Positions 1 to 64,000 of a stretch of DNA of 64,000 nucleotides are shown piece after piece. This stretch comes from Eubacteriales bacterium (lineage in GTDB: Bacteria > Bacillota > Clostridia > Oscillospirales > CAG-272). Within the stretch, counting starts at the first letter, position 1. Every line of letters starts with the position of its first letter. Both the position numbers and the translations under genes were made by a program. The DNA lies in assembly GCA_045593985.1 (NCBI GenBank), contig JAZNXR010000002.1, positions 3,790 through 67,789 of the forward strand, written 5' to 3'. Under the pieces are notes generated by a model that did not search any database, was not told where the DNA came from, and was given only the letters and a program-made list of their open reading frames with translations.

Positions 1-251
1 GGAAAACGCTGTTTATAGCGATAATGACGGGAGTTATCGAGGTCGTCGGAACGCTTCTCGGCTACCTTGCGATAACGCTTTCAAAGGCAATTCTGCCCTT
101 CGCACTTGCCTTTGCGGGCGGAACGATGCTCTACGTCATAAGTGACGAAATGATTCCCGAAACGCACTCGCACGGAAGCGAACGGGGCGCAACATACGCC
201 CTTATCCTCGGCTTCTGCTTTATGCTCGTGTTTGACACCCTGATAGGGTGA
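1..251 (+). CDS. ZIP family metal (zinc) transporter, C-terminal part; gene starts upstream of the window
   Basis: Reading frame is open from nt 3. Hydrophobic C-terminal TM segments with ISDEMIPETHSHG, typical of ZupT/ZIP permeases. Confidence 0.8.
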   Translation, partial: KTLFIAIMTGVIEVVGTLLGYLAITLSKAILPFALAFAGGTMLYVISDEMIPETHSHGSERGATYALILGFCFMLVFDTLIG

Positions 252-257
252 AAGCAT

Positions 258-317
258 CGCCACATTGTCTTGCCTTCCCCTTGGGGAAGGGGGACCGCGA
301 TAGCGGTGGATGAGGTG
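258..317 (+). repeat. R2b repeat arm (CGCC..TCTTGCCTTCCCC-TTG-GGGGAAGG..hairpin..GGATGAGGTG)
   Basis: Same module order as both arms at 36676-36863. 8-bp stem CCTTCCCC/GGGGAAGG followed by the ACCGC-GATA-GCGGT hairpin. Confidence 0.8.
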
Positions 318-354
318 TAGGTTGCGAAGCAACCGTATGCCAAATATGCCTTCG

Positions 355-375
355 GTAGGGAGGGGTTTCCCTCCC
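355..375 (+). repeat. R1-like GTAG-headed hairpin (GTAGGGAGGGGTTTCCCTCCC)
   Basis: GTAG followed by a 7-bp perfect stem GGGAGGG/CCCTCCC; short-loop variant of the family. Confidence 0.6.
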
Positions 376-405
376 GCGTAATATAAATATCAAAAGGAGA
401 AAACT

Positions 406-1191
406 ATGTTCAAAATCGGTAAATCGACGTCGGGGATGCATCTCGACAAGGAAACCTTCGGAATTCTTAAAAATGCGGGCTTCGATGCAGTTGAGATTTC
501 ATATCCGCCGTCAGGCTATGACAATATCAATTACGAGGAATTGAAGGCGCTTTCCGAGGAATACGGTATCGAGCTTTGGTCCTATCATCTCCCCTTTTCG
601 CCCTTTGATATCATCGATATATCCGATGTAAATAAGGTCGACTATACGGTAAAATACGCCTCCGAGCTTATTTCAAAGGCGGCGGCTATCGGAATCAAAA
701 AATTCACGATCCACCCCTCTGCCGAGCCTATGACAGAGGAGGAGCGCCCCGCACGCATGGCGTGCGCAAAGGAGGGACTGTCTCGCCTTGCGGAATATGC
801 AAAAACGCTTGGCGCAACTATCTGCGTTGAATGTCTGCCTCGCACCTGCCTCGGCAGAGACTCGTCCGATATTATCGAGCTTCTTTCTGCACATCCCGAC
901 CTTCGTTGCTGCTTCGATACAAATCACCTTCTCTATGAGGATCCGGTTGATTTTGCATATAAGGTCGGAAGCAAGATCGCTACGATGCACGTCTCCGATT
1001 GCGACTTCACGAACGAAAAGCATTGGTTCCCGGGCGTCGGACTTATCAGATGGCACGACCTCTACAAAGCGCTCGTTGAGGTTGGCTACAACGGCGTTTG
1101 GATGTATGAGCTGGGCTTTGGCACCTATTCTCCCGATGACTTCATTCGCAACGCCCACGAAATTGCCGAGGGCAAGCCGATAACGGTATGA
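406..1191 (+). CDS. sugar phosphate isomerase/epimerase (xylose isomerase-like TIM barrel)
   Basis: SD AAAGGAGA upstream. Family-typical segments GFDAVEI, HLPF, FTIHPS, CVEC LPR, FDTNH. Confidence 0.8.
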   Translation: MFKIGKSTSGMHLDKETFGILKNAGFDAVEISYPPSGYDNINYEELKALSEEYGIELWSYHLPFSPFDIIDISDVNKVDYTVKYASELISKAAAIGIKKFTIHPSAEPMTEEERPARMACAKEGLSRLAEYAKTLGATICVECLPRTCLGRDSSDIIELLSAHPDLRCCFDTNHLLYEDPVDFAYKVGSKIATMHVSDCDFTNEKHWFPGVGLIRWHDLYKALVEVGYNGVWMYELGFGTYSPDDFIRNAHEIAEGKPITV

Positions 1192-1195
1192 TCAT

Positions 1196-1227
1196 AAAAA
1201 ACAGCAGGCACGGCCTGCTGTTTTTTT
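1196..1227 (+). terminator. rho-independent terminator
   Basis: CAGCAGG-CACGG-CCTGCTG stem followed by T7, 5 nt after the stop codon. Confidence 0.85.
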
Positions 1228-1283
1228 ATACTGTAACCGCCCGCCATAATGACGGATGAGATGTGGGCGGCAACGCCGCCGTT

Positions 1284-1309
1284 GTAGGGTGCGACGTCCC
1301 CGACGCACC
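1284..1309 (+). repeat. R1 GTAG-headed hairpin (REP-like)
   Basis: GTAG GGTGCG A CG TCCC CG A CGCACC: 6-bp stem, A.A mismatch, CG clamp, 4-nt loop. Confidence 0.8.
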
Positions 1310-1363
1310 GCTGCTCCCACGCCGGCTCTATTGCTGGGGGGTAAAACGCTTTTCTGCGTTTTC

Positions 1364-1387
1364 GTAGGGCGGTGCCTTGGTGCCGCC
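1364..1387 (+). repeat. R1 variant GTAG-headed hairpin (CTTG loop)
   Basis: GTAG GGCGGTGC CTTG GTGCCGCC. Confidence 0.65.
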
Positions 1388-1419
1388 GTTTCAAAGGAAT
1401 GTAACATTGTTTTTTTAAC

Positions 1420-1445
1420 GGGCTGTCGTGGGCGCCAGCCCCTAC
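1420..1445 (-). repeat. R1 GTAG-headed hairpin (REP-like), reverse orientation
   Basis: Reverse complement is GTAG GGGCTG G CG CCCA CG A CAGCCC. Flanked by GAACAACATGGCGAA, as is the copy at 1525. Confidence 0.8.
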
Positions 1446-1475
1446 GAACAACATGGCGAAGAACACGGGCGTTAC

Positions 1476-1500
1476 CTTGCCTTTTCCCTCAGGAGAAGGT
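1476..1500 (+). repeat. R2 fragment (CTTGCCTTTTCCC-TCAG-GAGAAGGT)
   Basis: Matches the first hairpin module of the R2/R2b elements. Confidence 0.6.
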
Positions 1501-1524
1501 ATTAAGTAACATCGTTTTTTGTGC

Positions 1525-1548
1525 GGCGGGAACAAGCCCCCGCCCTAC
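1525..1548 (-). repeat. R1 variant GTAG-headed hairpin, reverse orientation
   Basis: Reverse complement is GTAG GGCGGG GGCTTGTT CCCGCC. Flank GAACAACGTGGCGAA is shared with the copy at 1420. Confidence 0.65.
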
Positions 1549-1751
1549 GAACAACGTGGCGAAATCTATTTACGGGTAGAGAGCTATGCCCGAAAACGAA
1601 ACACCCCACTATGCGGGGATATTTATTGGCCTCGTTCGCCTTATTTATCAGGCAAAAAAGAAAACAAATTTTTCAAAACCTATGGAAATTTATATATATC
1701 TATGATATAATGTACTATGTATAACTATCTTTACCGAAAGGAGATGCCAAA

Positions 1752-4700
1752 GTGATAAAAACGGCACGAAAAGCGCTGTCATTTTTCCTCAGCCTGTTGA
1801 TAATTATGTTGGCATTTTCTCTTTTCGGAAAAGAAGCATACGCCGCATCTCCGATTGGCGTCTACGGCGGAATCGATCCAACGGTAATGATGTCTGTAAT
1901 CGACAATATCGAGGACGATTTTAACCAAGGATTGTCGGAGTGGACGGTAAGCAAGGGTGCAGCGGAATGTATTACAGAGCTTGATCACGCCCCATATTCT
2001 CCATACGAGGGAACTCACAGCTTAAAGGCCGATATAGGTCAGTATCAGGCAGGCCAGAAAATCACGCTGAAAAAAAGTGTAACCAATCTGCGTGAAACCG
2101 CATCGTATCGCTATATAGCGGCGGCGATCTATGTCCCGAAGGAGGCAAAGAGCGCTACCGTTACAATGAAGCTCGTTGCTTCCCGAGGCTCAATAACAAG
2201 CACGAAAACGGTAGACGGCGGCAAATGGCAAACGGTTTTCTTTGAAACCAACGGTGTAAATAAGGGAAACGCAAGCAGAATCGAATTATCGATCACTGCC
2301 GAAGCCTCCTGCAACCTGTTCGTCCTTCTTGATGCGGTGGGCGCTTGCCGTGAGGAAGGCGATATACATAAAGCAAAATACCTGACCGACAGCTTCCTCC
2401 CAAGCGGATGTACCGTAGAGTACGACAGAAATCTTACGGTGTCCTTAAACGGCGAAGATCCGTATATCGAGGCAAACGCACTCACAAGCGCAAGCTTCGG
2501 TGACGGCATAGGACTGCGGGTAAATATGATAAATCATACCTCCTGCCGTTCTCTGACGCTTAAATATAAAACCGCAGGCTCGTATGAATACGATAAGGAA
2601 ATAACGCTGTCTCTCCCCGATTTCGATAGAGAAATAACGCTTTTGTATAAGATCCCGGAGGAAAAAATAGATGCGTATGCGCTGTATTTTGACGGAGCAT
2701 CAACGGGAGATATAGAGATAATATCGGTGTCCCCCTCGCCCTGCTTTGAAGAAACAGCGTCGATCGGAAAAATAACCGAGTGTCGAATTGCGCGGGATCT
2801 GAAAAACATTTGGATAAAGGGTAAAGTGAATCTCCCCGAGGAGCTTGACTCCGATAGCGTAATGCTCTATGCGTTAAATCCGAACGAGGATAATTCCAAT
2901 ATCGAAAACCTCCGTGAGCCGCTTTCAGAGGCGAGAATTCAAAACGGAGAATTCTCCTTCACGGTGTCACTCGACCGCAGCTACGAAGGAATATTCAAGA
3001 AATATATCGTGGTAGTTACGAACGAAGAAGGCTATAAGCTCGTATGCGAGCCGTGCTACGTAAACAACCCCGAAGCCCTCGCTACCGAGCGAACGCTTCA
3101 CCCCGAATCGAAAAAAGGCATAAGAGCGCTGCCCGAAAATTATATTTTTTGCGGAATTTCGCAAACTGCGCTCGATATAGAGCTGAATGAGCTTTTCGCT
3201 TCGTCGGGCAATGGAACGGTTTCCCATACGGTGGGAGCTGTAACACGTCACTATTCAAAGGAATATCTCGATTCCCTTGACGAAAAAATGAAGCAGTACA
3301 GCAGTGAGGGAATAAGCGTAAGATTCGTATTCAAGCTTAAATCGGGAAATACGGTTATAACTCACCCGAATTCGGTGGGTGAAAATGCCGCATTCAATAC
3401 CGAAACAAGCGAGGGAATAAACGCGTTGAGATCTGTAACCGACCTTTTGGTCAGAAGATACGGCTCATCAAAGGGCGTAACCGATAACCTGGTCGGAATC
3501 GTACTTGGAAATGCGGTAAACGATTCCTATAATAATTACAATCTCGGCAGAGAAACGCTGAGTGAATTTGCTCGCTCCTATTCGGCGGCGCTTCGAACGG
3601 TATATAATGCGTCGGTCAGCATAACGTCGGGCTTCGAAGTAAGCATGTCGCTTGGAGGTGAATGGAGCTTCGACCTGATAGCGACTCAAAAGGGAAGCTA
3701 TGATGCACGAAGTACCCTTGAAGCCGTGTCTGATTGCATCTCGGCGGGAGGAAATATAAACTGGAAGCTCGCCTACGATATAACCCCCGAAGAAGGCGAA
3801 TACGCATTCAGAAAAACCTCGCCCGATATCGGAGCAGGTACGGAGAAAATCACAGCGGATAATCTTGAAGCCTTAACGGAGTTTTTCTCGCTTCAGCCCT
3901 TCCTCTATAACGGTGCGTCAAGAAGCATCCTTCTTATCGGAAACGAGGAAAAAAGGGCAGCAAACGAGCAGGAAGAAAAGCTACTGACAACGGATTATAT
4001 CTACACGTTTCTTCGTATATCGGAAAGATCTATGAGAAACATATCGGGATATATTCCGAGTCATAGCGCCGATTATATGGGGGCGCTGAAATATATCGGC
4101 ACGGATAAGTTTTCTTCGAAAACAGAGTTTGCAGTTGATCTTATCGGAAAAGAACGCTATGAATTGCTGACAGGCTCAGGTATAGTCGTAGACAGAAAAT
4201 ACGCCGAAGCAACAGCGATAAACGAGCTGCCTCAAGGCATCAAGGGCGAGGCTGTGATCTTCAACCTCAGAAAGCAGAACGTGATAAGACCGTCGCTTAA
4301 CTGTCTGACGGCAGAAAGCGGAGTTTCCTACGGAGACCGATCCGACTGGGGAAGAATCCGTTTTACTTCAGCCGACGGCAAGGAGCCTCGGGGCTTTATC
4401 CTCGAGTCAAACAATCTTTTTGACCTGACGGAGGCGCCGTATATAAGCTTCGACCTTGTAATTTCCTCGCTTCCTAAGGGAATCGAGCGAATAAACGTTA
4501 CCGTTGTGCTATACTCTAATAAGAATATGGCAGTGACGGAAACGACAGTGGCAGTCGACAAGGAAAGCAGAATAATCTGCGATATGAGCAGCTTCAGTCA
4601 CCTCTCCTCCTGCGACAGAATCGGAATTTACATAACCGGTGAAAACGGCGAAAGCATCGGAGAGCCTATGATGCTGATATCGTCGGTTAAGGTTCATTCC

Positions 4701-4880
4701 GAAACGCAGACGAGCGATAAGCTGAAGCGTCTGATAAACGTAATGTCAGAGGATGACGATGCCGTGTCGGTATATACTGTAATAAACCTTGCGATCATCG
4801 CTTTTGCATCTGTCACGGCACTTATCGTGAGAATCATAAGACGAAACAAACGTCCGACAAAAACGGACGGCAATGAATAA
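1752..4880 (+). CDS. large secreted, C-terminally membrane-anchored surface protein; central region resembles an uncharacterised glycoside-hydrolase-like TIM-barrel family (DUF5722-like, from memory)
   Basis: GTG start with SD AAAGGAG. Signal peptide ending AYA/AS. C-terminal TM helix followed by RRNKRPTK. No catalytic motif recognised. Confidence 0.7.
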   Translation: MIKTARKALSFFLSLLIIMLAFSLFGKEAYAASPIGVYGGIDPTVMMSVIDNIEDDFNQGLSEWTVSKGAAECITELDHAPYSPYEGTHSLKADIGQYQAGQKITLKKSVTNLRETASYRYIAAAIYVPKEAKSATVTMKLVASRGSITSTKTVDGGKWQTVFFETNGVNKGNASRIELSITAEASCNLFVLLDAVGACREEGDIHKAKYLTDSFLPSGCTVEYDRNLTVSLNGEDPYIEANALTSASFGDGIGLRVNMINHTSCRSLTLKYKTAGSYEYDKEITLSLPDFDREITLLYKIPEEKIDAYALYFDGASTGDIEIISVSPSPCFEETASIGKITECRIARDLKNIWIKGKVNLPEELDSDSVMLYALNPNEDNSNIENLREPLSEARIQNGEFSFTVSLDRSYEGIFKKYIVVVTNEEGYKLVCEPCYVNNPEALATERTLHPESKKGIRALPENYIFCGISQTALDIELNELFASSGNGTVSHTVGAVTRHYSKEYLDSLDEKMKQYSSEGISVRFVFKLKSGNTVITHPNSVGENAAFNTETSEGINALRSVTDLLVRRYGSSKGVTDNLVGIVLGNAVNDSYNNYNLGRETLSEFARSYSAALRTVYNASVSITSGFEVSMSLGGEWSFDLIATQKGSYDARSTLEAVSDCISAGGNINWKLAYDITPEEGEYAFRKTSPDIGAGTEKITADNLEALTEFFSLQPFLYNGASRSILLIGNEEKRAANEQEEKLLTTDYIYTFLRISERSMRNISGYIPSHSADYMGALKYIGTDKFSSKTEFAVDLIGKERYELLTGSGIVVDRKYAEATAINELPQGIKGEAVIFNLRKQNVIRPSLNCLTAESGVSYGDRSDWGRIRFTSADGKEPRGFILESNNLFDLTEAPYISFDLVISSLPKGIERINVTVVLYSNKNMAVTETTVAVDKESRIICDMSSFSHLSSCDRIGIYITGENGESIGEPMMLISSVKVHSETQTSDKLKRLINVMSEDDDAVSVYTVINLAIIAFASVTALIVRIIRRNKRPTKTDGNE

Positions 4881-4911
4881 AAGAAATTAAATTTACGGAG
4901 GCAAATAAATT

Positions 4912-5175
4912 ATGACAAGCTACAACAACGAAAAGGAAAAAACAATAACCTTCTCGATAAGAGACGAAAAGGACATTGAGATCAAGAGAGTTCTTCAGAC
5001 CGTTTATTCCGCGCTCAGCGAGAAAGGCTATAACCCGATCAATCAGATCGTAGGCTACATCCTTTCGGAGGATCCGACCTATATCACCAACCACAAAAAC
5101 GCAAGAGCGTTGATCTGCAAGGTGGATAGAGACGATATCCTCAACTCTCTCGTTCGCAGCTACCTCGGCATCTGA
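4912..5175 (+). CDS. ireB: IreB family regulatory phosphoprotein (UPF0297)
   Basis: 87 aa; VYSALSEKGYNPINQIVGYILSEDPTYIT is the family signature; SD GGAGG. Confidence 0.85.
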   Translation: MTSYNNEKEKTITFSIRDEKDIEIKRVLQTVYSALSEKGYNPINQIVGYILSEDPTYITNHKNARALICKVDRDDILNSLVRSYLGI

Positions 5176-5177
5176 CG

Positions 5178-6032
5178 GTGAACAAAAAGAGAACCGTCCT
5201 TCTCGGAAACTTCGACGGTGTTCATATCGGCCATCAAGCCTTGATAAAAAAAGGCCGCAGTGAAGCCGATAAAAGAGGAACGCCTCTTACCGTCTGGACG
5301 TTTGATACCCTGTTTTCTCCTGCCCTGACGGCGAAGGATGACAGGGTGGAGCTTCTGCGCTCATACGGCGTCGACGAGGTTATCATCGAAAGCTTCGAGA
5401 GGGTAAAAAATCTGACTCCCGCTGAATTTGTAAGCAATATTCTTCACACCGAGTTGTCTTGCGAGCTCTGCATCTGCGGCTATAATTATACCTTCGGATG
5501 CGGCGGCATAGGCGATCCACAGCTTCTTCGGGAGCTGTGCTCCGAATGGGGAATAGATGCAGAAATTATCGGGAGAGTAACGGTTGACGGCGGCGACGTT
5601 TCCTCGTCAGCAATAAGAAAAATGCTGACAGACGGTGACATTGAGGGCGCAAATAAGCTTTTCGGCAGAAGCTATTTTCTTCGGGATACAGTAAAAGAGG
5701 GAAATAAAAAGGGACGCAGCGTCGGAATGCCGACGGCAAACATTTATCCGAGCGGACTCTGCCTGCCGAAAAACGGCGTTTATGCAACTATAACGGTCGT
5801 AAACGGAAAAAGGCTTCCTTCGGTGACGAACGTCGGACTTCGTCCAACCGTGAACGATGGCAGAGGCGTCTCTGTCGAAACACATATTATTGATTTTGAA
5901 GGCAACCTTTACGGCAAGGAAATCAAGATCGAGTTCCTTTCCTTTCTTCGCCCCGAGCAAAAATTCGATTCGCTTGACGAGGTGCAGAATGCGGTAAAGG
6001 GCGATATCGCAAAGGCAAAAACATTATTTTAG
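5178..6032 (+). CDS. ribF: bifunctional riboflavin kinase / FMN adenylyltransferase
   Basis: GNFDGVHIGHQ nucleotidyltransferase motif and C-terminal riboflavin kinase PTANI..THI motifs. GTG start, position uncertain. Confidence 0.9.
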   Translation: MNKKRTVLLGNFDGVHIGHQALIKKGRSEADKRGTPLTVWTFDTLFSPALTAKDDRVELLRSYGVDEVIIESFERVKNLTPAEFVSNILHTELSCELCICGYNYTFGCGGIGDPQLLRELCSEWGIDAEIIGRVTVDGGDVSSSAIRKMLTDGDIEGANKLFGRSYFLRDTVKEGNKKGRSVGMPTANIYPSGLCLPKNGVYATITVVNGKRLPSVTNVGLRPTVNDGRGVSVETHIIDFEGNLYGKEIKIEFLSFLRPEQKFDSLDEVQNAVKGDIAKAKTLF

Positions 6033-6049
6033 AAAACGAGTAAAGAAAA

Positions 6050-7483
6050 ATGAAGCTATTTAAGACGGCAAAAAGAATAATAACAGTCATCATGGCGTTT
6101 GCCATGGTGCTTGCCGTCATGCCCTTGACCGCAAAGGCGGCACCTGCGCCCGAGCTTGTTTCGAGCGATACAGCAATGCTTTACTGTGTCGAATCGGACA
6201 CCGTGCTTTTCAACCATAACGGTGACGTAAAAACAAAGCCCGGAGTCCTCATAAAGCTGATGGTGGCGCTTGTCGCAATTGAGGAAGCGGAAAACAGAGG
6301 TATGACGCTCGACAGTGGCTTCACGGCATCAAGCAAGGCTATCCGCGATGCCCGAGGAAAGCACATCTCAATGAAAAGCGGAGAGGTTTTCCGTCTCCGT
6401 GACCTGATTGCCGCAATGCTTCATGCAGATGCAGACGATGCTGCACACGTTATCGCCGAGGGAATAGCAGACAATTATAAAAACTTTGTCGAGCTTATGA
6501 ATCATAAGGCGAAGGATCTCGGAATGACAAGCACCGAGTATTTTTCGGTGACGGGCACGGAGGACGAAAAGAGCTATACAACAGCCGCCGACCAAATGCT
6601 CCTCGCCGCCTATGCGATCAGAATACAGGAGCTATCCGATATAGCTCGCCAGATAAGAGCCGTAATACCGAAAACGAACAAATCCGCAGCTCGCTACTAC
6701 GGTACGACAAACTATCTTATCAGCTCAAGAGTCAATGCCGATTATTATCTTTCGACAGCAACGGGCTTTATTGCGGGAAATCAGTCGATTGCCGGCTACT
6801 GCGGCATTGTAACCTCACGCCGTGACGGACTGAACTACATAGCGGTAATTACAGGCGCACATACGACAAGAGTCCTCGTCAAGGACGAATACGAATCGGT
6901 GGACGAGAACGGAAAGCCGATCACCGTCCCCGCAGAATATAAAACGATATACCACGGCTTAAGCGAGGGCAGAGAGCTTTTGGTCTGGGGAGAAAAGAAT
7001 TTCGGCTATGTAAAGGCGCTCAGCTCCGCAACCCCGATAGTTGATATTCCTGTCAAGCTTGGCGCAGGAACAGACAGAGTGGCGCTTATGCCGCAAAGAG
7101 ATATAGAAATATTTGTTTCGGACGACACCGACATAAAAAACGAGGTAAGCTACAGCTACGTGCTCAATACCGAGTCACTTACCGCGCCGATCAAGGCAGG
7201 ACAAGTCGTCGGAACTCTCTACGTAACCTATAAGGGCGAAAAGATCGGTGAGGTGCCGCTTGTCGCAAGAAGCAATATCGAGCGAGACGGCTGGCTCACG
7301 GTCGGACACAAAATAAAAGAGCTGATATCAACGCCGTTTTTCATCGTGCTTCTCGTTCTTACCGTATTTGCCGCAGTATTTTACGTAATTATGACGGCGG
7401 TAAAAAGGCAGAAAAAGGAAACCGAGAGAAAGCTTCTCGCCTCGCGTGAGCGCAGATATCTCGGAACTGGCAATAAAAAATGA
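6050..7483 (+). CDS. D-alanyl-D-alanine carboxypeptidase (S11 serine peptidase, PBP5-like) with C-terminal TM anchor
   Basis: Signal peptide, PBP5-like N-terminal domain, C-terminal TM helix. Confidence 0.8.
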   Translation: MKLFKTAKRIITVIMAFAMVLAVMPLTAKAAPAPELVSSDTAMLYCVESDTVLFNHNGDVKTKPGVLIKLMVALVAIEEAENRGMTLDSGFTASSKAIRDARGKHISMKSGEVFRLRDLIAAMLHADADDAAHVIAEGIADNYKNFVELMNHKAKDLGMTSTEYFSVTGTEDEKSYTTAADQMLLAAYAIRIQELSDIARQIRAVIPKTNKSAARYYGTTNYLISSRVNADYYLSTATGFIAGNQSIAGYCGIVTSRRDGLNYIAVITGAHTTRVLVKDEYESVDENGKPITVPAEYKTIYHGLSEGRELLVWGEKNFGYVKALSSATPIVDIPVKLGAGTDRVALMPQRDIEIFVSDDTDIKNEVSYSYVLNTESLTAPIKAGQVVGTLYVTYKGEKIGEVPLVARSNIERDGWLTVGHKIKELISTPFFIVLLVLTVFAAVFYVIMTAVKRQKKETERKLLASRERRYLGTGNKK

Positions 7484-8379
7484 AAGACGGAGTATTGCTC
7501 GTTGACAAGGGAGAGGGAATGACCTCCTTCGACGTTGTCGGCAAAATAAGAAGATTATACGGAACGAAGCAGGTCGGACATACAGGAACGCTTGATCCGA
7601 TGGCAACGGGACTGCTCACAGTCCTTGTCGGCCGTGCGGTAAAGGCGTCGGAATATCTGACCGAGCACGATAAAAGCTATAAAGCAACCCTGAAGCTCGG
7701 TTTAACGACCGACACCGAGGATATAAGCGGAAAGGTTTTGACTCAAAGCAGTAATATTCCAAGTGCCGATGAGGTAAAAAGGGCATGCCAGGGCTTCGTC
7801 GGTAATATAAAGCAGATCCCCCCAATGTATTCTGCGCTTAAAAGAGACGGTAAAAAGCTCTGCGATCTCGCAAGAGAGGGCGTTGAGATCGAGCGTGAGC
7901 CGAGGGATATAACGGTATATTCCCTCGCCGTTACCGAAACCGATAAAAACGATGAATACATTCTTGACGTTTCCTGCTCAAAGGGAACGTATATAAGAAC
8001 GCTCTGCGCCGATATCGGGAAAAGCCTCGGCTGCGGAGGGGTAATGTCGGCACTGCGCCGCACGTCGGTAGGCGAGTTTTCGCTTGAAAACGCAAAAAAC
8101 CTGACCGAGCTTGAAAATTTGACCGAAAGCGAGCGTGAAGCGCTCCTTCTCGAAACGGAAGCACTCTTTTTCGAGTATAAAAAGGTAGTCCTCCCCGACT
8201 TTTTTGCACGCCTAAGTAATTCCGGCTGCGAAATCTACCTGAAAAAGTTGGGCATAGACCTGAACGAAGGCGAAAGAGTTCGCCTTCACGATAAAAAAGG
8301 CTTCTTCTCGCTCGGCGAGGTTAAAAATTACGAAAGCGGAATGGCAATCAAGCCGATAAAGAAATTCAGAATAGAATAA
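7480..8379 (+). CDS. truB: tRNA pseudouridine(55) synthase
   Basis: GVLLVDKGEGMTSFDVV and HTGTLDPMATGLL catalytic Asp motif. ATGA overlap with the upstream gene. Confidence 0.95.
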   Translation: MKDGVLLVDKGEGMTSFDVVGKIRRLYGTKQVGHTGTLDPMATGLLTVLVGRAVKASEYLTEHDKSYKATLKLGLTTDTEDISGKVLTQSSNIPSADEVKRACQGFVGNIKQIPPMYSALKRDGKKLCDLAREGVEIEREPRDITVYSLAVTETDKNDEYILDVSCSKGTYIRTLCADIGKSLGCGGVMSALRRTSVGEFSLENAKNLTELENLTESEREALLLETEALFFEYKKVVLPDFFARLSNSGCEIYLKKLGIDLNEGERVRLHDKKGFFSLGEVKNYESGMAIKPIKKFRIE

Positions 8380-8391
8380 GGCAAATTATAA

Positions 8392-10623
8392 GTGGATGAT
8401 AATATAAACAGCGTAGTAAAGAAAGACGGCTTAAGCGAGATCGAAGGCACCGTCGAGCATATAGTTTTCCAGAACGAGGAAAACGGCTATACCGTATGTG
8501 AGCTTGTTCTCGGTGACGAGGATCTCATAACGGCGGTAGGGCAAATGCCCTTCCTCTCGGTCGGAGAAAGCATAAAGGCGCTCGGCGTCTGGACAACGCA
8601 TCCCTCCTTCGGCCGTCAGTTCAAGGTCGAATACTTTGAAAAGCAGCTTCCCGCAAGCGAATCGGCGATAAGAAAATATCTTTCCTCGGGCGCAATAAAG
8701 GGAATCGGCGTCGTGCTTGCCGACAGAATCGTCGACAAATTCGGCTCGGATGCCTTTGACGTGATCGAGAATCACCCCGAATGGCTGACCGACATAAACG
8801 GAATAACGCTCAAAAAGGCAGAGAAGATCTCGGAGCGCTTTAAAGAGGCGTTCGGCGTCCGCTCGGTAATGATGTTCTGCCGTGAGTTTTTCGGCCCTGC
8901 GGCGGCGATAAAGGTATATAAGAAATGGGGCGGAAGCGCGGTTGACGTAATCAAGGCAAACCCGTATAAATTGTGCGAAAGCATACACGGTATAGGCTTT
9001 GAGACCGCCGACAGAATTGCCGCATCTCTCGGCTCAACGAAAAACAATCCCGACCGCCTTCGTGCGGGAATCATATATTTTCTTTCATACAGCGCAAATC
9101 AGAACGGACATACCTTCGTCCCGAAGAATAAGCTGATTCCTGCCGCGTGCAGTATGCTGGAGAGCGATGAGGACGGAACGGAATCGGCGCTCGATGCGCT
9201 TCTGAACGAGGGAACTCTCGTCTCGGTTAAATTCGGCGGACGTGAGGTCATATATTTAAAGGAATATTACGAAGCAGAGCGCTATATATCGGCAAAGCTG
9301 AGCCGTCTTAATAAGCTCTGCGAGCGAGTTTCGCTTCGGGATGCAGACAGATTTGTCGATATGCTCGAATTGGAGCTTGATATAACCTACGCATCAATGC
9401 AGCGAAAAGCAATACTTGATGCAATGGAAAGCGGCGTAATGGTGCTGACAGGAGGCCCCGGAACAGGTAAAACGACGGTTATCCGTGCGCTCATATCGGT
9501 TTTTGAGAAAATGGGAATGAGAATTGCCTTAACTGCTCCGACGGGAAGAGCCGCAAAGAGAATGTCGGAGGCAACCTCCCACGAGGCAAAAACGATACAC
9601 CGCCTTCTCGAAACCGAATTTTCTTCCGACGATAAGCCATCCTTCAGGCGTGACGAGCACGATCTGCTCGATGAGGAGGTTATTATAGTTGACGAAGCGT
9701 CAATGGTCGATACGCTCCTCTTTTCCGCGCTTCTCAAGGCAATAAAGCCGGGAGCAAGACTGATTCTTGTAGGCGATGCCGATCAGCTTCCGTCAGTCGG
9801 TGCGGGAACGGTGCTTTTCGATATTATCGAAAGCGAAAAATATGCATCGGTCGCCTTAAGCGAGATCTTCCGTCAGGCTGCAAGCAGCCTTATCGTCCGC
9901 AATGCACACGCAATAAACCGCGGCGAAATGATAGATATAAAGACGACCGACAGCGACTTCTTCTTTTTGCGCCGCCAGGGAGCAAGCGAAATAGCAGAAA
10001 CGGTCGTATCGCTCGTTGCGGAGCGCTTGCCGAGAAAATACGGCGAGGAAATAATAAATAATATTCAGGTCATAACCCCAACGCATAAGGGCGCATCGGG
10101 AACAGACAACCTCAATATTCTGCTCCAGGCACGCCTTAATCCGCCGAGCAAGAAAAAAGCGGAAAAGAAATTCCGAGAGAGAATTTTCCGAGTCGGCGAT
10201 AAGGTAATGCAAACGAAGAATAACTATGATGCCATCTGGGAAAAGAACGGCATTGAGGGCGTCGGAGTATTCAACGGAGATATCGGGGTTATAACCGATA
10301 TCGACCTCAAGGAAGAAACGATAACCGTCATAACCGACGACCGCAGAGTCGTCTACGACTTTGCGCAGGCAGACGAGCTTGAGCTTGCATACGCAATTAC
10401 CATACACAAAAGTCAGGGAAGCGAATACGGCACGGTTGTGCTTGCGCTATCCGACTTCTCGCCGCGCCTGCTTACAAGAAATCTGCTCTATACAGCGGTA
10501 ACGAGAGCAAAAGATATGGCAGTTGCGGTAGGACAGGAGCAAACGGTCTATAATATGATCAATAACGATCGCCAGGTTCGCCGTTATACAGGACTCGGCT
10601 TCTTTATTAAAGCCGAAGGGTAA
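8392..10623 (+). CDS. recD2: SF1B ATP-dependent RecD-like DNA helicase
   Basis: Walker A GGPGTGKTT, DEASMVD, HhH N-terminal region, C-terminal TIHKSQGSE..YTAVTRAK. Confidence 0.9.
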   Translation: MDDNINSVVKKDGLSEIEGTVEHIVFQNEENGYTVCELVLGDEDLITAVGQMPFLSVGESIKALGVWTTHPSFGRQFKVEYFEKQLPASESAIRKYLSSGAIKGIGVVLADRIVDKFGSDAFDVIENHPEWLTDINGITLKKAEKISERFKEAFGVRSVMMFCREFFGPAAAIKVYKKWGGSAVDVIKANPYKLCESIHGIGFETADRIAASLGSTKNNPDRLRAGIIYFLSYSANQNGHTFVPKNKLIPAACSMLESDEDGTESALDALLNEGTLVSVKFGGREVIYLKEYYEAERYISAKLSRLNKLCERVSLRDADRFVDMLELELDITYASMQRKAILDAMESGVMVLTGGPGTGKTTVIRALISVFEKMGMRIALTAPTGRAAKRMSEATSHEAKTIHRLLETEFSSDDKPSFRRDEHDLLDEEVIIVDEASMVDTLLFSALLKAIKPGARLILVGDADQLPSVGAGTVLFDIIESEKYASVALSEIFRQAASSLIVRNAHAINRGEMIDIKTTDSDFFFLRRQGASEIAETVVSLVAERLPRKYGEEIINNIQVITPTHKGASGTDNLNILLQARLNPPSKKKAEKKFRERIFRVGDKVMQTKNNYDAIWEKNGIEGVGVFNGDIGVITDIDLKEETITVITDDRRVVYDFAQADELELAYAITIHKSQGSEYGTVVLALSDFSPRLLTRNLLYTAVTRAKDMAVAVGQEQTVYNMINNDRQVRRYTGLGFFIKAEG

Positions 10624-10673
10624 GGCAAGAGCGCAAGATAAAATGCACATTCTGCCTTGAAAGGATATAAGAA

Positions 10674-11366
10674 TTGCTTGAATCACTGTTCAATCTCCTC
10701 TTTCCGAGAAAATGCATCGTCTGTAAAAGAATAATCAAAAACAACATCCTTTGCTACGATTGCCGTGAGGAATACGAAAAGGAAATAAACGACGGATGTC
10801 TATCCTGCGGCAATCCTCATAACAAATGCCGCTGTGACTCGCTCTATCTCGAAAACGAAAGAATAATATACGCCCTGCCGTATAAATCGGACGGCGTTTC
10901 AAGAGAAATGCTCTTGAAGCTCAAAACAGCAAAATATAAGCCCCTGATATCTCATTTGACGGATAAAATGGCAGAAGCGTTGAGGGAAAACGGTGTCGAA
11001 GGCGATTACCTTATAACATACGTCCCTCGCTCACCGGGAAGGATCCGCATCGAGGGTGTCGACCAGGCAAAAAATCTCGCCTATGCGCTTGCGGATAAAA
11101 CGAAGTGCGAGATAAAAAACCTCTTTATTTGCCGTGGCGGCATGAAGGAGCAAAAAGCGCTTGAATATAGGGATAGAGATATCAATGCAAGATCACGCTT
11201 TTTCCTGCGCATCGGTGCCGAGGAAATTATAAAGGGCAAAAGGATCGTCCTCGTAGACGATATAATAACGAGTGGCGCAACGGTTAAGATCTGCTCGGAG
11301 CTGCTTCTCGAGTGCGGTGCTACCGATGTGATCTGCCTCGGTGCAGGACGTTCTGTGAAGTATTGA
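10674..11366 (+). CDS. comFC: ComF family protein (phosphoribosyltransferase domain, N-terminal Cys-rich finger)
   Basis: TTG start with SD AAAGGA. CxxC..CxxC N-terminus. PRTase motif VLVDDIITSGAT. Confidence 0.85.
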   Translation: MLESLFNLLFPRKCIVCKRIIKNNILCYDCREEYEKEINDGCLSCGNPHNKCRCDSLYLENERIIYALPYKSDGVSREMLLKLKTAKYKPLISHLTDKMAEALRENGVEGDYLITYVPRSPGRIRIEGVDQAKNLAYALADKTKCEIKNLFICRGGMKEQKALEYRDRDINARSRFFLRIGAEEIIKGKRIVLVDDIITSGATVKICSELLLECGATDVICLGAGRSVKY

Positions 11367-11414
11367 ATACACGAGCCCCCGAGAGGGAGGCAAAAACCCA
11401 TTAAGGAGAATTCC

Positions 11415-12347
11415 ATGAAAAAGAAATTCGGAGCCGATATCGGTTACAATAAAGTAAGAATAATCCTCGACGGAAGCGATAAGGTCTATTCCGAGGCGGC
11501 TGTTGTAGCCGTCAGCGTGGCAGACGGCACGGTCGTTGCCTGCGGAGACAGCGCGATCGCAATTAACGAAAGAGTTCCGGGAAGCGTTAAGCTCGTTCGT
11601 CCCTTTTCGGGCGAAATGACACCCGAGGCGCAGTACGTCACAGCATATTTTTCATACGTCATGAAGCTTTTGAAAATGAAGGGCGCAACGATGCTCGTAG
11701 CGATATCGGGCGCAAAGGACGAGGAAACTGAGAGCGTCTATGTAAATGCGCTTGTCAAGGCAGGCGCGAAAAGAGTTTCGGTAGTCGATTCAGTATACGC
11801 TGCGGCTCTCGGCTGCGGAGTGCTGAACGTATCGGACTCCGCCGTTATCAATATCGGCGCATCGGTAACGGATATGGCTTGCTATGAAAGAAACACGCAG
11901 GTCGCATCACGAAGCAATCCCTATGCAGGTAATGCCTTCGACCGTGCGATCATTGCGGGAATTACGAAAAATCGCCGCTACCGCCCGACACAAAGCGAAG
12001 CGGAACGCCTGAAGGTAGAGCTTGCATCGCTCTCGGGCGTTGGCGAAAAAACGCTCGAAATTGACGCCATACGCCCCGGAATCGGTCTGCCGAAAAAGCT
12101 GACGGTTAACGAATCAGAGGTGTCCTCCGCCTGCGAAACGGTCTTTGAAAACCTCGCAGACAGCATAACCGATATGCTTTATTCGCTGAAAAAGCAACCC
12201 GACAAAATCATTCTCACGGGCGGCACAGCCTCCCTTAAAGGCCTGCCGAACGCCCTTGCTCCGCTTGTGCTTCTGCCGATAGAGGTCGCATCGGAGCCGG
12301 AAAACGCCGTTATCCGCGGAATAGGACAAATGCTTGATCAGATATGA
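11415..12347 (+). CDS. MreB/actin-like ATPase-fold protein with degenerate nucleotide-binding motifs
   Basis: Aligns by eye along its whole length with MreB (VRPF..G, LTGGTA, ASEPENAVIRGIG). Phosphate loops read DIGYNKV and NIGASVT instead of DLGTANT and DIGGGTT. Confidence 0.7.
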   Translation: MKKKFGADIGYNKVRIILDGSDKVYSEAAVVAVSVADGTVVACGDSAIAINERVPGSVKLVRPFSGEMTPEAQYVTAYFSYVMKLLKMKGATMLVAISGAKDEETESVYVNALVKAGAKRVSVVDSVYAAALGCGVLNVSDSAVINIGASVTDMACYERNTQVASRSNPYAGNAFDRAIIAGITKNRRYRPTQSEAERLKVELASLSGVGEKTLEIDAIRPGIGLPKKLTVNESEVSSACETVFENLADSITDMLYSLKKQPDKIILTGGTASLKGLPNALAPLVLLPIEVASEPENAVIRGIGQMLDQI

Positions 12348-13018
12348 AAATAATAACCGAAAATTCCTTAAATGACGAAATAAAAGAAGAATATTCCGTT
12401 CTTTGGCCAATAAGCATTGAGCTTAAAGACGGAGCTATCACCGCAAGAGTAGCAGAGGAAATTGCCTCAAAGCTCGATTTTCTTGACGGAATGACGGAAG
12501 ATGAGCTTGCTAAACAGGAAACGATCGACAGAATCATATCCCTTGTTGAAGCTCAATGCGAGCAAAACGGATACGATATAAACTACGGTAAAAACTGTAT
12601 CTATAAATTGACTCGCCGAGAGGACGTAAAGAAAAGCCTTATCCTCGATTCCTCCGAGGTTTTGATGCCCGAAGGGGAATACGAAAGCCTGATCGACGTT
12701 GACGTTACAGCACTTGAAAGCGGATGCCTTGCATTTGCAACCGTCATTGACGGCGTGATAGTCTCGATCGCCTCCGAAAATCCTTACCGCGAGGATGAAA
12801 ACACCGTGAATATCGGTGTCGAAACGGCAGACGGATATACGAAAAAGGGCTACGGCGCATCAAACGTCGCCGCGCTGTCCTACTATCTGCTCGATACCGG
12901 AATGACCGTCGAATATACAGTCGACAATCAGAACGAGGCATCAATTCGGCTTGCCGAAAGAGTAGGCTTTGAAAAGGATCGCTTCGTAATAAATGTTTTT
13001 GCACATAAGCAGGAGTAA
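12344..13018 (+). CDS. GNAT family N-acetyltransferase (C-terminal domain) with uncharacterised N-terminal region
   Basis: ATGA overlap with the upstream gene. C-terminal GYGASNVAAL..NEASIRLAERVGF is GNAT motif A/B-like. Confidence 0.65.
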   Translation: MKIITENSLNDEIKEEYSVLWPISIELKDGAITARVAEEIASKLDFLDGMTEDELAKQETIDRIISLVEAQCEQNGYDINYGKNCIYKLTRREDVKKSLILDSSEVLMPEGEYESLIDVDVTALESGCLAFATVIDGVIVSIASENPYREDENTVNIGVETADGYTKKGYGASNVAALSYYLLDTGMTVEYTVDNQNEASIRLAERVGFEKDRFVINVFAHKQE

Positions 13019-13021
13019 GAA

Positions 13022-14764
13022 ATGGCATTTGACGCCGCATTTACCTCGGCAATAGCAGCTGAACTGTCAGGCCTATGCGTCGGCGCAAGAGTTGAAAAGC
13101 TCTTTCAGCCGTCAAAGGACAGCCTGATATTGAATTTGCGACTTGACCGTGACCGCGCGAAGGAGGGCGAACAAAACCGCCGCCTTCTTATCGACTGCGG
13201 AACGACAAGTCCGAGAATCTGCTTTACCGAGAATGAATTTGAAAATCCGAAAACACCGCCGATGCTCTGTATGCTTCTTCGTAAGCATCTGACGTCTGCG
13301 AAAATAATAGAAATAAAGCAGCTCGGCTTCGAAAGAGTAATTGAAATAACCTTCGAAAGCCGAGACGAGCTTGGCTACCTCTCAAATAAGTACATATACG
13401 CCGAGCTGATGGGTAAATTCAGCAACCTCGTATTTTGTAATGCCGAAAAGAGAGTAGTGGCTGCCTTCCACCTGACCGACCTGTCATCAGGCGTAAAGCG
13501 CCCGCTTGTTTCGGGAATGACCTATGAGCTTCCTCCCCCGCAGGAGGGCAAGATCTCCCCTCTGAGTGAGACGGAGGACGGCTTTATTTCAGCCCTTAAA
13601 GAAAGTGGCATCACCCATGCAAAATTTCTGCAAAGCCGCTATCTTGGCTTGTCGCCGCTAATCTGCCGTGAGCTGTCCTTCCGTGCAAACGGCTCGGACG
13701 ATGGCTTGAAAAAGGAATTTTTCGATCTTACGAAAAGAATAAACGAGGGCGACTATATCCCAACGCTGATAAAAACCCCCGAGGGAAAACCGCTCGAATA
13801 TTCCTTTATGCCGATAACGCAGTACGAAAACGGCGCAAAAACGGAGGAAAAGGAAAGCTTCTCGGCGCTGATTGACAGCTTTTTTGCCGAGCGAAGCCGA
13901 GCTGAACGCATAAAGCAGCGTGCTTCTGATATTTTAAAGCTGCTGACAAACGCCGAAAGCCGACTGACAAGGCGAATCTTGCTCCAGGAGGATGAGCTTT
14001 CCCTTTGCGCCGACAAGGAGCAGTTTAAAAGGTACGGCGACCTGATAACGTCAAACCTGTATCTCTTAAAACGCGGGATGACGGAGGCTACGGTAATCGA
14101 CTATTATGACGAAAGCTGTCCGGAGGTTGTTATAACCCTCGACAGCCGCCTTAGTCCATCGCAAAACGCACAGAGATATTATAAAAGGTATAATAAATGC
14201 AAATCGGCGGAAATTCACCTCCGAGAGCAAATTGCCAAGGGCAGAGAGGAGCTGCAATACCTCGACACCGTCTTTGATTCCCTCACTCGTGCCGAGACCG
14301 AGGCGGATCTGAATGAAATTCGCCGTGAGCTTTACGAATCGGGCTATGCAAGCAGGATGAAAAATTATACGGCATCAAAAATGTCAGCCCCCAAGCCGCT
14401 TGAATTCAGAACGGCAGGCGGCTGGAGAGTACTCTGCGGCAAAAACAACGCTCAAAACGATTACATTACCCACAAGGTGGCAGGCAAGGGCGATATCTGG
14501 TTTCACATCAAGGATTATCCCGGCTCCCACGTCGTGCTTATTTGCGACGGAGCCGAGCCCGATGCCATCGACTTTACCGAGGCCGCAACCGTTGCCGCCG
14601 TATATTCAAAGGCGCCTCTCGGTCAGCGTGTAACGGTCGATTATACCCGTATAAAAAATATCAAAAAGCCGCCCGCATCAAAGCCGGGCTACGTAACCTT
14701 CAGTACAAATTACTCGGCATACGTAATAAACGATCCGAAAAACCTCCCCGAACAGGTGAAATAG
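13022..14764 (+). CDS. rqcH: NFACT-family ribosome quality control protein (fibronectin-binding protein A homolog)
   Basis: NFACT-N start MAFDAAF..L, coiled-coil middle, NFACT-R DIWFH..PGSHVV motif. Confidence 0.9.
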   Translation: MAFDAAFTSAIAAELSGLCVGARVEKLFQPSKDSLILNLRLDRDRAKEGEQNRRLLIDCGTTSPRICFTENEFENPKTPPMLCMLLRKHLTSAKIIEIKQLGFERVIEITFESRDELGYLSNKYIYAELMGKFSNLVFCNAEKRVVAAFHLTDLSSGVKRPLVSGMTYELPPPQEGKISPLSETEDGFISALKESGITHAKFLQSRYLGLSPLICRELSFRANGSDDGLKKEFFDLTKRINEGDYIPTLIKTPEGKPLEYSFMPITQYENGAKTEEKESFSALIDSFFAERSRAERIKQRASDILKLLTNAESRLTRRILLQEDELSLCADKEQFKRYGDLITSNLYLLKRGMTEATVIDYYDESCPEVVITLDSRLSPSQNAQRYYKRYNKCKSAEIHLREQIAKGREELQYLDTVFDSLTRAETEADLNEIRRELYESGYASRMKNYTASKMSAPKPLEFRTAGGWRVLCGKNNAQNDYITHKVAGKGDIWFHIKDYPGSHVVLICDGAEPDAIDFTEAATVAAVYSKAPLGQRVTVDYTRIKNIKKPPASKPGYVTFSTNYSAYVINDPKNLPEQVK

Positions 14765-14812
14765 TTGCGCTCGCAAATATTTGATCGTATGTAACCTATG
14801 CAATACGCAAAT

Positions 14813-14951
14813 GTAGGGACAGGCGTCCTCGACTGTCCGTGCGGGATAAATGAATCTTTATTCAACGCAAACGTTCAAATATTTCCGTATAAATTAACCG
14901 TTTTGATAAACCAAAACGTGGTAACGGACGGTCGAGGACGCCCGTCCCTAC
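14813..14951. repeat. R1 inverted doublet (REPIN-like): two GTAG-headed hairpins, 87-bp spacer
   Basis: 14813-14838 is GTAGGGACAGGCGTCCTCGACTGTCC. Reverse complement of 14926-14951 is GTAGGGACGGGCGTCCTCGACCGTCC. Confidence 0.85.
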
Positions 14952-14993
14952 AAATTAATTTCCCCGAAATTTCACAAATGAAAGGAACTCATC

Positions 14994-15923
14994 ATGGACT
15001 CCAAAATTACTTATTCCGTATCCCTCGGACAAATAATCGATGAATTTCAGCTTGAGGAAATAACCCCCGCAGTCGACCGTGAGCGACTTATTCACAGAAG
15101 TGAGGTAAACCGTCCGGGACTTGCCCTAGCAGGTCATTTCGGCTACTTTGAGCCGGGAAGAATACAGATAGTCGGAACAAGCGAATCCGACTACATAAGC
15201 CATATTCCGGACGATAAAAAGGCAGAGGTCTTTGATAACTTCTTCTCGAAAAACCCTGTCGCTGTCGTATTTTCGACGTCGCTCCCCGTGCCGAATGAAA
15301 TGATCGAATCGGCAAACCGTTACGGAGTGCCGATCCTTCGCACCTCGCACAGAACCTCGGAATTTATGGCAGCGCTAATCGGCTCGCTCAGCGTAAGCTT
15401 GGCGCCCCGCATCACCCGTCACGGCGTCCTCGTCGAGGTCTACGGCGAAGGTCTGCTTATTCTCGGTGACAGCGGAATCGGTAAGAGCGAAACCGCAATC
15501 GAGCTTGTAAAGCGCGGACACCGTCTTATTGCAGACGATGCTGTCGAAATCAAGAAGGTCTCGGCAAAAACCCTCGTTGGCTCTGCTCCCGAGCTGATAC
15601 GTCATTACGTTGAGCTTCGCGGAATCGGAATCGTCGACGTCAAGCGCATTTTCGGTATGGGCTCGGTCAAGGATACCGAGAAGATAGATATGCTTATCAA
15701 CCTTGAGCCGTGGGTGCAGGGCAAGATGTACGACCGCTTCGGTCTTGAAGCGGAATATACCGACATCATGGGCATAATGGTGCCGACAACGGTTATTCCC
15801 GTCCGTCCGGGACGAAATCTTGCGGTCATTCTTGAAATTGCGGCAATGAACAACCGTCAGAAGAAGATGGGCTACGATACCGCAAAGGAATTCAACGAAC
15901 GTCTTATGAATATGATGATGTAA
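14994..15923 (+). CDS. hprK: HPr kinase/phosphorylase
   Basis: Walker-type GDSGIGKSE, LIADD, and EIRGLGI-like ELRGIGIVDV signature. Confidence 0.95.
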   Translation: MDSKITYSVSLGQIIDEFQLEEITPAVDRERLIHRSEVNRPGLALAGHFGYFEPGRIQIVGTSESDYISHIPDDKKAEVFDNFFSKNPVAVVFSTSLPVPNEMIESANRYGVPILRTSHRTSEFMAALIGSLSVSLAPRITRHGVLVEVYGEGLLILGDSGIGKSETAIELVKRGHRLIADDAVEIKKVSAKTLVGSAPELIRHYVELRGIGIVDVKRIFGMGSVKDTEKIDMLINLEPWVQGKMYDRFGLEAEYTDIMGIMVPTTVIPVRPGRNLAVILEIAAMNNRQKKMGYDTAKEFNERLMNMMM

Positions 15924-15949
15924 AAAAATAAAAAATCAGGAGGAAGAAA

Positions 15950-17416
15950 ATGAAAAAGCTGTTTACTGTTTTATTATTGATTTTTTCTCTTTCGGCAATT
16001 CTTATCTCGTGCGACGAGCGCGACTCAAACTGCGATCACGAGCTTGCGGCGGTCCCCTATAAGGAGGCGACCTGTCAGGAAGGCGGCAACCGTGCGCACT
16101 ATAAGTGCGGAAAGTGCGGCAAGACCTTTGCCGACGAAAAGGGCGAGAAGCTTCTTTCTGCGGATAAGGTCTACTTTGAAAAGGTTGAACACACAAATGA
16201 AGGCAACGGCTTTGCCTGCAGATACTGCGGCATTCCTTATGCCAGAGCATATGCCGATGAGATCTCATTCGCTAACGTCACCGCAAACACTCCCGAGCAG
16301 ATCACAGGCGGAATGGCTATGCTGATGGGCAAGGGGGTAAAGAAGATCCATATTTACGGCACTCTTACCTCGGAGCAGATAAAGGCAATGGCTGACGGAC
16401 TCAGCGGTAATGGCGGCGACCTCGTTATAATTTTCCACGACGTTGAAACCGTCGGCGAAGAATTCAACGGAAAGGAAGCGCTCCCCGGTTACGTTATTCT
16501 TAAAGACAAGATAGCAGTTCATAACGAAAACGGACTCAACTACTGGAACACCGTAAATAAGAAGTACAGTCTCTATCTCACCTCCGATATAACGATGACT
16601 GTCCCCGAGGGCAGCGGAAGCAACTGGAAGCCGGTACACCTTGAAACTCATATCTACGGTAACGGCTACAAGATCAAGGGACTTCGAATCGTAAATCCCG
16701 AATACGACGATTTGGCAGGTTATGCGGCGGGCTTCTGCTACGGTATGAAGCAGGACTACTCGACGATAACCGATCTTCATTTTGTTGACGCATACGTCAA
16801 AGCGACGGGTGAAGGCGGCTATGCAGGAATTATCTCGGCATCGGCCTGGAAGGGCGCAGTTATAAGCGGCTGCAGCGTATCGGGCGAGGTCATCGGCACT
16901 CATCAGGTCGGCGGCATCGTCGGTATAGGAAGCGGAGATATTATCGGCTGCGTTAATAATGCGGCGGTAACAGCGACCGAAAATACGGCAGGCGGTATTG
17001 TCGGACAGAGCAGCGGAAATGTTATAGGCTGTGTTAACTACGGAACGGTTAAATGCACCAATACCGAATACGGCGGCGCGGGCGGCATCGTCGGCTCTGC
17101 TACGAACGGCTCCGTTGTCGGTTGTGTAAACCTTGGAAGCGTCAGCGTAAGCGGAGCAAATTCTGCTGCGGGCGGCGTTGCATTTATGATTCCGAGCTTC
17201 GTTGAAGGAAGCACCAACTTCTGGCAGAAGAACGGTAACGTAAAGTACGGTATCGGTGACACCTCCTCCAATAAAGAGGCGACCGAGATCAAGGGAAGTA
17301 CTACCTTTGAGACCGCAGTTAACGCAGTAAATGCGAAGCTTGAGGAAAAGGGAATCACCTACCGACTCGTTCTGACAAACGATTCGGCTTGTCCTGTCGG
17401 TGTAAAGCGCAGCTGA
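15950..17416 (+). CDS. lipoprotein with Cys-rich N-terminal region and GLUG-motif repeats
   Basis: Lipobox LISC. Repeated GGIVG..G.V..C.N.G motifs. Strong SD AGGAGG. Confidence 0.7.
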   Translation: MKKLFTVLLLIFSLSAILISCDERDSNCDHELAAVPYKEATCQEGGNRAHYKCGKCGKTFADEKGEKLLSADKVYFEKVEHTNEGNGFACRYCGIPYARAYADEISFANVTANTPEQITGGMAMLMGKGVKKIHIYGTLTSEQIKAMADGLSGNGGDLVIIFHDVETVGEEFNGKEALPGYVILKDKIAVHNENGLNYWNTVNKKYSLYLTSDITMTVPEGSGSNWKPVHLETHIYGNGYKIKGLRIVNPEYDDLAGYAAGFCYGMKQDYSTITDLHFVDAYVKATGEGGYAGIISASAWKGAVISGCSVSGEVIGTHQVGGIVGIGSGDIIGCVNNAAVTATENTAGGIVGQSSGNVIGCVNYGTVKCTNTEYGGAGGIVGSATNGSVVGCVNLGSVSVSGANSAAGGVAFMIPSFVEGSTNFWQKNGNVKYGIGDTSSNKEATEIKGSTTFETAVNAVNAKLEEKGITYRLVLTNDSACPVGVKRS

Positions 17417-17439
17417 TACAAAAAAATCGCAGAAACCCC

Positions 17440-17468
17440 TTGATATATAGTGAAAAATGTGGTACAAT
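17440..17468 (+). promoter_or_regulatory. sigma-A type promoter of hup
   Basis: TTGATA, 17-nt spacer, TGG-TACAAT (extended -10). Confidence 0.6.
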
Positions 17469-17553
17469 ACATGTAGTATTCCACAGTAGGCATGCCGTCC
17501 GTCGGCGGAATGCTGAAGAAATAATTTAACCGACGGAGAATATGAGGTTTATT

Positions 17554-17826
17554 ATGAACAAGACAGAACTTATCGCAGCAGTAGCAGCAAAGACCGGACT
17601 CAAGAAGAAGGACGCAGAAGCAGCAGTAGCAGCAGTGCTTTCCACCGTTGCTGACGAGCTTTCCGCAGGCAACAAGGTTCAGCTTATCGGCTTTGGTACC
17701 TTCGAGGTTAAGGAAAGAGCAGCAAGAGACGGCCGCAACCCCTTCACAGGCGAAGCTATCAAGATCGCAGCAGTTAAGCGCCCCGTATTCACTGCAGGCG
17801 CAGCTCTCAAGAACCAGGTTAAATAA
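17554..17826 (+). CDS. hup: HU family DNA-binding protein
   Basis: [26 protein letters not shown]. The ATG at 17554 has GAGG 6 nt upstream; the track start at 17542 lacks proper SD spacing. Confidence 0.95.
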
Positions 17827-17828
17827 TT

Positions 17829-18071
17829 ATGCGCTTGGACAAGTATCTTAAGGTCTCACGCCTGATCAAGCGCCGCACCGTCGCAAACGATGCGTGCGAT
17901 AACGCAAGAGTAACGGTGAACGGAAAAAGCGCAAAGGCATCCTATGATGTCAAGCTGAACGACGTTATCGAGATCTCCTTTGGCGAGCGTTCGCTTAAGG
18001 TGAGGGTACTTGACGTAAAGGAGCATACTGCGAAAGCGGATGCTTCGTCACTCTATGAAGTGACTTCATAA
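17829..18071 (+). CDS. yabO: S4-domain RNA-binding protein
   Basis: MRLDKYLKVSRLIKRRT S4 motif; sits directly upstream of yabP-yabQ-divIC, as in Bacillus. Confidence 0.8.
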   Translation: MRLDKYLKVSRLIKRRTVANDACDNARVTVNGKSAKASYDVKLNDVIEISFGERSLKVRVLDVKEHTAKADASSLYEVTS

Positions 18072-18082
18072 CCTAAATCATA

Positions 18083-18133
18083 AAGCCGCCTCCATGATCA
18101 TATATTTTAATAATATTTGATGGGAGGCGGCTT
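18083..18133 (+). promoter_or_regulatory. hairpin sequestering the yabP Shine-Dalgarno
   Basis: AAGCCGCCTCC (18083-18093) is perfectly complementary to GGAGGCGGCTT (18123-18133). The second arm contains the SD and abuts the ATG at 18134. Confidence 0.6.
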
Positions 18134-18403
18134 ATGACAGGTAATGAAAAAACGGTAAACGAGCATAAAAAGCTGATATTAACGGACAGAGCAAGGCTCG
18201 AAATGACGGGCGTGCTCGACGTTACGTCCTTTGACACCGAGCATGCGCTGATAAAAACCGAAAGCGGATTGCTCGCAGTCGACGGTGAGGAGCTTCACGT
18301 AACGCTTCTTGACCTCGGCCACGGAAATATCTCCTTCGAGGGAAAAATTAACGGACTTTTCTTCTCCGATGGCGGTAAGAGCAAAGGCAGAAGATTCAAG
18401 TGA
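18134..18403 (+). CDS. yabP: sporulation protein YabP
   Basis: About 90 aa, with L.LTGV..V.SFD and L.V.G..L motifs of the YabP family. Confidence 0.85.
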   Translation: MTGNEKTVNEHKKLILTDRARLEMTGVLDVTSFDTEHALIKTESGLLAVDGEELHVTLLDLGHGNISFEGKINGLFFSDGGKSKGRRFK

Positions 18404-18861
18404 TACTTTTTGAGATTTCGAGGGAGGCGTTTCTCCCTTTTCTTGTCTTTTCGCTTCTGACGGGGATTTTCCTCGGCGCTGTCTATGACGTTTTCCGAAT
18501 AAGGCGAAAAGCGCTACGGAGGGCAAATAAAAACCGCCTCGATTTTGTGTTGACAGTCTTTGAGGATATAATATTTTGCCTTTTTGCGGCAGTATGTATC
18601 ATACTTGTCACCTATAAGCTCCATTTCGGAATTCCGAGATGGTATTCATATTTTGCCTGCGGCGGAGGCTTTCTTCTCTGGCAAAAGACCGCAGGGCGCC
18701 TGATAATGAGGCTTTCCGATAAAATAATCGGGCTGATATCAAAGGCGGCATTGCTGATAAAACGAAAAATCCTCTCTCCTTTAGGCAGAGCGGTAAAAAA
18801 ACCGATCAAGAAAATAACGGCTAAACGCCGAAAACATAAATTAAAAGGAAAGGACTGTTAA
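18400..18861 (+). CDS. yabQ: spore cortex biosynthesis protein YabQ
   Basis: Multi-TM protein, GAVYDVFRIRRK motif, overlaps the yabP stop. Confidence 0.8.
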   Translation: MILFEISREAFLPFLVFSLLTGIFLGAVYDVFRIRRKALRRANKNRLDFVLTVFEDIIFCLFAAVCIILVTYKLHFGIPRWYSYFACGGGFLLWQKTAGRLIMRLSDKIIGLISKAALLIKRKILSPLGRAVKKPIKKITAKRRKHKLKGKDC

Positions 18862-18862
18862 A

Positions 18863-19138
18863 ATGAAAAAAACCGCAAGGCTTAATTTTTTCATAAAGCT
18901 GACGATACTCGTCGTCATTTGCTTCTGCGCAGTGAATATTATTCGCTTGCGCACGGAATATAACAGTCTGCGTGCGCAGGAAGCAGAGCTTCGTGTGCAA
19001 AAGGAGCGTTATCAGGAAGAAATCGACCGTATGAAGGAAGAGCTTGCACAGCCGATAGACGAGGAATATGTGAAGCGCTACGGCCATAAATACGGATACT
19101 ATCTTCCGGACGATATTATTTTTTATAACGATAGATAA
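18863..19138 (+). CDS. divIC: septum formation initiator family protein (DivIC/FtsB)
   Basis: N-terminal TM helix plus coiled coil, about 90 aa; synteny after yabQ. Confidence 0.75.
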   Translation: MKKTARLNFFIKLTILVVICFCAVNIIRLRTEYNSLRAQEAELRVQKERYQEEIDRMKEELAQPIDEEYVKRYGHKYGYYLPDDIIFYNDR

Positions 19139-19172
19139 CTATTGATTTTAGAAGCTAAATAATGTATAATTG

Positions 19173-19216
19173 ATACTGTACCACGGAGCTTTTCCGTAGT
19201 ACAGTATTTCTTTTTT
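19173..19216 (+). terminator. rho-independent terminator
   Basis: 14-bp stem (13/14 paired) ATACTGTACCACGG/CCGTAGTACAGTAT followed by a T-run. Confidence 0.85.
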
Positions 19217-19225
19217 GAGGTTAAC

Positions 19226-20503
19226 ATGAAGAAGCTCACTGTGCATGAAAAAGCGGCATATTCCCTTACGGCGGCGATGACTGCGCTCTTTTTGGTGACG
19301 GTAATTCTGGCGTTAGCTCTTATGGGAATGCTCTCAAAAACAGAGGACGAGCTTTCACGCTATCGCACGAATACCGAAATAGAGCTTTTCGACCTCGAAA
19401 AGAAGAAAAACGAGCTGAATTTGAAGCTTTCCGAGATAAGTAACCAAATAGAGCTTGCCGAGCGAAGCAAGCTGAATCTTGAAAATAAGATACGCCAAAC
19501 CGAAACCGAGCTGAACGAGCTTAAAAATTCGATCGGAAATACCGACGAAAGATATAAAAAGCTGAACGCTCAGTTAAACGAGCTCCAGGCAGAGCTGAAA
19601 ACGAAGGAAAACGAAATTGCCGTTCTTAACAGTCAGATAGCCGAGGTAACGAAAACCTACGGTGCGGATATAAATAAGCAGTACGAGATCTTAAAGCAAA
19701 TATATGAGCTGCTTGAAAATCCGCCAATGGGAAGTGCGGCTATATCGATCTATTATGAGGATCTTGACAGAGGCTATACGCTGAAAATAAACGAAAACCT
19801 GAAATATCCCTCGGCAGGCTGCCTGAGAACCCCCTTTGCCCTTTCGGTATTGATTGCGGCATCGGACGAAATGGCGGATTATGAAAAAAAGCTTGTCGAA
19901 TATGAGGCGCTGCACGGCCCCACGGACGAGCTGCCGGGATATAAATTCAAGTATGACCTGTCAAGAATTTTCACCTATACCGAGGACAAGCTCGTCGGCG
20001 GCGCGGGAATAATCAAGGACAGCGAGTTTGGCACGGAATATACTCATAAGGAGCTTTTTGAAGCTTATTTAAGATACGGAGATACGATAGCCGAAAACGA
20101 GCTTACAAGGGTATACGGCACAGCTTTAAGAAAGAATTTCCTTGCCAATATCGGAACAACGGTAATGAAAAGCGATCCCTCACAGGCAACGGCAAGAGAT
20201 CTTGCTTTGATCATCAAGCAGGCATACTTGTTCTGTGAAAGTGACAGCTATTATGCCGAAATGATGAAGGAGTCAATGTCAAAGGGCGTTCATAACGTAA
20301 TGCTTGCGCCGGGTATTGCAGGAAGCAGCGTAATACACGGAAGCGGCTGGGACGAGGGCGCTTATCACGATATGGTCGCAGTTGACGGTGAGCATCCTTA
20401 TGTACTTGTCTTTATGTCAAATATGACAAGTAATAACGAGGTAAATTCCTATATAAATAAGCTCGCAACCCTCATCGACAGCCTGCATAAGACCTTTTAT
20501 TGA
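19226..20503 (+). CDS. membrane-anchored coiled-coil protein with C-terminal class-A beta-lactamase-like (serine hydrolase fold) domain, catalytic motifs apparently degenerate
   Basis: N-terminal TM helix, about 130 aa of heptad-rich sequence, then a domain that aligns by eye with the Beta-lactamase2 fold. Confidence 0.55.
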   Translation: MKKLTVHEKAAYSLTAAMTALFLVTVILALALMGMLSKTEDELSRYRTNTEIELFDLEKKKNELNLKLSEISNQIELAERSKLNLENKIRQTETELNELKNSIGNTDERYKKLNAQLNELQAELKTKENEIAVLNSQIAEVTKTYGADINKQYEILKQIYELLENPPMGSAAISIYYEDLDRGYTLKINENLKYPSAGCLRTPFALSVLIAASDEMADYEKKLVEYEALHGPTDELPGYKFKYDLSRIFTYTEDKLVGGAGIIKDSEFGTEYTHKELFEAYLRYGDTIAENELTRVYGTALRKNFLANIGTTVMKSDPSQATARDLALIIKQAYLFCESDSYYAEMMKESMSKGVHNVMLAPGIAGSSVIHGSGWDEGAYHDMVAVDGEHPYVLVFMSNMTSNNEVNSYINKLATLIDSLHKTFY

Positions 20504-20512
20504 TAACCGTCT

Positions 20513-21202
20513 GTGCTTGTGCGAAAATCAATGATATATTCAACCTTCGATTACGGCAACCATTATATAATAATTCTGAATAATGCCCTTATCCTCGGTT
20601 ACGGTCGTCCTATGATGTCTGTCACCTTCGACTGTAAAGACTTTGAGCATACCGAAAAGGGTATGATCCTCTACGGAAGCGAGCCGCTGGGACTTATGCG
20701 CTCATATAACGAGCTTATATTATCCGAAAAGCCCTCCTTCCTGTCAATGCACGATCAAAGGGCGGAGATAAAGCCGCTGAACGGAAGCAGAATCATAGCA
20801 ACCGAAAGCGGAAGCTCCTATGAATTCACCTGTCTGAACGGCGAGGAGCTGCTGAAAATATCGCTAAACGGCAGCTGCCGCTGCGAGGATAGCCAAATCA
20901 CCCTTCGACGTGGTGCAAGCTCGATTGACTTTTCGGTGCCGATAAGCACGCTTATTAAGCCAAACCGCCGTGGCTTTGAATATGAAGCAGAAAAATGTCT
21001 GTCACTTATAACCGATGGCGGTATAGTTACGCCGGATAGTGAGCTTTTGCCGCTACTGCTCCTTGTTGACGGACTGAAAACCGCCCGTTTCGATAACGAA
21101 CGGGCAATGAAGATAAAAAAGCTAATGCCGACAATGTCGGAGAACGGTAAGGTCGTAGCCGAGGCGGTGACCAAAATTTACTACCGAGCGTTCGGTATTT
21201 GA
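20513..21202 (+). CDS. hypothetical protein
   Basis: ORF only, no recognisable motif. Start uncertain (GTG 20513 or ATG 20531); no clear SD. Confidence 0.5.
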   Translation: MLVRKSMIYSTFDYGNHYIIILNNALILGYGRPMMSVTFDCKDFEHTEKGMILYGSEPLGLMRSYNELILSEKPSFLSMHDQRAEIKPLNGSRIIATESGSSYEFTCLNGEELLKISLNGSCRCEDSQITLRRGASSIDFSVPISTLIKPNRRGFEYEAEKCLSLITDGGIVTPDSELLPLLLLVDGLKTARFDNERAMKIKKLMPTMSENGKVVAEAVTKIYYRAFGI

Positions 21203-21216
21203 AAAGAGGTAGAACG

Positions 21217-21921
21217 ATGAAAGGTGTTTTGCTAAACACTTTAACGGTAATAGTGGGAAGCATACTCGGATGTCTGTTCAAAAAGGGACTTCCCAAAAGG
21301 GTGACCGATGCTGTCATGATCGGTCTCGGAGCGTGTACCGTCTATATAGGAATAGACGGAATGAGCGGCGGGAAAAATCCCCTTGTTTTGATTTTGTCGA
21401 TTGCGCTTGGCGCTTCCCTTGGCTCGCTTCTCAAAATCGACGACGGAATACATAAGCTCGGTGATGCCCTTGAAAAGAAATTCCGCAAAAAGGAAGGCGG
21501 CGTGTCTCTAAGTGAGGGTGCAATCAGCGGGAGCCTCGTCTTTTGTGTCGGATCAATGACGATAGTCGGCTCGATAAATGCAGGCTTTGGCGATAATACA
21601 ATGCTTTATACGAAGTCGATCCTCGACCTCGTTTCCTCTACCGTGCTTGCATCAACGCTCGGTGTCGGCGTTCTTCTCTCAGCGGTGTTCGTCTTTGTTT
21701 TTCAGGGAGGTCTGGCGTTGCTCGCCGAATACATCGGGCCGCTGATGACCGATACGCTCATAGCGGAGCTGACCTGCGTCGGCTCACTAATGGTCGTGCT
21801 TATCGGCCTTAACCTTATGAAAATAACGAAAATCAAGGTGGCAGACTTTCTCCCGGCACTTCTTTTTACGCCGTTGATCTCCTACCTTGTCGGCCTGCTT
21901 GTAAAGACGGGAGTGTTATAA
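21217..21921 (+). CDS. DUF554 family membrane protein
   Basis: MKGVLLNTLTVIVGSILG N-terminus is typical of DUF554. SD AGAGG 7 nt upstream of the ATG at 21217. Confidence 0.75.
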   Translation: MKGVLLNTLTVIVGSILGCLFKKGLPKRVTDAVMIGLGACTVYIGIDGMSGGKNPLVLILSIALGASLGSLLKIDDGIHKLGDALEKKFRKKEGGVSLSEGAISGSLVFCVGSMTIVGSINAGFGDNTMLYTKSILDLVSSTVLASTLGVGVLLSAVFVFVFQGGLALLAEYIGPLMTDTLIAELTCVGSLMVVLIGLNLMKITKIKVADFLPALLFTPLISYLVGLLVKTGVL

Positions 21922-22751
21922 TGATAGTTGAAAAGGCGTATGCAAAGGTCAACCTCTATCTTGACGTGCTGAACAAGCGTGAGGACGGATATCATAATAT
22001 TTTAAGCGTAATGAGCGAGGTCAAAAGCGATCACTTCTGCGATACCGTCAGAGTAAGACGTGCAGAGGGAAGAAGCATGACCTGCACCGATCCTACCTTG
22101 ACGGTAGGCGGTGATAACCTTTGCCTCAAGGCGGCAAATGCATTTTTCGATGCGCTCGGATCGGACGGCGGCTGCTTTATAGAGCTTGAAAAGCACCTGC
22201 CCCGTGAGGCGGGGCTCGGCGGCGGAAGCTCCGATGCGGCGGCAACACTTCGTGCGCTCAATCGCTTGTATGACGGCGCATTTACGGTCGAACAGCTTGC
22301 GGCTATCGGCGCAAAAGTCGGCGCAGACGTGCCGTTTTGCGTCGTCGGAGGGACTCAAATGTGCGAGGGAATAGGCGAAATAATGTCGCCGTTTCCTTCC
22401 TTGCCGAGCTGTCACATAGTGATAAGCGGCGGCATCGGTAAGGTGTCAACGCCCGAGGCGTACCGTGTGATCGACAATACCCCCCCAAGTGCTTGCGGCA
22501 ATATCGAATTGCTCCGCACCGCTATGGAAAACGGCGACCTTGAGGGCGTCGGAAAATATATGTATAACCGCTTTGAGGATGCACTTCCATGCTGTCAGGC
22601 GGTCAAGAATGCATTTATACAAAACGGCGCAATAGGCACGCTTTTGTCCGGCTCAGGCTCGGCGGTCTTCGGTATTTTTGATAGCGAAAACGGTGCAAAA
22701 AACGCCCAAAACGGGCTTATAAACGCCGGTTACAGCGCATTTTTGGTATAA
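21921..22751 (+). CDS. ispE: 4-(cytidine 5'-diphospho)-2-C-methyl-D-erythritol kinase
   Basis: AKVNLYL start and GHMP kinase motif GLGGGSSDAAA. Confidence 0.95.
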   Translation: MIVEKAYAKVNLYLDVLNKREDGYHNILSVMSEVKSDHFCDTVRVRRAEGRSMTCTDPTLTVGGDNLCLKAANAFFDALGSDGGCFIELEKHLPREAGLGGGSSDAAATLRALNRLYDGAFTVEQLAAIGAKVGADVPFCVVGGTQMCEGIGEIMSPFPSLPSCHIVISGGIGKVSTPEAYRVIDNTPPSACGNIELLRTAMENGDLEGVGKYMYNRFEDALPCCQAVKNAFIQNGAIGTLLSGSGSAVFGIFDSENGAKNAQNGLINAGYSAFLV

Positions 22752-22760
22752 AATTGACGT

Positions 22761-22795
22761 AAAAAAACTCCGCAAGGATTTCCTTGCGGAGTTTT
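22761..22795. terminator. bidirectional rho-independent terminator between convergent ispE and rsmG
   Basis: A-run, CTCCGCAAGGA/TCCTTGCGGAG stem, T-run. Confidence 0.85.
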
Positions 22796-23506
22796 TTATA
22801 ACGGCTTTGATGAAATTCTTGCGTAGGCGCGAGGGAACTGCGGAGGGGTGTCACGGCGTTTGTCAATGATGATAAGGCATCGCTCATCGCCCTCGCCGCC
22901 GACGAGAGTGAATTTCTTGACCTCGCGCGGCTTGCCGCCGAGAGTGCCGATGCCCGAAAGCGCTTCGGAAAGCTCCTCGTCTGCAAGTCGGCTCTTCATT
23001 GATAAGAACACGCCGCCGACCTTCAAAAACGGCAGACAAAGCTCCGAAAGAACGTTAAGGCGTGCGACCGCACGGGCGCTTACCGCAGTATAGCGCTGAC
23101 GGTAGCTTCTGTTATTCGCAAGTATTTCGGCACGTGCCGAGATCGTTTTAAGGTTAGTTATGCCGAGCTTTTCGGCGGTTGTGCGTATAAAATCGATCTT
23201 CTTGCCCGTGCTGTCAAGGGCGGTGACCGAAATATCGGGGCGAAGGATCGCAAAGGGGAAGGCGGGAAGCCCTGCGCCGCTTCCGACGTCGAGCAGATCT
23301 GCGCCTTGCGGAATGTCCTTTACGCAGACGGCGCAGTCGGCAATATGCTTGATTATCGCCTCGTCGGGATCCTTTATTGCCGTGAGATTCGTCACCTTAT
23401 TTGTTTCGAGAAGCTCGTACAGATAATCGGAGAGAAGCTTCGCTTGCGGATTGTTGACGGACACGCCGTTATCCTTTAATGCGGCCTTTATTTTTTCTGA
23501 ATACAT
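22796..23506 (-). CDS. rsmG: 16S rRNA (guanine527-N7)-methyltransferase
   Basis: LLDVGSGAGLPAFP SAM motif, GidB-like length, immediately downstream of mnmG. Confidence 0.95.
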   Translation of the reverse strand: MYSEKIKAALKDNGVSVNNPQAKLLSDYLYELLETNKVTNLTAIKDPDEAIIKHIADCAVCVKDIPQGADLLDVGSGAGLPAFPFAILRPDISVTALDSTGKKIDFIRTTAEKLGITNLKTISARAEILANNRSYRQRYTAVSARAVARLNVLSELCLPFLKVGGVFLSMKSRLADEELSEALSGIGTLGGKPREVKKFTLVGGEGDERCLIIIDKRRDTPPQFPRAYARISSKPL

Positions 23507-23552
23507 TTTGACCTCTGTGGGTGGGTTTAGTTGTGGCTATATTTTTATAATG

Positions 23553-23720
23553 CCGTTCCTGCGAGATCCCGATGCCACAAGTGGCATCGCCCTACGGGTT
23601 CGACTGCATCCCGCCGTGTCATTCTGAGTGTAGCGAAGCGGAATCGAACGGCGAAGCCGCGCGAAGTGCAACGAAGCGGAATCTCGGCGGGATTACGCTC
23701 AGGATGACACGCAGGAACGG
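23553..23720 (+). repeat. R3 element (one 96-nt head unit, core, tail) bounded by 11-bp inverted flanks
   Basis: About 98% identical to the unit at 62832-62927. Flanks CCGTTCCTGCG/CGCAGGAACGG. Fills the mnmG-rsmG spacer. Confidence 0.85.
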
Positions 23721-23722
23721 TT

Positions 23723-25591
23723 TTACTCCTTCGCCTTAAGCCATATAAGAAGCACCGAGATATCTGCGGGGCTAACGCCGCTTATGCGTGAGGCCTGACC
23801 GATGTCGGAGGGCTTGATCTTATTAAGCTTCTGACGTGCTTCAAGGCGAAGTCCGTCGATCTTCGAATAGTCGATGTCGGGCGAGAGCTTCTTTTCGGAG
23901 AGCTTTTCAAGCTTCTTCGCCTCGTTTTTCTGGCGCTCGATATAGCCCTCGTATTTGATCATTACCTCCGCCTCGTAGCGAACACGGTAGGGCAGCTGCG
24001 GTCTGGTTATGTCAAATTCGGCAAGCATATCGTAGCTGACCTGCGGTCGACGGAGCAGATCGGATAGGCGCATTCCCGTTGTCATGGGAACGGTGCCCGC
24101 CTCGGTGAGAAGCGCATTCAGCTTGTCGGACGGGGGGATCGACGTTTTGCTCAAACGTCTGATCTCCTCCCTTATCATTTCCTGCTCGGACAGATACGCT
24201 TCGTAGCGCTTATCGCTGATAAGTCCTGCGTATCTGCCGTATTCGATAAGGCGTTCTTCGGCGTTATCCTGACGGAGAAGCAGGCGATATTCCGAGCGAG
24301 AGGTCATGATCCTGTACGGCTCATTCGTGCCCTTTGTGACGAGATCGTCAATGAGCGTTCCGATATATGAGCTGTCACGCGAGAGGATTATCTGCTCTCT
24401 GCCCTGGAGGGAGAGGGCGGCGTTGATGCCGGCGATAAGTCCTTGCGCCGCGGCTTCCTCGTAGCCCGAGGTGCCGTTGAACTGACCTGCGCCGTAGAGC
24501 CCGTTTATGCTCTTGAATTCGAGTGTCGGGTAAAGCTCTGTCGGATCGCAGCAGTCGTACTCAATAGCGTAGGCATTGCGCATCACCTGCGCATTTTCGA
24601 AGCCTATTATTGAATGAAGCATATCCTCCTGAACGTCCTCGGGAAGTGAGGACGAGAAGCCCTGAAGGTACATCTCGTCGGTATCTGCGCCCGTCGGCTC
24701 AAGGAAGAGCTGATGCCGTTCCTTATCGGAAAAACGCACGACCTTATCCTCGATGCTCGGGCAATAGCGTGGGCCGACACCCTCGATCACGCCTGAATAG
24801 AGGGGCGATCGGTGGAGGTTTGAACGTATTATTTCATGTGTTTTGCCATTTGTATAGGCGGTATGACAGGGAATTTGCGTGATGCCGTTCAGCGCTTCGG
24901 GATCGGTATCACGTGAATACGGCGTTATATATTCTTCACCGTCCTGGCGTTCGAGAATATCAAGATTGACCGAACGGCGGTGTATTCTTGCGGGAGTGCC
25001 TGTTTTGAAGCGGCGAAGGGAAATTCCAAGCTCACGGAGATTATCCGAGAGTCCCTTTGACGGAAGCATTCCGTCGGGGCCTGACGAAAAGGCATTTTCA
25101 CCGACAACTATACGGCTGTCAAGATAGGTTCCGCTTGCGATAATGACGGCGTCACATTCCCATTCTGTGCCGAGTGCGGTGACAACACCTGTGACCTTGC
25201 CGTCCGAAACGAGAATTTTTACGATCTCTGCTTGGACAAGGCGCAGATTCTCTGTATTTTCGATAACGCCTTTCATCACCGAACGGTATTTCAAGCGGTC
25301 TGCCTGTATTCTTTTTGAACGTACGGCAGGGCCTTTGCCTGTGTTGAGCGTTCGGCTTTGAAGGGTTACCTTATCGGCACTTCTGCCCATTTCACCGCCG
25401 AGAGCATCTATTTCAAAGACAAGGTGGCCTTTGCCTGTGCCGCCGATCGAGGGGTTGCAGGGCATATTGCCGATGGCATCGAGGTTCATCGTGAAAAGAA
25501 CCGTGTCAATGCCCATTCGTGCCGAAGCGAGCGCTGCTTCAATGCCCGCATGACCTGCGCCGATGACGGAGATTTTCGTGGTTTTTATCAT
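23723..25591 (-). CDS. mnmG: tRNA uridine 5-carboxymethylaminomethyl modification enzyme
   Basis: [15 protein letters not shown] motif and full GidA-like length. Start moved to MIKTTK; the track's 33-aa extension is a translation of the R2 repeat. Confidence 0.95.
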
Positions 25592-25614
25592 CGTATTTTC
25601 CGTAAAAGTGTTAT

Positions 25615-25724
25615 TTGCCTCGCCCTTTGGGAGAGGTGTCGGTCGAAGACCGACGGAGAGGGTAAAAATATCTTTGAGATCCCCTCTCACCGCCTAAAGG
25701 CGGAGCTCCCCCGGAGGGGGAGCC
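25615..25724 (+). repeat. R2 long element (five consecutive hairpins)
   Basis: TTGCCTCGCCC-TTTG-GGAGAGG, TCGGTC-GAA-GACCGA, GAGAGGG..CCCTCTC, CGCC-TAAA-GGCG, GCTCCCC-CGGA-GGGGAGC. Paralogous copy at 28319-28417. Confidence 0.85.
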
Positions 25725-25735
25725 TTATGGACATA

Positions 25736-26287
25736 TTATCTTTTCTCAACAAGGAAGAAAAACGGTGACGTCGGAGAATTGACTATACGCAGCTGCGAAA
25801 CACAGATCTTACGCCTGTCGAGGGTGGAAAAATACTCGGTGAGCATATTGCCCTCAAGCGTTCCTTCCTCGTGACCGGGGTAGACTGCGATAAGAAGTCC
25901 GCCGTCATCCTCAAGAAGGCGCAAGGCGGCTTCAACTGCTTGCATTGTTGACTCACGCAGGGTGGTTACCGTCTTATCCGAGCCGGGCAGGTAGCCGAGG
26001 TTGAACATTCCTGCGCAGATAGGCTCCTTTACGTATTTTTCTACGTTTGCGTGCGAATCGAGGATCAAGGTGTAATTCTTCGGGCAACCGCTTTCCGAAA
26101 GGAGTCTTTCGGAGCTTGCAAGAGCCGCCTCCTGTATATCGAAAGCGTAAACCTTGCCGTTTTCCCCAACCTTTTCAGATAGCCAGAGGGTATCGTGACC
26201 GTTGCCCATCGTAAAATCGACAACCGTGCCGCCTTCTCTTATATGGCCTTCTATAAACTGTTTTTCTACTGTTAATAAATCTATCAT
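25736..26287 (-). CDS. mnmM: class I SAM-dependent methyltransferase of the YtqB family (tRNA mnm5s2U34 methyltransferase MnmM-like)
   Basis: TMGNGHDT..GENGKVYAFDIQ matches the B. subtilis YtqB pattern from memory. The ATG at 26287 gives an ATGA overlap with pgsA. Confidence 0.7.
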   Translation of the reverse strand: MIDLLTVEKQFIEGHIREGGTVVDFTMGNGHDTLWLSEKVGENGKVYAFDIQEAALASSERLLSESGCPKNYTLILDSHANVEKYVKEPICAGMFNLGYLPGSDKTVTTLRESTMQAVEAALRLLEDDGGLLIAVYPGHEEGTLEGNMLTEYFSTLDRRKICVSQLRIVNSPTSPFFFLVEKR

Positions 26288-26871
26288 TTGCTCGGATTGA
26301 TATAAGGCCAATACGCCTTGAAGTAGTTAAGTCCCGAAACGAGGGTTGCGATCGCCGAAATTCCTACGAGGACATAGGTTGCGATATTATAGGTGTTGAT
26401 TCCCGTGATGCGGCAGAAGATCGGCTCAACGATCGCGACGATAACCGCTATCATCTGCGAAACGGTCTTGATCTTGCCCATGATATCTGCGGCGATTACG
26501 ACCTTCGACGATACGATCATACGAAGCGAGGTGACGGCAAGCTCACGGAAGAAGATTATGAAGAGGCACCAGAACATGAAGGTTACGAAAACCTTATCGT
26601 TGTGATGCTTTACGAGAAGTGCAAGGTAAGAGCCGATTATGAGAAGCTTGTCGGCAACGGGATCGAGAAACTTGCCGAAATCGGTAACAAGGTCATACTT
26701 GCGAGCGATTTTTCCGTCGAGCATATCGGTAAGGGATGTGAGCGAGAAAAGCAAAAGACCTATTATGCCGAACAGAATATCGAGGTCGGGGTTAAAGTTA
26801 AAAGCGATGAAGAACATACAGAAGGGGACAAGTATTATACGGAGAATTGTAAGCTTATTCGGTAGATTCAT
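26284..26871 (-). CDS. pgsA: CDP-diacylglycerol--glycerol-3-phosphate 3-phosphatidyltransferase
   Basis: NKLTILRI start and CDP-alcohol motif DMLDGKIAR..G.FLDPVADKL. Confidence 0.9.
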   Translation of the reverse strand: MNLPNKLTILRIILVPFCMFFIAFNFNPDLDILFGIIGLLLFSLTSLTDMLDGKIARKYDLVTDFGKFLDPVADKLLIIGSYLALLVKHHNDKVFVTFMFWCLFIIFFRELAVTSLRMIVSSKVVIAADIMGKIKTVSQMIAVIVAIVEPIFCRITGINTYNIATYVLVGISAIATLVSGLNYFKAYWPYINPSK

Positions 26872-26886
26872 TTTGGTTTCCTCTCA

Positions 26887-28215
26887 TTAAATCATTTCGC
26901 CGTACAGATCGTAATCAATGGCGTCGGTAATTTTTATCGTTACAAACTCGCCCTCTTTGGGCTTCTTTTTTGAGGCAAAGTAAACTTTGCCGTCAATTTC
27001 GGGGGCATCTGCCTCGCTACGTCCGAAATAGGTTTCCGCAACGGGATCAAAGCCCTCGCAGAGGACGGTTACCGTCTTGCCTATTTTGCCACGGTTAAGC
27101 TCCTCGTGAATGTCGAGCTGGAGAGCCATTATTTCATCGTAGCGATCCTGCTTCGTCTGCTCGTCGATCTGATTTGGCAGATCGTAAGCGGGCGTATCCT
27201 CCTCACGTGAATAGGGGAATGCGCCGAAGCGATCGAACTTTGCTTCCTTGATGTACTCGCAAAGCTCGGTGAAGTCCTCCTCGGTCTCACCGGGGAAGCC
27301 GACGATGGCCGTTGTTCTTATCACGATTCCCGGAACACGCTCACGGAGACGCTTTACCGTGTCACGGACACAGGCACCGTCGCCGTGTCGATTCATTGCT
27401 TTCAGCATATTATCGGAAATGTGCTGTATCGGCAGGTCGATGTATTTTACTACTCGGCTGTTATTTGCAATTTCATTGACAAGCTCATCAGTTATTTTAT
27501 CGGGATAGCAGTAGAGCAGGCGGAACCAGGGAATCGAGGTTTCCTTCGTCAGCTCACGGATAAGGCGGGCAAGCGAATATTCGCCGTAGATGTCAAGGCC
27601 GTATCTGGACGTATCCTGCGCAACTATCACAAGCTCCTTTACGCCCAGCTCCTCAAGCGATTTTGCTTCATCAACGATATCCTCGATCTTGCGGCTGCGG
27701 AATGAGCCTCGGATATTCGGAATTGCGCAGTAGGAGCAGCGGTTGTCACAGCCCTCGGCTACCTTTATGTAAGCGGTATAATCAGGCGTTGTAACAACTC
27801 TTTCGCCGCCGAGGACAAGAGATTCGTTCGGCTCGCATGAGAGGTATTTTTCTCCCCTTGTAACGGCTTCAACCGCCTTTACTATATTGTGGATGCTGCC
27901 CGTTCCGACAACTGCGTCTACCTCGGGAAGCTCCTCAAATATTTGCTCACGGTAGCGCTCGGCAAGACATCCGCAGCAGATTATTCCTTTTAGCTTTCTG
28001 TTTTTCTTCAGCCACGCGACATCAAGAATGTTGTCGATAGCCTCCTGCTTTGCGCTCTCTATGAAGCCGCAGGTGTTTACGATTATTATATCTGCTTCAA
28101 TATCCTCGGGGGTAATGTCGTAGCCTGCAGTGACAAGCTCGTGAAGCATTACCTCGGTGTCTATCTGGTTTTTCGGACAGCCGAGCGAGATGAAGCCGAT
28201 TACCGGTTTTTTCAT
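26887..28215 (-). CDS. rimO: ribosomal protein S12 methylthiotransferase
   Basis: MTTase N-domain SLGCPKN, radical SAM CSYCAIP, TRAM C-terminus. Start moved to MKKPVIG; the track's 70-aa extension is repeat translation. Confidence 0.95.
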   Translation of the reverse strand: MKKPVIGFISLGCPKNQIDTEVMLHELVTAGYDITPEDIEADIIIVNTCGFIESAKQEAIDNILDVAWLKKNRKLKGIICCGCLAERYREQIFEELPEVDAVVGTGSIHNIVKAVEAVTRGEKYLSCEPNESLVLGGERVVTTPDYTAYIKVAEGCDNRCSYCAIPNIRGSFRSRKIEDIVDEAKSLEELGVKELVIVAQDTSRYGLDIYGEYSLARLIRELTKETSIPWFRLLYCYPDKITDELVNEIANNSRVVKYIDLPIQHISDNMLKAMNRHGDGACVRDTVKRLRERVPGIVIRTTAIVGFPGETEEDFTELCEYIKEAKFDRFGAFPYSREEDTPAYDLPNQIDEQTKQDRYDEIMALQLDIHEELNRGKIGKTVTVLCEGFDPVAETYFGRSEADAPEIDGKVYFASKKKPKEGEFVTIKITDAIDYDLYGEMI

Positions 28216-28254
28216 TTTTATTCCTCGTTTTATGTTAGATGTGCATACACAATA

Positions 28255-28283
28255 ATTATAATACTTTTGGGCTGATATGTCAA
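28255..28283 (-). promoter_or_regulatory. sigma-A promoter of the rimO operon
   Basis: Minus strand reads TTGACA, 17-nt spacer, TATAAT. Confidence 0.7.
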
Positions 28284-28318
28284 GGAAAAAGGAAAGCAAA
28301 ATCGGTAAGAGCGTTGTT

Positions 28319-28417
28319 TTGCCTCGCCCTACGGGAGAGGTGTCAACCGAAGGTTGACGGAGAGGGGAAATCGCCCTCTCACCCGACTTCGTCGGGAGCT
28401 CCCCCCAAGGGGGAGCC
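28319..28417 (+). repeat. R2 long element, second copy
   Basis: Same five-hairpin order as 25615-25724, with covarying stems (TCAACC-GAA-GGTTGA; CCGAC-TTC-GTCGG). Confidence 0.85.
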
Positions 28418-28423
28418 AACAAC

Positions 28424-28449
28424 AAAAAGCACCCTTTCGGGTGCTTTTT
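28424..28449 (-). terminator. rho-independent terminator of the lipoprotein gene
   Basis: AAAAAGCACCC-TTTC-GGGTGCTTTTT, immediately after the stop at 28453. Confidence 0.85.
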
Positions 28450-28452
28450 GTA

Positions 28453-29811
28453 TTACTGATAATTGCTATACCAAACGCGGCACTTATAGAAGCGTCCCAT
28501 CGTTGACGGAATGGTGCTGACGATGTTCGAGCCGTTCGGAATATAGGTAAGGTAGGTGGTGTTCCAGCCGCCGCCCTGACCGTTATCGTTTCCGCCGTCG
28601 TAGAACATATAGATCTGGTCGCCGTTTAAGAATCTGCCGACGCCCTTAACGTGCTCTGTCGTAGCGCCGACTACGCCCTCGTAAGCGTCCTTTACGGTCT
28701 TATTGACCTTATCGTAGATATAGACGTGAGATGCGGTCGAGATTATGAGCCAATCATCGTTTCCGAAGTAGGGCTGAAGGTCGTGCAGACCGCGTTCCGG
28801 CGTGGTGAAGCTCATTTCCTCGTCCTTTACGACGGTTACGGAGCCGTCATCGTTAGCGGTTACCTTATAGGCGTAGAGCATATCATTTCCTGCTGCCCAG
28901 AGGAGCTCATTCTTTGGATCCCAGAGGACGCCGTGTGCGTTCTGATACGGGATCTCCAATCTGATCTTCGTAGGATCGTCGCTGTTCAGATTGTAGAAAT
29001 GGATATCGTGGCCGACGGTGCCGCCGACGGCGATCACGCCGTTAGGCATAAGCTCGACGCTGTGCGAGTTTTCGGGAGCGTCATTTATCTGCCAGAGGAT
29101 CTCCTTCGTTTCGAAGGACACCATCTCGACGTGCGTTCCGACCGTGATGAGGACTACGTCGCCGTAGGTCGGGTGGTTACGAAGCTTGAAGCCGCTGATT
29201 CCTGGGGTGGGCTTGCTCGCCCAGACGAGGGACGTTGCGTCCATTCGTCCGACAGAGATATCGTATACCTCTACGCATCTTGTCGTCTGGTTTGCCATTC
29301 CTACCAACATTTCGCTGTGTCCTCCTACGGTGCCTGTTATATTGAGTGTTTTGGGAACTGATTTGTTTTCGTAGTTTATTGCTGCAAGAAGTGCGCCGAC
29401 TCCGCGGGAAAGCGCTATATCGCTTCCGCCCACGACTACTATTCTTCTGCCCATAACCTTGACTCTGTATTCGTTTTCAGCGATGCCTTCGGCGAGGGCC
29501 TTTGATTCTTCTCTGCCGGTGTCTCCGACAAGGAAGTAATAACCGTTTTTGTCGTCGCTGTTTGCGGGAACGTAGGTTACGCGGAAAACTCCGCCGACGT
29601 TTTTGCGAAGCTCGGAGCTCAAAAGCTGCGTGACGCTGTTAACGACCGATCCCGCCTTGGAGTAGGATATGATAGTAAACTGTGCCTTTCCGTCTTTATC
29701 TACGAGAGAAAGGTCAGGGCTTTCCGCCTCGGGCTTTTCCTGCTTTGCTCCGCAGGATGCGAGGGTGAAAAGCATCGTGAAGGCTAAAAGAACAGTGATC
29801 AGCTTTTTCAT
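28453..29811 (-). CDS. lipoprotein, uncharacterised (N-terminal alpha/beta domain plus beta-propeller-like repeats)
   Basis: Lipobox LASC. SD GAGG is 8 nt upstream of the ATG at 29811. No catalytic motif recognised. Confidence 0.6.
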   Translation of the reverse strand: MKKLITVLLAFTMLFTLASCGAKQEKPEAESPDLSLVDKDGKAQFTIISYSKAGSVVNSVTQLLSSELRKNVGGVFRVTYVPANSDDKNGYYFLVGDTGREESKALAEGIAENEYRVKVMGRRIVVVGGSDIALSRGVGALLAAINYENKSVPKTLNITGTVGGHSEMLVGMANQTTRCVEVYDISVGRMDATSLVWASKPTPGISGFKLRNHPTYGDVVLITVGTHVEMVSFETKEILWQINDAPENSHSVELMPNGVIAVGGTVGHDIHFYNLNSDDPTKIRLEIPYQNAHGVLWDPKNELLWAAGNDMLYAYKVTANDDGSVTVVKDEEMSFTTPERGLHDLQPYFGNDDWLIISTASHVYIYDKVNKTVKDAYEGVVGATTEHVKGVGRFLNGDQIYMFYDGGNDNGQGGGWNTTYLTYIPNGSNIVSTIPSTMGRFYKCRVWYSNYQ

Positions 29812-29821
29812 AATCATTACC

Positions 29822-30538
29822 TCACTTTACGTTTTTGTGCGTATCTCCGCAGAGGAATCTTCTTGCACGCTCGATTGAGTCCTTTGAATTTCCCCAATCT
29901 TCCTTTTCGTATCTGTAATCGAACTTCTTACAGAACCAGGAAATATCCTCTCGAAGTGTATCGAAATAATCATAAACGGGCTTTGAAACGGCCTTGTAAA
30001 AGTCGGGATAACCCTTTTTCATCTCAACCTTTGCCGTTTCGAGCCACATTCTGAAATGCGGCAGGCAAATATACGGCTGCTTTTGAGTTTTTGCTCTGAA
30101 TTCCGCATCCTCGCTCCAAAGCAGGGCGGCATTTGAGAGCATCCTCTCAAAATTATGATCTATTCGAGAGCAGATATAGCAGGAATCGTCAAGCTTGTTC
30201 AGGCGTTTAGGCGCAGCAGCTCCGACTCTGCCGACAAGGGCAAGCAGCGCATTATCGTCTATTTCCTTTCGCAGCTGATCGAGATGCGATTCGAGCATAA
30301 GTCCGAGCGGAAGTCGCTTTTTTGCCTCGATAAGACGGTCAAAATGCGTTGAGCAGAAGCCCTGCTCGTTCGTTTTTGCTCTCGTATCCGGCTCCATCAT
30401 TGATGCGCCGAGAATGAGATCGATCTCATTTTGCTCGAGTATGTTATAAAGGCGGCAGAAGGGGCAACCGAGAGAATGATCGGCGGCGCAGGCTTCAAAC
30501 GCCTCGTTTACCGGTATCGTATAAATCGTTTCGCTCAT
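29822..30538 (-). CDS. uncharacterised Cys-rich protein with two CxxC..CxxHF modules (recalls the DUF6062 family, unverified)
   Basis: CPFC..CSTHF and CYIC..CLPHF. SD GAGGA is 5 nt upstream of the ATG at 30538. 8 nt downstream of the thyA stop. Confidence 0.6.
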   Translation of the reverse strand: MSETIYTIPVNEAFEACAADHSLGCPFCRLYNILEQNEIDLILGASMMEPDTRAKTNEQGFCSTHFDRLIEAKKRLPLGLMLESHLDQLRKEIDDNALLALVGRVGAAAPKRLNKLDDSCYICSRIDHNFERMLSNAALLWSEDAEFRAKTQKQPYICLPHFRMWLETAKVEMKKGYPDFYKAVSKPVYDYFDTLREDISWFCKKFDYRYEKEDWGNSKDSIERARRFLCGDTHKNVK

Positions 30539-30546
30539 ATCTATCC

Positions 30547-31377
30547 TCAAAGTGCAACGGGGAAGCGACCGATCTTTTCGCCGTGCTGATAATCTTCAAC
30601 CTTGAAGGAGTCGGGAGTGAAATCGTAGAAGTTATCGACGGAGGGATCGAGCGTTACCTTCGGCGCATCATAGGGAGTGCGGGAAAGAAGCTCCTCAACG
30701 ATCGGAATATGACGGTCATATATATGCGCATCGGCAATTACGTGAACAAGCTCACCTGCTTTTAGCCCGCTGACCTGCGCAAACATCATAAGAAGTGCAG
30801 CATACTGCGCCACATTCCAGGCGTTTGCCGCAAGCATATCCTGCGAGCGCTGGTTCAGAATGGCGTTCAAAACGCCGTCGGTGACGTTGAAGGTCATACT
30901 GTATGCGCAGGGATAAAGCGCCATCTCATGAAGATCTGCGAAATTGTAGAGATTCGTCATGATTCTGCGAGAGCAGGGGTTATATTTGAGGTCGTAGAGA
31001 ACACGGTCGACCATGTCAAATTCGCCCTCTTTATACTTATGCTTTACGCCCATCTGATAGCCGTATGCCTTGCCGATAGAGCCGTTTTCATCAGCCCAGG
31101 CATCCCAGATGTGAGAGCCGAGGTCGTTTATATTATTCGACTTCTTCTGCCATATCCAAAGGATCTCGTCGACCGCAGAGCGAAGCGATATCGGACGAAG
31201 GGTTATGAGAGGGAAGTCCTCACGAAGATCGTAACGGTTTACGACACCGAAAAGCTTTTTCGTATATGCGGGGGTTCCGTCATCCCATTTCGGACGGACT
31301 CTTTCGTCTGTTACGAGTGTTCCTTTTTCAAGAATATCACGGCAGGTATTTATAAATGCTCTGTCTGCGGAACTCAT
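30547..31377 (-). CDS. thyA: thymidylate synthase (ThyA type)
   Basis: Conserved segments LRSAVDEILWIWQ, MALYPCAYSMTFNV (catalytic Cys), NQRSQD, GDAHIY-like ADAHIY. Confidence 0.95.
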   Translation of the reverse strand: MSSADRAFINTCRDILEKGTLVTDERVRPKWDDGTPAYTKKLFGVVNRYDLREDFPLITLRPISLRSAVDEILWIWQKKSNNINDLGSHIWDAWADENGSIGKAYGYQMGVKHKYKEGEFDMVDRVLYDLKYNPCSRRIMTNLYNFADLHEMALYPCAYSMTFNVTDGVLNAILNQRSQDMLAANAWNVAQYAALLMMFAQVSGLKAGELVHVIADAHIYDRHIPIVEELLSRTPYDAPKVTLDPSVDNFYDFTPDSFKVEDYQHGEKIGRFPVAL

Positions 31378-31552
31378 TTTTTCTCTCCAATACAGTTACT
31401 TTAACAATATTCTACAACATTTTCAGACTAAAAACAAGTATAATCGGTGTGTTTTTGCGGCATTTTGAAGAATTTTTTTGTGATTTCTAAATGATAAATT
31501 CTATTAAAGCATTTTCTGTCTTTCGCTAATTGCCGAAAAATCACGATTGGTA

Positions 31553-31580
31553 TTGCTTTTTCAGAAAATTATGGTATAAT
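31553..31580 (+). promoter_or_regulatory. sigma-A promoter of acpP
   Basis: TTGCTT, 16-nt spacer, TGG-TATAAT. Confidence 0.55.
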
Positions 31581-31623
31581 CTTCAAGGAAAGTTTAAGAA
31601 CACTATAACGAAAGGCTGATTTT

Positions 31624-31848
31624 ATGTTTGACAGAGTAGTAGAGATTATAGCAGAACAGCTTCAAATAGATAGCGACATTATTGACGAAACCTCAAAGAT
31701 CATGGAGGATCTCGGTGCAGATTCGCTTGACGTTGTTGAGATGCTTATGACAATGGAGGAAACCTTTGGAATCTCGGTTCCCGATGAGGATATCGAGGAT
31801 CTTATTACGGTAAGCGACGTTGTTGCTTACGTTGAAAGCAATATGTGA
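31624..31848 (+). CDS. acpP: acyl carrier protein
   Basis: 74 aa with DLGADSLDVVEM phosphopantetheine attachment motif. Confidence 0.9.
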   Translation: MFDRVVEIIAEQLQIDSDIIDETSKIMEDLGADSLDVVEMLMTMEETFGISVPDEDIEDLITVSDVVAYVESNM

Positions 31849-31856
31849 AAAGAAAA

Positions 31857-31888
31857 ATAAAAAAACAGCCCGAATGGGCTGTTTTTTT
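31857..31888. terminator. bidirectional rho-independent terminator
   Basis: A-run, CAGCCC-GAAT-GGGCTG, T-run, between convergent genes. Confidence 0.85.
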
Positions 31889-31897
31889 GTTGCAATC

Positions 31898-32482
31898 TTA
31901 TTCGTCTATATCTCTGATATGCTCCGAGGCTGTGAAAAAGCATTTTGCATAGCTGACAAGAGATATGATCATAAATACCGAGCAAAGCGCTACGATACTG
32001 TATACGCCTGCCGTCGATATATCCTTGAATATGACAAGCGTTACCATACTGACAAAAAGCACGGCGGTGCATATTTTGCCCGCAAAGAGCGCGCCATCAA
32101 GCATTTTACCGTTGTGAAGCAGTCTGCAAGCCATTACGAACATAAATCCCTCTTTGATTATGAAAAGGACAAGCAGGGGAAGGATCTCGAGATTGCGGAG
32201 CGTCAGGCAGAGGATCACGGATCCCTGTGTCAGCTTGTCGGCAAACGGATCGAGCATTATTCCGATGCGGGAGCGCATATTGAATTTTCTTGCTATAATT
32301 CCGTCGAACATATCGGTTATCGCAGATGCGGCGAAGACTGCGGCGGCTATGATATAGTCCTTCATCTCCCGTGCCTTCATATAAAGAACCGCATATATAG
32401 GGATAAGAAGTATTCTTATTACGCTTAACAGATTAGGAATTGTGAAAATTTCCTTTTTTGAATATCTCATTTCTTTCTCCAA
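31898..32482 (-). CDS. CDP-alcohol phosphatidyltransferase family protein
   Basis: DMFDGIIAR..G..LDPFADKL motif; multi-TM. Confidence 0.8.
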   Translation of the reverse strand: MEKEMRYSKKEIFTIPNLLSVIRILLIPIYAVLYMKAREMKDYIIAAAVFAASAITDMFDGIIARKFNMRSRIGIMLDPFADKLTQGSVILCLTLRNLEILPLLVLFIIKEGFMFVMACRLLHNGKMLDGALFAGKICTAVLFVSMVTLVIFKDISTAGVYSIVALCSVFMIISLVSYAKCFFTASEHIRDIDE

Positions 32483-32514
32483 AAAGCATGGATTATCTTA
32501 TTTTTTGCGTATCC

Positions 32515-33708
32515 TTAAGCTGTTTCGTCGGAGCTGCCTTCCGCTTCGGAATCGCTATCTTCCTCTTGCGACTTCTTTTCCGATTTTGCTTTCAGCCGTG
32601 CGGACACGTCGTTTTTGACTAACGTATAGATTACCGATGCTGTCGGGATAAACACAAGCATTCCGACAACGCCGTAAAGAGCGCCTCCGAGAATAAGTGC
32701 GGCGAAGGTCCACATTGCAGGCAGACCAATGCTTCCGCCGACAACTCGGGGGTAGATGAGGTTGTTTTCAAGCTGCTGAATGATAAGGAACATAACGACG
32801 AATATCAGCGCTCTCATAGGGCTTGTCATCATTATGAGTATTACGCCGACGAAGCATCCGATAAAGGCTCCGACGTAGGGAATAAATGCCGTAACGCCGA
32901 TTACAACGCTGATAACCGGGGCATAGGGGAAGCCGAATACCGTCATTGCGACAAAGAATATCGTTCCGAGAATTATTGCCTCAAGGCATTGTCCCGAGAA
33001 GAATTTTGTGAATGTCGTGACGACGAGGTTTACTAAGTATTTTATCTTGGGCGCCCACTTTTCAGAGAAATAAGCGTTGATTATGTCGTCGCTCTGACGT
33101 CTCAGGCGCTTCTTGTTTGCCAGAATGTAAATAGAGAAAATTACCGTGGTTATCAGGTTTGCAAAGAAGCTGACAAGACCGCTTAACGAGGTCTTGATCG
33201 TATCGACTATGCTTCCTGCGTTTTCGGTGAGCGATTTTATGATCGCATCAATGTCGATCTTGTCGAGAATAAGCTTTATATCCTTCGTTTCAATATCGTG
33301 CTTTTCCATGAGCGCAAGGATCTTCGGATAAGCAGTCTCAAAGGCATTTGCAATCTCGCTTACCGTATCAATGAGGGCAGGAATGAGCGTTCCGATAACG
33401 AACATGAGCGCGGCAATGGCAAGCAGGTATGCGAGGATGAGCGATACCGTCGTTATGAACTTCTGCGGCAGCTTTCTTTTGCTCTTCGATTTTTTGTTTA
33501 TGAAATTAAAAAGCTGCTCGAATTTTGCCATTGGCGTTCCGATTATAAGCGCCATAACGATTCCTGCAAAAAGCGGGGAGACAAGCGCGTAGAGCGTGCT
33601 GATCAAGCCGCCGAGCTTGTGAAAATTCATAATAATGGCGAATATGAGAATTACAGCTGTCGCAAACAGCAATCCTATTTTAAATTTTTTCTTATCCTGC
33701 TTGTCCAT
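32515..33708 (-). CDS. AI-2E family transporter (PerM-like permease)
   Basis: Multi-TM protein with conserved LENNLIYPRVVG motif. Start moved to MDKQDKK, which has SD AGGAG 6 nt upstream. Confidence 0.8.
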   Translation of the reverse strand: MDKQDKKKFKIGLLFATAVILIFAIIMNFHKLGGLISTLYALVSPLFAGIVMALIIGTPMAKFEQLFNFINKKSKSKRKLPQKFITTVSLILAYLLAIAALMFVIGTLIPALIDTVSEIANAFETAYPKILALMEKHDIETKDIKLILDKIDIDAIIKSLTENAGSIVDTIKTSLSGLVSFFANLITTVIFSIYILANKKRLRRQSDDIINAYFSEKWAPKIKYLVNLVVTTFTKFFSGQCLEAIILGTIFFVAMTVFGFPYAPVISVVIGVTAFIPYVGAFIGCFVGVILIMMTSPMRALIFVVMFLIIQQLENNLIYPRVVGGSIGLPAMWTFAALILGGALYGVVGMLVFIPTASVIYTLVKNDVSARLKAKSEKKSQEEDSDSEAEGSSDETA

Positions 33709-33861
33709 TGCCTTCTCCTTGATCATGCGCAGCCTGACTGTCATTAATATAATTATACGCTCTATATATATTCTTTTCAAGTTTAATATTTGAAAATTTA
33801 CATTTTCTTCATACCGAAGGCGTTTTTGGGTGTTCTGTCGACTGTAATTTACAAAAAACTG

Positions 33862-33889
33862 TTTACAAATTCCCAAAATCTGCTATAAT
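33862..33889 (+). promoter_or_regulatory. sigma-A promoter of prfB
   Basis: TTTACA, 16-nt spacer, TGC-TATAAT. Confidence 0.55.
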
Positions 33890-33919
33890 AATAAGAGAAT
33901 AGTATTTTCGGAGGAAAAA

Positions 33920-35035
33920 TTGATAATTCAGCTTGACGAGGCTAAGCGTACGTTGACAAACATACGCCCCGCCATAGAGGAACTAAAAAACGCGCTCCGC
34001 ATTGAGGAGCTGCATAGACAAATTCAGGAGCTTGAGGCAAAGACGCTCGTTCCCGATTTCTGGTCGAGAGACGATTCGGGAAGGGTGCTTCAGCAGATAA
34101 AGGACAAAAAGACGACGATCGAGCGCTATGACGAGCTTTGTTCACGGCTTGAAGACACACTCGTGCTTATTGATATGGGTATAGAGGAAAACGACGAGAG
34201 CGTCGTTGACGAGGTCGTTTCCGAGGTCAAGGCGATTCTTGAAACCGAGGAAACGATGCGTCTTGAAACCCTTTTGACGGGCGAGTACGACCATAATAAT
34301 GCGATCCTCTCCTTCCACCCCGGAGCCGGCGGAACGGAGGCGCAGGACTGGGCGCAGATGCTCTACCGCATGTATACACGCTGGGGCGAAAGCCACGGCT
34401 ACACCGTTAAGCTTATGGATTGGCTTGACGGCGATGCGGCGGGAATCAAGAGCGCAGTCATCTCGATCGAGGGCCCTAACGCCTACGGCTTCTTAAAAAG
34501 CGAAAACGGCGTTCACCGCCTTGTGCGTGTTTCTCCCTTCGATGCGTCGGGACGCCGCCAGACCTCCTTTGCTTCGGTTGAGGTAATGCCCGAATTTGAC
34601 GATATGAACGACAATATCGAAATTCGCGAGGAGGATCTTGAAATAACTGCTCACCGTTCATCGGGCGCCGGCGGTCAGCATATCAACAAGACCGACTCTG
34701 CAATCAGAATTCTTCATAAGCCCACGGGAATCGTGGTCGGCTGTCAGACACAGCGCAGCCAGCTTCAGAACAAGGAATACGCTATGCGTATGCTTAAGAG
34801 TAAGCTGATGGAGATAAAGCAGAGAGAGAATCTTCAGAAGATCGACGATATCAAGGGCGTCAAGACCGATATCGAGTGGGGCTCGCAGATACGCTCCTAC
34901 GTATTTATGCCATATACTCTTGCAAAGGACACCCGTACCGGCTTTGAAATTACCGACATTAACTCCGTTATGGATGGAAACATCGACGGATTTATAAACG
35001 CATACCTCAAAATGACAAGCTTGAAAGAAAGCTAA
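33920..35035 (+). CDS. prfB: peptide chain release factor 2, encoded in a single frame
   Basis: SPF and GGQ (SGAGGQHINKT) motifs. TTG start with SD GGAGG. No internal TGA frameshift site. Confidence 0.9.
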   Translation: MIIQLDEAKRTLTNIRPAIEELKNALRIEELHRQIQELEAKTLVPDFWSRDDSGRVLQQIKDKKTTIERYDELCSRLEDTLVLIDMGIEENDESVVDEVVSEVKAILETEETMRLETLLTGEYDHNNAILSFHPGAGGTEAQDWAQMLYRMYTRWGESHGYTVKLMDWLDGDAAGIKSAVISIEGPNAYGFLKSENGVHRLVRVSPFDASGRRQTSFASVEVMPEFDDMNDNIEIREEDLEITAHRSSGAGGQHINKTDSAIRILHKPTGIVVGCQTQRSQLQNKEYAMRMLKSKLMEIKQRENLQKIDDIKGVKTDIEWGSQIRSYVFMPYTLAKDTRTGFEITDINSVMDGNIDGFINAYLKMTSLKES

Positions 35036-35049
35036 AAGGAGAAATAATT

Positions 35050-35340
35050 ATGCTTAAACAGACAAGATTTTACCTCGGGCTTATGCTTATCGTGCAGTCA
35101 ATTTCCTGCTTCTTCCTCGTTATCGCATATCTGTTCAAGGACAAGAAGAATACGGCAAGCCCCTTTATGGTGCTCGGTATAATTTCCGCCGTTGCAGGCG
35201 GCTTCCTCGTCGCTGAAAAGGCAAAGGAAAGATACGAAAGCGAGCTTATCCTCGACGCAATGAACGACATCTGCGAGGAGGACGAGTTCCGTCACGATAT
35301 TCCCGTTGACGAAACTGCCGACGAAACCGAGTTTAACTGA
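35050..35340 (+). CDS. small membrane protein, hypothetical (two TM helices, acidic tail)
   Basis: SD AAGGAG; two hydrophobic helices; a terminator follows. Confidence 0.6.
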   Translation: MLKQTRFYLGLMLIVQSISCFFLVIAYLFKDKKNTASPFMVLGIISAVAGGFLVAEKAKERYESELILDAMNDICEEDEFRHDIPVDETADETEFN

Positions 35341-35344
35341 TATG

Positions 35345-35380
35345 AAAAACGGGCAGACACAGAGTGACTGCCTGTTTTTT
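35345..35380 (+). terminator. rho-independent terminator
   Basis: ACGGGCAG..CTGCCTGT stem followed by T6. Confidence 0.8.
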
Positions 35381-35497
35381 AGCTTTATGAGGTTGCTTGC
35401 TTGCCTCGGTATACTAAAGATGGGTAAATATGTACTTGATTTGGTGCATAAGATGAATTATAATTGAAGCATAAAAATCTTGGTAGGGGGAATTATT

Positions 35498-35881
35498 GTG
35501 AATTTCATTATTAAAAAAGAGGATTTAGGAGCGTTTGCCGTCTGTGTTTCACAAATGATGAATGAAATTGGATTTTGCGGCTTTACTTACGAGGATGATT
35601 TTAAAAATGCCGTAAACAGCGGTACTACTGAATTTTTCGTTTCGGAAGATGATGACATCAGTGTTGCATTCGGAAATCTCAAAAAACAAATAACTAATAT
35701 TGAATCCGCAAAAAACGTTTATTTTTTCATATCGACAAAAACAGACCCCGCAAAAGCAGGCGTTTACGAGAAATTTTACCGTGAAATTGCGGAAACTGCA
35801 AATGCCGAAAATGTTTTTTTGAATATTTATGATCAAGAGGAAGATGACAAAACCAAATTGTATTTATTTGTCAATAAATAA
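35498..35881 (+). CDS. hypothetical protein, AT-rich orphan
   Basis: GTG start with SD AGGGGG 7 nt upstream. Visibly lower GC than the neighbours. No motif recognised. Confidence 0.5.
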   Translation: MNFIIKKEDLGAFAVCVSQMMNEIGFCGFTYEDDFKNAVNSGTTEFFVSEDDDISVAFGNLKKQITNIESAKNVYFFISTKTDPAKAGVYEKFYREIAETANAENVFLNIYDQEEDDKTKLYLFVNK

Positions 35882-35885
35882 GAAG

Positions 35886-35911
35886 ATCCCCGCTGATTTT
35901 TCAGCGGGGAT
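35886..35911. terminator. stem-loop terminator
   Basis: ATCCCCGCTGA-TTTT-TCAGCGGGGAT, 11-bp perfect stem, 4 nt after the stop. Confidence 0.65.
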
Positions 35912-35995
35912 AAATTGTTTTATATAGTCGGCAATTACTTGTTGTTGATAGCTGACTGTCCCGCAACACATCGTGCGGTCATTTTGTGTCGCGAA

Positions 35996-36637
35996 TCAAA
36001 TATACTTCGGCAGCGTTGTTAAAATTCCCTCGAGGTGCTTATCGTAGCTTACCTCGGTGAAGGTCCATTTGCCGTTATCGTAGGTGACAACGGTAACCGA
36101 GGCGTTTGACACCCACGGCACGTTTTTGATCTTCTCAACGCTGACGTAGTTTACTATCGCCTGGAGGGCTCGAATCGGGGTGGCGTGTGTTGCTATCGCA
36201 ACCGTTTTTCCGCAGTTTTCATCTGCTATTTTCTTGAGGCAGGAACAAATTCTTTCGCCAAGCTCCTTGACGCTTTCGCCGTTCGGACATCGGATATTTC
36301 CCGAATCTCCAAACCAATTTTCAAAAAGCTCGGGATATTTTTCCTTGATGTCGACAAATTTTCTTCCTTCCCAATCGCCTGCGAATATTTCGCGAAGCAT
36401 CTCGGTCGGTGTTATATCAAGTCCGAGGGCATCCGAAAGCGCCTTTCCCGTTGAAAAGGCTCGCATAAGATCGGAGGCGTAAACCTTATCGACCTTGTAA
36501 TTATTCTTTATATATTCCGCGGTCGCATTTGCCTGGCGGATTCCGAGATCTGTCAGCGGCGCATCGAAATGACCTGCGAATACCCCGTTAAGGTTCGCCT
36601 CACTCTGTCCGTGGCGGATCAAAAGAAATTTTGTCAT
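35996..36637 (-). CDS. histidine phosphatase family protein (phosphoglycerate mutase-like)
   Basis: LIRHGQSEAN catalytic RHG motif. Start moved to MTKF, which has SD GGAG; the track extension is repeat translation. Confidence 0.85.
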   Translation of the reverse strand: MTKFLLIRHGQSEANLNGVFAGHFDAPLTDLGIRQANATAEYIKNNYKVDKVYASDLMRAFSTGKALSDALGLDITPTEMLREIFAGDWEGRKFVDIKEKYPELFENWFGDSGNIRCPNGESVKELGERICSCLKKIADENCGKTVAIATHATPIRALQAIVNYVSVEKIKNVPWVSNASVTVVTYDNGKWTFTEVSYDKHLEGILTTLPKYI

Positions 36638-36675
36638 AGATTTCTCCGTTTTGGGATATTGAGAATTTGCGGCAA

Positions 36676-36863
36676 CGCCGTCTTGCCTTCCCCTGAGGGG
36701 AAGGTGGCCGAGCAAGGCGAAGCCGCGCCGAGGTCGGATGAGGTGGATCAAACTTTAAAAATACGATTATGGCAAATTAGTTGCTTCACCTTCGGAACAC
36801 CTCATCCGTCTGCTCCTGCGTCGCAGACACCTTCCCCTGAGGGGAAGGCAAGAAAACGTGGCG
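36676..36863. repeat. R2b inverted doublet (two roughly 68-nt arms, 52-bp spacer)
   Basis: Left arm is CGCCGTCTTGCCTTCCCCTGAGGGGAAGGTG..GGATGAGGTG. Reverse complement of the right arm is CGCCACGTTTTCTTGCCTTCCCCTCAGGGGAAGGTG..GGATGAGGTG. Confidence 0.85.
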
Positions 36864-36888
36864 AAGCTTTGAATGCAACATGATCTCC

Positions 36889-36920
36889 AAAAAGAGGTGC
36901 TCGAAAGCACCCCTTTTCTT
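36889..36920 (-). terminator. rho-independent terminator of purC
   Basis: GAGGTGC-TCGAAA-GCACCCC stem flanked by A and T runs, just after the purC stop. Confidence 0.75.
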
Positions 36921-36922
36921 TA

Positions 36923-37624
36923 TTATCTGTTAAGGATCTTCTTTGTAAGCTCTACGGGCTCAACGATCTTGTCGCCCTCGTAAACGCGCATGTTACCCGA
37001 TGCGATTTCGTCGATAAGAACGACCTCGCCGTCCTTGGTGTAGCCGAACTCGAACTTGATGTCCCAGAGGTCAAGACCGATGGTCTTAAGGTCGTCTGCA
37101 ACGATCTTGGTGATTGCAAGAGTCTGCGCCTTAAGAGAAGCGAACATTTCCTCGGTCATAACGCCGAGAGCAACGAGACCTTCGCCCGTTACAAGCGGAT
37201 CGCCCTTTTCATCGTTCTTGAAGGTGCATTCAACGTAACCGCCGTCAAGACGGGTTCCGTTCTTGATATATTCGCCGTAGCGGCGGATGAAGGAGCCGGT
37301 TGCAACGAGACGGCAGATAACCTCAAGTCCGTTACCGCCCTGCGCCTTACCGAAGTTTTCTGCGGGAAGAACCTCCATCGTTGCGTCGTCAAGGTTTGCA
37401 GAGATGTAGTGAGTCTTGATACCCGCCTTCTTGCAAAGCTCGAAGTAGTAAACGGAGGTTTCGAGGTTCGCGCGGCCGATTCCCTCGATGGTGAGTCCTA
37501 CCGAGTTTTCGCCGGGATCAAAAACGCCGTCTTTGCCGGTGCAGTCGTCCTTGAACTTAAGAAGCACGTTCCCATTTTCAAGAGCAAATACGTCCTTTGT
37601 CTTACCTGTGTAAATCTTTTTCAT
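36923..37624 (-). CDS. purC: phosphoribosylaminoimidazole-succinocarboxamide synthase
   Basis: YTGKTKDVF start and SAICAR synthetase core (short clostridial type). Confidence 0.9.
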
Positions 37625-37753
37625 AAAACCAATCTCCCTTGATTTTTAAACTTATGTATTAATTATACTATCCTTATTTCTATTTGTAAAGTGAAAAATA
37701 TTCGTTTTTTTTGCCGAAATTACGGTAGGGTAAATGCGATATATTTCACGTTT

Positions 37754-38971
37754 TTACCACGATGCGCTGTCCGCGGCGGTGACTGCGGTGCAGAATGCAA
37801 TCTGGAGGTTGAAGCCGCCCGTGTATGCATCGACGTCGATGACCTCGCCCGCAAAGAAGAGACCGCTTATTTTTTTGCTTTCGAGCGTTTTCGGGTTAAG
37901 CTCCTTGACCGATACGCCGCCCTTCGTGATTATCGCTTCGTTTATCGGACGGAAGCCGCTTAAACGGACAGGGAAGCGCTTCAGGAGCGTTACGAGCGAC
38001 TTTCGTTCCTCTTTTGTTATCGAATTTACCTTTCGGTCAGGGGAAATGCCCGACATTCTGACGAATACCGGAATCATTCGGGAAGGTAAAAGTGCAGAGA
38101 GCGAATTTATAAAGTCGCGGTTGAGATTTTTGCCGAAGTCGGATAGGAGCCGCTGATCAAGCTCCCTTTCGTCGAGAGCCGGCTTCATATCTATATATAG
38201 AGTATATTTCTTTTCTCCGAGGTCGGGGATCATTGACGAGAGCGAGAGTATCATAGGCCCGGTCACACCGAAATGCGTGAACATCATCTCGCCGAAGTCC
38301 TCGTAAACCGTTTTGCCCTCCTCGTTCTCCGCCTTGATAGCGACGTTTTTGAGTGATAGACCTTGCATATCGGGGCAAATACGGTCGGGCGACTCAATCG
38401 GAACGAGTGACGGACGGCAGGGGACTGTTTCAAGTCCGAGCGACCTTGCAAAGCGTATTCCGTCACCGTCAGAGCCGGTCTTTTGGTATGACACGCCGCC
38501 GGTACAGACGATAACGGCATCGTAGGAAACCGTTTTGCCGTTTACCTTAACGCCGATGACTGTATCGTTTTCAACCTCAATTCCGCTTACACGCGCGTGA
38601 ACTACGTTCTTTTTTACGAGGCCAGCGAGAGCATCAACGATATCAAAAGCTCGGTCGGAAATCGGGAAAACTCGGTTTCCGCGCTCGGTTTTGAGCGGCA
38701 CGCCGAGATTCTCGAAGAATTCCATCGTATCCTGCGCAGAAAAATTGCTGTATGACGAGTAGAGGAAGCGAGGATTTGTCGGTACGTTACCGAAAAATTC
38801 GTCTCGGGTGCAGTTGTTCGTCACGTTGCATCTGCCCTTGCCCGTTATTGCGAGCTTTCTGCCGAGGCGGTCGTTTCTTTCGTAGAGCGTGACGTCGCAT
38901 CCGTTTGCAATGGCACGTGCCGCCGCCATCATGCCTGCGGCGCCGCCGCCGATTACTGCGATCTTCTTCAT
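37754..38971 (-). CDS. NAD(P)/FAD-dependent oxidoreductase, HI0933/BaiN family
   Basis: VIGGGAAGMMAA dinucleotide motif, GKGRCNVTN, C-terminal GGFNLQ. Confidence 0.85.
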   Translation of the reverse strand: MKKIAVIGGGAAGMMAAARAIANGCDVTLYERNDRLGRKLAITGKGRCNVTNNCTRDEFFGNVPTNPRFLYSSYSNFSAQDTMEFFENLGVPLKTERGNRVFPISDRAFDIVDALAGLVKKNVVHARVSGIEVENDTVIGVKVNGKTVSYDAVIVCTGGVSYQKTGSDGDGIRFARSLGLETVPCRPSLVPIESPDRICPDMQGLSLKNVAIKAENEEGKTVYEDFGEMMFTHFGVTGPMILSLSSMIPDLGEKKYTLYIDMKPALDERELDQRLLSDFGKNLNRDFINSLSALLPSRMIPVFVRMSGISPDRKVNSITKEERKSLVTLLKRFPVRLSGFRPINEAIITKGGVSVKELNPKTLESKKISGLFFAGEVIDVDAYTGGFNLQIAFCTAVTAADSASW

Positions 38972-39837
38972 TATATGTGGCTGTCCTTGTCGTAAACGTC
39001 ATACTCGTCCCAGATCGTTTCAAGGCGAGAGAAGACGTTTTGAAGCTCGACCTTCTTCTTTCTTGCTATATCGACTATCAGCGCATTTATGATGCTGAGG
39101 GGAGCAACGAGAGAGTCAACGAAGGACGCCATGTCGCTTTTCGCATAAAGCGTGCTGTCGGCGTGAGTTGCGATCGGAGAAAGAGCAGAGTCGGTGAGCG
39201 CAACGATGTGCGCGCCCTGCAAATGTGCAAATTCCACTGCATTTATGATTCGCTTTGAATAGCGAGGGAAGCTTATTGCGATAACTACATCGCCCGTAGA
39301 AACTCGAAGAAGCTGCTCAAAAATTTCGCTTCCGCTCGTTGTTTGCACGAGGGTTACGTTATCAAACATGAATCGGAAGTTGAAGGCAAGGAAGCTTGCA
39401 AGGGAGGAGCTTGAGCGCATACCGATTATATAGATGCGCTTTGCATTAACGATTGCCTCCGATGCCGCCGCAAAGTCGGATCGGCTGACGGTTTCGAGGG
39501 TGCTTCTTATCTTCGCCATGTCGGAGTTGAGCACGCTTTCAAGAACGTCGCCCTCACCGATACGGTCGTTCGTTACCTCCATTCGCTGGACGGAGGTGAG
39601 TCGGATGCGGATAAGCTCCTGGAGAGCGAGCTGAAGCTCGGGGTAGCCGTCGTAACCGAGTGCGGTTGCGAAACGGACAACGGTCGATTCGCTGACGTTC
39701 GTTACCTCGCCAAGACGTGACGCCGTCATAAACGCCGCTTTGTCGTAGTTATTGAGAATGAAATTTCCTATTGCCTTTTGTCCCTTCGAAAAGGAGGGAA
39801 GGGAGGTTTTTATTTTTTCAAGAAGATTGTTTTTCAT
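38971..39837 (-). CDS. MurR/RpiR family transcriptional regulator
   Basis: N-terminal HTH (ASRLGEVTNVSESTVVRFA) plus a SIS domain. Confidence 0.85.
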   Translation of the reverse strand: MKNNLLEKIKTSLPSFSKGQKAIGNFILNNYDKAAFMTASRLGEVTNVSESTVVRFATALGYDGYPELQLALQELIRIRLTSVQRMEVTNDRIGEGDVLESVLNSDMAKIRSTLETVSRSDFAAASEAIVNAKRIYIIGMRSSSSLASFLAFNFRFMFDNVTLVQTTSGSEIFEQLLRVSTGDVVIAISFPRYSKRIINAVEFAHLQGAHIVALTDSALSPIATHADSTLYAKSDMASFVDSLVAPLSIINALIVDIARKKKVELQNVFSRLETIWDEYDVYDKDSHI

Positions 39838-39968
39838 GACGTCTATACTTCCTTTATGCAGGATTCATATTATTATTTATTCGTTTTTTGCTCAAAAAGC
39901 GGCCGAAAAATGCAAGAAAAGGCACGTCGGATTTTTTGCAAGTCCGACGCACATTTCTTTCATATTTG

Positions 39969-39997
39969 ATTATATACTTGAAGCGGGAATTTGTCAA
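39969..39997 (-). promoter_or_regulatory. sigma-A promoter of the rpiR-family operon
   Basis: Minus strand reads TTGACA, 17-nt spacer, TATAAT. Confidence 0.65.
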
Positions 39998-40034
39998 GAA
40001 GAATTTGATGAGCCGATAGATTCGGCAGTCAAAA

Positions 40035-40910
40035 TTATACCGTTATGGTATGAGTGTTCGTATAAACGCCCATTGGCTGAAGGGTGATAATGCCTTCCTT
40101 CTTCCTTATATCGTGATGGTCGGCATGAGCGTGGTCGGTCAGCGACGTCCAAGGCTCAATGCAGAGGAATTCCGCACCGGGCTCGTGCCAGAATGCGAGA
40201 TAGTCGCAGTCGGGATATTCGACCTTGACTGATCTATCGGTTATGCGGTTGCGGAGAACGACTTCTTTCGACTTCAGCTTTCTGAAAATAAGCGTGTCGA
40301 GCTCAAAATACTTTTCGTATATCGAGAAGCAGTCGACGTTCTTTGCAAACGTCTTTGTTTCGTCGATAACGAGAGGGCCTTCAAGAAGTATCGCATCGAG
40401 ATCCTCCTTGTTCGGGAAAATGATGTCATATTCCTCAACGCCGCCGGGAGTTGCATACGCTTCGTGCGCACCGACGGAGAAGTACATTGTGTCATTCGTC
40501 AGATTATTTACTCTGTACTCGACCTTGAGCGAGCTTCCGAGAAGCGTAAAAACTGCACGGAACTCAAACTGATAAGGATACACGGCGAGCGTATTATCGT
40601 TGTGAGTATAGAGCAGAGTGACGGAGGAATCGGTCTTTTCTTCAACGGTAAATTCGCTGCCTATGAGGAAGCCGTGCTTGCGCATATTGTAGGTCTTTCC
40701 GTTCAGAACATAGTAGTTATCCTTCGTTGAGCCGATGCAGGGGAAAAGCACGGGCGCAGTTTTTCCCCAGAATTTAGGATCGCCGCACCAGATGTATTCG
40801 GTGTCGCCCTTTTTCAGGCTCTTTATCTCGGCACCGAGCTCGTTAATATTGCAGGATAGAAGTTCGTTTTTGATCGTTATCATGGTGTACCTCGTATTAA
40901 ATGATTGCAC
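40035..40910 (-). CDS. aldose 1-epimerase family protein (LacX-like mutarotase)
   Basis: Length and PVLFPCIG..HGF and FSVGAHEA segments typical of the family. Confidence 0.8.
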   Translation of the reverse strand: MQSFNTRYTMITIKNELLSCNINELGAEIKSLKKGDTEYIWCGDPKFWGKTAPVLFPCIGSTKDNYYVLNGKTYNMRKHGFLIGSEFTVEEKTDSSVTLLYTHNDNTLAVYPYQFEFRAVFTLLGSSLKVEYRVNNLTNDTMYFSVGAHEAYATPGGVEEYDIIFPNKEDLDAILLEGPLVIDETKTFAKNVDCFSIYEKYFELDTLIFRKLKSKEVVLRNRITDRSVKVEYPDCDYLAFWHEPGAEFLCIEPWTSLTDHAHADHHDIRKKEGIITLQPMGVYTNTHTITV

Positions 40911-40951
40911 TGGAAAATTTTAGATATTTAAGGTATTTTTGTGACTTAGTT

Positions 40952-41089
40952 GTAGGGGGCGACGTCCTCGACGCCCCGTTGCAACGTTTGAAATCTTAAG
41001 ACCGTTTCTCACTGTTGCATAAATGTTTATAATTATACAAAAAAGATACATTGCTTTTAATGCGGGGCGTCGAGGACGTCGCCCCCTAC
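40952..41089. repeat. R1 inverted doublet (REPIN-like), 27-nt perfect arms, 86-bp spacer
   Basis: GTAGGGGGCGACGTCCTCGACGCCCCG at 40952, and its exact reverse complement ending at 41089. Confidence 0.9.
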
Positions 41090-41152
41090 GATGACATTGT
41101 GAAATTTCGATAAATGAGTGAACGGTTTGAAGCGTTTATGAAACAAATGTTG

Positions 41153-42253
41153 TTACAAGAGAGCCGTATATACTTCCTCTCCGCCGTTTACGTAGACCTC
41201 GGTCAGGTATCCGTCACGGAGAATTTTAATATCGTTTATTTCTCCCTCGTAAATGACGGGATTGCGACCTTGACGCTCAATGGTAAAACCGCCATCGACC
41301 ATTTTCACCGAGGAGTCGGTGTCGGTCAGAAGATGCCTTATCTCCTCTACGGGATAGGCACTTATCCTGCCGTTTTCGAGCTTGACCTCTCTCGGCACCG
41401 ACATACAGCCAACGTCCTTTTCTGCATAGCCACCGTATGCCCAGCCGGGCGCCCATGAGATGAGGATATTTCTGCCCTTGTGGTCGCGGAATATCTGTCC
41501 GGCATATTGGTCGGGGCCTTTATCTACCTCAGAGGAATATTTGACCTCGAATTTTCCGTCATCGAATCTGCCGTACATTATTTTGAAATAGTGACGGCTT
41601 TCAAGCGGACAGACCGATGCCGAAAGGAGATATAAGCCGTTTTCGGCTTCGGTAAGCGACGGACATTCGCAGTATCGGCAGTTTTCCCACTCTGCCATAA
41701 TTCCGAGATAATCCCAATTATAAAGGTCGTCGCTCCTATACAGAAGCAGGCGTCCCGTTTTCGTTTCGGGGTTTCCCGACGCCATTACGCAGTAATATTT
41801 TCCGTTGATATAAGCGACCGCAGGATCCCGAAAGGCGGGGCCGCCGTCGGACGGATAGTGCTTTATTACGGGATTGTTTTCGTATTTGACGAAATTGACT
41901 CCGTCGGTTGAATATGCGACGCACATCGTCGATTCGGTTTCGCCCTCGCCCCTTTTAATTGCTGCGTAGAAAAGATAAAGAACGCCGTCCTTGACGATAG
42001 CCGTTCCCGACCAACAGCCGTCCTTATCGTAATCCTTATCGGGATAAAGCGCAACGGGAAGCTCCTCGTAGGTTATAAAATCCTTCGTTCGCGCGTGTCC
42101 CCAGTGCATGGGCTGCTGCCAGGGCTTTTCAAAGTCGGGTGCGTGCTGGTAGAAAATGTGGTAATAACCGTTAAAATATACAAGCCCGTTCGGATCGTTT
42201 ACCCAGCCTTTTTTAGGGCGGTAGTGATGCTTTAATTTTTCGGAATAGTTCAT
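41153..42253 (-). CDS. glycoside hydrolase family 32 (beta-fructofuranosidase / sucrose-6-phosphate hydrolase-like), short form
   Basis: WVNDPNG, FRDP and CECP catalytic motifs. Start moved to MNYSEK, which has SD AAGGAG. Confidence 0.85.
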   Translation of the reverse strand: MNYSEKLKHHYRPKKGWVNDPNGLVYFNGYYHIFYQHAPDFEKPWQQPMHWGHARTKDFITYEELPVALYPDKDYDKDGCWSGTAIVKDGVLYLFYAAIKRGEGETESTMCVAYSTDGVNFVKYENNPVIKHYPSDGGPAFRDPAVAYINGKYYCVMASGNPETKTGRLLLYRSDDLYNWDYLGIMAEWENCRYCECPSLTEAENGLYLLSASVCPLESRHYFKIMYGRFDDGKFEVKYSSEVDKGPDQYAGQIFRDHKGRNILISWAPGWAYGGYAEKDVGCMSVPREVKLENGRISAYPVEEIRHLLTDTDSSVKMVDGGFTIERQGRNPVIYEGEINDIKILRDGYLTEVYVNGGEEVYTALL

Positions 42254-42281
42254 ACTTTGCTCCTTTTCGGGGGGTAAGAAT

Positions 42282-42310
42282 ATTTTAGCATATTGGGATA
42301 TTGTAGTCAA
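42282..42310 (-). promoter_or_regulatory. sigma-A promoter of the GH32 gene
   Basis: Minus strand reads TTGACT, 17-nt spacer, TGC-TAAAAT. Confidence 0.55.
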
Positions 42311-42314
42311 TATT

Positions 42315-42410
42315 CACTTTTCTTGCTTGTTCGCATTTTACCACTTTTCTTTGCTCGCACAAATGAACGAGTAGTTTTGCTTCGCAAACCTACCCAAAAG
42401 AAAGTGCGCC
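42315..42410. repeat. short degenerate repeats (CACTTTTCTTGCT..CGCA units and an inverted copy)
   Basis: CACTTTTCTTGCTTGTTCGCA, CACTTTTCTTTGCTCGCACA, TTTTGCTTCGCAAA, and inverted CAAAAGAAAGTGCGCC. Confidence 0.5.
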
Positions 42411-42497
42411 AAGGGGCAAACCGTTTGAATTTTGCCATGCAAAATTCTGCACACGTGAAACCCCTTTCGTTTTAAGTAAGCTTTGTGACGTTTAATT

Positions 42498-42523
42498 GTA
42501 GGGACAGGCGTCCTCGACTGTCC
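42498..42523 (+). repeat. R1 GTAG-headed hairpin, solo copy
   Basis: Identical to 14813-14838. Followed by GGTGCTCCCACGC, as the copy at 1284 is followed by GCTGCTCCCACGC. Confidence 0.85.
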
Positions 42524-42577
42524 GGTGCTCCCACGCTCTGTACATTCTCTATTAAAAAAGATAGATCGAACGTCGTC

Positions 42578-42622
42578 TTGCCTCGCCCTTCGGGAGAGGT
42601 GCCCCGAAGGGGCGGAGAGGGT
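42578..42622 (+). repeat. R2 half element (first two hairpins only)
   Basis: TTGCCTCGCCC-TTCG-GGAGAGGTG CCCC-GAA-GGGG CGGAGAGGGT. Confidence 0.8.
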
Positions 42623-42624
42623 GT

Positions 42625-42658
42625 AAAAAAGGACGCCTTTCGGCGTCCTTTTCTTTTG
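42625..42658 (-). terminator. rho-independent terminator of the SDR/pdxK operon
   Basis: AAGGACGCC-TTTC-GGCGTCCTT with flanking A and T runs. Confidence 0.85.
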
Positions 42659-42663
42659 TTTTA

Positions 42664-43464
42664 TTAAGGGCGAAGTCCCATTCCGCCTTCGAGGGTGAGC
42701 GTTTCACCGTTCATATACTTGAAGTCGGGGTTTGCGAGCTGAACGCAGACACGTCCGATCTCGGTTTCGGGATCGCCGAAGTGTCCTGCGGGGGGCATCT
42801 TTACGTTTGCCTTGAACGCCTCGGGATATGCTTTTTCGAAGCCTTCAAGCTGTGCGGTCCAAGCGAGGGGGCAGATGACGTTTGTATTGATGCCGTCCTT
42901 TGCCCATTCGGTTGCCGCAACACGGGAAAGGCCTCTGATGCCTTCCTTTGCAGCTGCATAAGCGCACTGGCCGTAGTTACCGAAAAGTCCTGCGCCCGAT
43001 GCAAAGTTGATTATGCTTCCCTTGGTTTCCTTAAGATAGGGGTAGCACGCCTGCATATAGTAGAATGCGGCGTAAAGGCCTGAATAAATTGCAAGGTCGA
43101 ACTGCTCGGTCGTGTGATCCTGGATAGTAACGCCCGATGCCGACGCCTGCGCATTGTTGATAAGCACGTCGATTCTGCCGAATTCCTTGATAGCCGCATC
43201 GACGACTGCCTGTGCGGTCGCCTTGTTGTCGTTTCCTGCAGAAATATCGCCCGAAAGAGCGAGAACCTTTATTCCGTAGAGCTTTTCAAGCTCTTCCTTT
43301 GCCTTTTCAAGCTTCGGGATATTTCTTCCTGTGATAACGAGATTTGCCCCTTCTTTTGCGTATGCGGTTGCGATGCCGTAGCCGATAGAGCCGCATCTTC
43401 CGTCAGAAAGAACAGAGTAGCCGCCGCCTGTGATTATTGCGGTTTTGCCTGTCAGAAAGCCCAT
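42664..43464 (-). CDS. SDR family oxidoreductase
   Basis: TGKTAIITGGG cofactor motif, NNAQ, and a YAAAK-type catalytic Y..K. Confidence 0.85.
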   Translation of the reverse strand: MGFLTGKTAIITGGGYSVLSDGRCGSIGYGIATAYAKEGANLVITGRNIPKLEKAKEELEKLYGIKVLALSGDISAGNDNKATAQAVVDAAIKEFGRIDVLINNAQASASGVTIQDHTTEQFDLAIYSGLYAAFYYMQACYPYLKETKGSIINFASGAGLFGNYGQCAYAAAKEGIRGLSRVAATEWAKDGINTNVICPLAWTAQLEGFEKAYPEAFKANVKMPPAGHFGDPETEIGRVCVQLANPDFKYMNGETLTLEGGMGLRP

Positions 43465-43466
43465 TT

Positions 43467-44315
43467 TTATTCTCCTTTAAGATATTCGGTAAGATAGCCG
43501 ATACATTCTTCAAAACGAACTCCGTACTTGTGTTCGTCGTCGCCTATCGACTTCTTTATGCACTCTACGGTATAATCGACCGCAACGCGGATAGAATATT
43601 CAAGCGAGCGTCCGAGTGCGAGCGCGCCGCACATGGTTGAAGCGAAAACGTCGCCCGTTCCGTGGAACTTTACGGGAAGGTTTTCGTTATAGTAGGAGCA
43701 GAATTCGTCCTTGCTCTTGTCGTATGCGATAACGCCCTGTCTATCCGGCGCGCTGTCGAGCACGACACCCGTCATCGCCGCAACGTTTGCGCCGAGATCG
43801 GAAAGCTTTTTAAGAATGTCCTTTATGTATTCCTCGGAATAAGGGCCTTCCTTGTATTCCATTCCGAGCATGAAGCATGCCTCGGTCATATTCGGTACGA
43901 TTATGTCTGCCTGTGCGCAGAGACCTGCCATCTCTTTTGCAAACTCAGGGGTGAAGCCTGTGTAGAGCTTGCCGTTGTCAGCCATTACGGGATCAACGAA
44001 CTTGATAGCTCCGTCACCGAATTTTTCGAATATATCCTTTACTATTGCGATCTGCTCGAACGAGCCGAGATAGCCAGTCGATATCGCGTTGAATTTAAGT
44101 CCAATGCTCTCCCAATGTCTTGCGATCTTCGGAATGTCCTCTGTAAGATCGCGGTAGGTGAAGCCGGTAAAGCCACCTGTGTGTGTAGAAAGAATTGCCG
44201 TCGGAACAATACAGGTCTCGGCGCCCATTGCCGACATTATCGGAAGCGCAACCGTGAGCGAGCATTTTCCGAAGCAGGAAATGTCTTGGATCGACATTAC
44301 TCTGGTTTGGAACAT
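43467..44315 (-). CDS. pdxK: pyridoxamine/pyridoxal kinase
   Basis: IQDISCFGKCSLTVALPI start and C-terminal GTGDVFAS ribokinase-family anion-hole motif. Start codon uncertain. Confidence 0.8.
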   Translation of the reverse strand: MFQTRVMSIQDISCFGKCSLTVALPIMSAMGAETCIVPTAILSTHTGGFTGFTYRDLTEDIPKIARHWESIGLKFNAISTGYLGSFEQIAIVKDIFEKFGDGAIKFVDPVMADNGKLYTGFTPEFAKEMAGLCAQADIIVPNMTEACFMLGMEYKEGPYSEEYIKDILKKLSDLGANVAAMTGVVLDSAPDRQGVIAYDKSKDEFCSYYNENLPVKFHGTGDVFASTMCGALALGRSLEYSIRVAVDYTVECIKKSIGDDEHKYGVRFEECIGYLTEYLKGE

Positions 44316-44349
44316 AGTATCACATGCCTTTCATTTAAATGATAACAGT

Positions 44350-44378
44350 ATTATAAAGCATCAAAGAGAGCGTGTCAA
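44350..44378 (-). promoter_or_regulatory. sigma-A promoter of pdxK-SDR
   Basis: Minus strand reads TTGACA, 17-nt spacer, TATAAT. Confidence 0.7.
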
Positions 44379-44418
44379 GAGCGCAAAAAAACTTTTTTAA
44401 AAAAATTAAAAAAAGGTG

Positions 44419-44447
44419 TTGACAAAGGAAAATCGTTGTGATATAAT
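44419..44447 (+). promoter_or_regulatory. sigma-A promoter of the tRNA cluster
   Basis: TTGACA, 17-nt spacer, TATAAT with TGTGA upstream (-16 TRTG region). Confidence 0.8.
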
Positions 44448-44481
44448 ATCAAAGTCGCGAGGCAAGTGCCCGCGCAAACAT

Positions 44482-44557
44482 GGGAGCATAGCTCAGCTGG
44501 GAGAGCATCTGCCTTACAAGCAGAGGGTCATAGGTTCGAGCCCTATTGTTCCCACCA
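44482..44557 (+). tRNA. tRNA-Val (anticodon TAC), CCA encoded
   Basis: Cloverleaf folded by hand: acceptor GGGAGCA/TGTTCCC, anticodon loop CTTACAA, T-loop TTCGAGC. Confidence 0.9.
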
Positions 44558-44561
44558 TCAC

Positions 44562-44638
44562 GGCCCGGTAGTTCAGTTGGTTAGAACGCTAGCCTGTCAC
44601 GCTAGAGGTCAGGGGTTCGAGTCCCCTTCGGGTCGCCA
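44562..44638 (+). tRNA. tRNA-Asp (anticodon GTC), CCA encoded
   Basis: Acceptor GGCCCGG/TCGGGTC, anticodon loop CTGTCAC, T-loop TTCGAGT. Confidence 0.9.
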
Positions 44639-44683
44639 CTTTTATTTTCGGCATTCTGCCAAGCTTATTGAGTTGCCGAATAT

Positions 44684-44759
44684 GCCTCGATAGCTCAGTT
44701 GGTAGAGCAGTAGACTGAAAATCTACGTGTCGTTGGTTCAATTCCGACTCGAGGCACCA
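44684..44759 (+). tRNA. tRNA-Phe (anticodon GAA), CCA encoded
   Basis: Acceptor GCCTCGA/TCGAGGC, anticodon loop CTGAAAA, T-loop TTCAATT. Confidence 0.9.
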
Positions 44760-44803
44760 AAAAAGAATAAGTGTGTATCGCAGCCACGCGGTACATACGG
44801 TAT

Positions 44804-44879
44804 GCGGATTTAGCTCATTTGGTAGAGCGCCACCTTGCCAAGGTGGAGGTGGCGGGTTCGAGCCCCGTAATCCGCTCCA
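44804..44879 (+). tRNA. tRNA-Gly (anticodon GCC), CCA encoded
   Basis: Acceptor GCGGATT/AATCCGC, anticodon loop TTGCCAA, T-loop TTCGAGC. Confidence 0.9.
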
Positions 44880-44881
44880 AC

Positions 44882-44922
44882 AAAAAAGCCTAATTTGTCT
44901 ACTTGACAAATTAGGCTTTTTT
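44882..44922 (+). terminator. rho-independent terminator of the tRNA operon
   Basis: A6, GCCTAATTTGTC-TACTT-GACAAATTAGGC, T6. Confidence 0.9.
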
Positions 44923-45075
44923 GAATGATGTTTGCCTTCGACAAATGATGTCGTTTCACTAATGATGCCGCTGACGCTAATGATGTCGGCTTCGCCTAAT
45001 GTTTTGCGGCAAACATCGCATCATTGCGAGTGAAACGAGCAACATCATTATGCGGAGCATAACATCATATCGCCG
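44923..45075. repeat. R4 array: AATGATG-headed units (17-20 nt period) followed by CATCAT(T)-tailed units
   Basis: AATGATG at 44924, 44944, 44961, 44979 (and AATGTTT at 44998). CATCATT at 45019 and 45043, CATCAT at 45063. Confidence 0.7.
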
Positions 45076-45168
45076 TAGGCGATGCCTATTTAATCAAGGC
45101 AAAACGAAAGTAGAATACTTTTACTTACTTTTACCTTGGTTCTGCTCCGTTTGGTTACTCTTTCGCAG

Positions 45169-45198
45169 AAAAAAGCAAGTCGAAAGACTTGCTTTTTT
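45169..45198. terminator. orphan bidirectional terminator-like hairpin
   Basis: A6, GCAAGTC-GAAA-GACTTGC, T6. No ORF on either side. Confidence 0.7.
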
Positions 45199-45286
45199 CA
45201 ATGATATCCGCCCTTCGGTCGGAATAAATCATCTTCGATGATGAAATCACCTTCGGTGATGAGATCCGTCGGGGCGACGGATGAGG
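45199..45286 (+). repeat. string of small hairpins related to R4/R2b (ends in GGATGAGG)
   Basis: ATCAC-CTTCG-GTGAT and ATCCGTC-GGGGC-GACGGAT, with GATGA motifs between. Confidence 0.5.
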
Positions 45287-45365
45287 TTTTCATTCATTTG
45301 TTAAACATCTTTTTGTTTTTACATATAATGTTATTACCCCAATAAAAATAATTTCTCAAAATCCA

Positions 45366-45394
45366 TTGACAAAACGGTCGCTCCGTGATATAAT
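45366..45394 (+). promoter_or_regulatory. sigma-A promoter of tRNA-Cys
   Basis: TTGACA, 17-nt spacer, TATAAT preceded by CGTGA. Confidence 0.8.
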
Positions 45395-45411
45395 ACCCAT
45401 GTTCCGAAAAC

Positions 45412-45486
45412 GGCGACATAGCCAAGTGGTAAGGCCACGGTCTGCAAAACCGTTATTCTCCAGTTCAAATCTGGATGTCGCCTCCA
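45412..45486 (+). tRNA. tRNA-Cys (anticodon GCA), CCA encoded
   Basis: Acceptor GGCGACA/TGTCGCC, 3-bp D stem, anticodon loop CTGCAAA, T-loop TTCAAAT. Confidence 0.9.
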
Positions 45487-45527
45487 AAACAAAAGAGCAC
45501 CCAATTGGGTGCTCTTTTGTTTTGGAG
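45482..45527 (+). terminator. 21-bp perfect hairpin overlapping the tRNA-Cys 3' end
   Basis: CTCCAAAACAAAAGAGCACCC-AATT-GGGTGCTCTTTTGTTTTGGAG. The left arm starts with the tRNA's CTCCA. Confidence 0.7.
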
Positions 45528-45541
45528 ATGATACCGATAGG

Positions 45542-45782
45542 TTTGAACTGCAGCGCGAAAGCGCGGCAGTTCAAATTTGAAAGCTAAGCGAAAACGATTG
45601 ATTATCGTTTTCGCAACGCTTTACACCGCAAAGCAAGGAGTATGCCAAGCCGAGCGTATCGAGGCGAAGGCAGACGACTATGCGACCGGCGAGTTATGGA
45701 GCCTCCAAAAAAGTCCTGCACGCTTTCGTGAACGGGATTTTTGGCGAGTAATAAGTAAGGTAGCTTTTCACCAGCGAAAAGC
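45542..45782 (+). other. series of strong hairpins in a spacer with no ORF (candidate structured RNA or repeat relics)
   Basis: 45542-45575 (14 bp with one bulge, GAAA loop), 45588-45614 (11 bp), 45618-45634, 45705-45744, 45763-45782. Confidence 0.4.
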
Positions 45783-45794
45783 GTTTTATTATAG

Positions 45795-45823
45795 TTGACT
45801 ATTAAGGAGTTTTGAGATATAAT
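45795..45823 (+). promoter_or_regulatory. sigma-A promoter of the small membrane protein gene
   Basis: TTGACT, 17-nt spacer, TATAAT. Confidence 0.65.
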
Positions 45824-45847
45824 AAAATCTGGAAGGACGGTGAAAAA

Positions 45848-46183
45848 ATGAAAAAACACACATTTTTATTCTCTCTGCTTTTTGCCGTTGCATACGCATT
45901 GTTACTGAGTCTTGGGACGGAATGTCTGTTCAAGTGTCTGGGATCGATTACCGGCACCGCAATGGGAGGCTTTTTTCCGAATTTGTATTGGTTTTCATTC
46001 ATTCTCGGTATTCTTTGCACAGCTGCACTTATTTTTACTGTGATATTTAATTACAACGTATCCGACAAATTGGGATACAATAAATATATATGGTGGCTGC
46101 AATCTTTTGCCGCTGCGGTCATTGCATTCTTTATGGTCGAGCCGTGGCAACGGCTCTTCGACTTCCTGCAAGAAACCTTATAA
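45848..46183 (+). CDS. small multi-pass membrane protein, hypothetical
   Basis: MKKHTFLF start and 3-4 hydrophobic helices. AT-richer than the neighbours. A terminator follows. Confidence 0.6.
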   Translation: MKKHTFLFSLLFAVAYALLLSLGTECLFKCLGSITGTAMGGFFPNLYWFSFILGILCTAALIFTVIFNYNVSDKLGYNKYIWWLQSFAAAVIAFFMVEPWQRLFDFLQETL

Positions 46184-46189
46184 ATAAGT

Positions 46190-46223
46190 AAGCTCCGAGA
46201 GCATCGCTCTCGGAGCTTTTCTT
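46190..46223. terminator. bidirectional rho-independent terminator
   Basis: AAGCTCCGAGAGC-ATC-GCTCTCGGAGCTT, 13-bp stem, between convergent genes. Confidence 0.85.
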
Positions 46224-47081
46224 TTACTGAACTGTTCCCGTGATAATGAGAACTGCTTCTCCGGGATCTGTGGTATAGGCGCCGGTTGCGGGATCGACAG
46301 TGAAGGTCGCCGCATCAACGGTGATTCGACCGGGCACGGTTGCAAATTCGCCAGTGCTTTCGTTATAGGTGTAATCCACGCCCTCTGTGAGAGCTACGCC
46401 GTTTAAGGTAACGGACGTGATATTGAGGACAGGATCGAATACGTCGCTTACGCTGATATTATCGGTTGTCTCTGCTGCACCGTTACCGCTGTTGGTAACT
46501 GTTACGGTGTAGGTCAGAGGTGCGTTTGCGGTAACGGCATCGGGAGATATCTCCTTGATTACCGAAAGAAGCGGGCCGCTCTCGGCTGTAACCGTTTCAC
46601 TTACGCTTATCGGAGTGGAAATGCCTGCGCCGCTCACCGTTGCGGTATTTACTATCGTGCCGTCAACGCTCGGAGGGGCAAAGCTCGTTGCATCCGCCGT
46701 ATAGACGAGAACGGCATTGCCGCCTGCGGGAACGGTAATTCCCGTTACGACAAGGGGCTGAGTTGACGCCACGGTGACGGGGCCGCTCGGAACGCCGTTA
46801 ACGAAAAGCTGAGCCGAGCCTTCACGGTATGCGAGCGGAAATACGGTGTTCGTTCCGAACTCGTAGGCGCCGAGATCGTCGGTCACGGTTAATGCCGGCG
46901 ACGGCGCATCGGAAAGATTCGTCAGTCCTATGACGTAGGTTATACCGTCCCCCTCACGGTAGGTATCGGTCGTTGCCGTCTTGGTCGCATTTATCGCCTC
47001 GAGCAGCTCGCCCGAAACGATATTCGAGGCTACCGTTCCACCCGAGTAGGTCAGAGTCGCCTGGTTAAAAAAGATTGCCAT
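46224..47081 (-). CDS. leaderless T/V/G-rich protein with two Ig-like conserved repeat (DUF11/TIGR01451-like) domains
   Basis: Strong SD AGGAGGAA. Two roughly 130-aa repeats with the pattern K.A....Y..GD.ITY.I..TN.G. No signal peptide. Confidence 0.65.
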   Translation of the reverse strand: MAIFFNQATLTYSGGTVASNIVSGELLEAINATKTATTDTYREGDGITYVIGLTNLSDAPSPALTVTDDLGAYEFGTNTVFPLAYREGSAQLFVNGVPSGPVTVASTQPLVVTGITVPAGGNAVLVYTADATSFAPPSVDGTIVNTATVSGAGISTPISVSETVTAESGPLLSVIKEISPDAVTANAPLTYTVTVTNSGNGAAETTDNISVSDVFDPVLNITSVTLNGVALTEGVDYTYNESTGEFATVPGRITVDAATFTVDPATGAYTTDPGEAVLIITGTVQ

Positions 47082-47184
47082 TTTGTTCCTCCTGTGTTTT
47101 CATTCTAACGAGGAGCATCTCTCCTCAAGGGCAGTATATGAATATTGCGGCAAAGTGACAAAGCGCTATTTTTTCTCTATTCTA

Positions 47185-47213
47185 TTGTATTTGATAAAGA
47201 ATCGTGATATAAT
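47185..47213 (+). promoter_or_regulatory. sigma-A promoter of the metF-metH-cysK operon
   Basis: TTGTAT, 17-nt spacer, TATAAT preceded by CGTGA. Confidence 0.6.
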
Positions 47214-47245
47214 AACTTTATCTTACTAAAATGGGGTGCTATTTA

Positions 47246-48106
47246 ATGAAGGTAACAGATATAATAAAAGGCTCGAAGCCGAGCCTTTCCTTTGAGGTCT
47301 TCCCACCAAAAACGACGGAGAATTTTAATTCCGTAATGTCGGCAGCATCCGAGATTGCCTCTCTTTCCCCGTCATACATAAGCGTAACCTACGGTGCAGG
47401 CGGAACGACAGCCTCATATACTGCGGAGATCGCAGAGAAAATCAATTGCCTCGGCGTGACTCCCGTTGCGCATTTGACCTGCGTTAACGCAACGAGGGAA
47501 AGCATCACCCAAAAGCTTACCGATCTGCGCTCCCGAGGAATTGAGAATATTCTTGCTCTCAGAGGTGACCTACCTGAGGGAATCACCCCCAACGCGCTGA
47601 CGTATAAATACGCATCCGATCTCGTTTCTGAAATAAAGGCCTTCGGCTCCTTTTGCATCGGCGGCGCATGCTATCCCGAATGTCATCCCGAAAGCGAGAA
47701 TAGCTCGGCGGATATTGAAGGTCTTAAAAGAAAGGTCGAAAACGGCTGTGAGTACCTGACGACACAGATGTTTTTTGATAACAACATTCTCTATAATTTC
47801 ATGTATCGCCTGCTTCGTGCGGGAGTTGACGTGCCTGTTGTGGCGGGAATTATGCCCGTTACAAGCGCAAGTCAGATCAAGAGAATTTGCTCGATTTCAA
47901 AAAACGCCCTTCCGCAGAGATTCCTGCGGATCGTTGACCGTTACGGCGACAATCCATCTGCAATGCGTCAGGCAGGTATTGCTTTTGCGACGGAGCAGAT
48001 CATCGATCTTTACGCAAACGGCGTAAACGCCGTCCACGTCTACTCAATGAATAAGCCGGACATTGCTTCTGCAATTCAGAAAAACGTAAGCGAGATCATA
48101 AAATGA
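47246..48106 (+). CDS. metF: methylenetetrahydrofolate reductase
   Basis: SFEVFPPKT, VTYGAGG, HLTC, ALRGD motifs. Start moved to MKVTD. Confidence 0.9.
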   Translation: MKVTDIIKGSKPSLSFEVFPPKTTENFNSVMSAASEIASLSPSYISVTYGAGGTTASYTAEIAEKINCLGVTPVAHLTCVNATRESITQKLTDLRSRGIENILALRGDLPEGITPNALTYKYASDLVSEIKAFGSFCIGGACYPECHPESENSSADIEGLKRKVENGCEYLTTQMFFDNNILYNFMYRLLRAGVDVPVVAGIMPVTSASQIKRICSISKNALPQRFLRIVDRYGDNPSAMRQAGIAFATEQIIDLYANGVNAVHVYSMNKPDIASAIQKNVSEIIK

Positions 48107-48669
48107 CAACCTATGGAAAGCTCGCAGCTCCGAAAATAAGCGAAACCGAGCTTCGCGCTCGGCTCGGCTGTCCTACCGAGAGCGTTATATTGATCCCGAA
48201 ATGCAAAGAGGAGCTTGATAAGCAAGCTTCCGTGCGCTATGTCAGCAGAATTTGCGACATTCGGCATGGCGAAAACGGCATCGACCTCGGATTCGGGGAA
48301 ATAAACTCCTTTATGCTTTCAAAAAATCTTGAGGGATGCAAGAGGGCGGCGGTATTTGCCGTCACGCTCGGAAGCGGTGTGGACAGACTGCTTATCAAGC
48401 TCGGCAAATTAAATCCGTCCGAGGCGTTCGTTGCCGATGCGATTGCATCTGCCTTGGCGGAGGCGGCTTGTGACGAGGCGGAAACGGTTATATTTGATGG
48501 GAAAAGCCATACAAACCGAGTAAGCCCGGGCTACGGCGATTTGCCGCTTGAGCTTCAAAGACCGCTTCTTTCCTTTCTCGATGCCGAAAAAGCCGCAGGC
48601 ATCACTCTGTCCCCGTCGCTTCTTATGACACCGACAAAATCAATTACAGCAATAGCCGGAATAAAATAA
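48103..48669 (+). CDS. methionine synthase activation (reactivation/AdoMet-binding) domain protein, stand-alone
   Basis: SPGYGDLPLE..LL.L and MTPTKS segments typical of the MetH C-terminal activation domain. Confidence 0.75.
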   Translation: MTTYGKLAAPKISETELRARLGCPTESVILIPKCKEELDKQASVRYVSRICDIRHGENGIDLGFGEINSFMLSKNLEGCKRAAVFAVTLGSGVDRLLIKLGKLNPSEAFVADAIASALAEAACDEAETVIFDGKSHTNRVSPGYGDLPLELQRPLLSFLDAEKAAGITLSPSLLMTPTKSITAIAGIK

Positions 48670-51020
48670 TGAAAATTTTTAAAAACGACCTGAAAAGCAA
48701 AATACTCTTTTTCGACGGCGGCACAGGCACCGTCCTGCAATCGCTCTGCCTTGCGCCGGGTGAAGCTCCCGAAACCTGGAGTATAACGAACCGAAGCAAA
48801 ATAGTTGCTCTCCATTCTGCCTATCTTAAGGCGGGGGCAAACATAATAAAGGCAAACACCTTCGGTATCAATCCGCTTAAATACGATAACTATGCCGAGC
48901 TGATCTCGGCATCGCTTTCCTGCGCCCGTGAGGCGCTTAACGATTATCCCGATGCTTATCTTGCCTACGACCTTGGGCCTCTCGGACGGCTGCTTGAGCC
49001 GCTCGGAGATTTGCCGTTTGAGGATGCGGTAAAGGCTTTCTCCTCCTGCCTGAAATTGGCAAAGGAGGGTGGGTGTGACCTTATTCTCATTGAAACGATG
49101 TCCGACAGCTACGAAACCAAGGCGGCGGTAATTGCCGCAAGGGAGACGACTGACCTGCCGATAGTCGTAACGAACGCCTACGGTGAGGACGGAAAGGTAA
49201 TGACGGGCGCAGATGCCGAAACGATGTGCGCCCTTCTTGAGGGGCTTCGTGTTGATGCGCTCGGCGCAAACTGCTCGTTCGGCCCTGATATGATGCTTCC
49301 GATAGCCGAAAGGTTTCTTTCATATTCCTCCACCCCGATAGCTATGAATCCCAATGCAGGACTGCCTTCGGTTGTAGACGGTAAGACTGTATATTCTACT
49401 TCACCTGCCGAGTTCGCAAAGTATATTCGCCAAATGGCGGAAATGGGCGTAACACTTCTCGGTGGCTGCTGCGGAACGACTCCCGAGCATATTGCGGAGG
49501 CGGTGAAGGCGGTAAAGGACGTTTCCTTTGTCTATCCGAAAAAGAAAGGCACAACCGTCGTTTCCTCTTATGCAAGGACGGTAACGGTAGGAAATGATCC
49601 GATTCTTATCGGTGAAAGAATAAATCCCACGGGCAAGCCGAAATTAAAGGCGGCGCTTCGTGAGGGCGATATCGGTTACCTGCTTCTTGAAGCAAGCAGG
49701 GAAGAGGAGGCGGGCGCACATATTCTTGACGTAAACGTAGGGCTTCCCGATATTGACGAAGCGGAAATTATGGAAAGGGCAGTAAAGGAGCTTCAAAGCG
49801 TAACTGCGCTTCCCCTCCAGCTTGATTCCTCCGATCCGAATGTGCTTTGCCGTGCAATGCGAATATATAACGGCAAGCCGCTTGTAAATTCGGTAAACGG
49901 CGAAAGGGCGAAAATGGATGCTGTTTTCCCCCTCGTCAAAAAGTACGGCGGCACTGTCGTTGCTCTCACAATGGACGAAAACGGCATACCGGGCAGTGCT
50001 GACGGCAGGGCGGAAATTGCGCTGAAAATTGCCGCCGAAGCAGAAAAATACGGCATCGATAAAAAGGATATAATCGTCGATCCTCTTGCTCTTTCGGTTT
50101 CTGCCGATAAGGATAGCGCAAGAGTTACTCTCGATGCGGTAAGAAAAATTACCGCACTCGGCTTCCGTACAGTCCTCGGCGTATCGAATATTTCCTTCGG
50201 ACTTCCCGAGCGTGACAGGATAAATTCATCGTTCTTTGCCCTTGCTCTTGAAAATGGGCTTTCAAGTGCGATAATGAATCCCTTCTCTGCGGCTATGCTC
50301 AATACCTATTACTCCTTCAGGGTGCTGAACGGTCTTGATAACGGTTGTATCGACTACATTTCCTACGCAGATAAAACGAAGGTTGAATCAGAAGCCAAGC
50401 CCCAAGCCGACCTGACTCTTTCCTATTGCATACTGAAGGGAATGGCAAAGGAGGCGACCGAGCTTGCATCGAAGATCACCTCCGATCCCCTCGGCGTAAT
50501 AAACCGTGAGATCATACCTGCCCTGAACGAGATCGGAGCGCAGTTTGAAGAAAAGAAGGCGTATCTGCCCCAGCTTCTCATGAGTGCAGATGCGGCAAGC
50601 GGAGCAATATCGGAGCTGAAACGCCTGATGCCGAGCTCCTCCGAGAACAGCCGTCGAGCCGTGATCTTGGCTACCGTCAAGGGCGATATTCACGATATAG
50701 GCAAGAATATCGTCAAGGTGCTTCTCGAAAGCTACGGCTTCAAGGTGTATGACCTCGGACGTGACGTTTCTCCCGAAGCAGTCCTTGAAGCGGTAAAAAA
50801 TACAGGCTGCAGGCTCGTAGGCCTGAGCGCACTTATGACAACGACCGTTCCGAGTATGGAAGAAACCGTTTCGCTTCTTCACTCATACGATTCGGAAATC
50901 AAGGTAATGGTCGGAGGCGCGGTGCTTAACGGGGAATATGCTAAGATGATCGGCGCTGATAAATACTCGCCCGATGCAATGGGCGCAGTAAGATTTGCCG
51001 AAGAATTTTACGGAGAATAA
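48669..51020 (+). CDS. metH: methionine synthase (Hcy S-methyltransferase, pterin-binding and B12-binding domains; no fused activation domain)
   Basis: FDGGTGT, GGCCGTTPEHI, pterin-binding VGLSNISFG-like VSNISFG, B12 motif GDIHDIGKNIV. Confidence 0.9.
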   Translation: MKIFKNDLKSKILFFDGGTGTVLQSLCLAPGEAPETWSITNRSKIVALHSAYLKAGANIIKANTFGINPLKYDNYAELISASLSCAREALNDYPDAYLAYDLGPLGRLLEPLGDLPFEDAVKAFSSCLKLAKEGGCDLILIETMSDSYETKAAVIAARETTDLPIVVTNAYGEDGKVMTGADAETMCALLEGLRVDALGANCSFGPDMMLPIAERFLSYSSTPIAMNPNAGLPSVVDGKTVYSTSPAEFAKYIRQMAEMGVTLLGGCCGTTPEHIAEAVKAVKDVSFVYPKKKGTTVVSSYARTVTVGNDPILIGERINPTGKPKLKAALREGDIGYLLLEASREEEAGAHILDVNVGLPDIDEAEIMERAVKELQSVTALPLQLDSSDPNVLCRAMRIYNGKPLVNSVNGERAKMDAVFPLVKKYGGTVVALTMDENGIPGSADGRAEIALKIAAEAEKYGIDKKDIIVDPLALSVSADKDSARVTLDAVRKITALGFRTVLGVSNISFGLPERDRINSSFFALALENGLSSAIMNPFSAAMLNTYYSFRVLNGLDNGCIDYISYADKTKVESEAKPQADLTLSYCILKGMAKEATELASKITSDPLGVINREIIPALNEIGAQFEEKKAYLPQLLMSADAASGAISELKRLMPSSSENSRRAVILATVKGDIHDIGKNIVKVLLESYGFKVYDLGRDVSPEAVLEAVKNTGCRLVGLSALMTTTVPSMEETVSLLHSYDSEIKVMVGGAVLNGEYAKMIGADKYSPDAMGAVRFAEEFYGE

Positions 51021-51021
51021 T

Positions 51022-51930
51022 ATGAAAATACACGAAAGCATAGCAGATACGGTCGGCAAAACGCCGCTTGTTAAGCTATCAAGATTTTTTAGTCAAGGAA
51101 ATCTCATAGCGAAGCTCGAATCCTTCAATCCCGCAGGAAGCGCAAAGGATAGAGTTGCTGCCGAGATGATCGGGGATGCGGAGAAAAGAGGCATACTCAA
51201 AAGCGGCTCGGTCATAATAGAGCCGACAAGCGGAAACACGGGAATAGGCCTTGCCGCAGTCGGCGCATCGAAGGGCTATAAGGTGATTCTAACTATGCCC
51301 GATACTATGAGCGTCGAGCGCAGAAGGCTGCTTGCCGCTTACGGCGCAGAAATCGTTTTAACCGACGGCAAGCTCGGCATGGCAGGCGCAATTGCGGAGG
51401 CGGAGCGCATAGCGGCAGAGCATGAAAATTCCTTCATAGCAGGTCAGTTCGACAATCCCTCAAACCCCGATGCGCATTATAAAACGACAGGCCCCGAAAT
51501 TTGGGAGGATACTGACGGCAAAGTTGATATTTTCGTTGCCGGAATAGGCACGGGTGGCACTCTTTCGGGCACGGGAAAATATCTTAAAGAAAAAAATCCC
51601 GACATTAAAATAGTCGGAATCGAACCGTCCTCCTCTCCGCTTATAACCGAGGGCAAATCAGGCCCTCACGGGCTTCAGGGAATCGGCGCAAACTTCGTGC
51701 CGAAAAATTATGACGCTTCGATCTGTGACGAGGTTGTTACCGTAAGTGAGGACGATGCCTTTGCCACCGCAAGAGAGCTATCACGCAAGGAGGGGATCCT
51801 ATCGGGAATCAGCTCAGGTGCTGCCCTCTTTGCCGCATCAAGGATTGCTGCCGAAAACCCCGATAAAACGGTCGTGGTGCTTCTGCCCGACAGCGGCGAG
51901 CGCTATCTTTCAACAGGAATATTTGATTAA
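51022..51930 (+). CDS. cysK: cysteine synthase A (O-acetylserine sulfhydrylase)
   Basis: GKTPLV, NPAGSAKDR (PLP lysine), TSGNTGIGLA, GIGTGGT. Confidence 0.9.
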   Translation: MKIHESIADTVGKTPLVKLSRFFSQGNLIAKLESFNPAGSAKDRVAAEMIGDAEKRGILKSGSVIIEPTSGNTGIGLAAVGASKGYKVILTMPDTMSVERRRLLAAYGAEIVLTDGKLGMAGAIAEAERIAAEHENSFIAGQFDNPSNPDAHYKTTGPEIWEDTDGKVDIFVAGIGTGGTLSGTGKYLKEKNPDIKIVGIEPSSSPLITEGKSGPHGLQGIGANFVPKNYDASICDEVVTVSEDDAFATARELSRKEGILSGISSGAALFAASRIAAENPDKTVVVLLPDSGERYLSTGIFD

Positions 51931-51932
51931 AC

Positions 51933-51970
51933 AAAAAACCGCCCCGAAATTATCGGGGCGGTTTTATTTT
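51933..51970. terminator. bidirectional rho-independent terminator
   Basis: A-run, ACCGCCCCGA-AATTA-TCGGGGCGGT, T-run. Confidence 0.85.
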
Positions 51971-51988
51971 TGCTTTTATACTCGTTAA

Positions 51989-53170
51989 TTATTTCTTGCC
52001 TTTGCTGCCGCCGTAAGTGCCTGCGGTGTCGGCAAAGACAGCCTTTACGCCGTCCTTTTTGCGTGAGGTCTTTACTCGCTTCATAAGCTCCTCGTAGTAA
52101 AGATCCTCGTCGATAGGAAGCTCAACGGCCTTGCCGAGGAAGGCGGAAAGATGCATCGCATTTGAAAGCATAAGTCCGTTTATACCCTCGCTGCCGTGTG
52201 CAACAAGCTTGCCTCCGCGAAGGATCGCATCAGCCCAAGCGTTAAGAACACCTACGTGCTGGGGATTGAGTCCGTCTGTTTCGACCTCCTTGACGTTGCC
52301 GACAAGGTGTCCGAACACCTCGGTATTCGTTGCAGAGAATTCAGGCTCGCTCATTTCGTATTCGTCCATAATGAGCTTGCCGTCCTCAACGACAAATTTT
52401 GCCTTATCCATCTGGATCTCAAGGCGATTCGTTCCTTTTCCGTCACCAGTTGTCGTAACGAAAACACCGGTTGCGCCGTTTTCATATTCAACGTAGGTCG
52501 TAACATCGTCCTCGACCTCTATATCGTGCCACTTGCCGAAATGGAGATGTGCCTGCACCTTGACGGGCATGCCGCAGATCCACTGCCAAAGGTCAAGCTG
52601 ATGAGGACACTGATTAAGGAGAACGCCTCCGCCCTCGCCCGACCAGGTCGCACGCCATCCGCCCGAATTGTAGTATGCCTGAGGGCGATACCAGTTCGTT
52701 ATTATCCAGTTTGTACGGCGAATCCTTCCGTACTCACCGCTTTGAACAAGCTCACGAAGTTTGCGGTACAGGCAGTTCGTTCTCTGATTGAACATCATAC
52801 CGAAAATGACCTCGGGATGCTTTTCTGCAACCTCATTCATTTCTCTTGCCTGCTTTGTGTAAACTCCTGCGGGCTTTTCGACCATAACGTGAACGCCGTT
52901 TTCAAGACAGGTGATGGCGAATTTCGCATGATCGTAGTGAGGAACGGCAACGATAACCGCATCGACCGTTCCGCTTTTTATCATTTCGTCACCGTCGGAA
53001 AAATACTTAACGTCCTCGCCGTAGGCTTCCTTTGCCCAAGTCAGGCGGTCGGGATCGTTATCCGCAATTGCCGAAAGAATGAAGTCGGGGCAGCTGCCCT
53101 TAAGAATGTTTGACGCATGGCCTGTTCCCATGTTGCCGATGCCGATTATACCAAGTCTGATCTTTTCCAT
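51989..53170 (-). CDS. Gfo/Idh/MocA family oxidoreductase
   Basis: IGIIGIGNMG Rossmann start, EKP motif (VMVEKP), family length. Confidence 0.85.
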   Translation of the reverse strand: MEKIRLGIIGIGNMGTGHASNILKGSCPDFILSAIADNDPDRLTWAKEAYGEDVKYFSDGDEMIKSGTVDAVIVAVPHYDHAKFAITCLENGVHVMVEKPAGVYTKQAREMNEVAEKHPEVIFGMMFNQRTNCLYRKLRELVQSGEYGRIRRTNWIITNWYRPQAYYNSGGWRATWSGEGGGVLLNQCPHQLDLWQWICGMPVKVQAHLHFGKWHDIEVEDDVTTYVEYENGATGVFVTTTGDGKGTNRLEIQMDKAKFVVEDGKLIMDEYEMSEPEFSATNTEVFGHLVGNVKEVETDGLNPQHVGVLNAWADAILRGGKLVAHGSEGINGLMLSNAMHLSAFLGKAVELPIDEDLYYEELMKRVKTSRKKDGVKAVFADTAGTYGGSKGKK

Positions 53171-53182
53171 GATCTCACCTCG

Positions 53183-53935
53183 TTAATTAAATCCGCAAGC
53201 CTTAAGATACTCGTAGCTGCGTTTCAGACACTCAAAGGGATCCTCGCCGTAGCAGTTATCCTGCTCAACGACCATATATTCCGTTCCCGCCGCTTCAGCC
53301 ATGCTGAATACACGGTCAAAGTTGATGTTTCCTTCGCCTATAACCGCCATTTTTTGCTCGTAAGCACAGTCTTTAAGATGAATAACGGGAACTCTGCCGG
53401 AAAGAATCCCGATCCATTCCGCAGGATCTGCACCGGCTACCTGCGCCCAGTAGGTGTCGAGGGTGAAGCCCATAAGCTCCTTCGGCATTTCCTCTGCAAG
53501 CATTTCCATGACCGTCTTGCCCCCGAGCTTCTTAAACTCTGCTGCGTGATTGTGATACATGAAATATTTGCCGTTTTCGTGGAAAACCTTTGCGGGCTCA
53601 AGATAAGTCCGAACGAACTCGGGAACGCGCGCTTCGCCGCCCTCGTTGCTGAAGCCGAACCAACCAAGACCAATGCGGTTACAAGAAAGAATATCGTGAT
53701 CGCGCGCGACCTCTGCCGCCTTGGTCTGGATTCTTTCGGCTGCGATGTGAGTAAGCACGCATTTAAGACCGAGAGAGTCAAGCTCTGCCTTCATTTCAGA
53801 AGGATCGTACTCGCAAACTCCCGAAAGCTGTACCGTTGTATAGCCGATGTCCGCAACCTTTTTCAGCGACTCGAAAAGCCCCTCCTTTGTTTTGCAGAAA
53901 TCACGAACGGTATAAAACTGTGCGCCTATTTTCAT
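53183..53935 (-). CDS. sugar phosphate isomerase/epimerase (xylose isomerase-like TIM barrel)
   Basis: MKIGAQFYTVRD start and typical H..D..E pattern (HNH, HLKD, VEQD). Confidence 0.8.
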   Translation of the reverse strand: MKIGAQFYTVRDFCKTKEGLFESLKKVADIGYTTVQLSGVCEYDPSEMKAELDSLGLKCVLTHIAAERIQTKAAEVARDHDILSCNRIGLGWFGFSNEGGEARVPEFVRTYLEPAKVFHENGKYFMYHNHAAEFKKLGGKTVMEMLAEEMPKELMGFTLDTYWAQVAGADPAEWIGILSGRVPVIHLKDCAYEQKMAVIGEGNINFDRVFSMAEAAGTEYMVVEQDNCYGEDPFECLKRSYEYLKACGFN

Positions 53936-54780
53936 TACCTTATCCTCCCGATAATTTTATCAAATGCCGTTACTGCGGCATCAAATGCAGTATCTGCGTC
54001 CGAGAAAGAGAAAAGTCCGATGTTGCTTCTTTCGCCATCTCTTTCAAGACCGGCAAGCCCGTCAAATTCAACGAGATGCGGCTCAAGCGTAAAGTCGGTT
54101 TTTCCGCTTCTTATAAGGTCGGAAACGACCTCGGCGATCCTTCCGTCTCCGTAGCCTGCAGGAACGATTGCGCCGTCGGCTCTCGAATCCTTTACGTGCA
54201 TATATTCAATATAATTTTTCAGCTTGTTATACGCCTCGATGGGGTTAACGCCGCATTGAACGAAGTTTGCAGGATCAAATATCGCCTTGATCTTCGGAAT
54301 GCTCTTGAAAATAGTCACGGCCCTGTCCGGGGCATCTCCGTAAAGCCCCTTCTCGTTTTCACAGCAAAGGGTAATTCCGCTTCCCCTCGAAGCAGAAACG
54401 AGAGCATTCAATCTTTCAAGTACCTTGTCGGTGCAGGCATCGGGATCTCCGACGGTATAAAACGAGAAAATTCTCATATTTTTTGCGCCGAGGATCTTTG
54501 CAAGCTCAAGAATGTGCCTGAACTTTTCAAGATGCGTATCAAAATCGTCGTCAATACTGATCTTGCCTATCGGAGAGCCGATCGAGAAAACCGAAAGCCC
54601 GTGCTTGTCAAGCTTGCTCTTTACCTCGTGTGCCTTTTCGACTGTAATATCGGCAATATTCGTCCCGTCAACTCCTCGGATCTCCAAGCCGTCAAGACCG
54701 TTGCGCAGAAGGGCGTCGATCTGACCGTCAATGCTCGCACTCGCCTCGTCAGCGAAGGCGTATAGCTTTAAATTATCCAT
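53935..54780 (-). CDS. sugar phosphate isomerase/epimerase (xylose isomerase-like TIM barrel)
   Basis: GLDGLEIR, CCENE, FDPANF, HVKD segments. Confidence 0.8.
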   Translation of the reverse strand: MDNLKLYAFADEASASIDGQIDALLRNGLDGLEIRGVDGTNIADITVEKAHEVKSKLDKHGLSVFSIGSPIGKISIDDDFDTHLEKFRHILELAKILGAKNMRIFSFYTVGDPDACTDKVLERLNALVSASRGSGITLCCENEKGLYGDAPDRAVTIFKSIPKIKAIFDPANFVQCGVNPIEAYNKLKNYIEYMHVKDSRADGAIVPAGYGDGRIAEVVSDLIRSGKTDFTLEPHLVEFDGLAGLERDGERSNIGLFSFSDADTAFDAAVTAFDKIIGRIR

Positions 54781-54896
54781 ATTCTCACCTCACTGTATAT
54801 TGTATAATAAGCCAAAAATAAATACAATTACCCTAAAAATCAAAAAAACATTGCATTTAGGACTTTATTGCTTTATAATAAATGTGAGGTGATGTT

Positions 54897-55688
54897 ATGT
54901 CAAGAATTATTATTGCGGATAGGAATTATACCGAAAAACCCGATACGAATCTTTTCAAAATGCACGCTCATGACGGCTACGAGATTTACTGCTTTTTAAG
55001 CGGCAAGGCGAAGTATTTTGTCGAGGGAACGCTCTATTCGCTTCGCGCGGGCGATATATTTATAATGAAAAAGGCGGAGTCGCATACGCTTCTTTTGCTG
55101 AAAAGTCAGCCATACGAAAGAATAGCGATTCATTTCAGCGCCGATGCGATCGTCGGGAATATGAGAGAAAGGCTTTTGAGCTGTATGAACAGTCGCCCGC
55201 TCGGTCAGAATAACCGCTTCCCGGCGTCGGTATTCAAGGATAAAAACTGGTCTTATTATCTGAATAAGATTTGCGAAGAACAAGACGAGGAAAAGAAAAA
55301 GCTGTATCTTACCGTCCTCGTTTCCGAGCTGTGCGATTCTTTGGGTGAAAATCACTCCGATAACGAGGCAAAGGACAATATTTCCGATATAATCAGTTAT
55401 ATAAATTCGCATCTGAGCGACGATTTGAACCTTGACAGCATCTGCGCGGTTTTTCATACAAGCCGTTCGCATACAAATCGGAAATTCAGAAAAATGACAG
55501 GCTCGTCAATGTGGGAATACATAAAGCGCAAGCGACTTCTTATGGCAAAGGAGCTTCTGTCGCAGGGCGAAAGCCCCTACCGTGTTTATGAAAAATGCGG
55601 CTTTAACGAGTATAGCTCCTTTTATCGGGCGTATAAAGCCGAATTCGGCATCAGCCCGAAAAAGGACCATATCAAGCAAGAAAAATGA
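54897..55688 (+). CDS. AraC family transcriptional regulator (cupin sensor plus HTH)
   Basis: N-terminal cupin HAHDGYEIY and C-terminal AraC HTH (FGISPKK). Divergent from the TIM-barrel/oxidoreductase operon. Confidence 0.85.
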   Translation: MSRIIIADRNYTEKPDTNLFKMHAHDGYEIYCFLSGKAKYFVEGTLYSLRAGDIFIMKKAESHTLLLLKSQPYERIAIHFSADAIVGNMRERLLSCMNSRPLGQNNRFPASVFKDKNWSYYLNKICEEQDEEKKKLYLTVLVSELCDSLGENHSDNEAKDNISDIISYINSHLSDDLNLDSICAVFHTSRSHTNRKFRKMTGSSMWEYIKRKRLLMAKELLSQGESPYRVYEKCGFNEYSSFYRAYKAEFGISPKKDHIKQEK

Positions 55689-55694
55689 AAATGT

Positions 55695-55729
55695 AAAATC
55701 CCCGATGACCGTTGTCATCGGGGATTTCT
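55695..55729. terminator. bidirectional rho-independent terminator
   Basis: ATCCCCGATGAC-CGTT-GTCATCGGGGAT, 12-bp stem, between convergent genes. Confidence 0.85.
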
Positions 55730-56596
55730 TTATTTAAAATATTTCTTTACAAACGCAATATCGCGCTCGGAATCGGAGGCGCCGTAGCCGTCGTAGACGG
55801 TTTCGATGGAAATTGCGCCGTCGTAGCCTATCGATTTTAAGGTATGGAGGTAATCTGCAACCTCGCAAACGCCCTTACCAAGCTCGACCTCGATCAGCTC
55901 ATTGCCGTCATTCGTTACCCAATGCGGATTTTCGGATACGTCGTCGCCTTCAAGAATAATGTAGTCCTTGACGTGAGCGTGAAGAACTCGGGGAGCGTAG
56001 ACCTTGTAGAAATCAGTCGGGTGAGTTTCTGCAAAAAGCGTATTTCCGACGTCGCCGCAAACGCCTATTTTAAGGCCTCTGCGCTCCATCTCGTCATAAA
56101 GACGGCCGAAATTCTCAATGCCGTTCACGAACGGGCCCTGCGGCTCGTAAAGAACGGTAAGACCGAGGGAATTTGCATATCTTCCAACCTCCTCATCGCA
56201 CTCGCAAAGGCGGTCGAAAAGGGTATCGAAGGTGTCGGGGTTTTCCTTGTTATTGTCATAGCCTATCGTCATCGTGTGATGGAAGTAGGGCGCACCGAGA
56301 ATTGCCGCATACTCCGCCGACTGCTTGAAGGTGTCGACGCCGTCCTTTTCGCCGTACATTCCGCCTGCTTCGGCAAGAATGTTTCCGCCGACCGAGTAGC
56401 AAGCGCAACGCAGGCCATAGCGGTCGAGAGCGTTTTTAAGCTCGTATGCGTATTCCTTGTTCGGGATTCTCTTGACCGTCGGAACATCGAGAAATTCGAC
56501 TGCGGTAAATCCGCGTTCAACTGCATAGGAGAGCGTCTTTTCGATGCCCTCGCTTGTCAGCATGCCGTTAAAATAAGAGTAAAATGTGACGTCCAT
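55730..56596 (-). CDS. sugar phosphate isomerase/epimerase (xylose isomerase-like TIM barrel)
   Basis: GFTAVEF, YEPQ, CGDVGN, HVKD, SIET segments. Confidence 0.8.
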   Translation of the reverse strand: MDVTFYSYFNGMLTSEGIEKTLSYAVERGFTAVEFLDVPTVKRIPNKEYAYELKNALDRYGLRCACYSVGGNILAEAGGMYGEKDGVDTFKQSAEYAAILGAPYFHHTMTIGYDNNKENPDTFDTLFDRLCECDEEVGRYANSLGLTVLYEPQGPFVNGIENFGRLYDEMERRGLKIGVCGDVGNTLFAETHPTDFYKVYAPRVLHAHVKDYIILEGDDVSENPHWVTNDGNELIEVELGKGVCEVADYLHTLKSIGYDGAISIETVYDGYGASDSERDIAFVKKYFK

Positions 56597-56611
56597 AATT
56601 CTGTCTCCTTT

Positions 56612-57796
56612 TTAGATATCTGCATAAGCATCTGCTTCGATCGTGTAAAGAGAATCGAAGGCTTCGTTTTCGAGTGCCTCGTAATCGTATTTTTGCTCCT
56701 GAAGAATGACCTTTTCAATATCAGGTCGGGTTTTCGGGTGCTTGGGAGTGAATACGGTACAGCAATCCTCAAATGGCAGGATCGAGGTCTCAAATGCCTC
56801 GATTCTGCGGGAAATTGCGATGATCTCCTCCTTATCCATTCCGATACAGGGACGGAAAACAGGACGTTTAACGACCGCATCGGTGACGGTCAGCGCTTGC
56901 ATCGTCTGCGATGCGACCTGACCGACAGCCTCGCCCGTGATAAGTGCCTGGCAGTAGTTTCTTTCAGCCACTCGCTCGGCAAGACGCATCATTGAACGGC
57001 GAAGAAGAAGGGTAAAATATTCCTCGTCAACCGAGTCGCGGAGAACCTCCTGAAGATGAGTCAGGGAAATAACGTGAACCTTGATTTTTCCGCAGTATTC
57101 CGAAACGATCTCGGCAAGACGAATGACCTTATCACGCGCCTGCTCCGAGGTGTAGGGATAGCTTTCAAAGTGTACCGCTTCAAGGATCACGCCTCGCTTT
57201 GCCATCATAAAGCCGGCAACCGGGGAATCAATACCGCCCGAAAGAAGAAGGAGTCCCTTGCCGTTTGAGCCGTTAGGCATACCGCCCGCACCCGGGAAGC
57301 TTCCTGCATGAATGTAGGCGTTTTCCTCACGGATCTCGGTCATTACGACAACCGACGGCTTGTGAAGATCGACCTTGAGATATGGCATAGCTTCAAGCAC
57401 GGCACCGCCGACCTGTGCGGCGATCTCGGGCGACTTCATCGGGAATTTTTTGTCTGAGCGACGGGCATCTGCCTTAAAGGAAGCGTGACCTTTCAGATAT
57501 TCGGGCAGGTATTCCTTCGCCACTCGCTTTATATCGTCAATATTCTTCTCGGCAACCGCAGCACGGGCAACGGTCGTAATTCCGAAAACCTTACGGCAGA
57601 GGCGAAGCGCCTCGTCGATATCGCAGTTATCGTCCTGCGGCTCAACGTAGATTGTGCTTTGAGCAAGAGTTACCTTAAAAACGCCTGCAAGCTTCAGGCG
57701 AGCTTCAAGCTCTTTCTTGAGCAGCTTTTCAAAATATCCTCGGTTAAGCCCCTTAAGAGCAAGCTCACCGTATTTCAGGAGCAGTACTTCCTTCAT
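56612..57796 (-). CDS. thiI: tRNA uracil 4-sulfurtransferase
   Basis: KYGELALKG start, THUMP domain, PP-loop LLSGGIDSPVA. Confidence 0.9.
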   Translation of the reverse strand: MKEVLLLKYGELALKGLNRGYFEKLLKKELEARLKLAGVFKVTLAQSTIYVEPQDDNCDIDEALRLCRKVFGITTVARAAVAEKNIDDIKRVAKEYLPEYLKGHASFKADARRSDKKFPMKSPEIAAQVGGAVLEAMPYLKVDLHKPSVVVMTEIREENAYIHAGSFPGAGGMPNGSNGKGLLLLSGGIDSPVAGFMMAKRGVILEAVHFESYPYTSEQARDKVIRLAEIVSEYCGKIKVHVISLTHLQEVLRDSVDEEYFTLLLRRSMMRLAERVAERNYCQALITGEAVGQVASQTMQALTVTDAVVKRPVFRPCIGMDKEEIIAISRRIEAFETSILPFEDCCTVFTPKHPKTRPDIEKVILQEQKYDYEALENEAFDSLYTIEADAYADI

Positions 57797-58485
57797 TTTT
57801 TATGTTCCTTTGCGTATTTTTTACATATACCGTTCAGCCGACATTGACCGCATTTCGGTGCTTTTGCGGAGCAGGTCTCACGTCCGAAAAGGACTATGCG
57901 GTGGCAGAAATCGGATTGCTCGCTCGGTTCGATGTATTTAACCAGCTCTTTTTCAACCTTGGCAGCATCCTTTAAGCCTTCGGGATAAAATCCCAGCCTT
58001 CCGCAGATGCGGATACAGTGAGTGTCGGCAACGATTGCAGGCAGACCGTAAAGGTCGCCCCGAATGAGGTTTGCGATCTTTCTTCCGACGCCCGAGAGCG
58101 AGAGCAGGGCGTCCATGTCGCTCGGCACCCTGCCGCCGTGATCTTCAATAAGCTGAATAGACATTTCCTTTAAATCCCTTGCCTTCATTCTGTAAAGACC
58201 GCAGGAGCGAATAAGCTCCTCTATAACGGCAATGTCAGCATTCGCCATCGCTTCCATCGTCGGTATCTCTTTAAAAAGCGTTTCACATACGAGATTGACT
58301 CTTGCATCGGTGCATTGAGCAGACAGACGTGCCATAACGATAAGCTTAAAGGGATCTCCCTCGTAGTTTAGCGCACATTCAGCGGTAGGGTAGATCTCGG
58401 TCAAAATACGAGTTACCTCCCGTCCAAGCTGCTTTTTGGTCATTCTTTTTATAATTTTATCTTCATTTTGCTTTTTTTGTGTCAT
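57793..58485 (-). CDS. nth: endonuclease III
   Basis: HhH-GPD LSGVGRKIAN and C-terminal 4Fe-4S cluster C..C..C..C. Confidence 0.9.
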   Translation of the reverse strand: MTQKKQNEDKIIKRMTKKQLGREVTRILTEIYPTAECALNYEGDPFKLIVMARLSAQCTDARVNLVCETLFKEIPTMEAMANADIAVIEELIRSCGLYRMKARDLKEMSIQLIEDHGGRVPSDMDALLSLSGVGRKIANLIRGDLYGLPAIVADTHCIRICGRLGFYPEGLKDAAKVEKELVKYIEPSEQSDFCHRIVLFGRETCSAKAPKCGQCRLNGICKKYAKEHKK

Positions 58486-58577
58486 TTGGCTCTTCCATTA
58501 TTGAAAGATAAGTAGTATAATATATTATATAATAGTTTTTATTGAATTTCAAGACTTTTTACAAAGGATTGCGAAAA

Positions 58578-60293
58578 ATGGAAAAAGCAAAAAAAGCTTT
58601 ACCCGAGCTTCTTGCTCCTTGCGGCTCGCTTGACTCGCTTACTGCCGCAGTTGAGGGAGGGGCAGATGCAGTATATTTCGGCGGCACGGTATTCAATGCG
58701 AGAATGAACGCAAAGAATTTCGAGCGCTCGGATATTCGCTCCGCTGTCGGTTACTGCCATGAAAACGGAGTTAAGGCATACGTTACTCTCAATACTCAAA
58801 TATATGACCGTGAGCTGAAAAGCGCACTTGACCATGCTGCGTTTCTTTATGAAAGCGGCGTTGATGCGCTGATCACTGCAGACATGGGGCTTTCCATGCT
58901 TATTAAAAAGCATATTCCGGATTTTGAGCTTCATGCATCAACCCAGGCAACCGTTCATAATCTTGCGGGAGCCGAAAGGCTTTATGACCTCGGCTTCAGC
59001 CGTGTCGTCGGCGCAAGGGAAATGGATCTTGATAATATTAAAACGCTTTGTCAGTCACGCGCCGAGATCGAGATGTTTATTCACGGCGCAATTTGCGTCA
59101 GCGTTTCGGGACAGTGCCTTATGAGCGCAATGCTCGGCGGCAGAAGCGGAAACCGAGGTCAATGCGCTCAACCCTGCCGTATGTGCTATAACGGCGAATA
59201 TCCTCTTTCGGTAAAGGATATGTGCCTTGGCGGTCATATTCCCTCGCTTATTGAGGCGGGCGTTTCTTCTCTGAAAATCGAAGGCAGAATGAAAAGCCCT
59301 GCCTACGTTTACGGAGTGACGAAAATTTATCGCAGGCTCCTTGATGAAGGACGGAGCGCAACCCGTGACGAGATAAACGAGCTTCAAAGATTATTCTCCC
59401 GAAGCGGATTTACGGACGGATATTTCACCGGTAATATCGGAAAGAATATGCTCGGCATACGCACCGAAACCGATATCGCCAAAACAAGAGGCGAGGGCGC
59501 TTTTAAAAGCGGTGTGGTAAAGCCTGTCGAGCAAAGCTTAAAGAAGGCTCCCGAGATCCCCTCGAAGATTGATTTTCCGCAAAAGAGAAGAACTGCGAAG
59601 GCGGTATTTACCGCCTACTTCCGTGAAGCGGGACAGATTCCCGAAAGCCACGATCTTGATATAACTTATCTTCCCCTGTCAAAATACCGCAGCGTGTCAA
59701 ACGGCGTTTCGTTGCCGCCCGTTATTTTTGACAGCGAGCTTGATGACGTAAGGCGTTCTCTTGAAAACGCCGCAAAGCAGGGCGCAAAGCATCTTCTGAT
59801 CCATAATATCGGTCAGCTTGCCCTTGCCCGCGAGTACGGCTTGGCCGCTCACGGAAGCCATAGGCTTAACGTCTTTAACAATTATTCCGCAGATTTCTTT
59901 CAGAAGCAGGGAGAGCTTGACAGCATAATTCTTTCAGCGGAGCTTATCCTGCCGCAGATGCGAGATATAATTCTTCCCGAGGGTGTAAGAAAGGGCGCGA
60001 TCGTCTACGGACGGCTTCCCTTGATGCTTCTTCATAAGCCTGTCGAGAAAAAGGTGCTTCGTGATAATAGGGGCGCAAGCTTCCCGATTTATCCCGAGGA
60101 GGGAAAGGATATTCTTTATAACAGCGTAAATATCTATATGGCAGACCAGCTCGACCGCCTTGACGGCGCAGGAATTGAGGAAAGACATCTTATCTTTACG
60201 GGCGAAAACCGCGGCGAGGTCATGAGAGTGCTTTACGCTTACGCCCACAAGCTTCCGCCTAAGGAGCGAGAGGCAATAAAACGAATCAAGTGA
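58578..60293 (+). CDS. peptidase U32 family protein
   Basis: ELLAPCGS..GADAVYFGG start, IHGA.C.S.SGQC and QPCR segments of the U32 family. Start moved to MEKAKK. Confidence 0.8.
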   Translation: MEKAKKALPELLAPCGSLDSLTAAVEGGADAVYFGGTVFNARMNAKNFERSDIRSAVGYCHENGVKAYVTLNTQIYDRELKSALDHAAFLYESGVDALITADMGLSMLIKKHIPDFELHASTQATVHNLAGAERLYDLGFSRVVGAREMDLDNIKTLCQSRAEIEMFIHGAICVSVSGQCLMSAMLGGRSGNRGQCAQPCRMCYNGEYPLSVKDMCLGGHIPSLIEAGVSSLKIEGRMKSPAYVYGVTKIYRRLLDEGRSATRDEINELQRLFSRSGFTDGYFTGNIGKNMLGIRTETDIAKTRGEGAFKSGVVKPVEQSLKKAPEIPSKIDFPQKRRTAKAVFTAYFREAGQIPESHDLDITYLPLSKYRSVSNGVSLPPVIFDSELDDVRRSLENAAKQGAKHLLIHNIGQLALAREYGLAAHGSHRLNVFNNYSADFFQKQGELDSIILSAELILPQMRDIILPEGVRKGAIVYGRLPLMLLHKPVEKKVLRDNRGASFPIYPEEGKDILYNSVNIYMADQLDRLDGAGIEERHLIFTGENRGEVMRVLYAYAHKLPPKEREAIKRIK

Positions 60294-60303
60294 GGACGAA
60301 AAC

Positions 60304-60744
60304 ATGAACGTAAAGGTCAAAATTCTCCGTGAGGGCGCACACGTTCCGACGCTCGGAACGTCGGGTGCCGCCGCTTGCGATCTCTATGCGCTTCTTCCCG
60401 AGCCGATAGTTCTTCAGCCGGGCGAGCGCCGACCTATTCCGACGGGAATAGCAATTGCCCTTCCGAGCAGCGATTACGTTGCAATCGTTTGCGCAAGAAG
60501 CGGACTTGCCCTTAAGCAGGGACTTGCTCTTTGCAACGGCATTGGCGTTATCGACAGCGATTACAGAGGCGAGATCTTCTTTGCCGCAGTCAACAACGAC
60601 AAGGAGCCGAAAACTATCGAAAACGGCGAAAGAATCGGCCAGCTTATGATAATGCCCGTTATACGTGCGGAGTATGAGGTCGTCGATGAGCTCGACGAAA
60701 CCGAACGCGGAGAGGGTGGCTTCGGCTCAACGGGCGTGAAATAA
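60304..60744 (+). CDS. dut: dUTP diphosphatase
   Basis: GAAACDLYA, GVIDSDYRGE, and C-terminal RGEGGFGSTG. Confidence 0.95.
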   Translation: MNVKVKILREGAHVPTLGTSGAAACDLYALLPEPIVLQPGERRPIPTGIAIALPSSDYVAIVCARSGLALKQGLALCNGIGVIDSDYRGEIFFAAVNNDKEPKTIENGERIGQLMIMPVIRAEYEVVDELDETERGEGGFGSTGVK

Positions 60745-60817
60745 TCCGGAGTTTGCCAATAATTCCCGAAATTTTGTATGTTTTTGCTCATATTGCCACA
60801 ATTTGCGTTAAATTTGT

Positions 60818-60846
60818 TTGACAAATTGCTTAAAACGTGATATAAT
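60818..60846 (+). promoter_or_regulatory. sigma-A promoter of glgB-glgC
   Basis: TTGACA, 17-nt spacer, TATAAT preceded by CGTGA. Confidence 0.75.
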
Positions 60847-60879
60847 TTATTCACAATAAATTACTTGGGGGCGAATATC

Positions 60880-62712
60880 TTGACTCCGGAAGCATATAAA
60901 AGAGGAATATGGGACGGACATTCCGATTGCGCTTACGAATATCTCGGCTGTCACCGTGACGGAGACAGCTATGTTTTTCGTGTCTGGGCGCCTGAGGCAA
61001 GAAGCGTTCGTGTTCTCGGCCGCTTTAACGGCTGGGACAGAAACGCGCCCGTTATGACGAACCTCGGCGGCATTTGGGAATATCGCACGCAGGCAAGTCA
61101 GTTTGATGAATATAAGTATTATATAGAGCGCCCCGACGGCTCCTATGTAATGAAGGCAGATCCCTATGCCTTCCATTCCTGCACGCGTCCTGAAACGGCG
61201 TCGAGAATATTCGATCTTTCGGGATATGAGTGGGGCGACGGCGCTTATATGAGGGCGGCAAAAAAGAAAAACCCCCTTAATTCTCCCGTTAACATTTACG
61301 AAATGCACCTCGGCTCGTGGCGCAAATATGAGGACGGAAATCCCTTCTCTTACCGCGCGCTTGCCGATGATCTCGTTCCGTATCTTACTGATATGGGATA
61401 TACACACGTTGAGTTCCTTCCGGTGGCGGAGCATCCCTTTGACGGCTCCTGGGGCTATCAGGTAACGGGCTATTACGCACCGACCTCGCGATACGGAACG
61501 CCGCACGATTTTATGTATCTCGTTGACCGCCTGCATCAGGCGGGCATCGGAGTCATAATCGACTGGGTGGGAGCGCATTTTCCGAAGGACGAATGCGGCC
61601 TATATGAATTCGACGGAAGCTGCTGCTATGAAAACCGCGATCCGAGTCGGCGTGAGCATCCCGAATGGGGAACTCGGCTTTTCGATTTCGGTCGCAACGA
61701 GGTAAGAGCATTCCTTATCTCGAATATAAGATATTGGATCAAGGAATATCACGTTGACGGTATTCGCTGTGACGCCGTTACGAATATGGTATATAAGGAT
61801 TACGCAAGCGATCCCGATTGCTGGCGAAAGCCCTACGATTCGGTAAATCACGATGCGGTGCGCCTTATACGTGATATGAATACGGCTGCATATAGAGAAA
61901 ATCCTTCCGTTATGATGATAGCGGAGGAGGCAACGTCATACCCGCTTGTTACCAAGCCCGGCTACGACGGAGGACTCGGCTTCGGATTTAAATGGAATAT
62001 GGGCTGGATGCACGATACCCTTGACTATATGTCGGTAGATCCGATATACAGAAAGTTCGACCACGATAAGATCACCTTCTCGCTGACCTACGCTTTCTCG
62101 GAAAATCACGTTCTTCCGTTCTCACACGACGAGGTCGTCCACGGTAAGCTTTCCCTTATCGGACGTATGCCGGGAGATTACGGAACGAAGTTCGCATCCC
62201 TGAAGGTGCTGTATTCCTATCTTATGGCACATCCGGGAAAGAAGCTCTTATTTATGGGAGGCGAGCTTGGACAGTTTATCGAGTGGGACGAAAAAAGAGA
62301 GCTTGACTGGTTCCTTCTGAACTACGACAGCCACGCAGATATGCAAAGATTCGTGCGTGCGCTGAATCATTTTTATAAGAACAATTCTCCGCTGTGGGAA
62401 AACGATGCCGATTGGAACGGTTTTTCGTGGCTTAAGGTCGATGACCGTGACAACAGCGTTTTCTCCTTCCGCCGCATCGACAGAAAGGGAAATGAGCTTA
62501 TCGCAGTATTTAATTTCTGCCCCGTTCACCGTCCCGATTACCGCATGGGAATTCCGAATAAGTGTATTCTCAAGCAGGTGTTTACGACAGGCGGAGGAAG
62601 CGAAAAGATAAGGACGGAGAATATTCCGTGCGACGGTCAGAATCAGTCCGCGGTCTTTGATATTCCGCCAATGTCGGCAAGCTTTTATAAGATGACGTAC
62701 GTGCGGAAATGA
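60880..62712 (+). CDS. glgB: 1,4-alpha-glucan branching enzyme
   Basis: GH13 motifs DWVGAHF, GIRCDAV, IAEE, SHDEV. Start is either TTG 60880 (G-rich SD 7 nt upstream) or TTG 60865. Confidence 0.9.
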   Translation: MTPEAYKRGIWDGHSDCAYEYLGCHRDGDSYVFRVWAPEARSVRVLGRFNGWDRNAPVMTNLGGIWEYRTQASQFDEYKYYIERPDGSYVMKADPYAFHSCTRPETASRIFDLSGYEWGDGAYMRAAKKKNPLNSPVNIYEMHLGSWRKYEDGNPFSYRALADDLVPYLTDMGYTHVEFLPVAEHPFDGSWGYQVTGYYAPTSRYGTPHDFMYLVDRLHQAGIGVIIDWVGAHFPKDECGLYEFDGSCCYENRDPSRREHPEWGTRLFDFGRNEVRAFLISNIRYWIKEYHVDGIRCDAVTNMVYKDYASDPDCWRKPYDSVNHDAVRLIRDMNTAAYRENPSVMMIAEEATSYPLVTKPGYDGGLGFGFKWNMGWMHDTLDYMSVDPIYRKFDHDKITFSLTYAFSENHVLPFSHDEVVHGKLSLIGRMPGDYGTKFASLKVLYSYLMAHPGKKLLFMGGELGQFIEWDEKRELDWFLLNYDSHADMQRFVRALNHFYKNNSPLWENDADWNGFSWLKVDDRDNSVFSFRRIDRKGNELIAVFNFCPVHRPDYRMGIPNKCILKQVFTTGGGSEKIRTENIPCDGQNQSAVFDIPPMSASFYKMTYVRK

Positions 62713-62735
62713 TGATTTAGCAAATGTCTTTTTGC

Positions 62736-63006
62736 GAGATCCCGATGCCACAAGCGGCATCGCCCTACGGGTTCGACTGCGTCCCGCCGTGTCATTCTGA
62801 GTGAAGCGAAGCGGAATCGAACGGCGAAGCCGAGATCCCGATGCCACAAGTGGCATCGCCCTGCGGGTTCGACTGCGTCCCGCCGTGTCATTCTGAGTGT
62901 AGCGAAGCGGAATCGAACGGCGAAGCCGCGCGAAGTGCAACGAAGCGGAATCTCGGCGGGACTTCGCTCAGGATGACAAGGCGGGACTCCGCTCAGGATG
63001 ACCGCG
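62736..63006 (+). repeat. R3 element with a tandemly duplicated 96-nt head unit and a duplicated tail
   Basis: Units at 62736-62831 and 62832-62927 (period 96, a few mismatches). Core at 62928-62953. Two tails GGCGGGAC..CGCTCAGGATGAC at 62954-62977 and 62980-63002. Confidence 0.9.
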
Positions 63007-63105
63007 AAAAAACAAGCTCTGATATACGACCTATCTCCGCCAAGAGTGCGGACAAAATATAAAACTAATCTTCGCTTTGCGAGGAAAAGAAAGAAGGTTT
63101 ATTTA

Positions 63106-64000
63106 ATGCCAGTAAGAAGCAAGGAATGCATTGCAATGCTTCTCGCAGGAGGCCAGGGTAGCCGCCTTTACGTTCTGACCGAGAACACGGCAAAGCCCGC
63201 AGTACCCTTTGGAGGAAAATATCGAATCATCGACTATTCTCTTTCAAACTGCGTAAACTCGGGTATCGACACAGTCGGTATTCTTACGCAGTATCAGCCG
63301 CTTGAGCTGAACGATTACATAGGAAACGGTCAGCCGTGGGACTTAAACCGCAATTTCGGCGGCGCACACGTTCTTCCTCCTTATATGAAGACGAAGAACA
63401 ACTCTTGGTACAAGGGTACGGCAAATGCGATCTATCAGAATCTCCATTTCATAGACCGCTATAACCCCGAGTACGTTCTTATCCTTTCGGGCGACCACAT
63501 CTACAAGATGGACTACTCGAAGATGCTCTCCTTCCATAAGGAAAAGGAGGCAGAATGTACCATCGCCGTTCGTACCGTTCCGATCGAGGAAGCGTCGAGA
63601 ATGGGCATTATGAGCACCGATAATACCGACCGTATTACGGAGTTCGAGGAAAAGCCGAAGGTGCCGAAAAGCAATCTCGCATCTATGGGCGTTTATATCT
63701 TCAACTGGAAAACGCTTAAGCAGTATCTTATAGATGACGAAAACGATCCAAACTCGTCTAACGACTTCGGTAAGAATATTATCCCCGCCTTCTTAAAGGA
63801 CGGCAGAGGACTTTACGCTTATACGTTTGACGGCTATTGGCGTGACGTCGGAACTCTTGACTCGCTCTGGCAGGCGAATATGGATCTTCTTGATCCTGCC
63901 CGCCCGATAAACGTAGGCGCACCCAAGAAGTTCCGTATTTACAGCCGTAACTACGCACAGCCGCCGTCTAATATCGTAAAGGGATCGGTGGTAAAGAACT
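63106..64000 (+). CDS. glgC: glucose-1-phosphate adenylyltransferase, N-terminal part (runs off the window)
   Basis: [27 protein letters not shown] signature. Frame is open to nt 64000. Absent from the ORF track because it has no stop. Confidence 0.9.

Follow-up and report, generated by a model that had tools for sequence, protein, structure and literature searches.

A repeat with two heads and two tails between glgB and glgC as a possible nesting of one R3 element in another

Composite repeats whose modules vary in number and that insert into one another are known from BOX, RUP and SPRITE (PMC3049150; PMC10969869). The BOX elements of Streptococcus pneumoniae and the BOX-type elements of S. 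suis (Martin et al. 1992; Croucher et al. 2011, PMC3049150) are small, non-coding, intergenic composites. Their module number varies by locus and strain, their predicted structure is extensive, and they are often co-transcribed with neighbouring genes. They cluster with and insert into other repeat families, and the enzyme that mobilises them is not firmly known. In all these respects they resemble R3, the repeat described here from a 64,000-nt stretch of clostridial DNA (hereafter the window). The REP/BIME of enterobacteria and the associated IS1397 and ISKpn1 (Bachellier et al. 1994; Wilde et al. 2001; PMC3184786) offer a second comparison. Like R3, these are G+C-rich palindromic mosaics in operon spacers whose palindromes act as insertion targets, with IS1397 and ISKpn1 inserting into REP palindromes within the REP/BIME mosaics, and effects on mRNA stability are known for REP/BIME (PMC3184786). 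A third comparison is with MITEs such as Correia/CREE, ERIC and RUP (PMC10969869), which share with R3 a length of 100–300 nt, non-autonomy, a folded structure, intergenic location and multiple diverged copies. A Porphyromonas gingivalis MITE is described as containing an internal minisatellite (PMC4596501), and internal tandem repeats are sometimes found in R3 as well.

R3 is a ~148-nt non-coding, hairpin-rich, modular composite repeat of the BOX/BIME/MITE kind, found in uncultured rumen and gut Clostridia. It is of the same kind as BOX-like composites and is not a demonstrated member of BOX, REP or MITE. Its sequence appears unrelated to BOX, a separation made by inspection alone, and its hosts are Oscillospiraceae/Ruminococcaceae-type Clostridia. 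Whereas a REP unit is 35–40 nt long, the 148-nt R3 unit has several distinct hairpins and lacks the GTAG head, and identification as a REP or REPIN was rejected on these grounds. REP insertion is carried out by a transposase-bearing IS, whereas at glgB-glgC the inserting unit is itself a small non-coding repeat. Unlike MITEs, many R3 copies are bracketed by copy-specific inverted, not direct, repeats. The possible target duplication is CG; many copies are bracketed by CG...CG, and the same dinucleotide also belongs to the flanking palindrome.

From 5' to 3', R3 comprises h5 (CGAGATYCCG), a hairpin H1, hm (CCCTNCGGGTTCGAC), block A (GTCCCGCC), block B (GTCATTCTGAGYG), a short variable hairpin, TCGAAC, a small hairpin, an optional 27–28-nt core ending in c3 (CGGAATCTCG), block A' (GGCGGGAC), a 2-nt linker, block B' (CGCTCAGGATGAC) and a terminal A or AA. 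We call the part from h5 to the small hairpin the head, and A' with B' the tail. H1 varies in sequence across genomes yet remains a hairpin, and the small hairpin occurs as GGC-GAA-GCC, as TGC-GAA-GCA or with an 11-bp stem. The whole may be viewed as a 5' arm (h5, variable H1, hm), a module bounded by the 8-bp inverted repeats A and A', and a 3' arm B'. Cored, coreless and H1-less (L007a) forms are seen, as are heads with an additional hairpin (L011, L017), an inverted A-A' module (L017) and the A-A' module alone (L002, L008). The coreless form is represented by L007b and a reversed unit in L001, in which 18 nt separate TCGAA from B'; in eight cored copies the distance is 48 nt. R3 thus shows what defines a composite repeat, namely modules in differing combinations and numbers and multiple dispersed intergenic copies.

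The family is apparently undescribed and occurs in poorly studied rumen and gut Clostridia. A 20-mer spanning the A/B junction matched 13 loci in species-representative genomes, nearly all of them rumen or gut metagenome-assembled genomes (MAGs) labelled Clostridia, Oscillospiraceae or Ruminococcus. The match in L010 (Phycisphaerales) is probably a chance 20-mer, of which about one is expected in 596 Gb, and no other R3 modules accompany it. R3 copies occur twice in the 64-kb window and elsewhere on at least 9 MAG or metagenome contigs, all in intergenic positions. Our comparisons cover a small sample of about 12 copies, for the most part a single one from each genome, recovered with a probe that demands an exact A/B junction. 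The GlgB-named homologues of the window's glgB come from MAGs of Oscillospiraceae, Ruminococcaceae and Clostridia, and the GlgB and RsmG homologues together place the window in the same clade as the R3-bearing MAGs.

Searches for a described relative returned nothing. At gathering score, Rfam 15 found only tRNAs in the whole window, and at E values up to 10 positions 62650–63110 gave only spurious eukaryotic miRNA, snoRNA and lncRNA models at 13–16 bits. ARAGORN found no tRNA or tmRNA in 62600–63150 despite a GGGTTCGA motif, and with no cloverleaf a tRNA-derived element was dismissed. A hammerhead- or twister-type ribozyme, suggested by CTGAG..GAA motifs, was likewise set aside because the motifs do not fit CUGANGA by inspection and no Rfam model matched. 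R3 had no blastn match in plasmid and phage records. Viral contigs gave no matches to the tail and A/B-junction patterns; four 16-mer matches among them are due to chance, lying inside coding sequence without other R3 modules. Spurious translations of R3 yielded no candidate copies in a collection of 5.8 billion proteins, a full-text literature search for the block sequences returned only unrelated primers, and a metagenome scan with the core/tail junction recovered just three short contigs.

The complementarities within R3 are maintained across copies. In nine aligned copies, 92.8% of the cells expected to pair do so, compared with 31–41% when the partners are slid by 1–3 columns, and seven pairs have changed on both sides, a number reached in 0 of 500 shuffles. 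Cells in A:A' and B:B' are paired at 97–98%. In L007b the A and A' blocks are replaced by the covarying GCGTCGC/GCGACGC, and the second window copy has its own compensatory A:A' variant (ATCCCGCC/GGCGGGAT, versus GTCCCGCC/GGCGGGAC at glgB-glgC). The initial annotation of this DNA had pointed to complementarity between head and tail, and that complementarity is real. The strong inverted repeats of R3 (A/A', B/B' and h5/c3) are all internal. The three pairings are mutually crossing and cannot all form together; by geometry, A:A' and B:B' should be mutually exclusive within one unit because the order of the blocks is the same on both sides (A-B and A'-B'), with linkers of 2 nt.

At glgB-glgC these modules are arranged in an unusual way. 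The spacer lies between glgB (60865–62712), encoding a 1,4-alpha-glucan branching enzyme with the Pfam domains CBM_48, Alpha-amylase, Alpha-amylase_C and GlgB_N, and glgC (63106–64000, cut by the window end), encoding a glucose-1-phosphate adenylyltransferase (Pfam NTP_transferase, E = 2e-70). Both genes are on the + strand, as are the repeat parts between them, and the domains agree with the gene names given initially. Head 1 occupies 62735–62830, with h5 at 62735–62744 followed by H1, hm, A (62781–62788), B (62791–62803), TCGAAC and the small hairpin GGCGAAGCC. Head 2 follows at 62831–62926 (A, 62877–62884; B, 62887–62899). There is a single core at 62927–62954, with c3 at 62946–62955. Tail 1 spans 62955–62977 (A', 62955–62962; B', 62965–62977), and after a terminal AA at 62978–62979, tail 2 spans 62980–63002 (A', 62980–62987; TC; B', 62990–63002). 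A:A' is 8/8 Watson-Crick in this copy, and B:B' comprises 13 bp including two T.G pairs on the + strand. An imperfect inverted repeat surrounds the whole composite: the left arm GTCTTTTTGCG (62726–62736) is complementary at 9 of 11 positions to the right arm CGCGAAAAAAC (63003–63013), and the two pair in the predicted fold. Downstream, outside R3, lies an ancestral part of the spacer (63027–63105), with a TCCGCC..GCGGA hairpin and a ribosome-binding region, AAGAAGG, to which the spacers of L030–L033 and L036–L037 align.

Tandem Repeats Finder and direct reading of the sequence agree on two heads, two tails and one core, bearing out the anatomy first noted. The head array (62735–62928) has a period of 96, 2.0 copies and 96% matches with no indels; the tail array (62955–63002) has a period of 25, 1.9 copies and 95% matches. 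Heads 1 and 2 differ at 3 of 96 positions (unit positions 21, 33 and 70) and the tails at 1 of 23. Of each 25-nt tail period, 23 bases are repeated and two are unrelated, AA after tail 1 and CG after tail 2, and the AA between the tails is unlike both the preceding TC and the following CG. The tail array is not a clean tandem duplication.

The second copy in the window has one head, one core and one tail (23562–23709, + strand). It lies between rsmG (22796–23506) and mnmG (23723–25690), both on the − strand, and is antisense to both. A perfect 11-bp inverted repeat surrounds it, with the left arm CCGTTCCTGCG at 23553–23563 and the right arm CGCAGGAACGG at 23710–23720. Its head (23562–23657) is identical to head 2 at 94 of 96 positions (97.9%), much as the initial annotation had reported, and the two copies are closely related: the cores match at 28 of 28 positions, tail 1 matches at 21 of 23, and the stretch 62831–62979 at glgB-glgC is 97% identical overall to the 23562 copy (nhmmer alignment over query positions 2–148, E = 7e-40).

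The glgB-glgC R3 is an insertion at that site. Gene order is orthologous in L018, L019 and L030. The spacer measures 393 nt in the window versus 40 nt in L018 and 4 nt in L019, both of which have 78% GlgB identity; this close spacing of the two genes in relatives upholds the proposal that R3 here lies in the sense orientation of a glgB-glgC co-transcript. Relatives at about 90% identity share with the window only the final ~85 nt of this spacer (63027–63105), and the part after the glgB stop is variable between lineages. There L030–L035 carry an unrelated GGCTCCCTCC...GGGAGC repeat, and L036 and L037 a small CCTTCTCC palindrome. L017, another ~90% relative, has an R3-type element at the identical left junction, with its head forward and the TCGAAC-to-A' segment reverse-complemented; its contig ends inside that element. 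In relatives with 92–95% RsmG identity the mnmG-rsmG spacer is filled by other repeats, without R3, and about 170 kb of DNA from these relatives held no further copies. Those RsmG relatives accordingly yielded no empty site for the 23562 copy, and an empty site in the window's own lineage was recovered for neither copy. Since the spacers differ by lineage at both window loci, both spots appear to have been colonised repeatedly, with R3 itself rearranging. The two spacers thus show different repeats replacing one another rapidly at given intergenic positions within operons.

Flanking inverted repeats recur around R3 and are specific to each copy. They measure 11 bp at 23562, 10 bp in L007a (CAAGTGCCCG/CGGGCACTTG), 11 of 12 in L007b, 7 bp in L012, 6 bp in L009 and 9 of 11 around the glgB-glgC composite. 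In L015 the flanks are TTTTTCGTCCG/CGGACGAAAAA, and an automated scan with small offsets gives 12 contiguous pairs. Perfect flanking inverted repeats of 10–12 bp occur in three copies, whereas pairings of flanks between copies reach 8 bp in 0 of 108 combinations. L008 carries the L015 stem intact, as TTTTTCGTCCG-AAA-CGGACGAAAAA, at the small-hairpin position of an A-A' module. In L015, where the surroundings match, a complete R3-type unit interrupts this stem. Comparison of the two sequences suggests insertion into the AAA loop without target duplication. In L001, other repeats lie inside R3 hairpins. The recurring inverted repeats and the split hairpin of L015 point to insertion into hairpin loops, and R3 copies would spread at the DNA level, tending to land in the centres of hairpins and palindromes, including those of other repeats.

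Our preferred reading, held with about even confidence, is that the glgB-glgC copy is a complete R3 nested in an older, coreless-type R3, as is ordinary for selfish DNA, and not a product of regulated head-tail matching. The older element (62735–62830 plus 62980–63002) would first have occupied the repeat-prone site immediately downstream of the glgB stop. A complete R3 (62831–62979, comprising head 2, the core, tail 1 and the terminal AA), close kin of the 23562 copy, would later have inserted immediately 5' of the outer A'. Host and guest share homology, so the product has the order head-head-core-tail-tail, and a single nesting event gives matched head and tail numbers automatically. We infer the order of these events, the coreless outer state and a mobilising enzyme.

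Several observations favour nesting. The inner unit starts with CGAGATCC and ends with GATGACAA, the canonical termini of whole elements, which occur in 23562, L007a/b, L012, L009, L015, L016 and L004. The start of the head array coincides exactly with the element's 5' terminus, and the end of the tail array with its 3' terminus, an anchoring that nesting predicts and random duplication does not. What remains outside the inner unit is an R3 without the 27-nt core: head 1 ending in TCGAAC-GGCGAAGC(C), plus A'-TC-B'. L007b and the reversed unit in L001 show that R3 can lack a core. The A/A'-bounded module acts as a separate unit, being inverted in L017 and having covarying A and A'. L015 provides a precedent: it is the sole other head-head arrangement in the ~0.37 Mb examined, and, as in the window, this arrangement is placed just after TCGAAC. 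Head 1 carries the variants C21 and A70, which recur in other genomes (AAGCGG in L007b; GTGAAG in L003, L009 and L012), and the tail 2 linker variant CTC is the commonest one elsewhere (L003, L004, L007a, L012, L014, L015, L016). In BOX it is the central boxB that varies, between single terminal modules boxA and boxC, whereas the glgB-glgC R3 has doubled ends around a single centre, so nesting fits better than array expansion. Nesting explains at once the co-occurring duplications, their anchoring at the termini, the unrepeated AA and the position of the head 1 differences at sites polymorphic between genomes. Against it, the existing coreless copies have a different linker (TGGGTCTG). The flanks of the inner unit are complementary at only three bases (GCC/GGC), with no clear split hairpin, unlike L015 and 23562. 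Heads 1 and 2 differ by just three bases, which leaves the lineage argument with two informative sites. A search of ~0.37 Mb for the predicted empty outer junction, in which GGCGGGAC would directly follow TCGAAC-GGCGAAGCC, gave no match.

An unlikely, though by no means negligible, alternative to nesting is that two separate tandem duplications, one of the 96-nt head and one of a tail unit of ~25 nt, arose in situ within one R3 by slippage or unequal crossing-over, perhaps favoured by polymerase stalling at the base of the large stem-loop, and that their matching is a coincidence. The exact 96-nt head period without indels is what such a process would leave, and the TCGAA-to-B' distance of 144 nt equals 48 + 96. 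The three head differences and the one tail difference could postdate duplication, module-number change by unequal crossing-over is documented for boxB arrays (PMC3049150), and the outer coreless form that nesting needs is not observed elsewhere. Yet neither duplication occurs in the ~11 other copies, and two events together are improbable if independent, so the early view that random slippage is unlikely here has held up. The terminal anchoring of both arrays also tells against in-situ duplication. The tail junction would need two adjacent substitutions, compared with one difference over 23 repeated bases, microhomology at the head junction is just 2 nt (CG), and the differences between the heads sit at sites variable between genomes. 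Quasipalindrome-templated correction was rejected as a cause, the tail order A'-B' not being the reverse complement of the head order A-B. An artefact, in which the true locus is 1:1 and an assembler joined strain variants in series, is the least probable of the explanations considered. Relatives of this organism are known solely from metagenome assemblies, the contig of the ~90% relative L017, which breaks inside the element, illustrates how difficult these repeats are for assemblers and how the family interrupts metagenome assemblies, and the heads and tails differ at few sites, as strain variants would. However, the head-head (GGCGAAGC|CGAGATCC) and tail-tail (GATGACAA|GGCGGGAC) junctions could not be produced by a 1:1 element and must therefore be covered by reads, and the arrays lie in an otherwise collinear operon.

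The remaining readings give the doubled structure a role. The initial annotation proposed that equal head and tail numbers are maintained for pairing, in function or propagation, or arise by templated growth of heads and tails together; we regard this as very improbable. The idea gains from pairings that are evidently maintained, and from the way two tails make B'1-AA-A'2 a contiguous 23-nt complement of A-GT-B, worth about −20 kcal/mol, which resolves the order conflict of the single copy. For synthetic RNA constructs, however, predicted minimum free energies at heads:tails of 1:1, 2:1, 1:2 and 2:2 are −68.8, −112.2, −89.0 and −136.0 kcal/mol, so that the 2:2 form gains only −3.6 kcal/mol beyond additivity. 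In the predicted 2:2 structure, B'1-AA-A'2 forms one continuous helix with A-B of head 1, and A'1 pairs with A of head 2, so one of the two B blocks is paired to B' and the B block of head 2 is left without such a partner. Matched numbers thus fail to provide a partner for each A and B block, and nothing in these predicted folds requires equal numbers. Templated growth would likewise be superfluous if one nesting event suffices. Across other copies, the match of heads to tails holds in the ~11 that are 1:1 and breaks down in the sole exception, the multi-head L015, a nested insertion with two B blocks and one B'. The rearrangement of this locus in L017 disrupts the head-tail layout. The argument that G.U wobbles mark the functional orientation stands only in part: B:B' shows T.G at two + strand positions, but h5:c3 shows C.A on the + strand (G.T on the −), each in 7 of 9 copies, which places the h5:c3 wobbles on the opposite strand. 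The wobble positions favour neither strand consistently, and the orientation of R3 relative to flanking genes is mixed, roughly equally sense and antisense by a rough ORF-based inference. A structured cis-acting RNA, either an intercistronic regulator of glgC or a processing or stability element whose function the duplication tunes, has a small chance of being right. In its favour are the double-sided changes in the hairpins, a very stable sense-strand fold of the composite (z = −5.4), the lack of a terminator in the direction of transcription, and the known effects of REP, BIME and BOX on co-transcribed genes (PMC3049150; PMC3184786). Yet no Rfam model matches even at E = 10, sense and antisense copies are about equally frequent, the neighbouring genes (glg, mnmG/rsmG and others) are unrelated, and close relatives have other repeats in place of R3 at the same spacers. 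The hairpin covariation is equally expected for DNA hairpins recognised by a recombinase.

A scan of 62500–63250 found neither a terminator nor a sigma-70-type promoter inside the element, and glgC transcription presumably reads through the very stable predicted structure. By analogy with REP and BOX, the composite, transcribed within the glgBC operon, would be at most an incidental modifier of mRNA stability or processing. Taken alone, the glgB-glgC copy is a structural variant of a selfish repeat of intergenic DNA, and it offers no evidence that a new principle of regulation is at work.

Beyond this locus, we tentatively suggest a broader model, which we think possible but not probable. R3-type units would be mobile DNA that integrates specifically into hairpin apexes and palindrome centres through a putative structure-specific enzyme, probably one acting on single-stranded DNA. 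The targets of these units would include terminator-like stems, the hairpins of other repeats and their own relatives, and the split stem would be left behind as the copy-specific inverted repeat. Self-nesting would be a route of growth and diversification, and the crossing complementarities (h5:c3, A:A', B:B') would be recognition or synapsis structures. No transposase or other mobilising gene has been identified for R3, and no pair of R3 ends encloses an ORF among the loci examined. Were loop insertion confirmed and its enzyme identified, the system would be of moderate interest for mobile-DNA research.

The left junction of the glgB-glgC composite is the one present in L017 as well. The window also contains a separate family of GTAG-type, REP-like palindromes, for example at 40952–41089.

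The two intergenic spots that carry R3, a modular, hairpin-rich repeat of ~148 nt, hold quite different sequences in related genomes. Among strains of 90–95% protein identity, both the glgB-glgC spacers (L017 and L030–L037) and the mnmG-rsmG spacers (L020–L029) contain repeats wholly unlike those of the window. That different repeats occupy the same two spots in such strains indicates that small repeats are quickly turned over or replaced at fixed landing places. A stretch of ~80 nt upstream of glgC (63027–63105) is kept in the ~90% relatives whichever repeat precedes it. It includes the ribosome-binding region as well as the hairpin TCCGCC-N7-GCGGA, and could be a true leader of glgC or an internal promoter region.

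In L006 (16–560), a run of related units passes from the 5' module h5 through a hairpin and module hm directly to a hairpin and B', with no A, B or core, and these units are interleaved with an A-A' module, the part of R3 bounded by the inverted repeats A and A'. The arrangement suggests a separate element, made of R3's 5' and 3' arms, that received the A-A' module as an insertion. In L017 (2912–3039), from the closest relative by GlgB, the A-A' module of the R3-type element is inverted relative to the window, and the contig stops within that element, as assemblies typically do at repeats.

A plainer hairpin form, TCCCGCC-GTGTCATTCTGAG ... TTCAGGATGACA, lacks h5, core and A' and has an exact 20-mer in common with R3. 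It lies in two bins assigned to other phyla, a Bacteroides MAG (L013, 4217–4295) and the Firmicutes bin ADurb.Bin193 (L005, 4717–4790). The explanation is either a very widespread B:B' hairpin module or contamination of these bins.

The window also holds other small repeats. One family combines CACCTCATCC... with the palindrome CCTTCYCC-NNNN-GGRGAAGG (267–297 and 36672–36706/36828–36862); it recurs in spacers of L007, L009, L012, L020 and L027, fills the mnmG-rsmG spacer of the 92–95% relatives, and in several genomes lies beside or near copies of R3. Family D3, TTTGCCTCGCCCTTYGGGAGAGGTG plus a hairpin plus GGAGAGGG, has three copies (25614–25666, 28318–28370 and 42577–42629). Separate from R3 are GTAG-headed palindromes (TTGTAGGG-N-GACGTCCYCGAC...), found at 1282–1322, 14812–14840/14924–14952, 40952–40978/41063–41089 and 42496–42536. 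They are arranged as inverted doublets spaced by ~84 nt, with one pair complementary at 27/27 positions. They look like REP/REPIN-type elements, for which a RAYT-like transposase would be expected somewhere in the genome. Finally, a perfect 23+23-nt palindrome without a spacer (CTCCAAAACAAAAGAGCACCCAA / TTGGGTGCTCTTTTGTTTTGGAG; 45482–45527) has as its first two bases the final two of the fifth tRNA gene in the cluster at 44482–45483.
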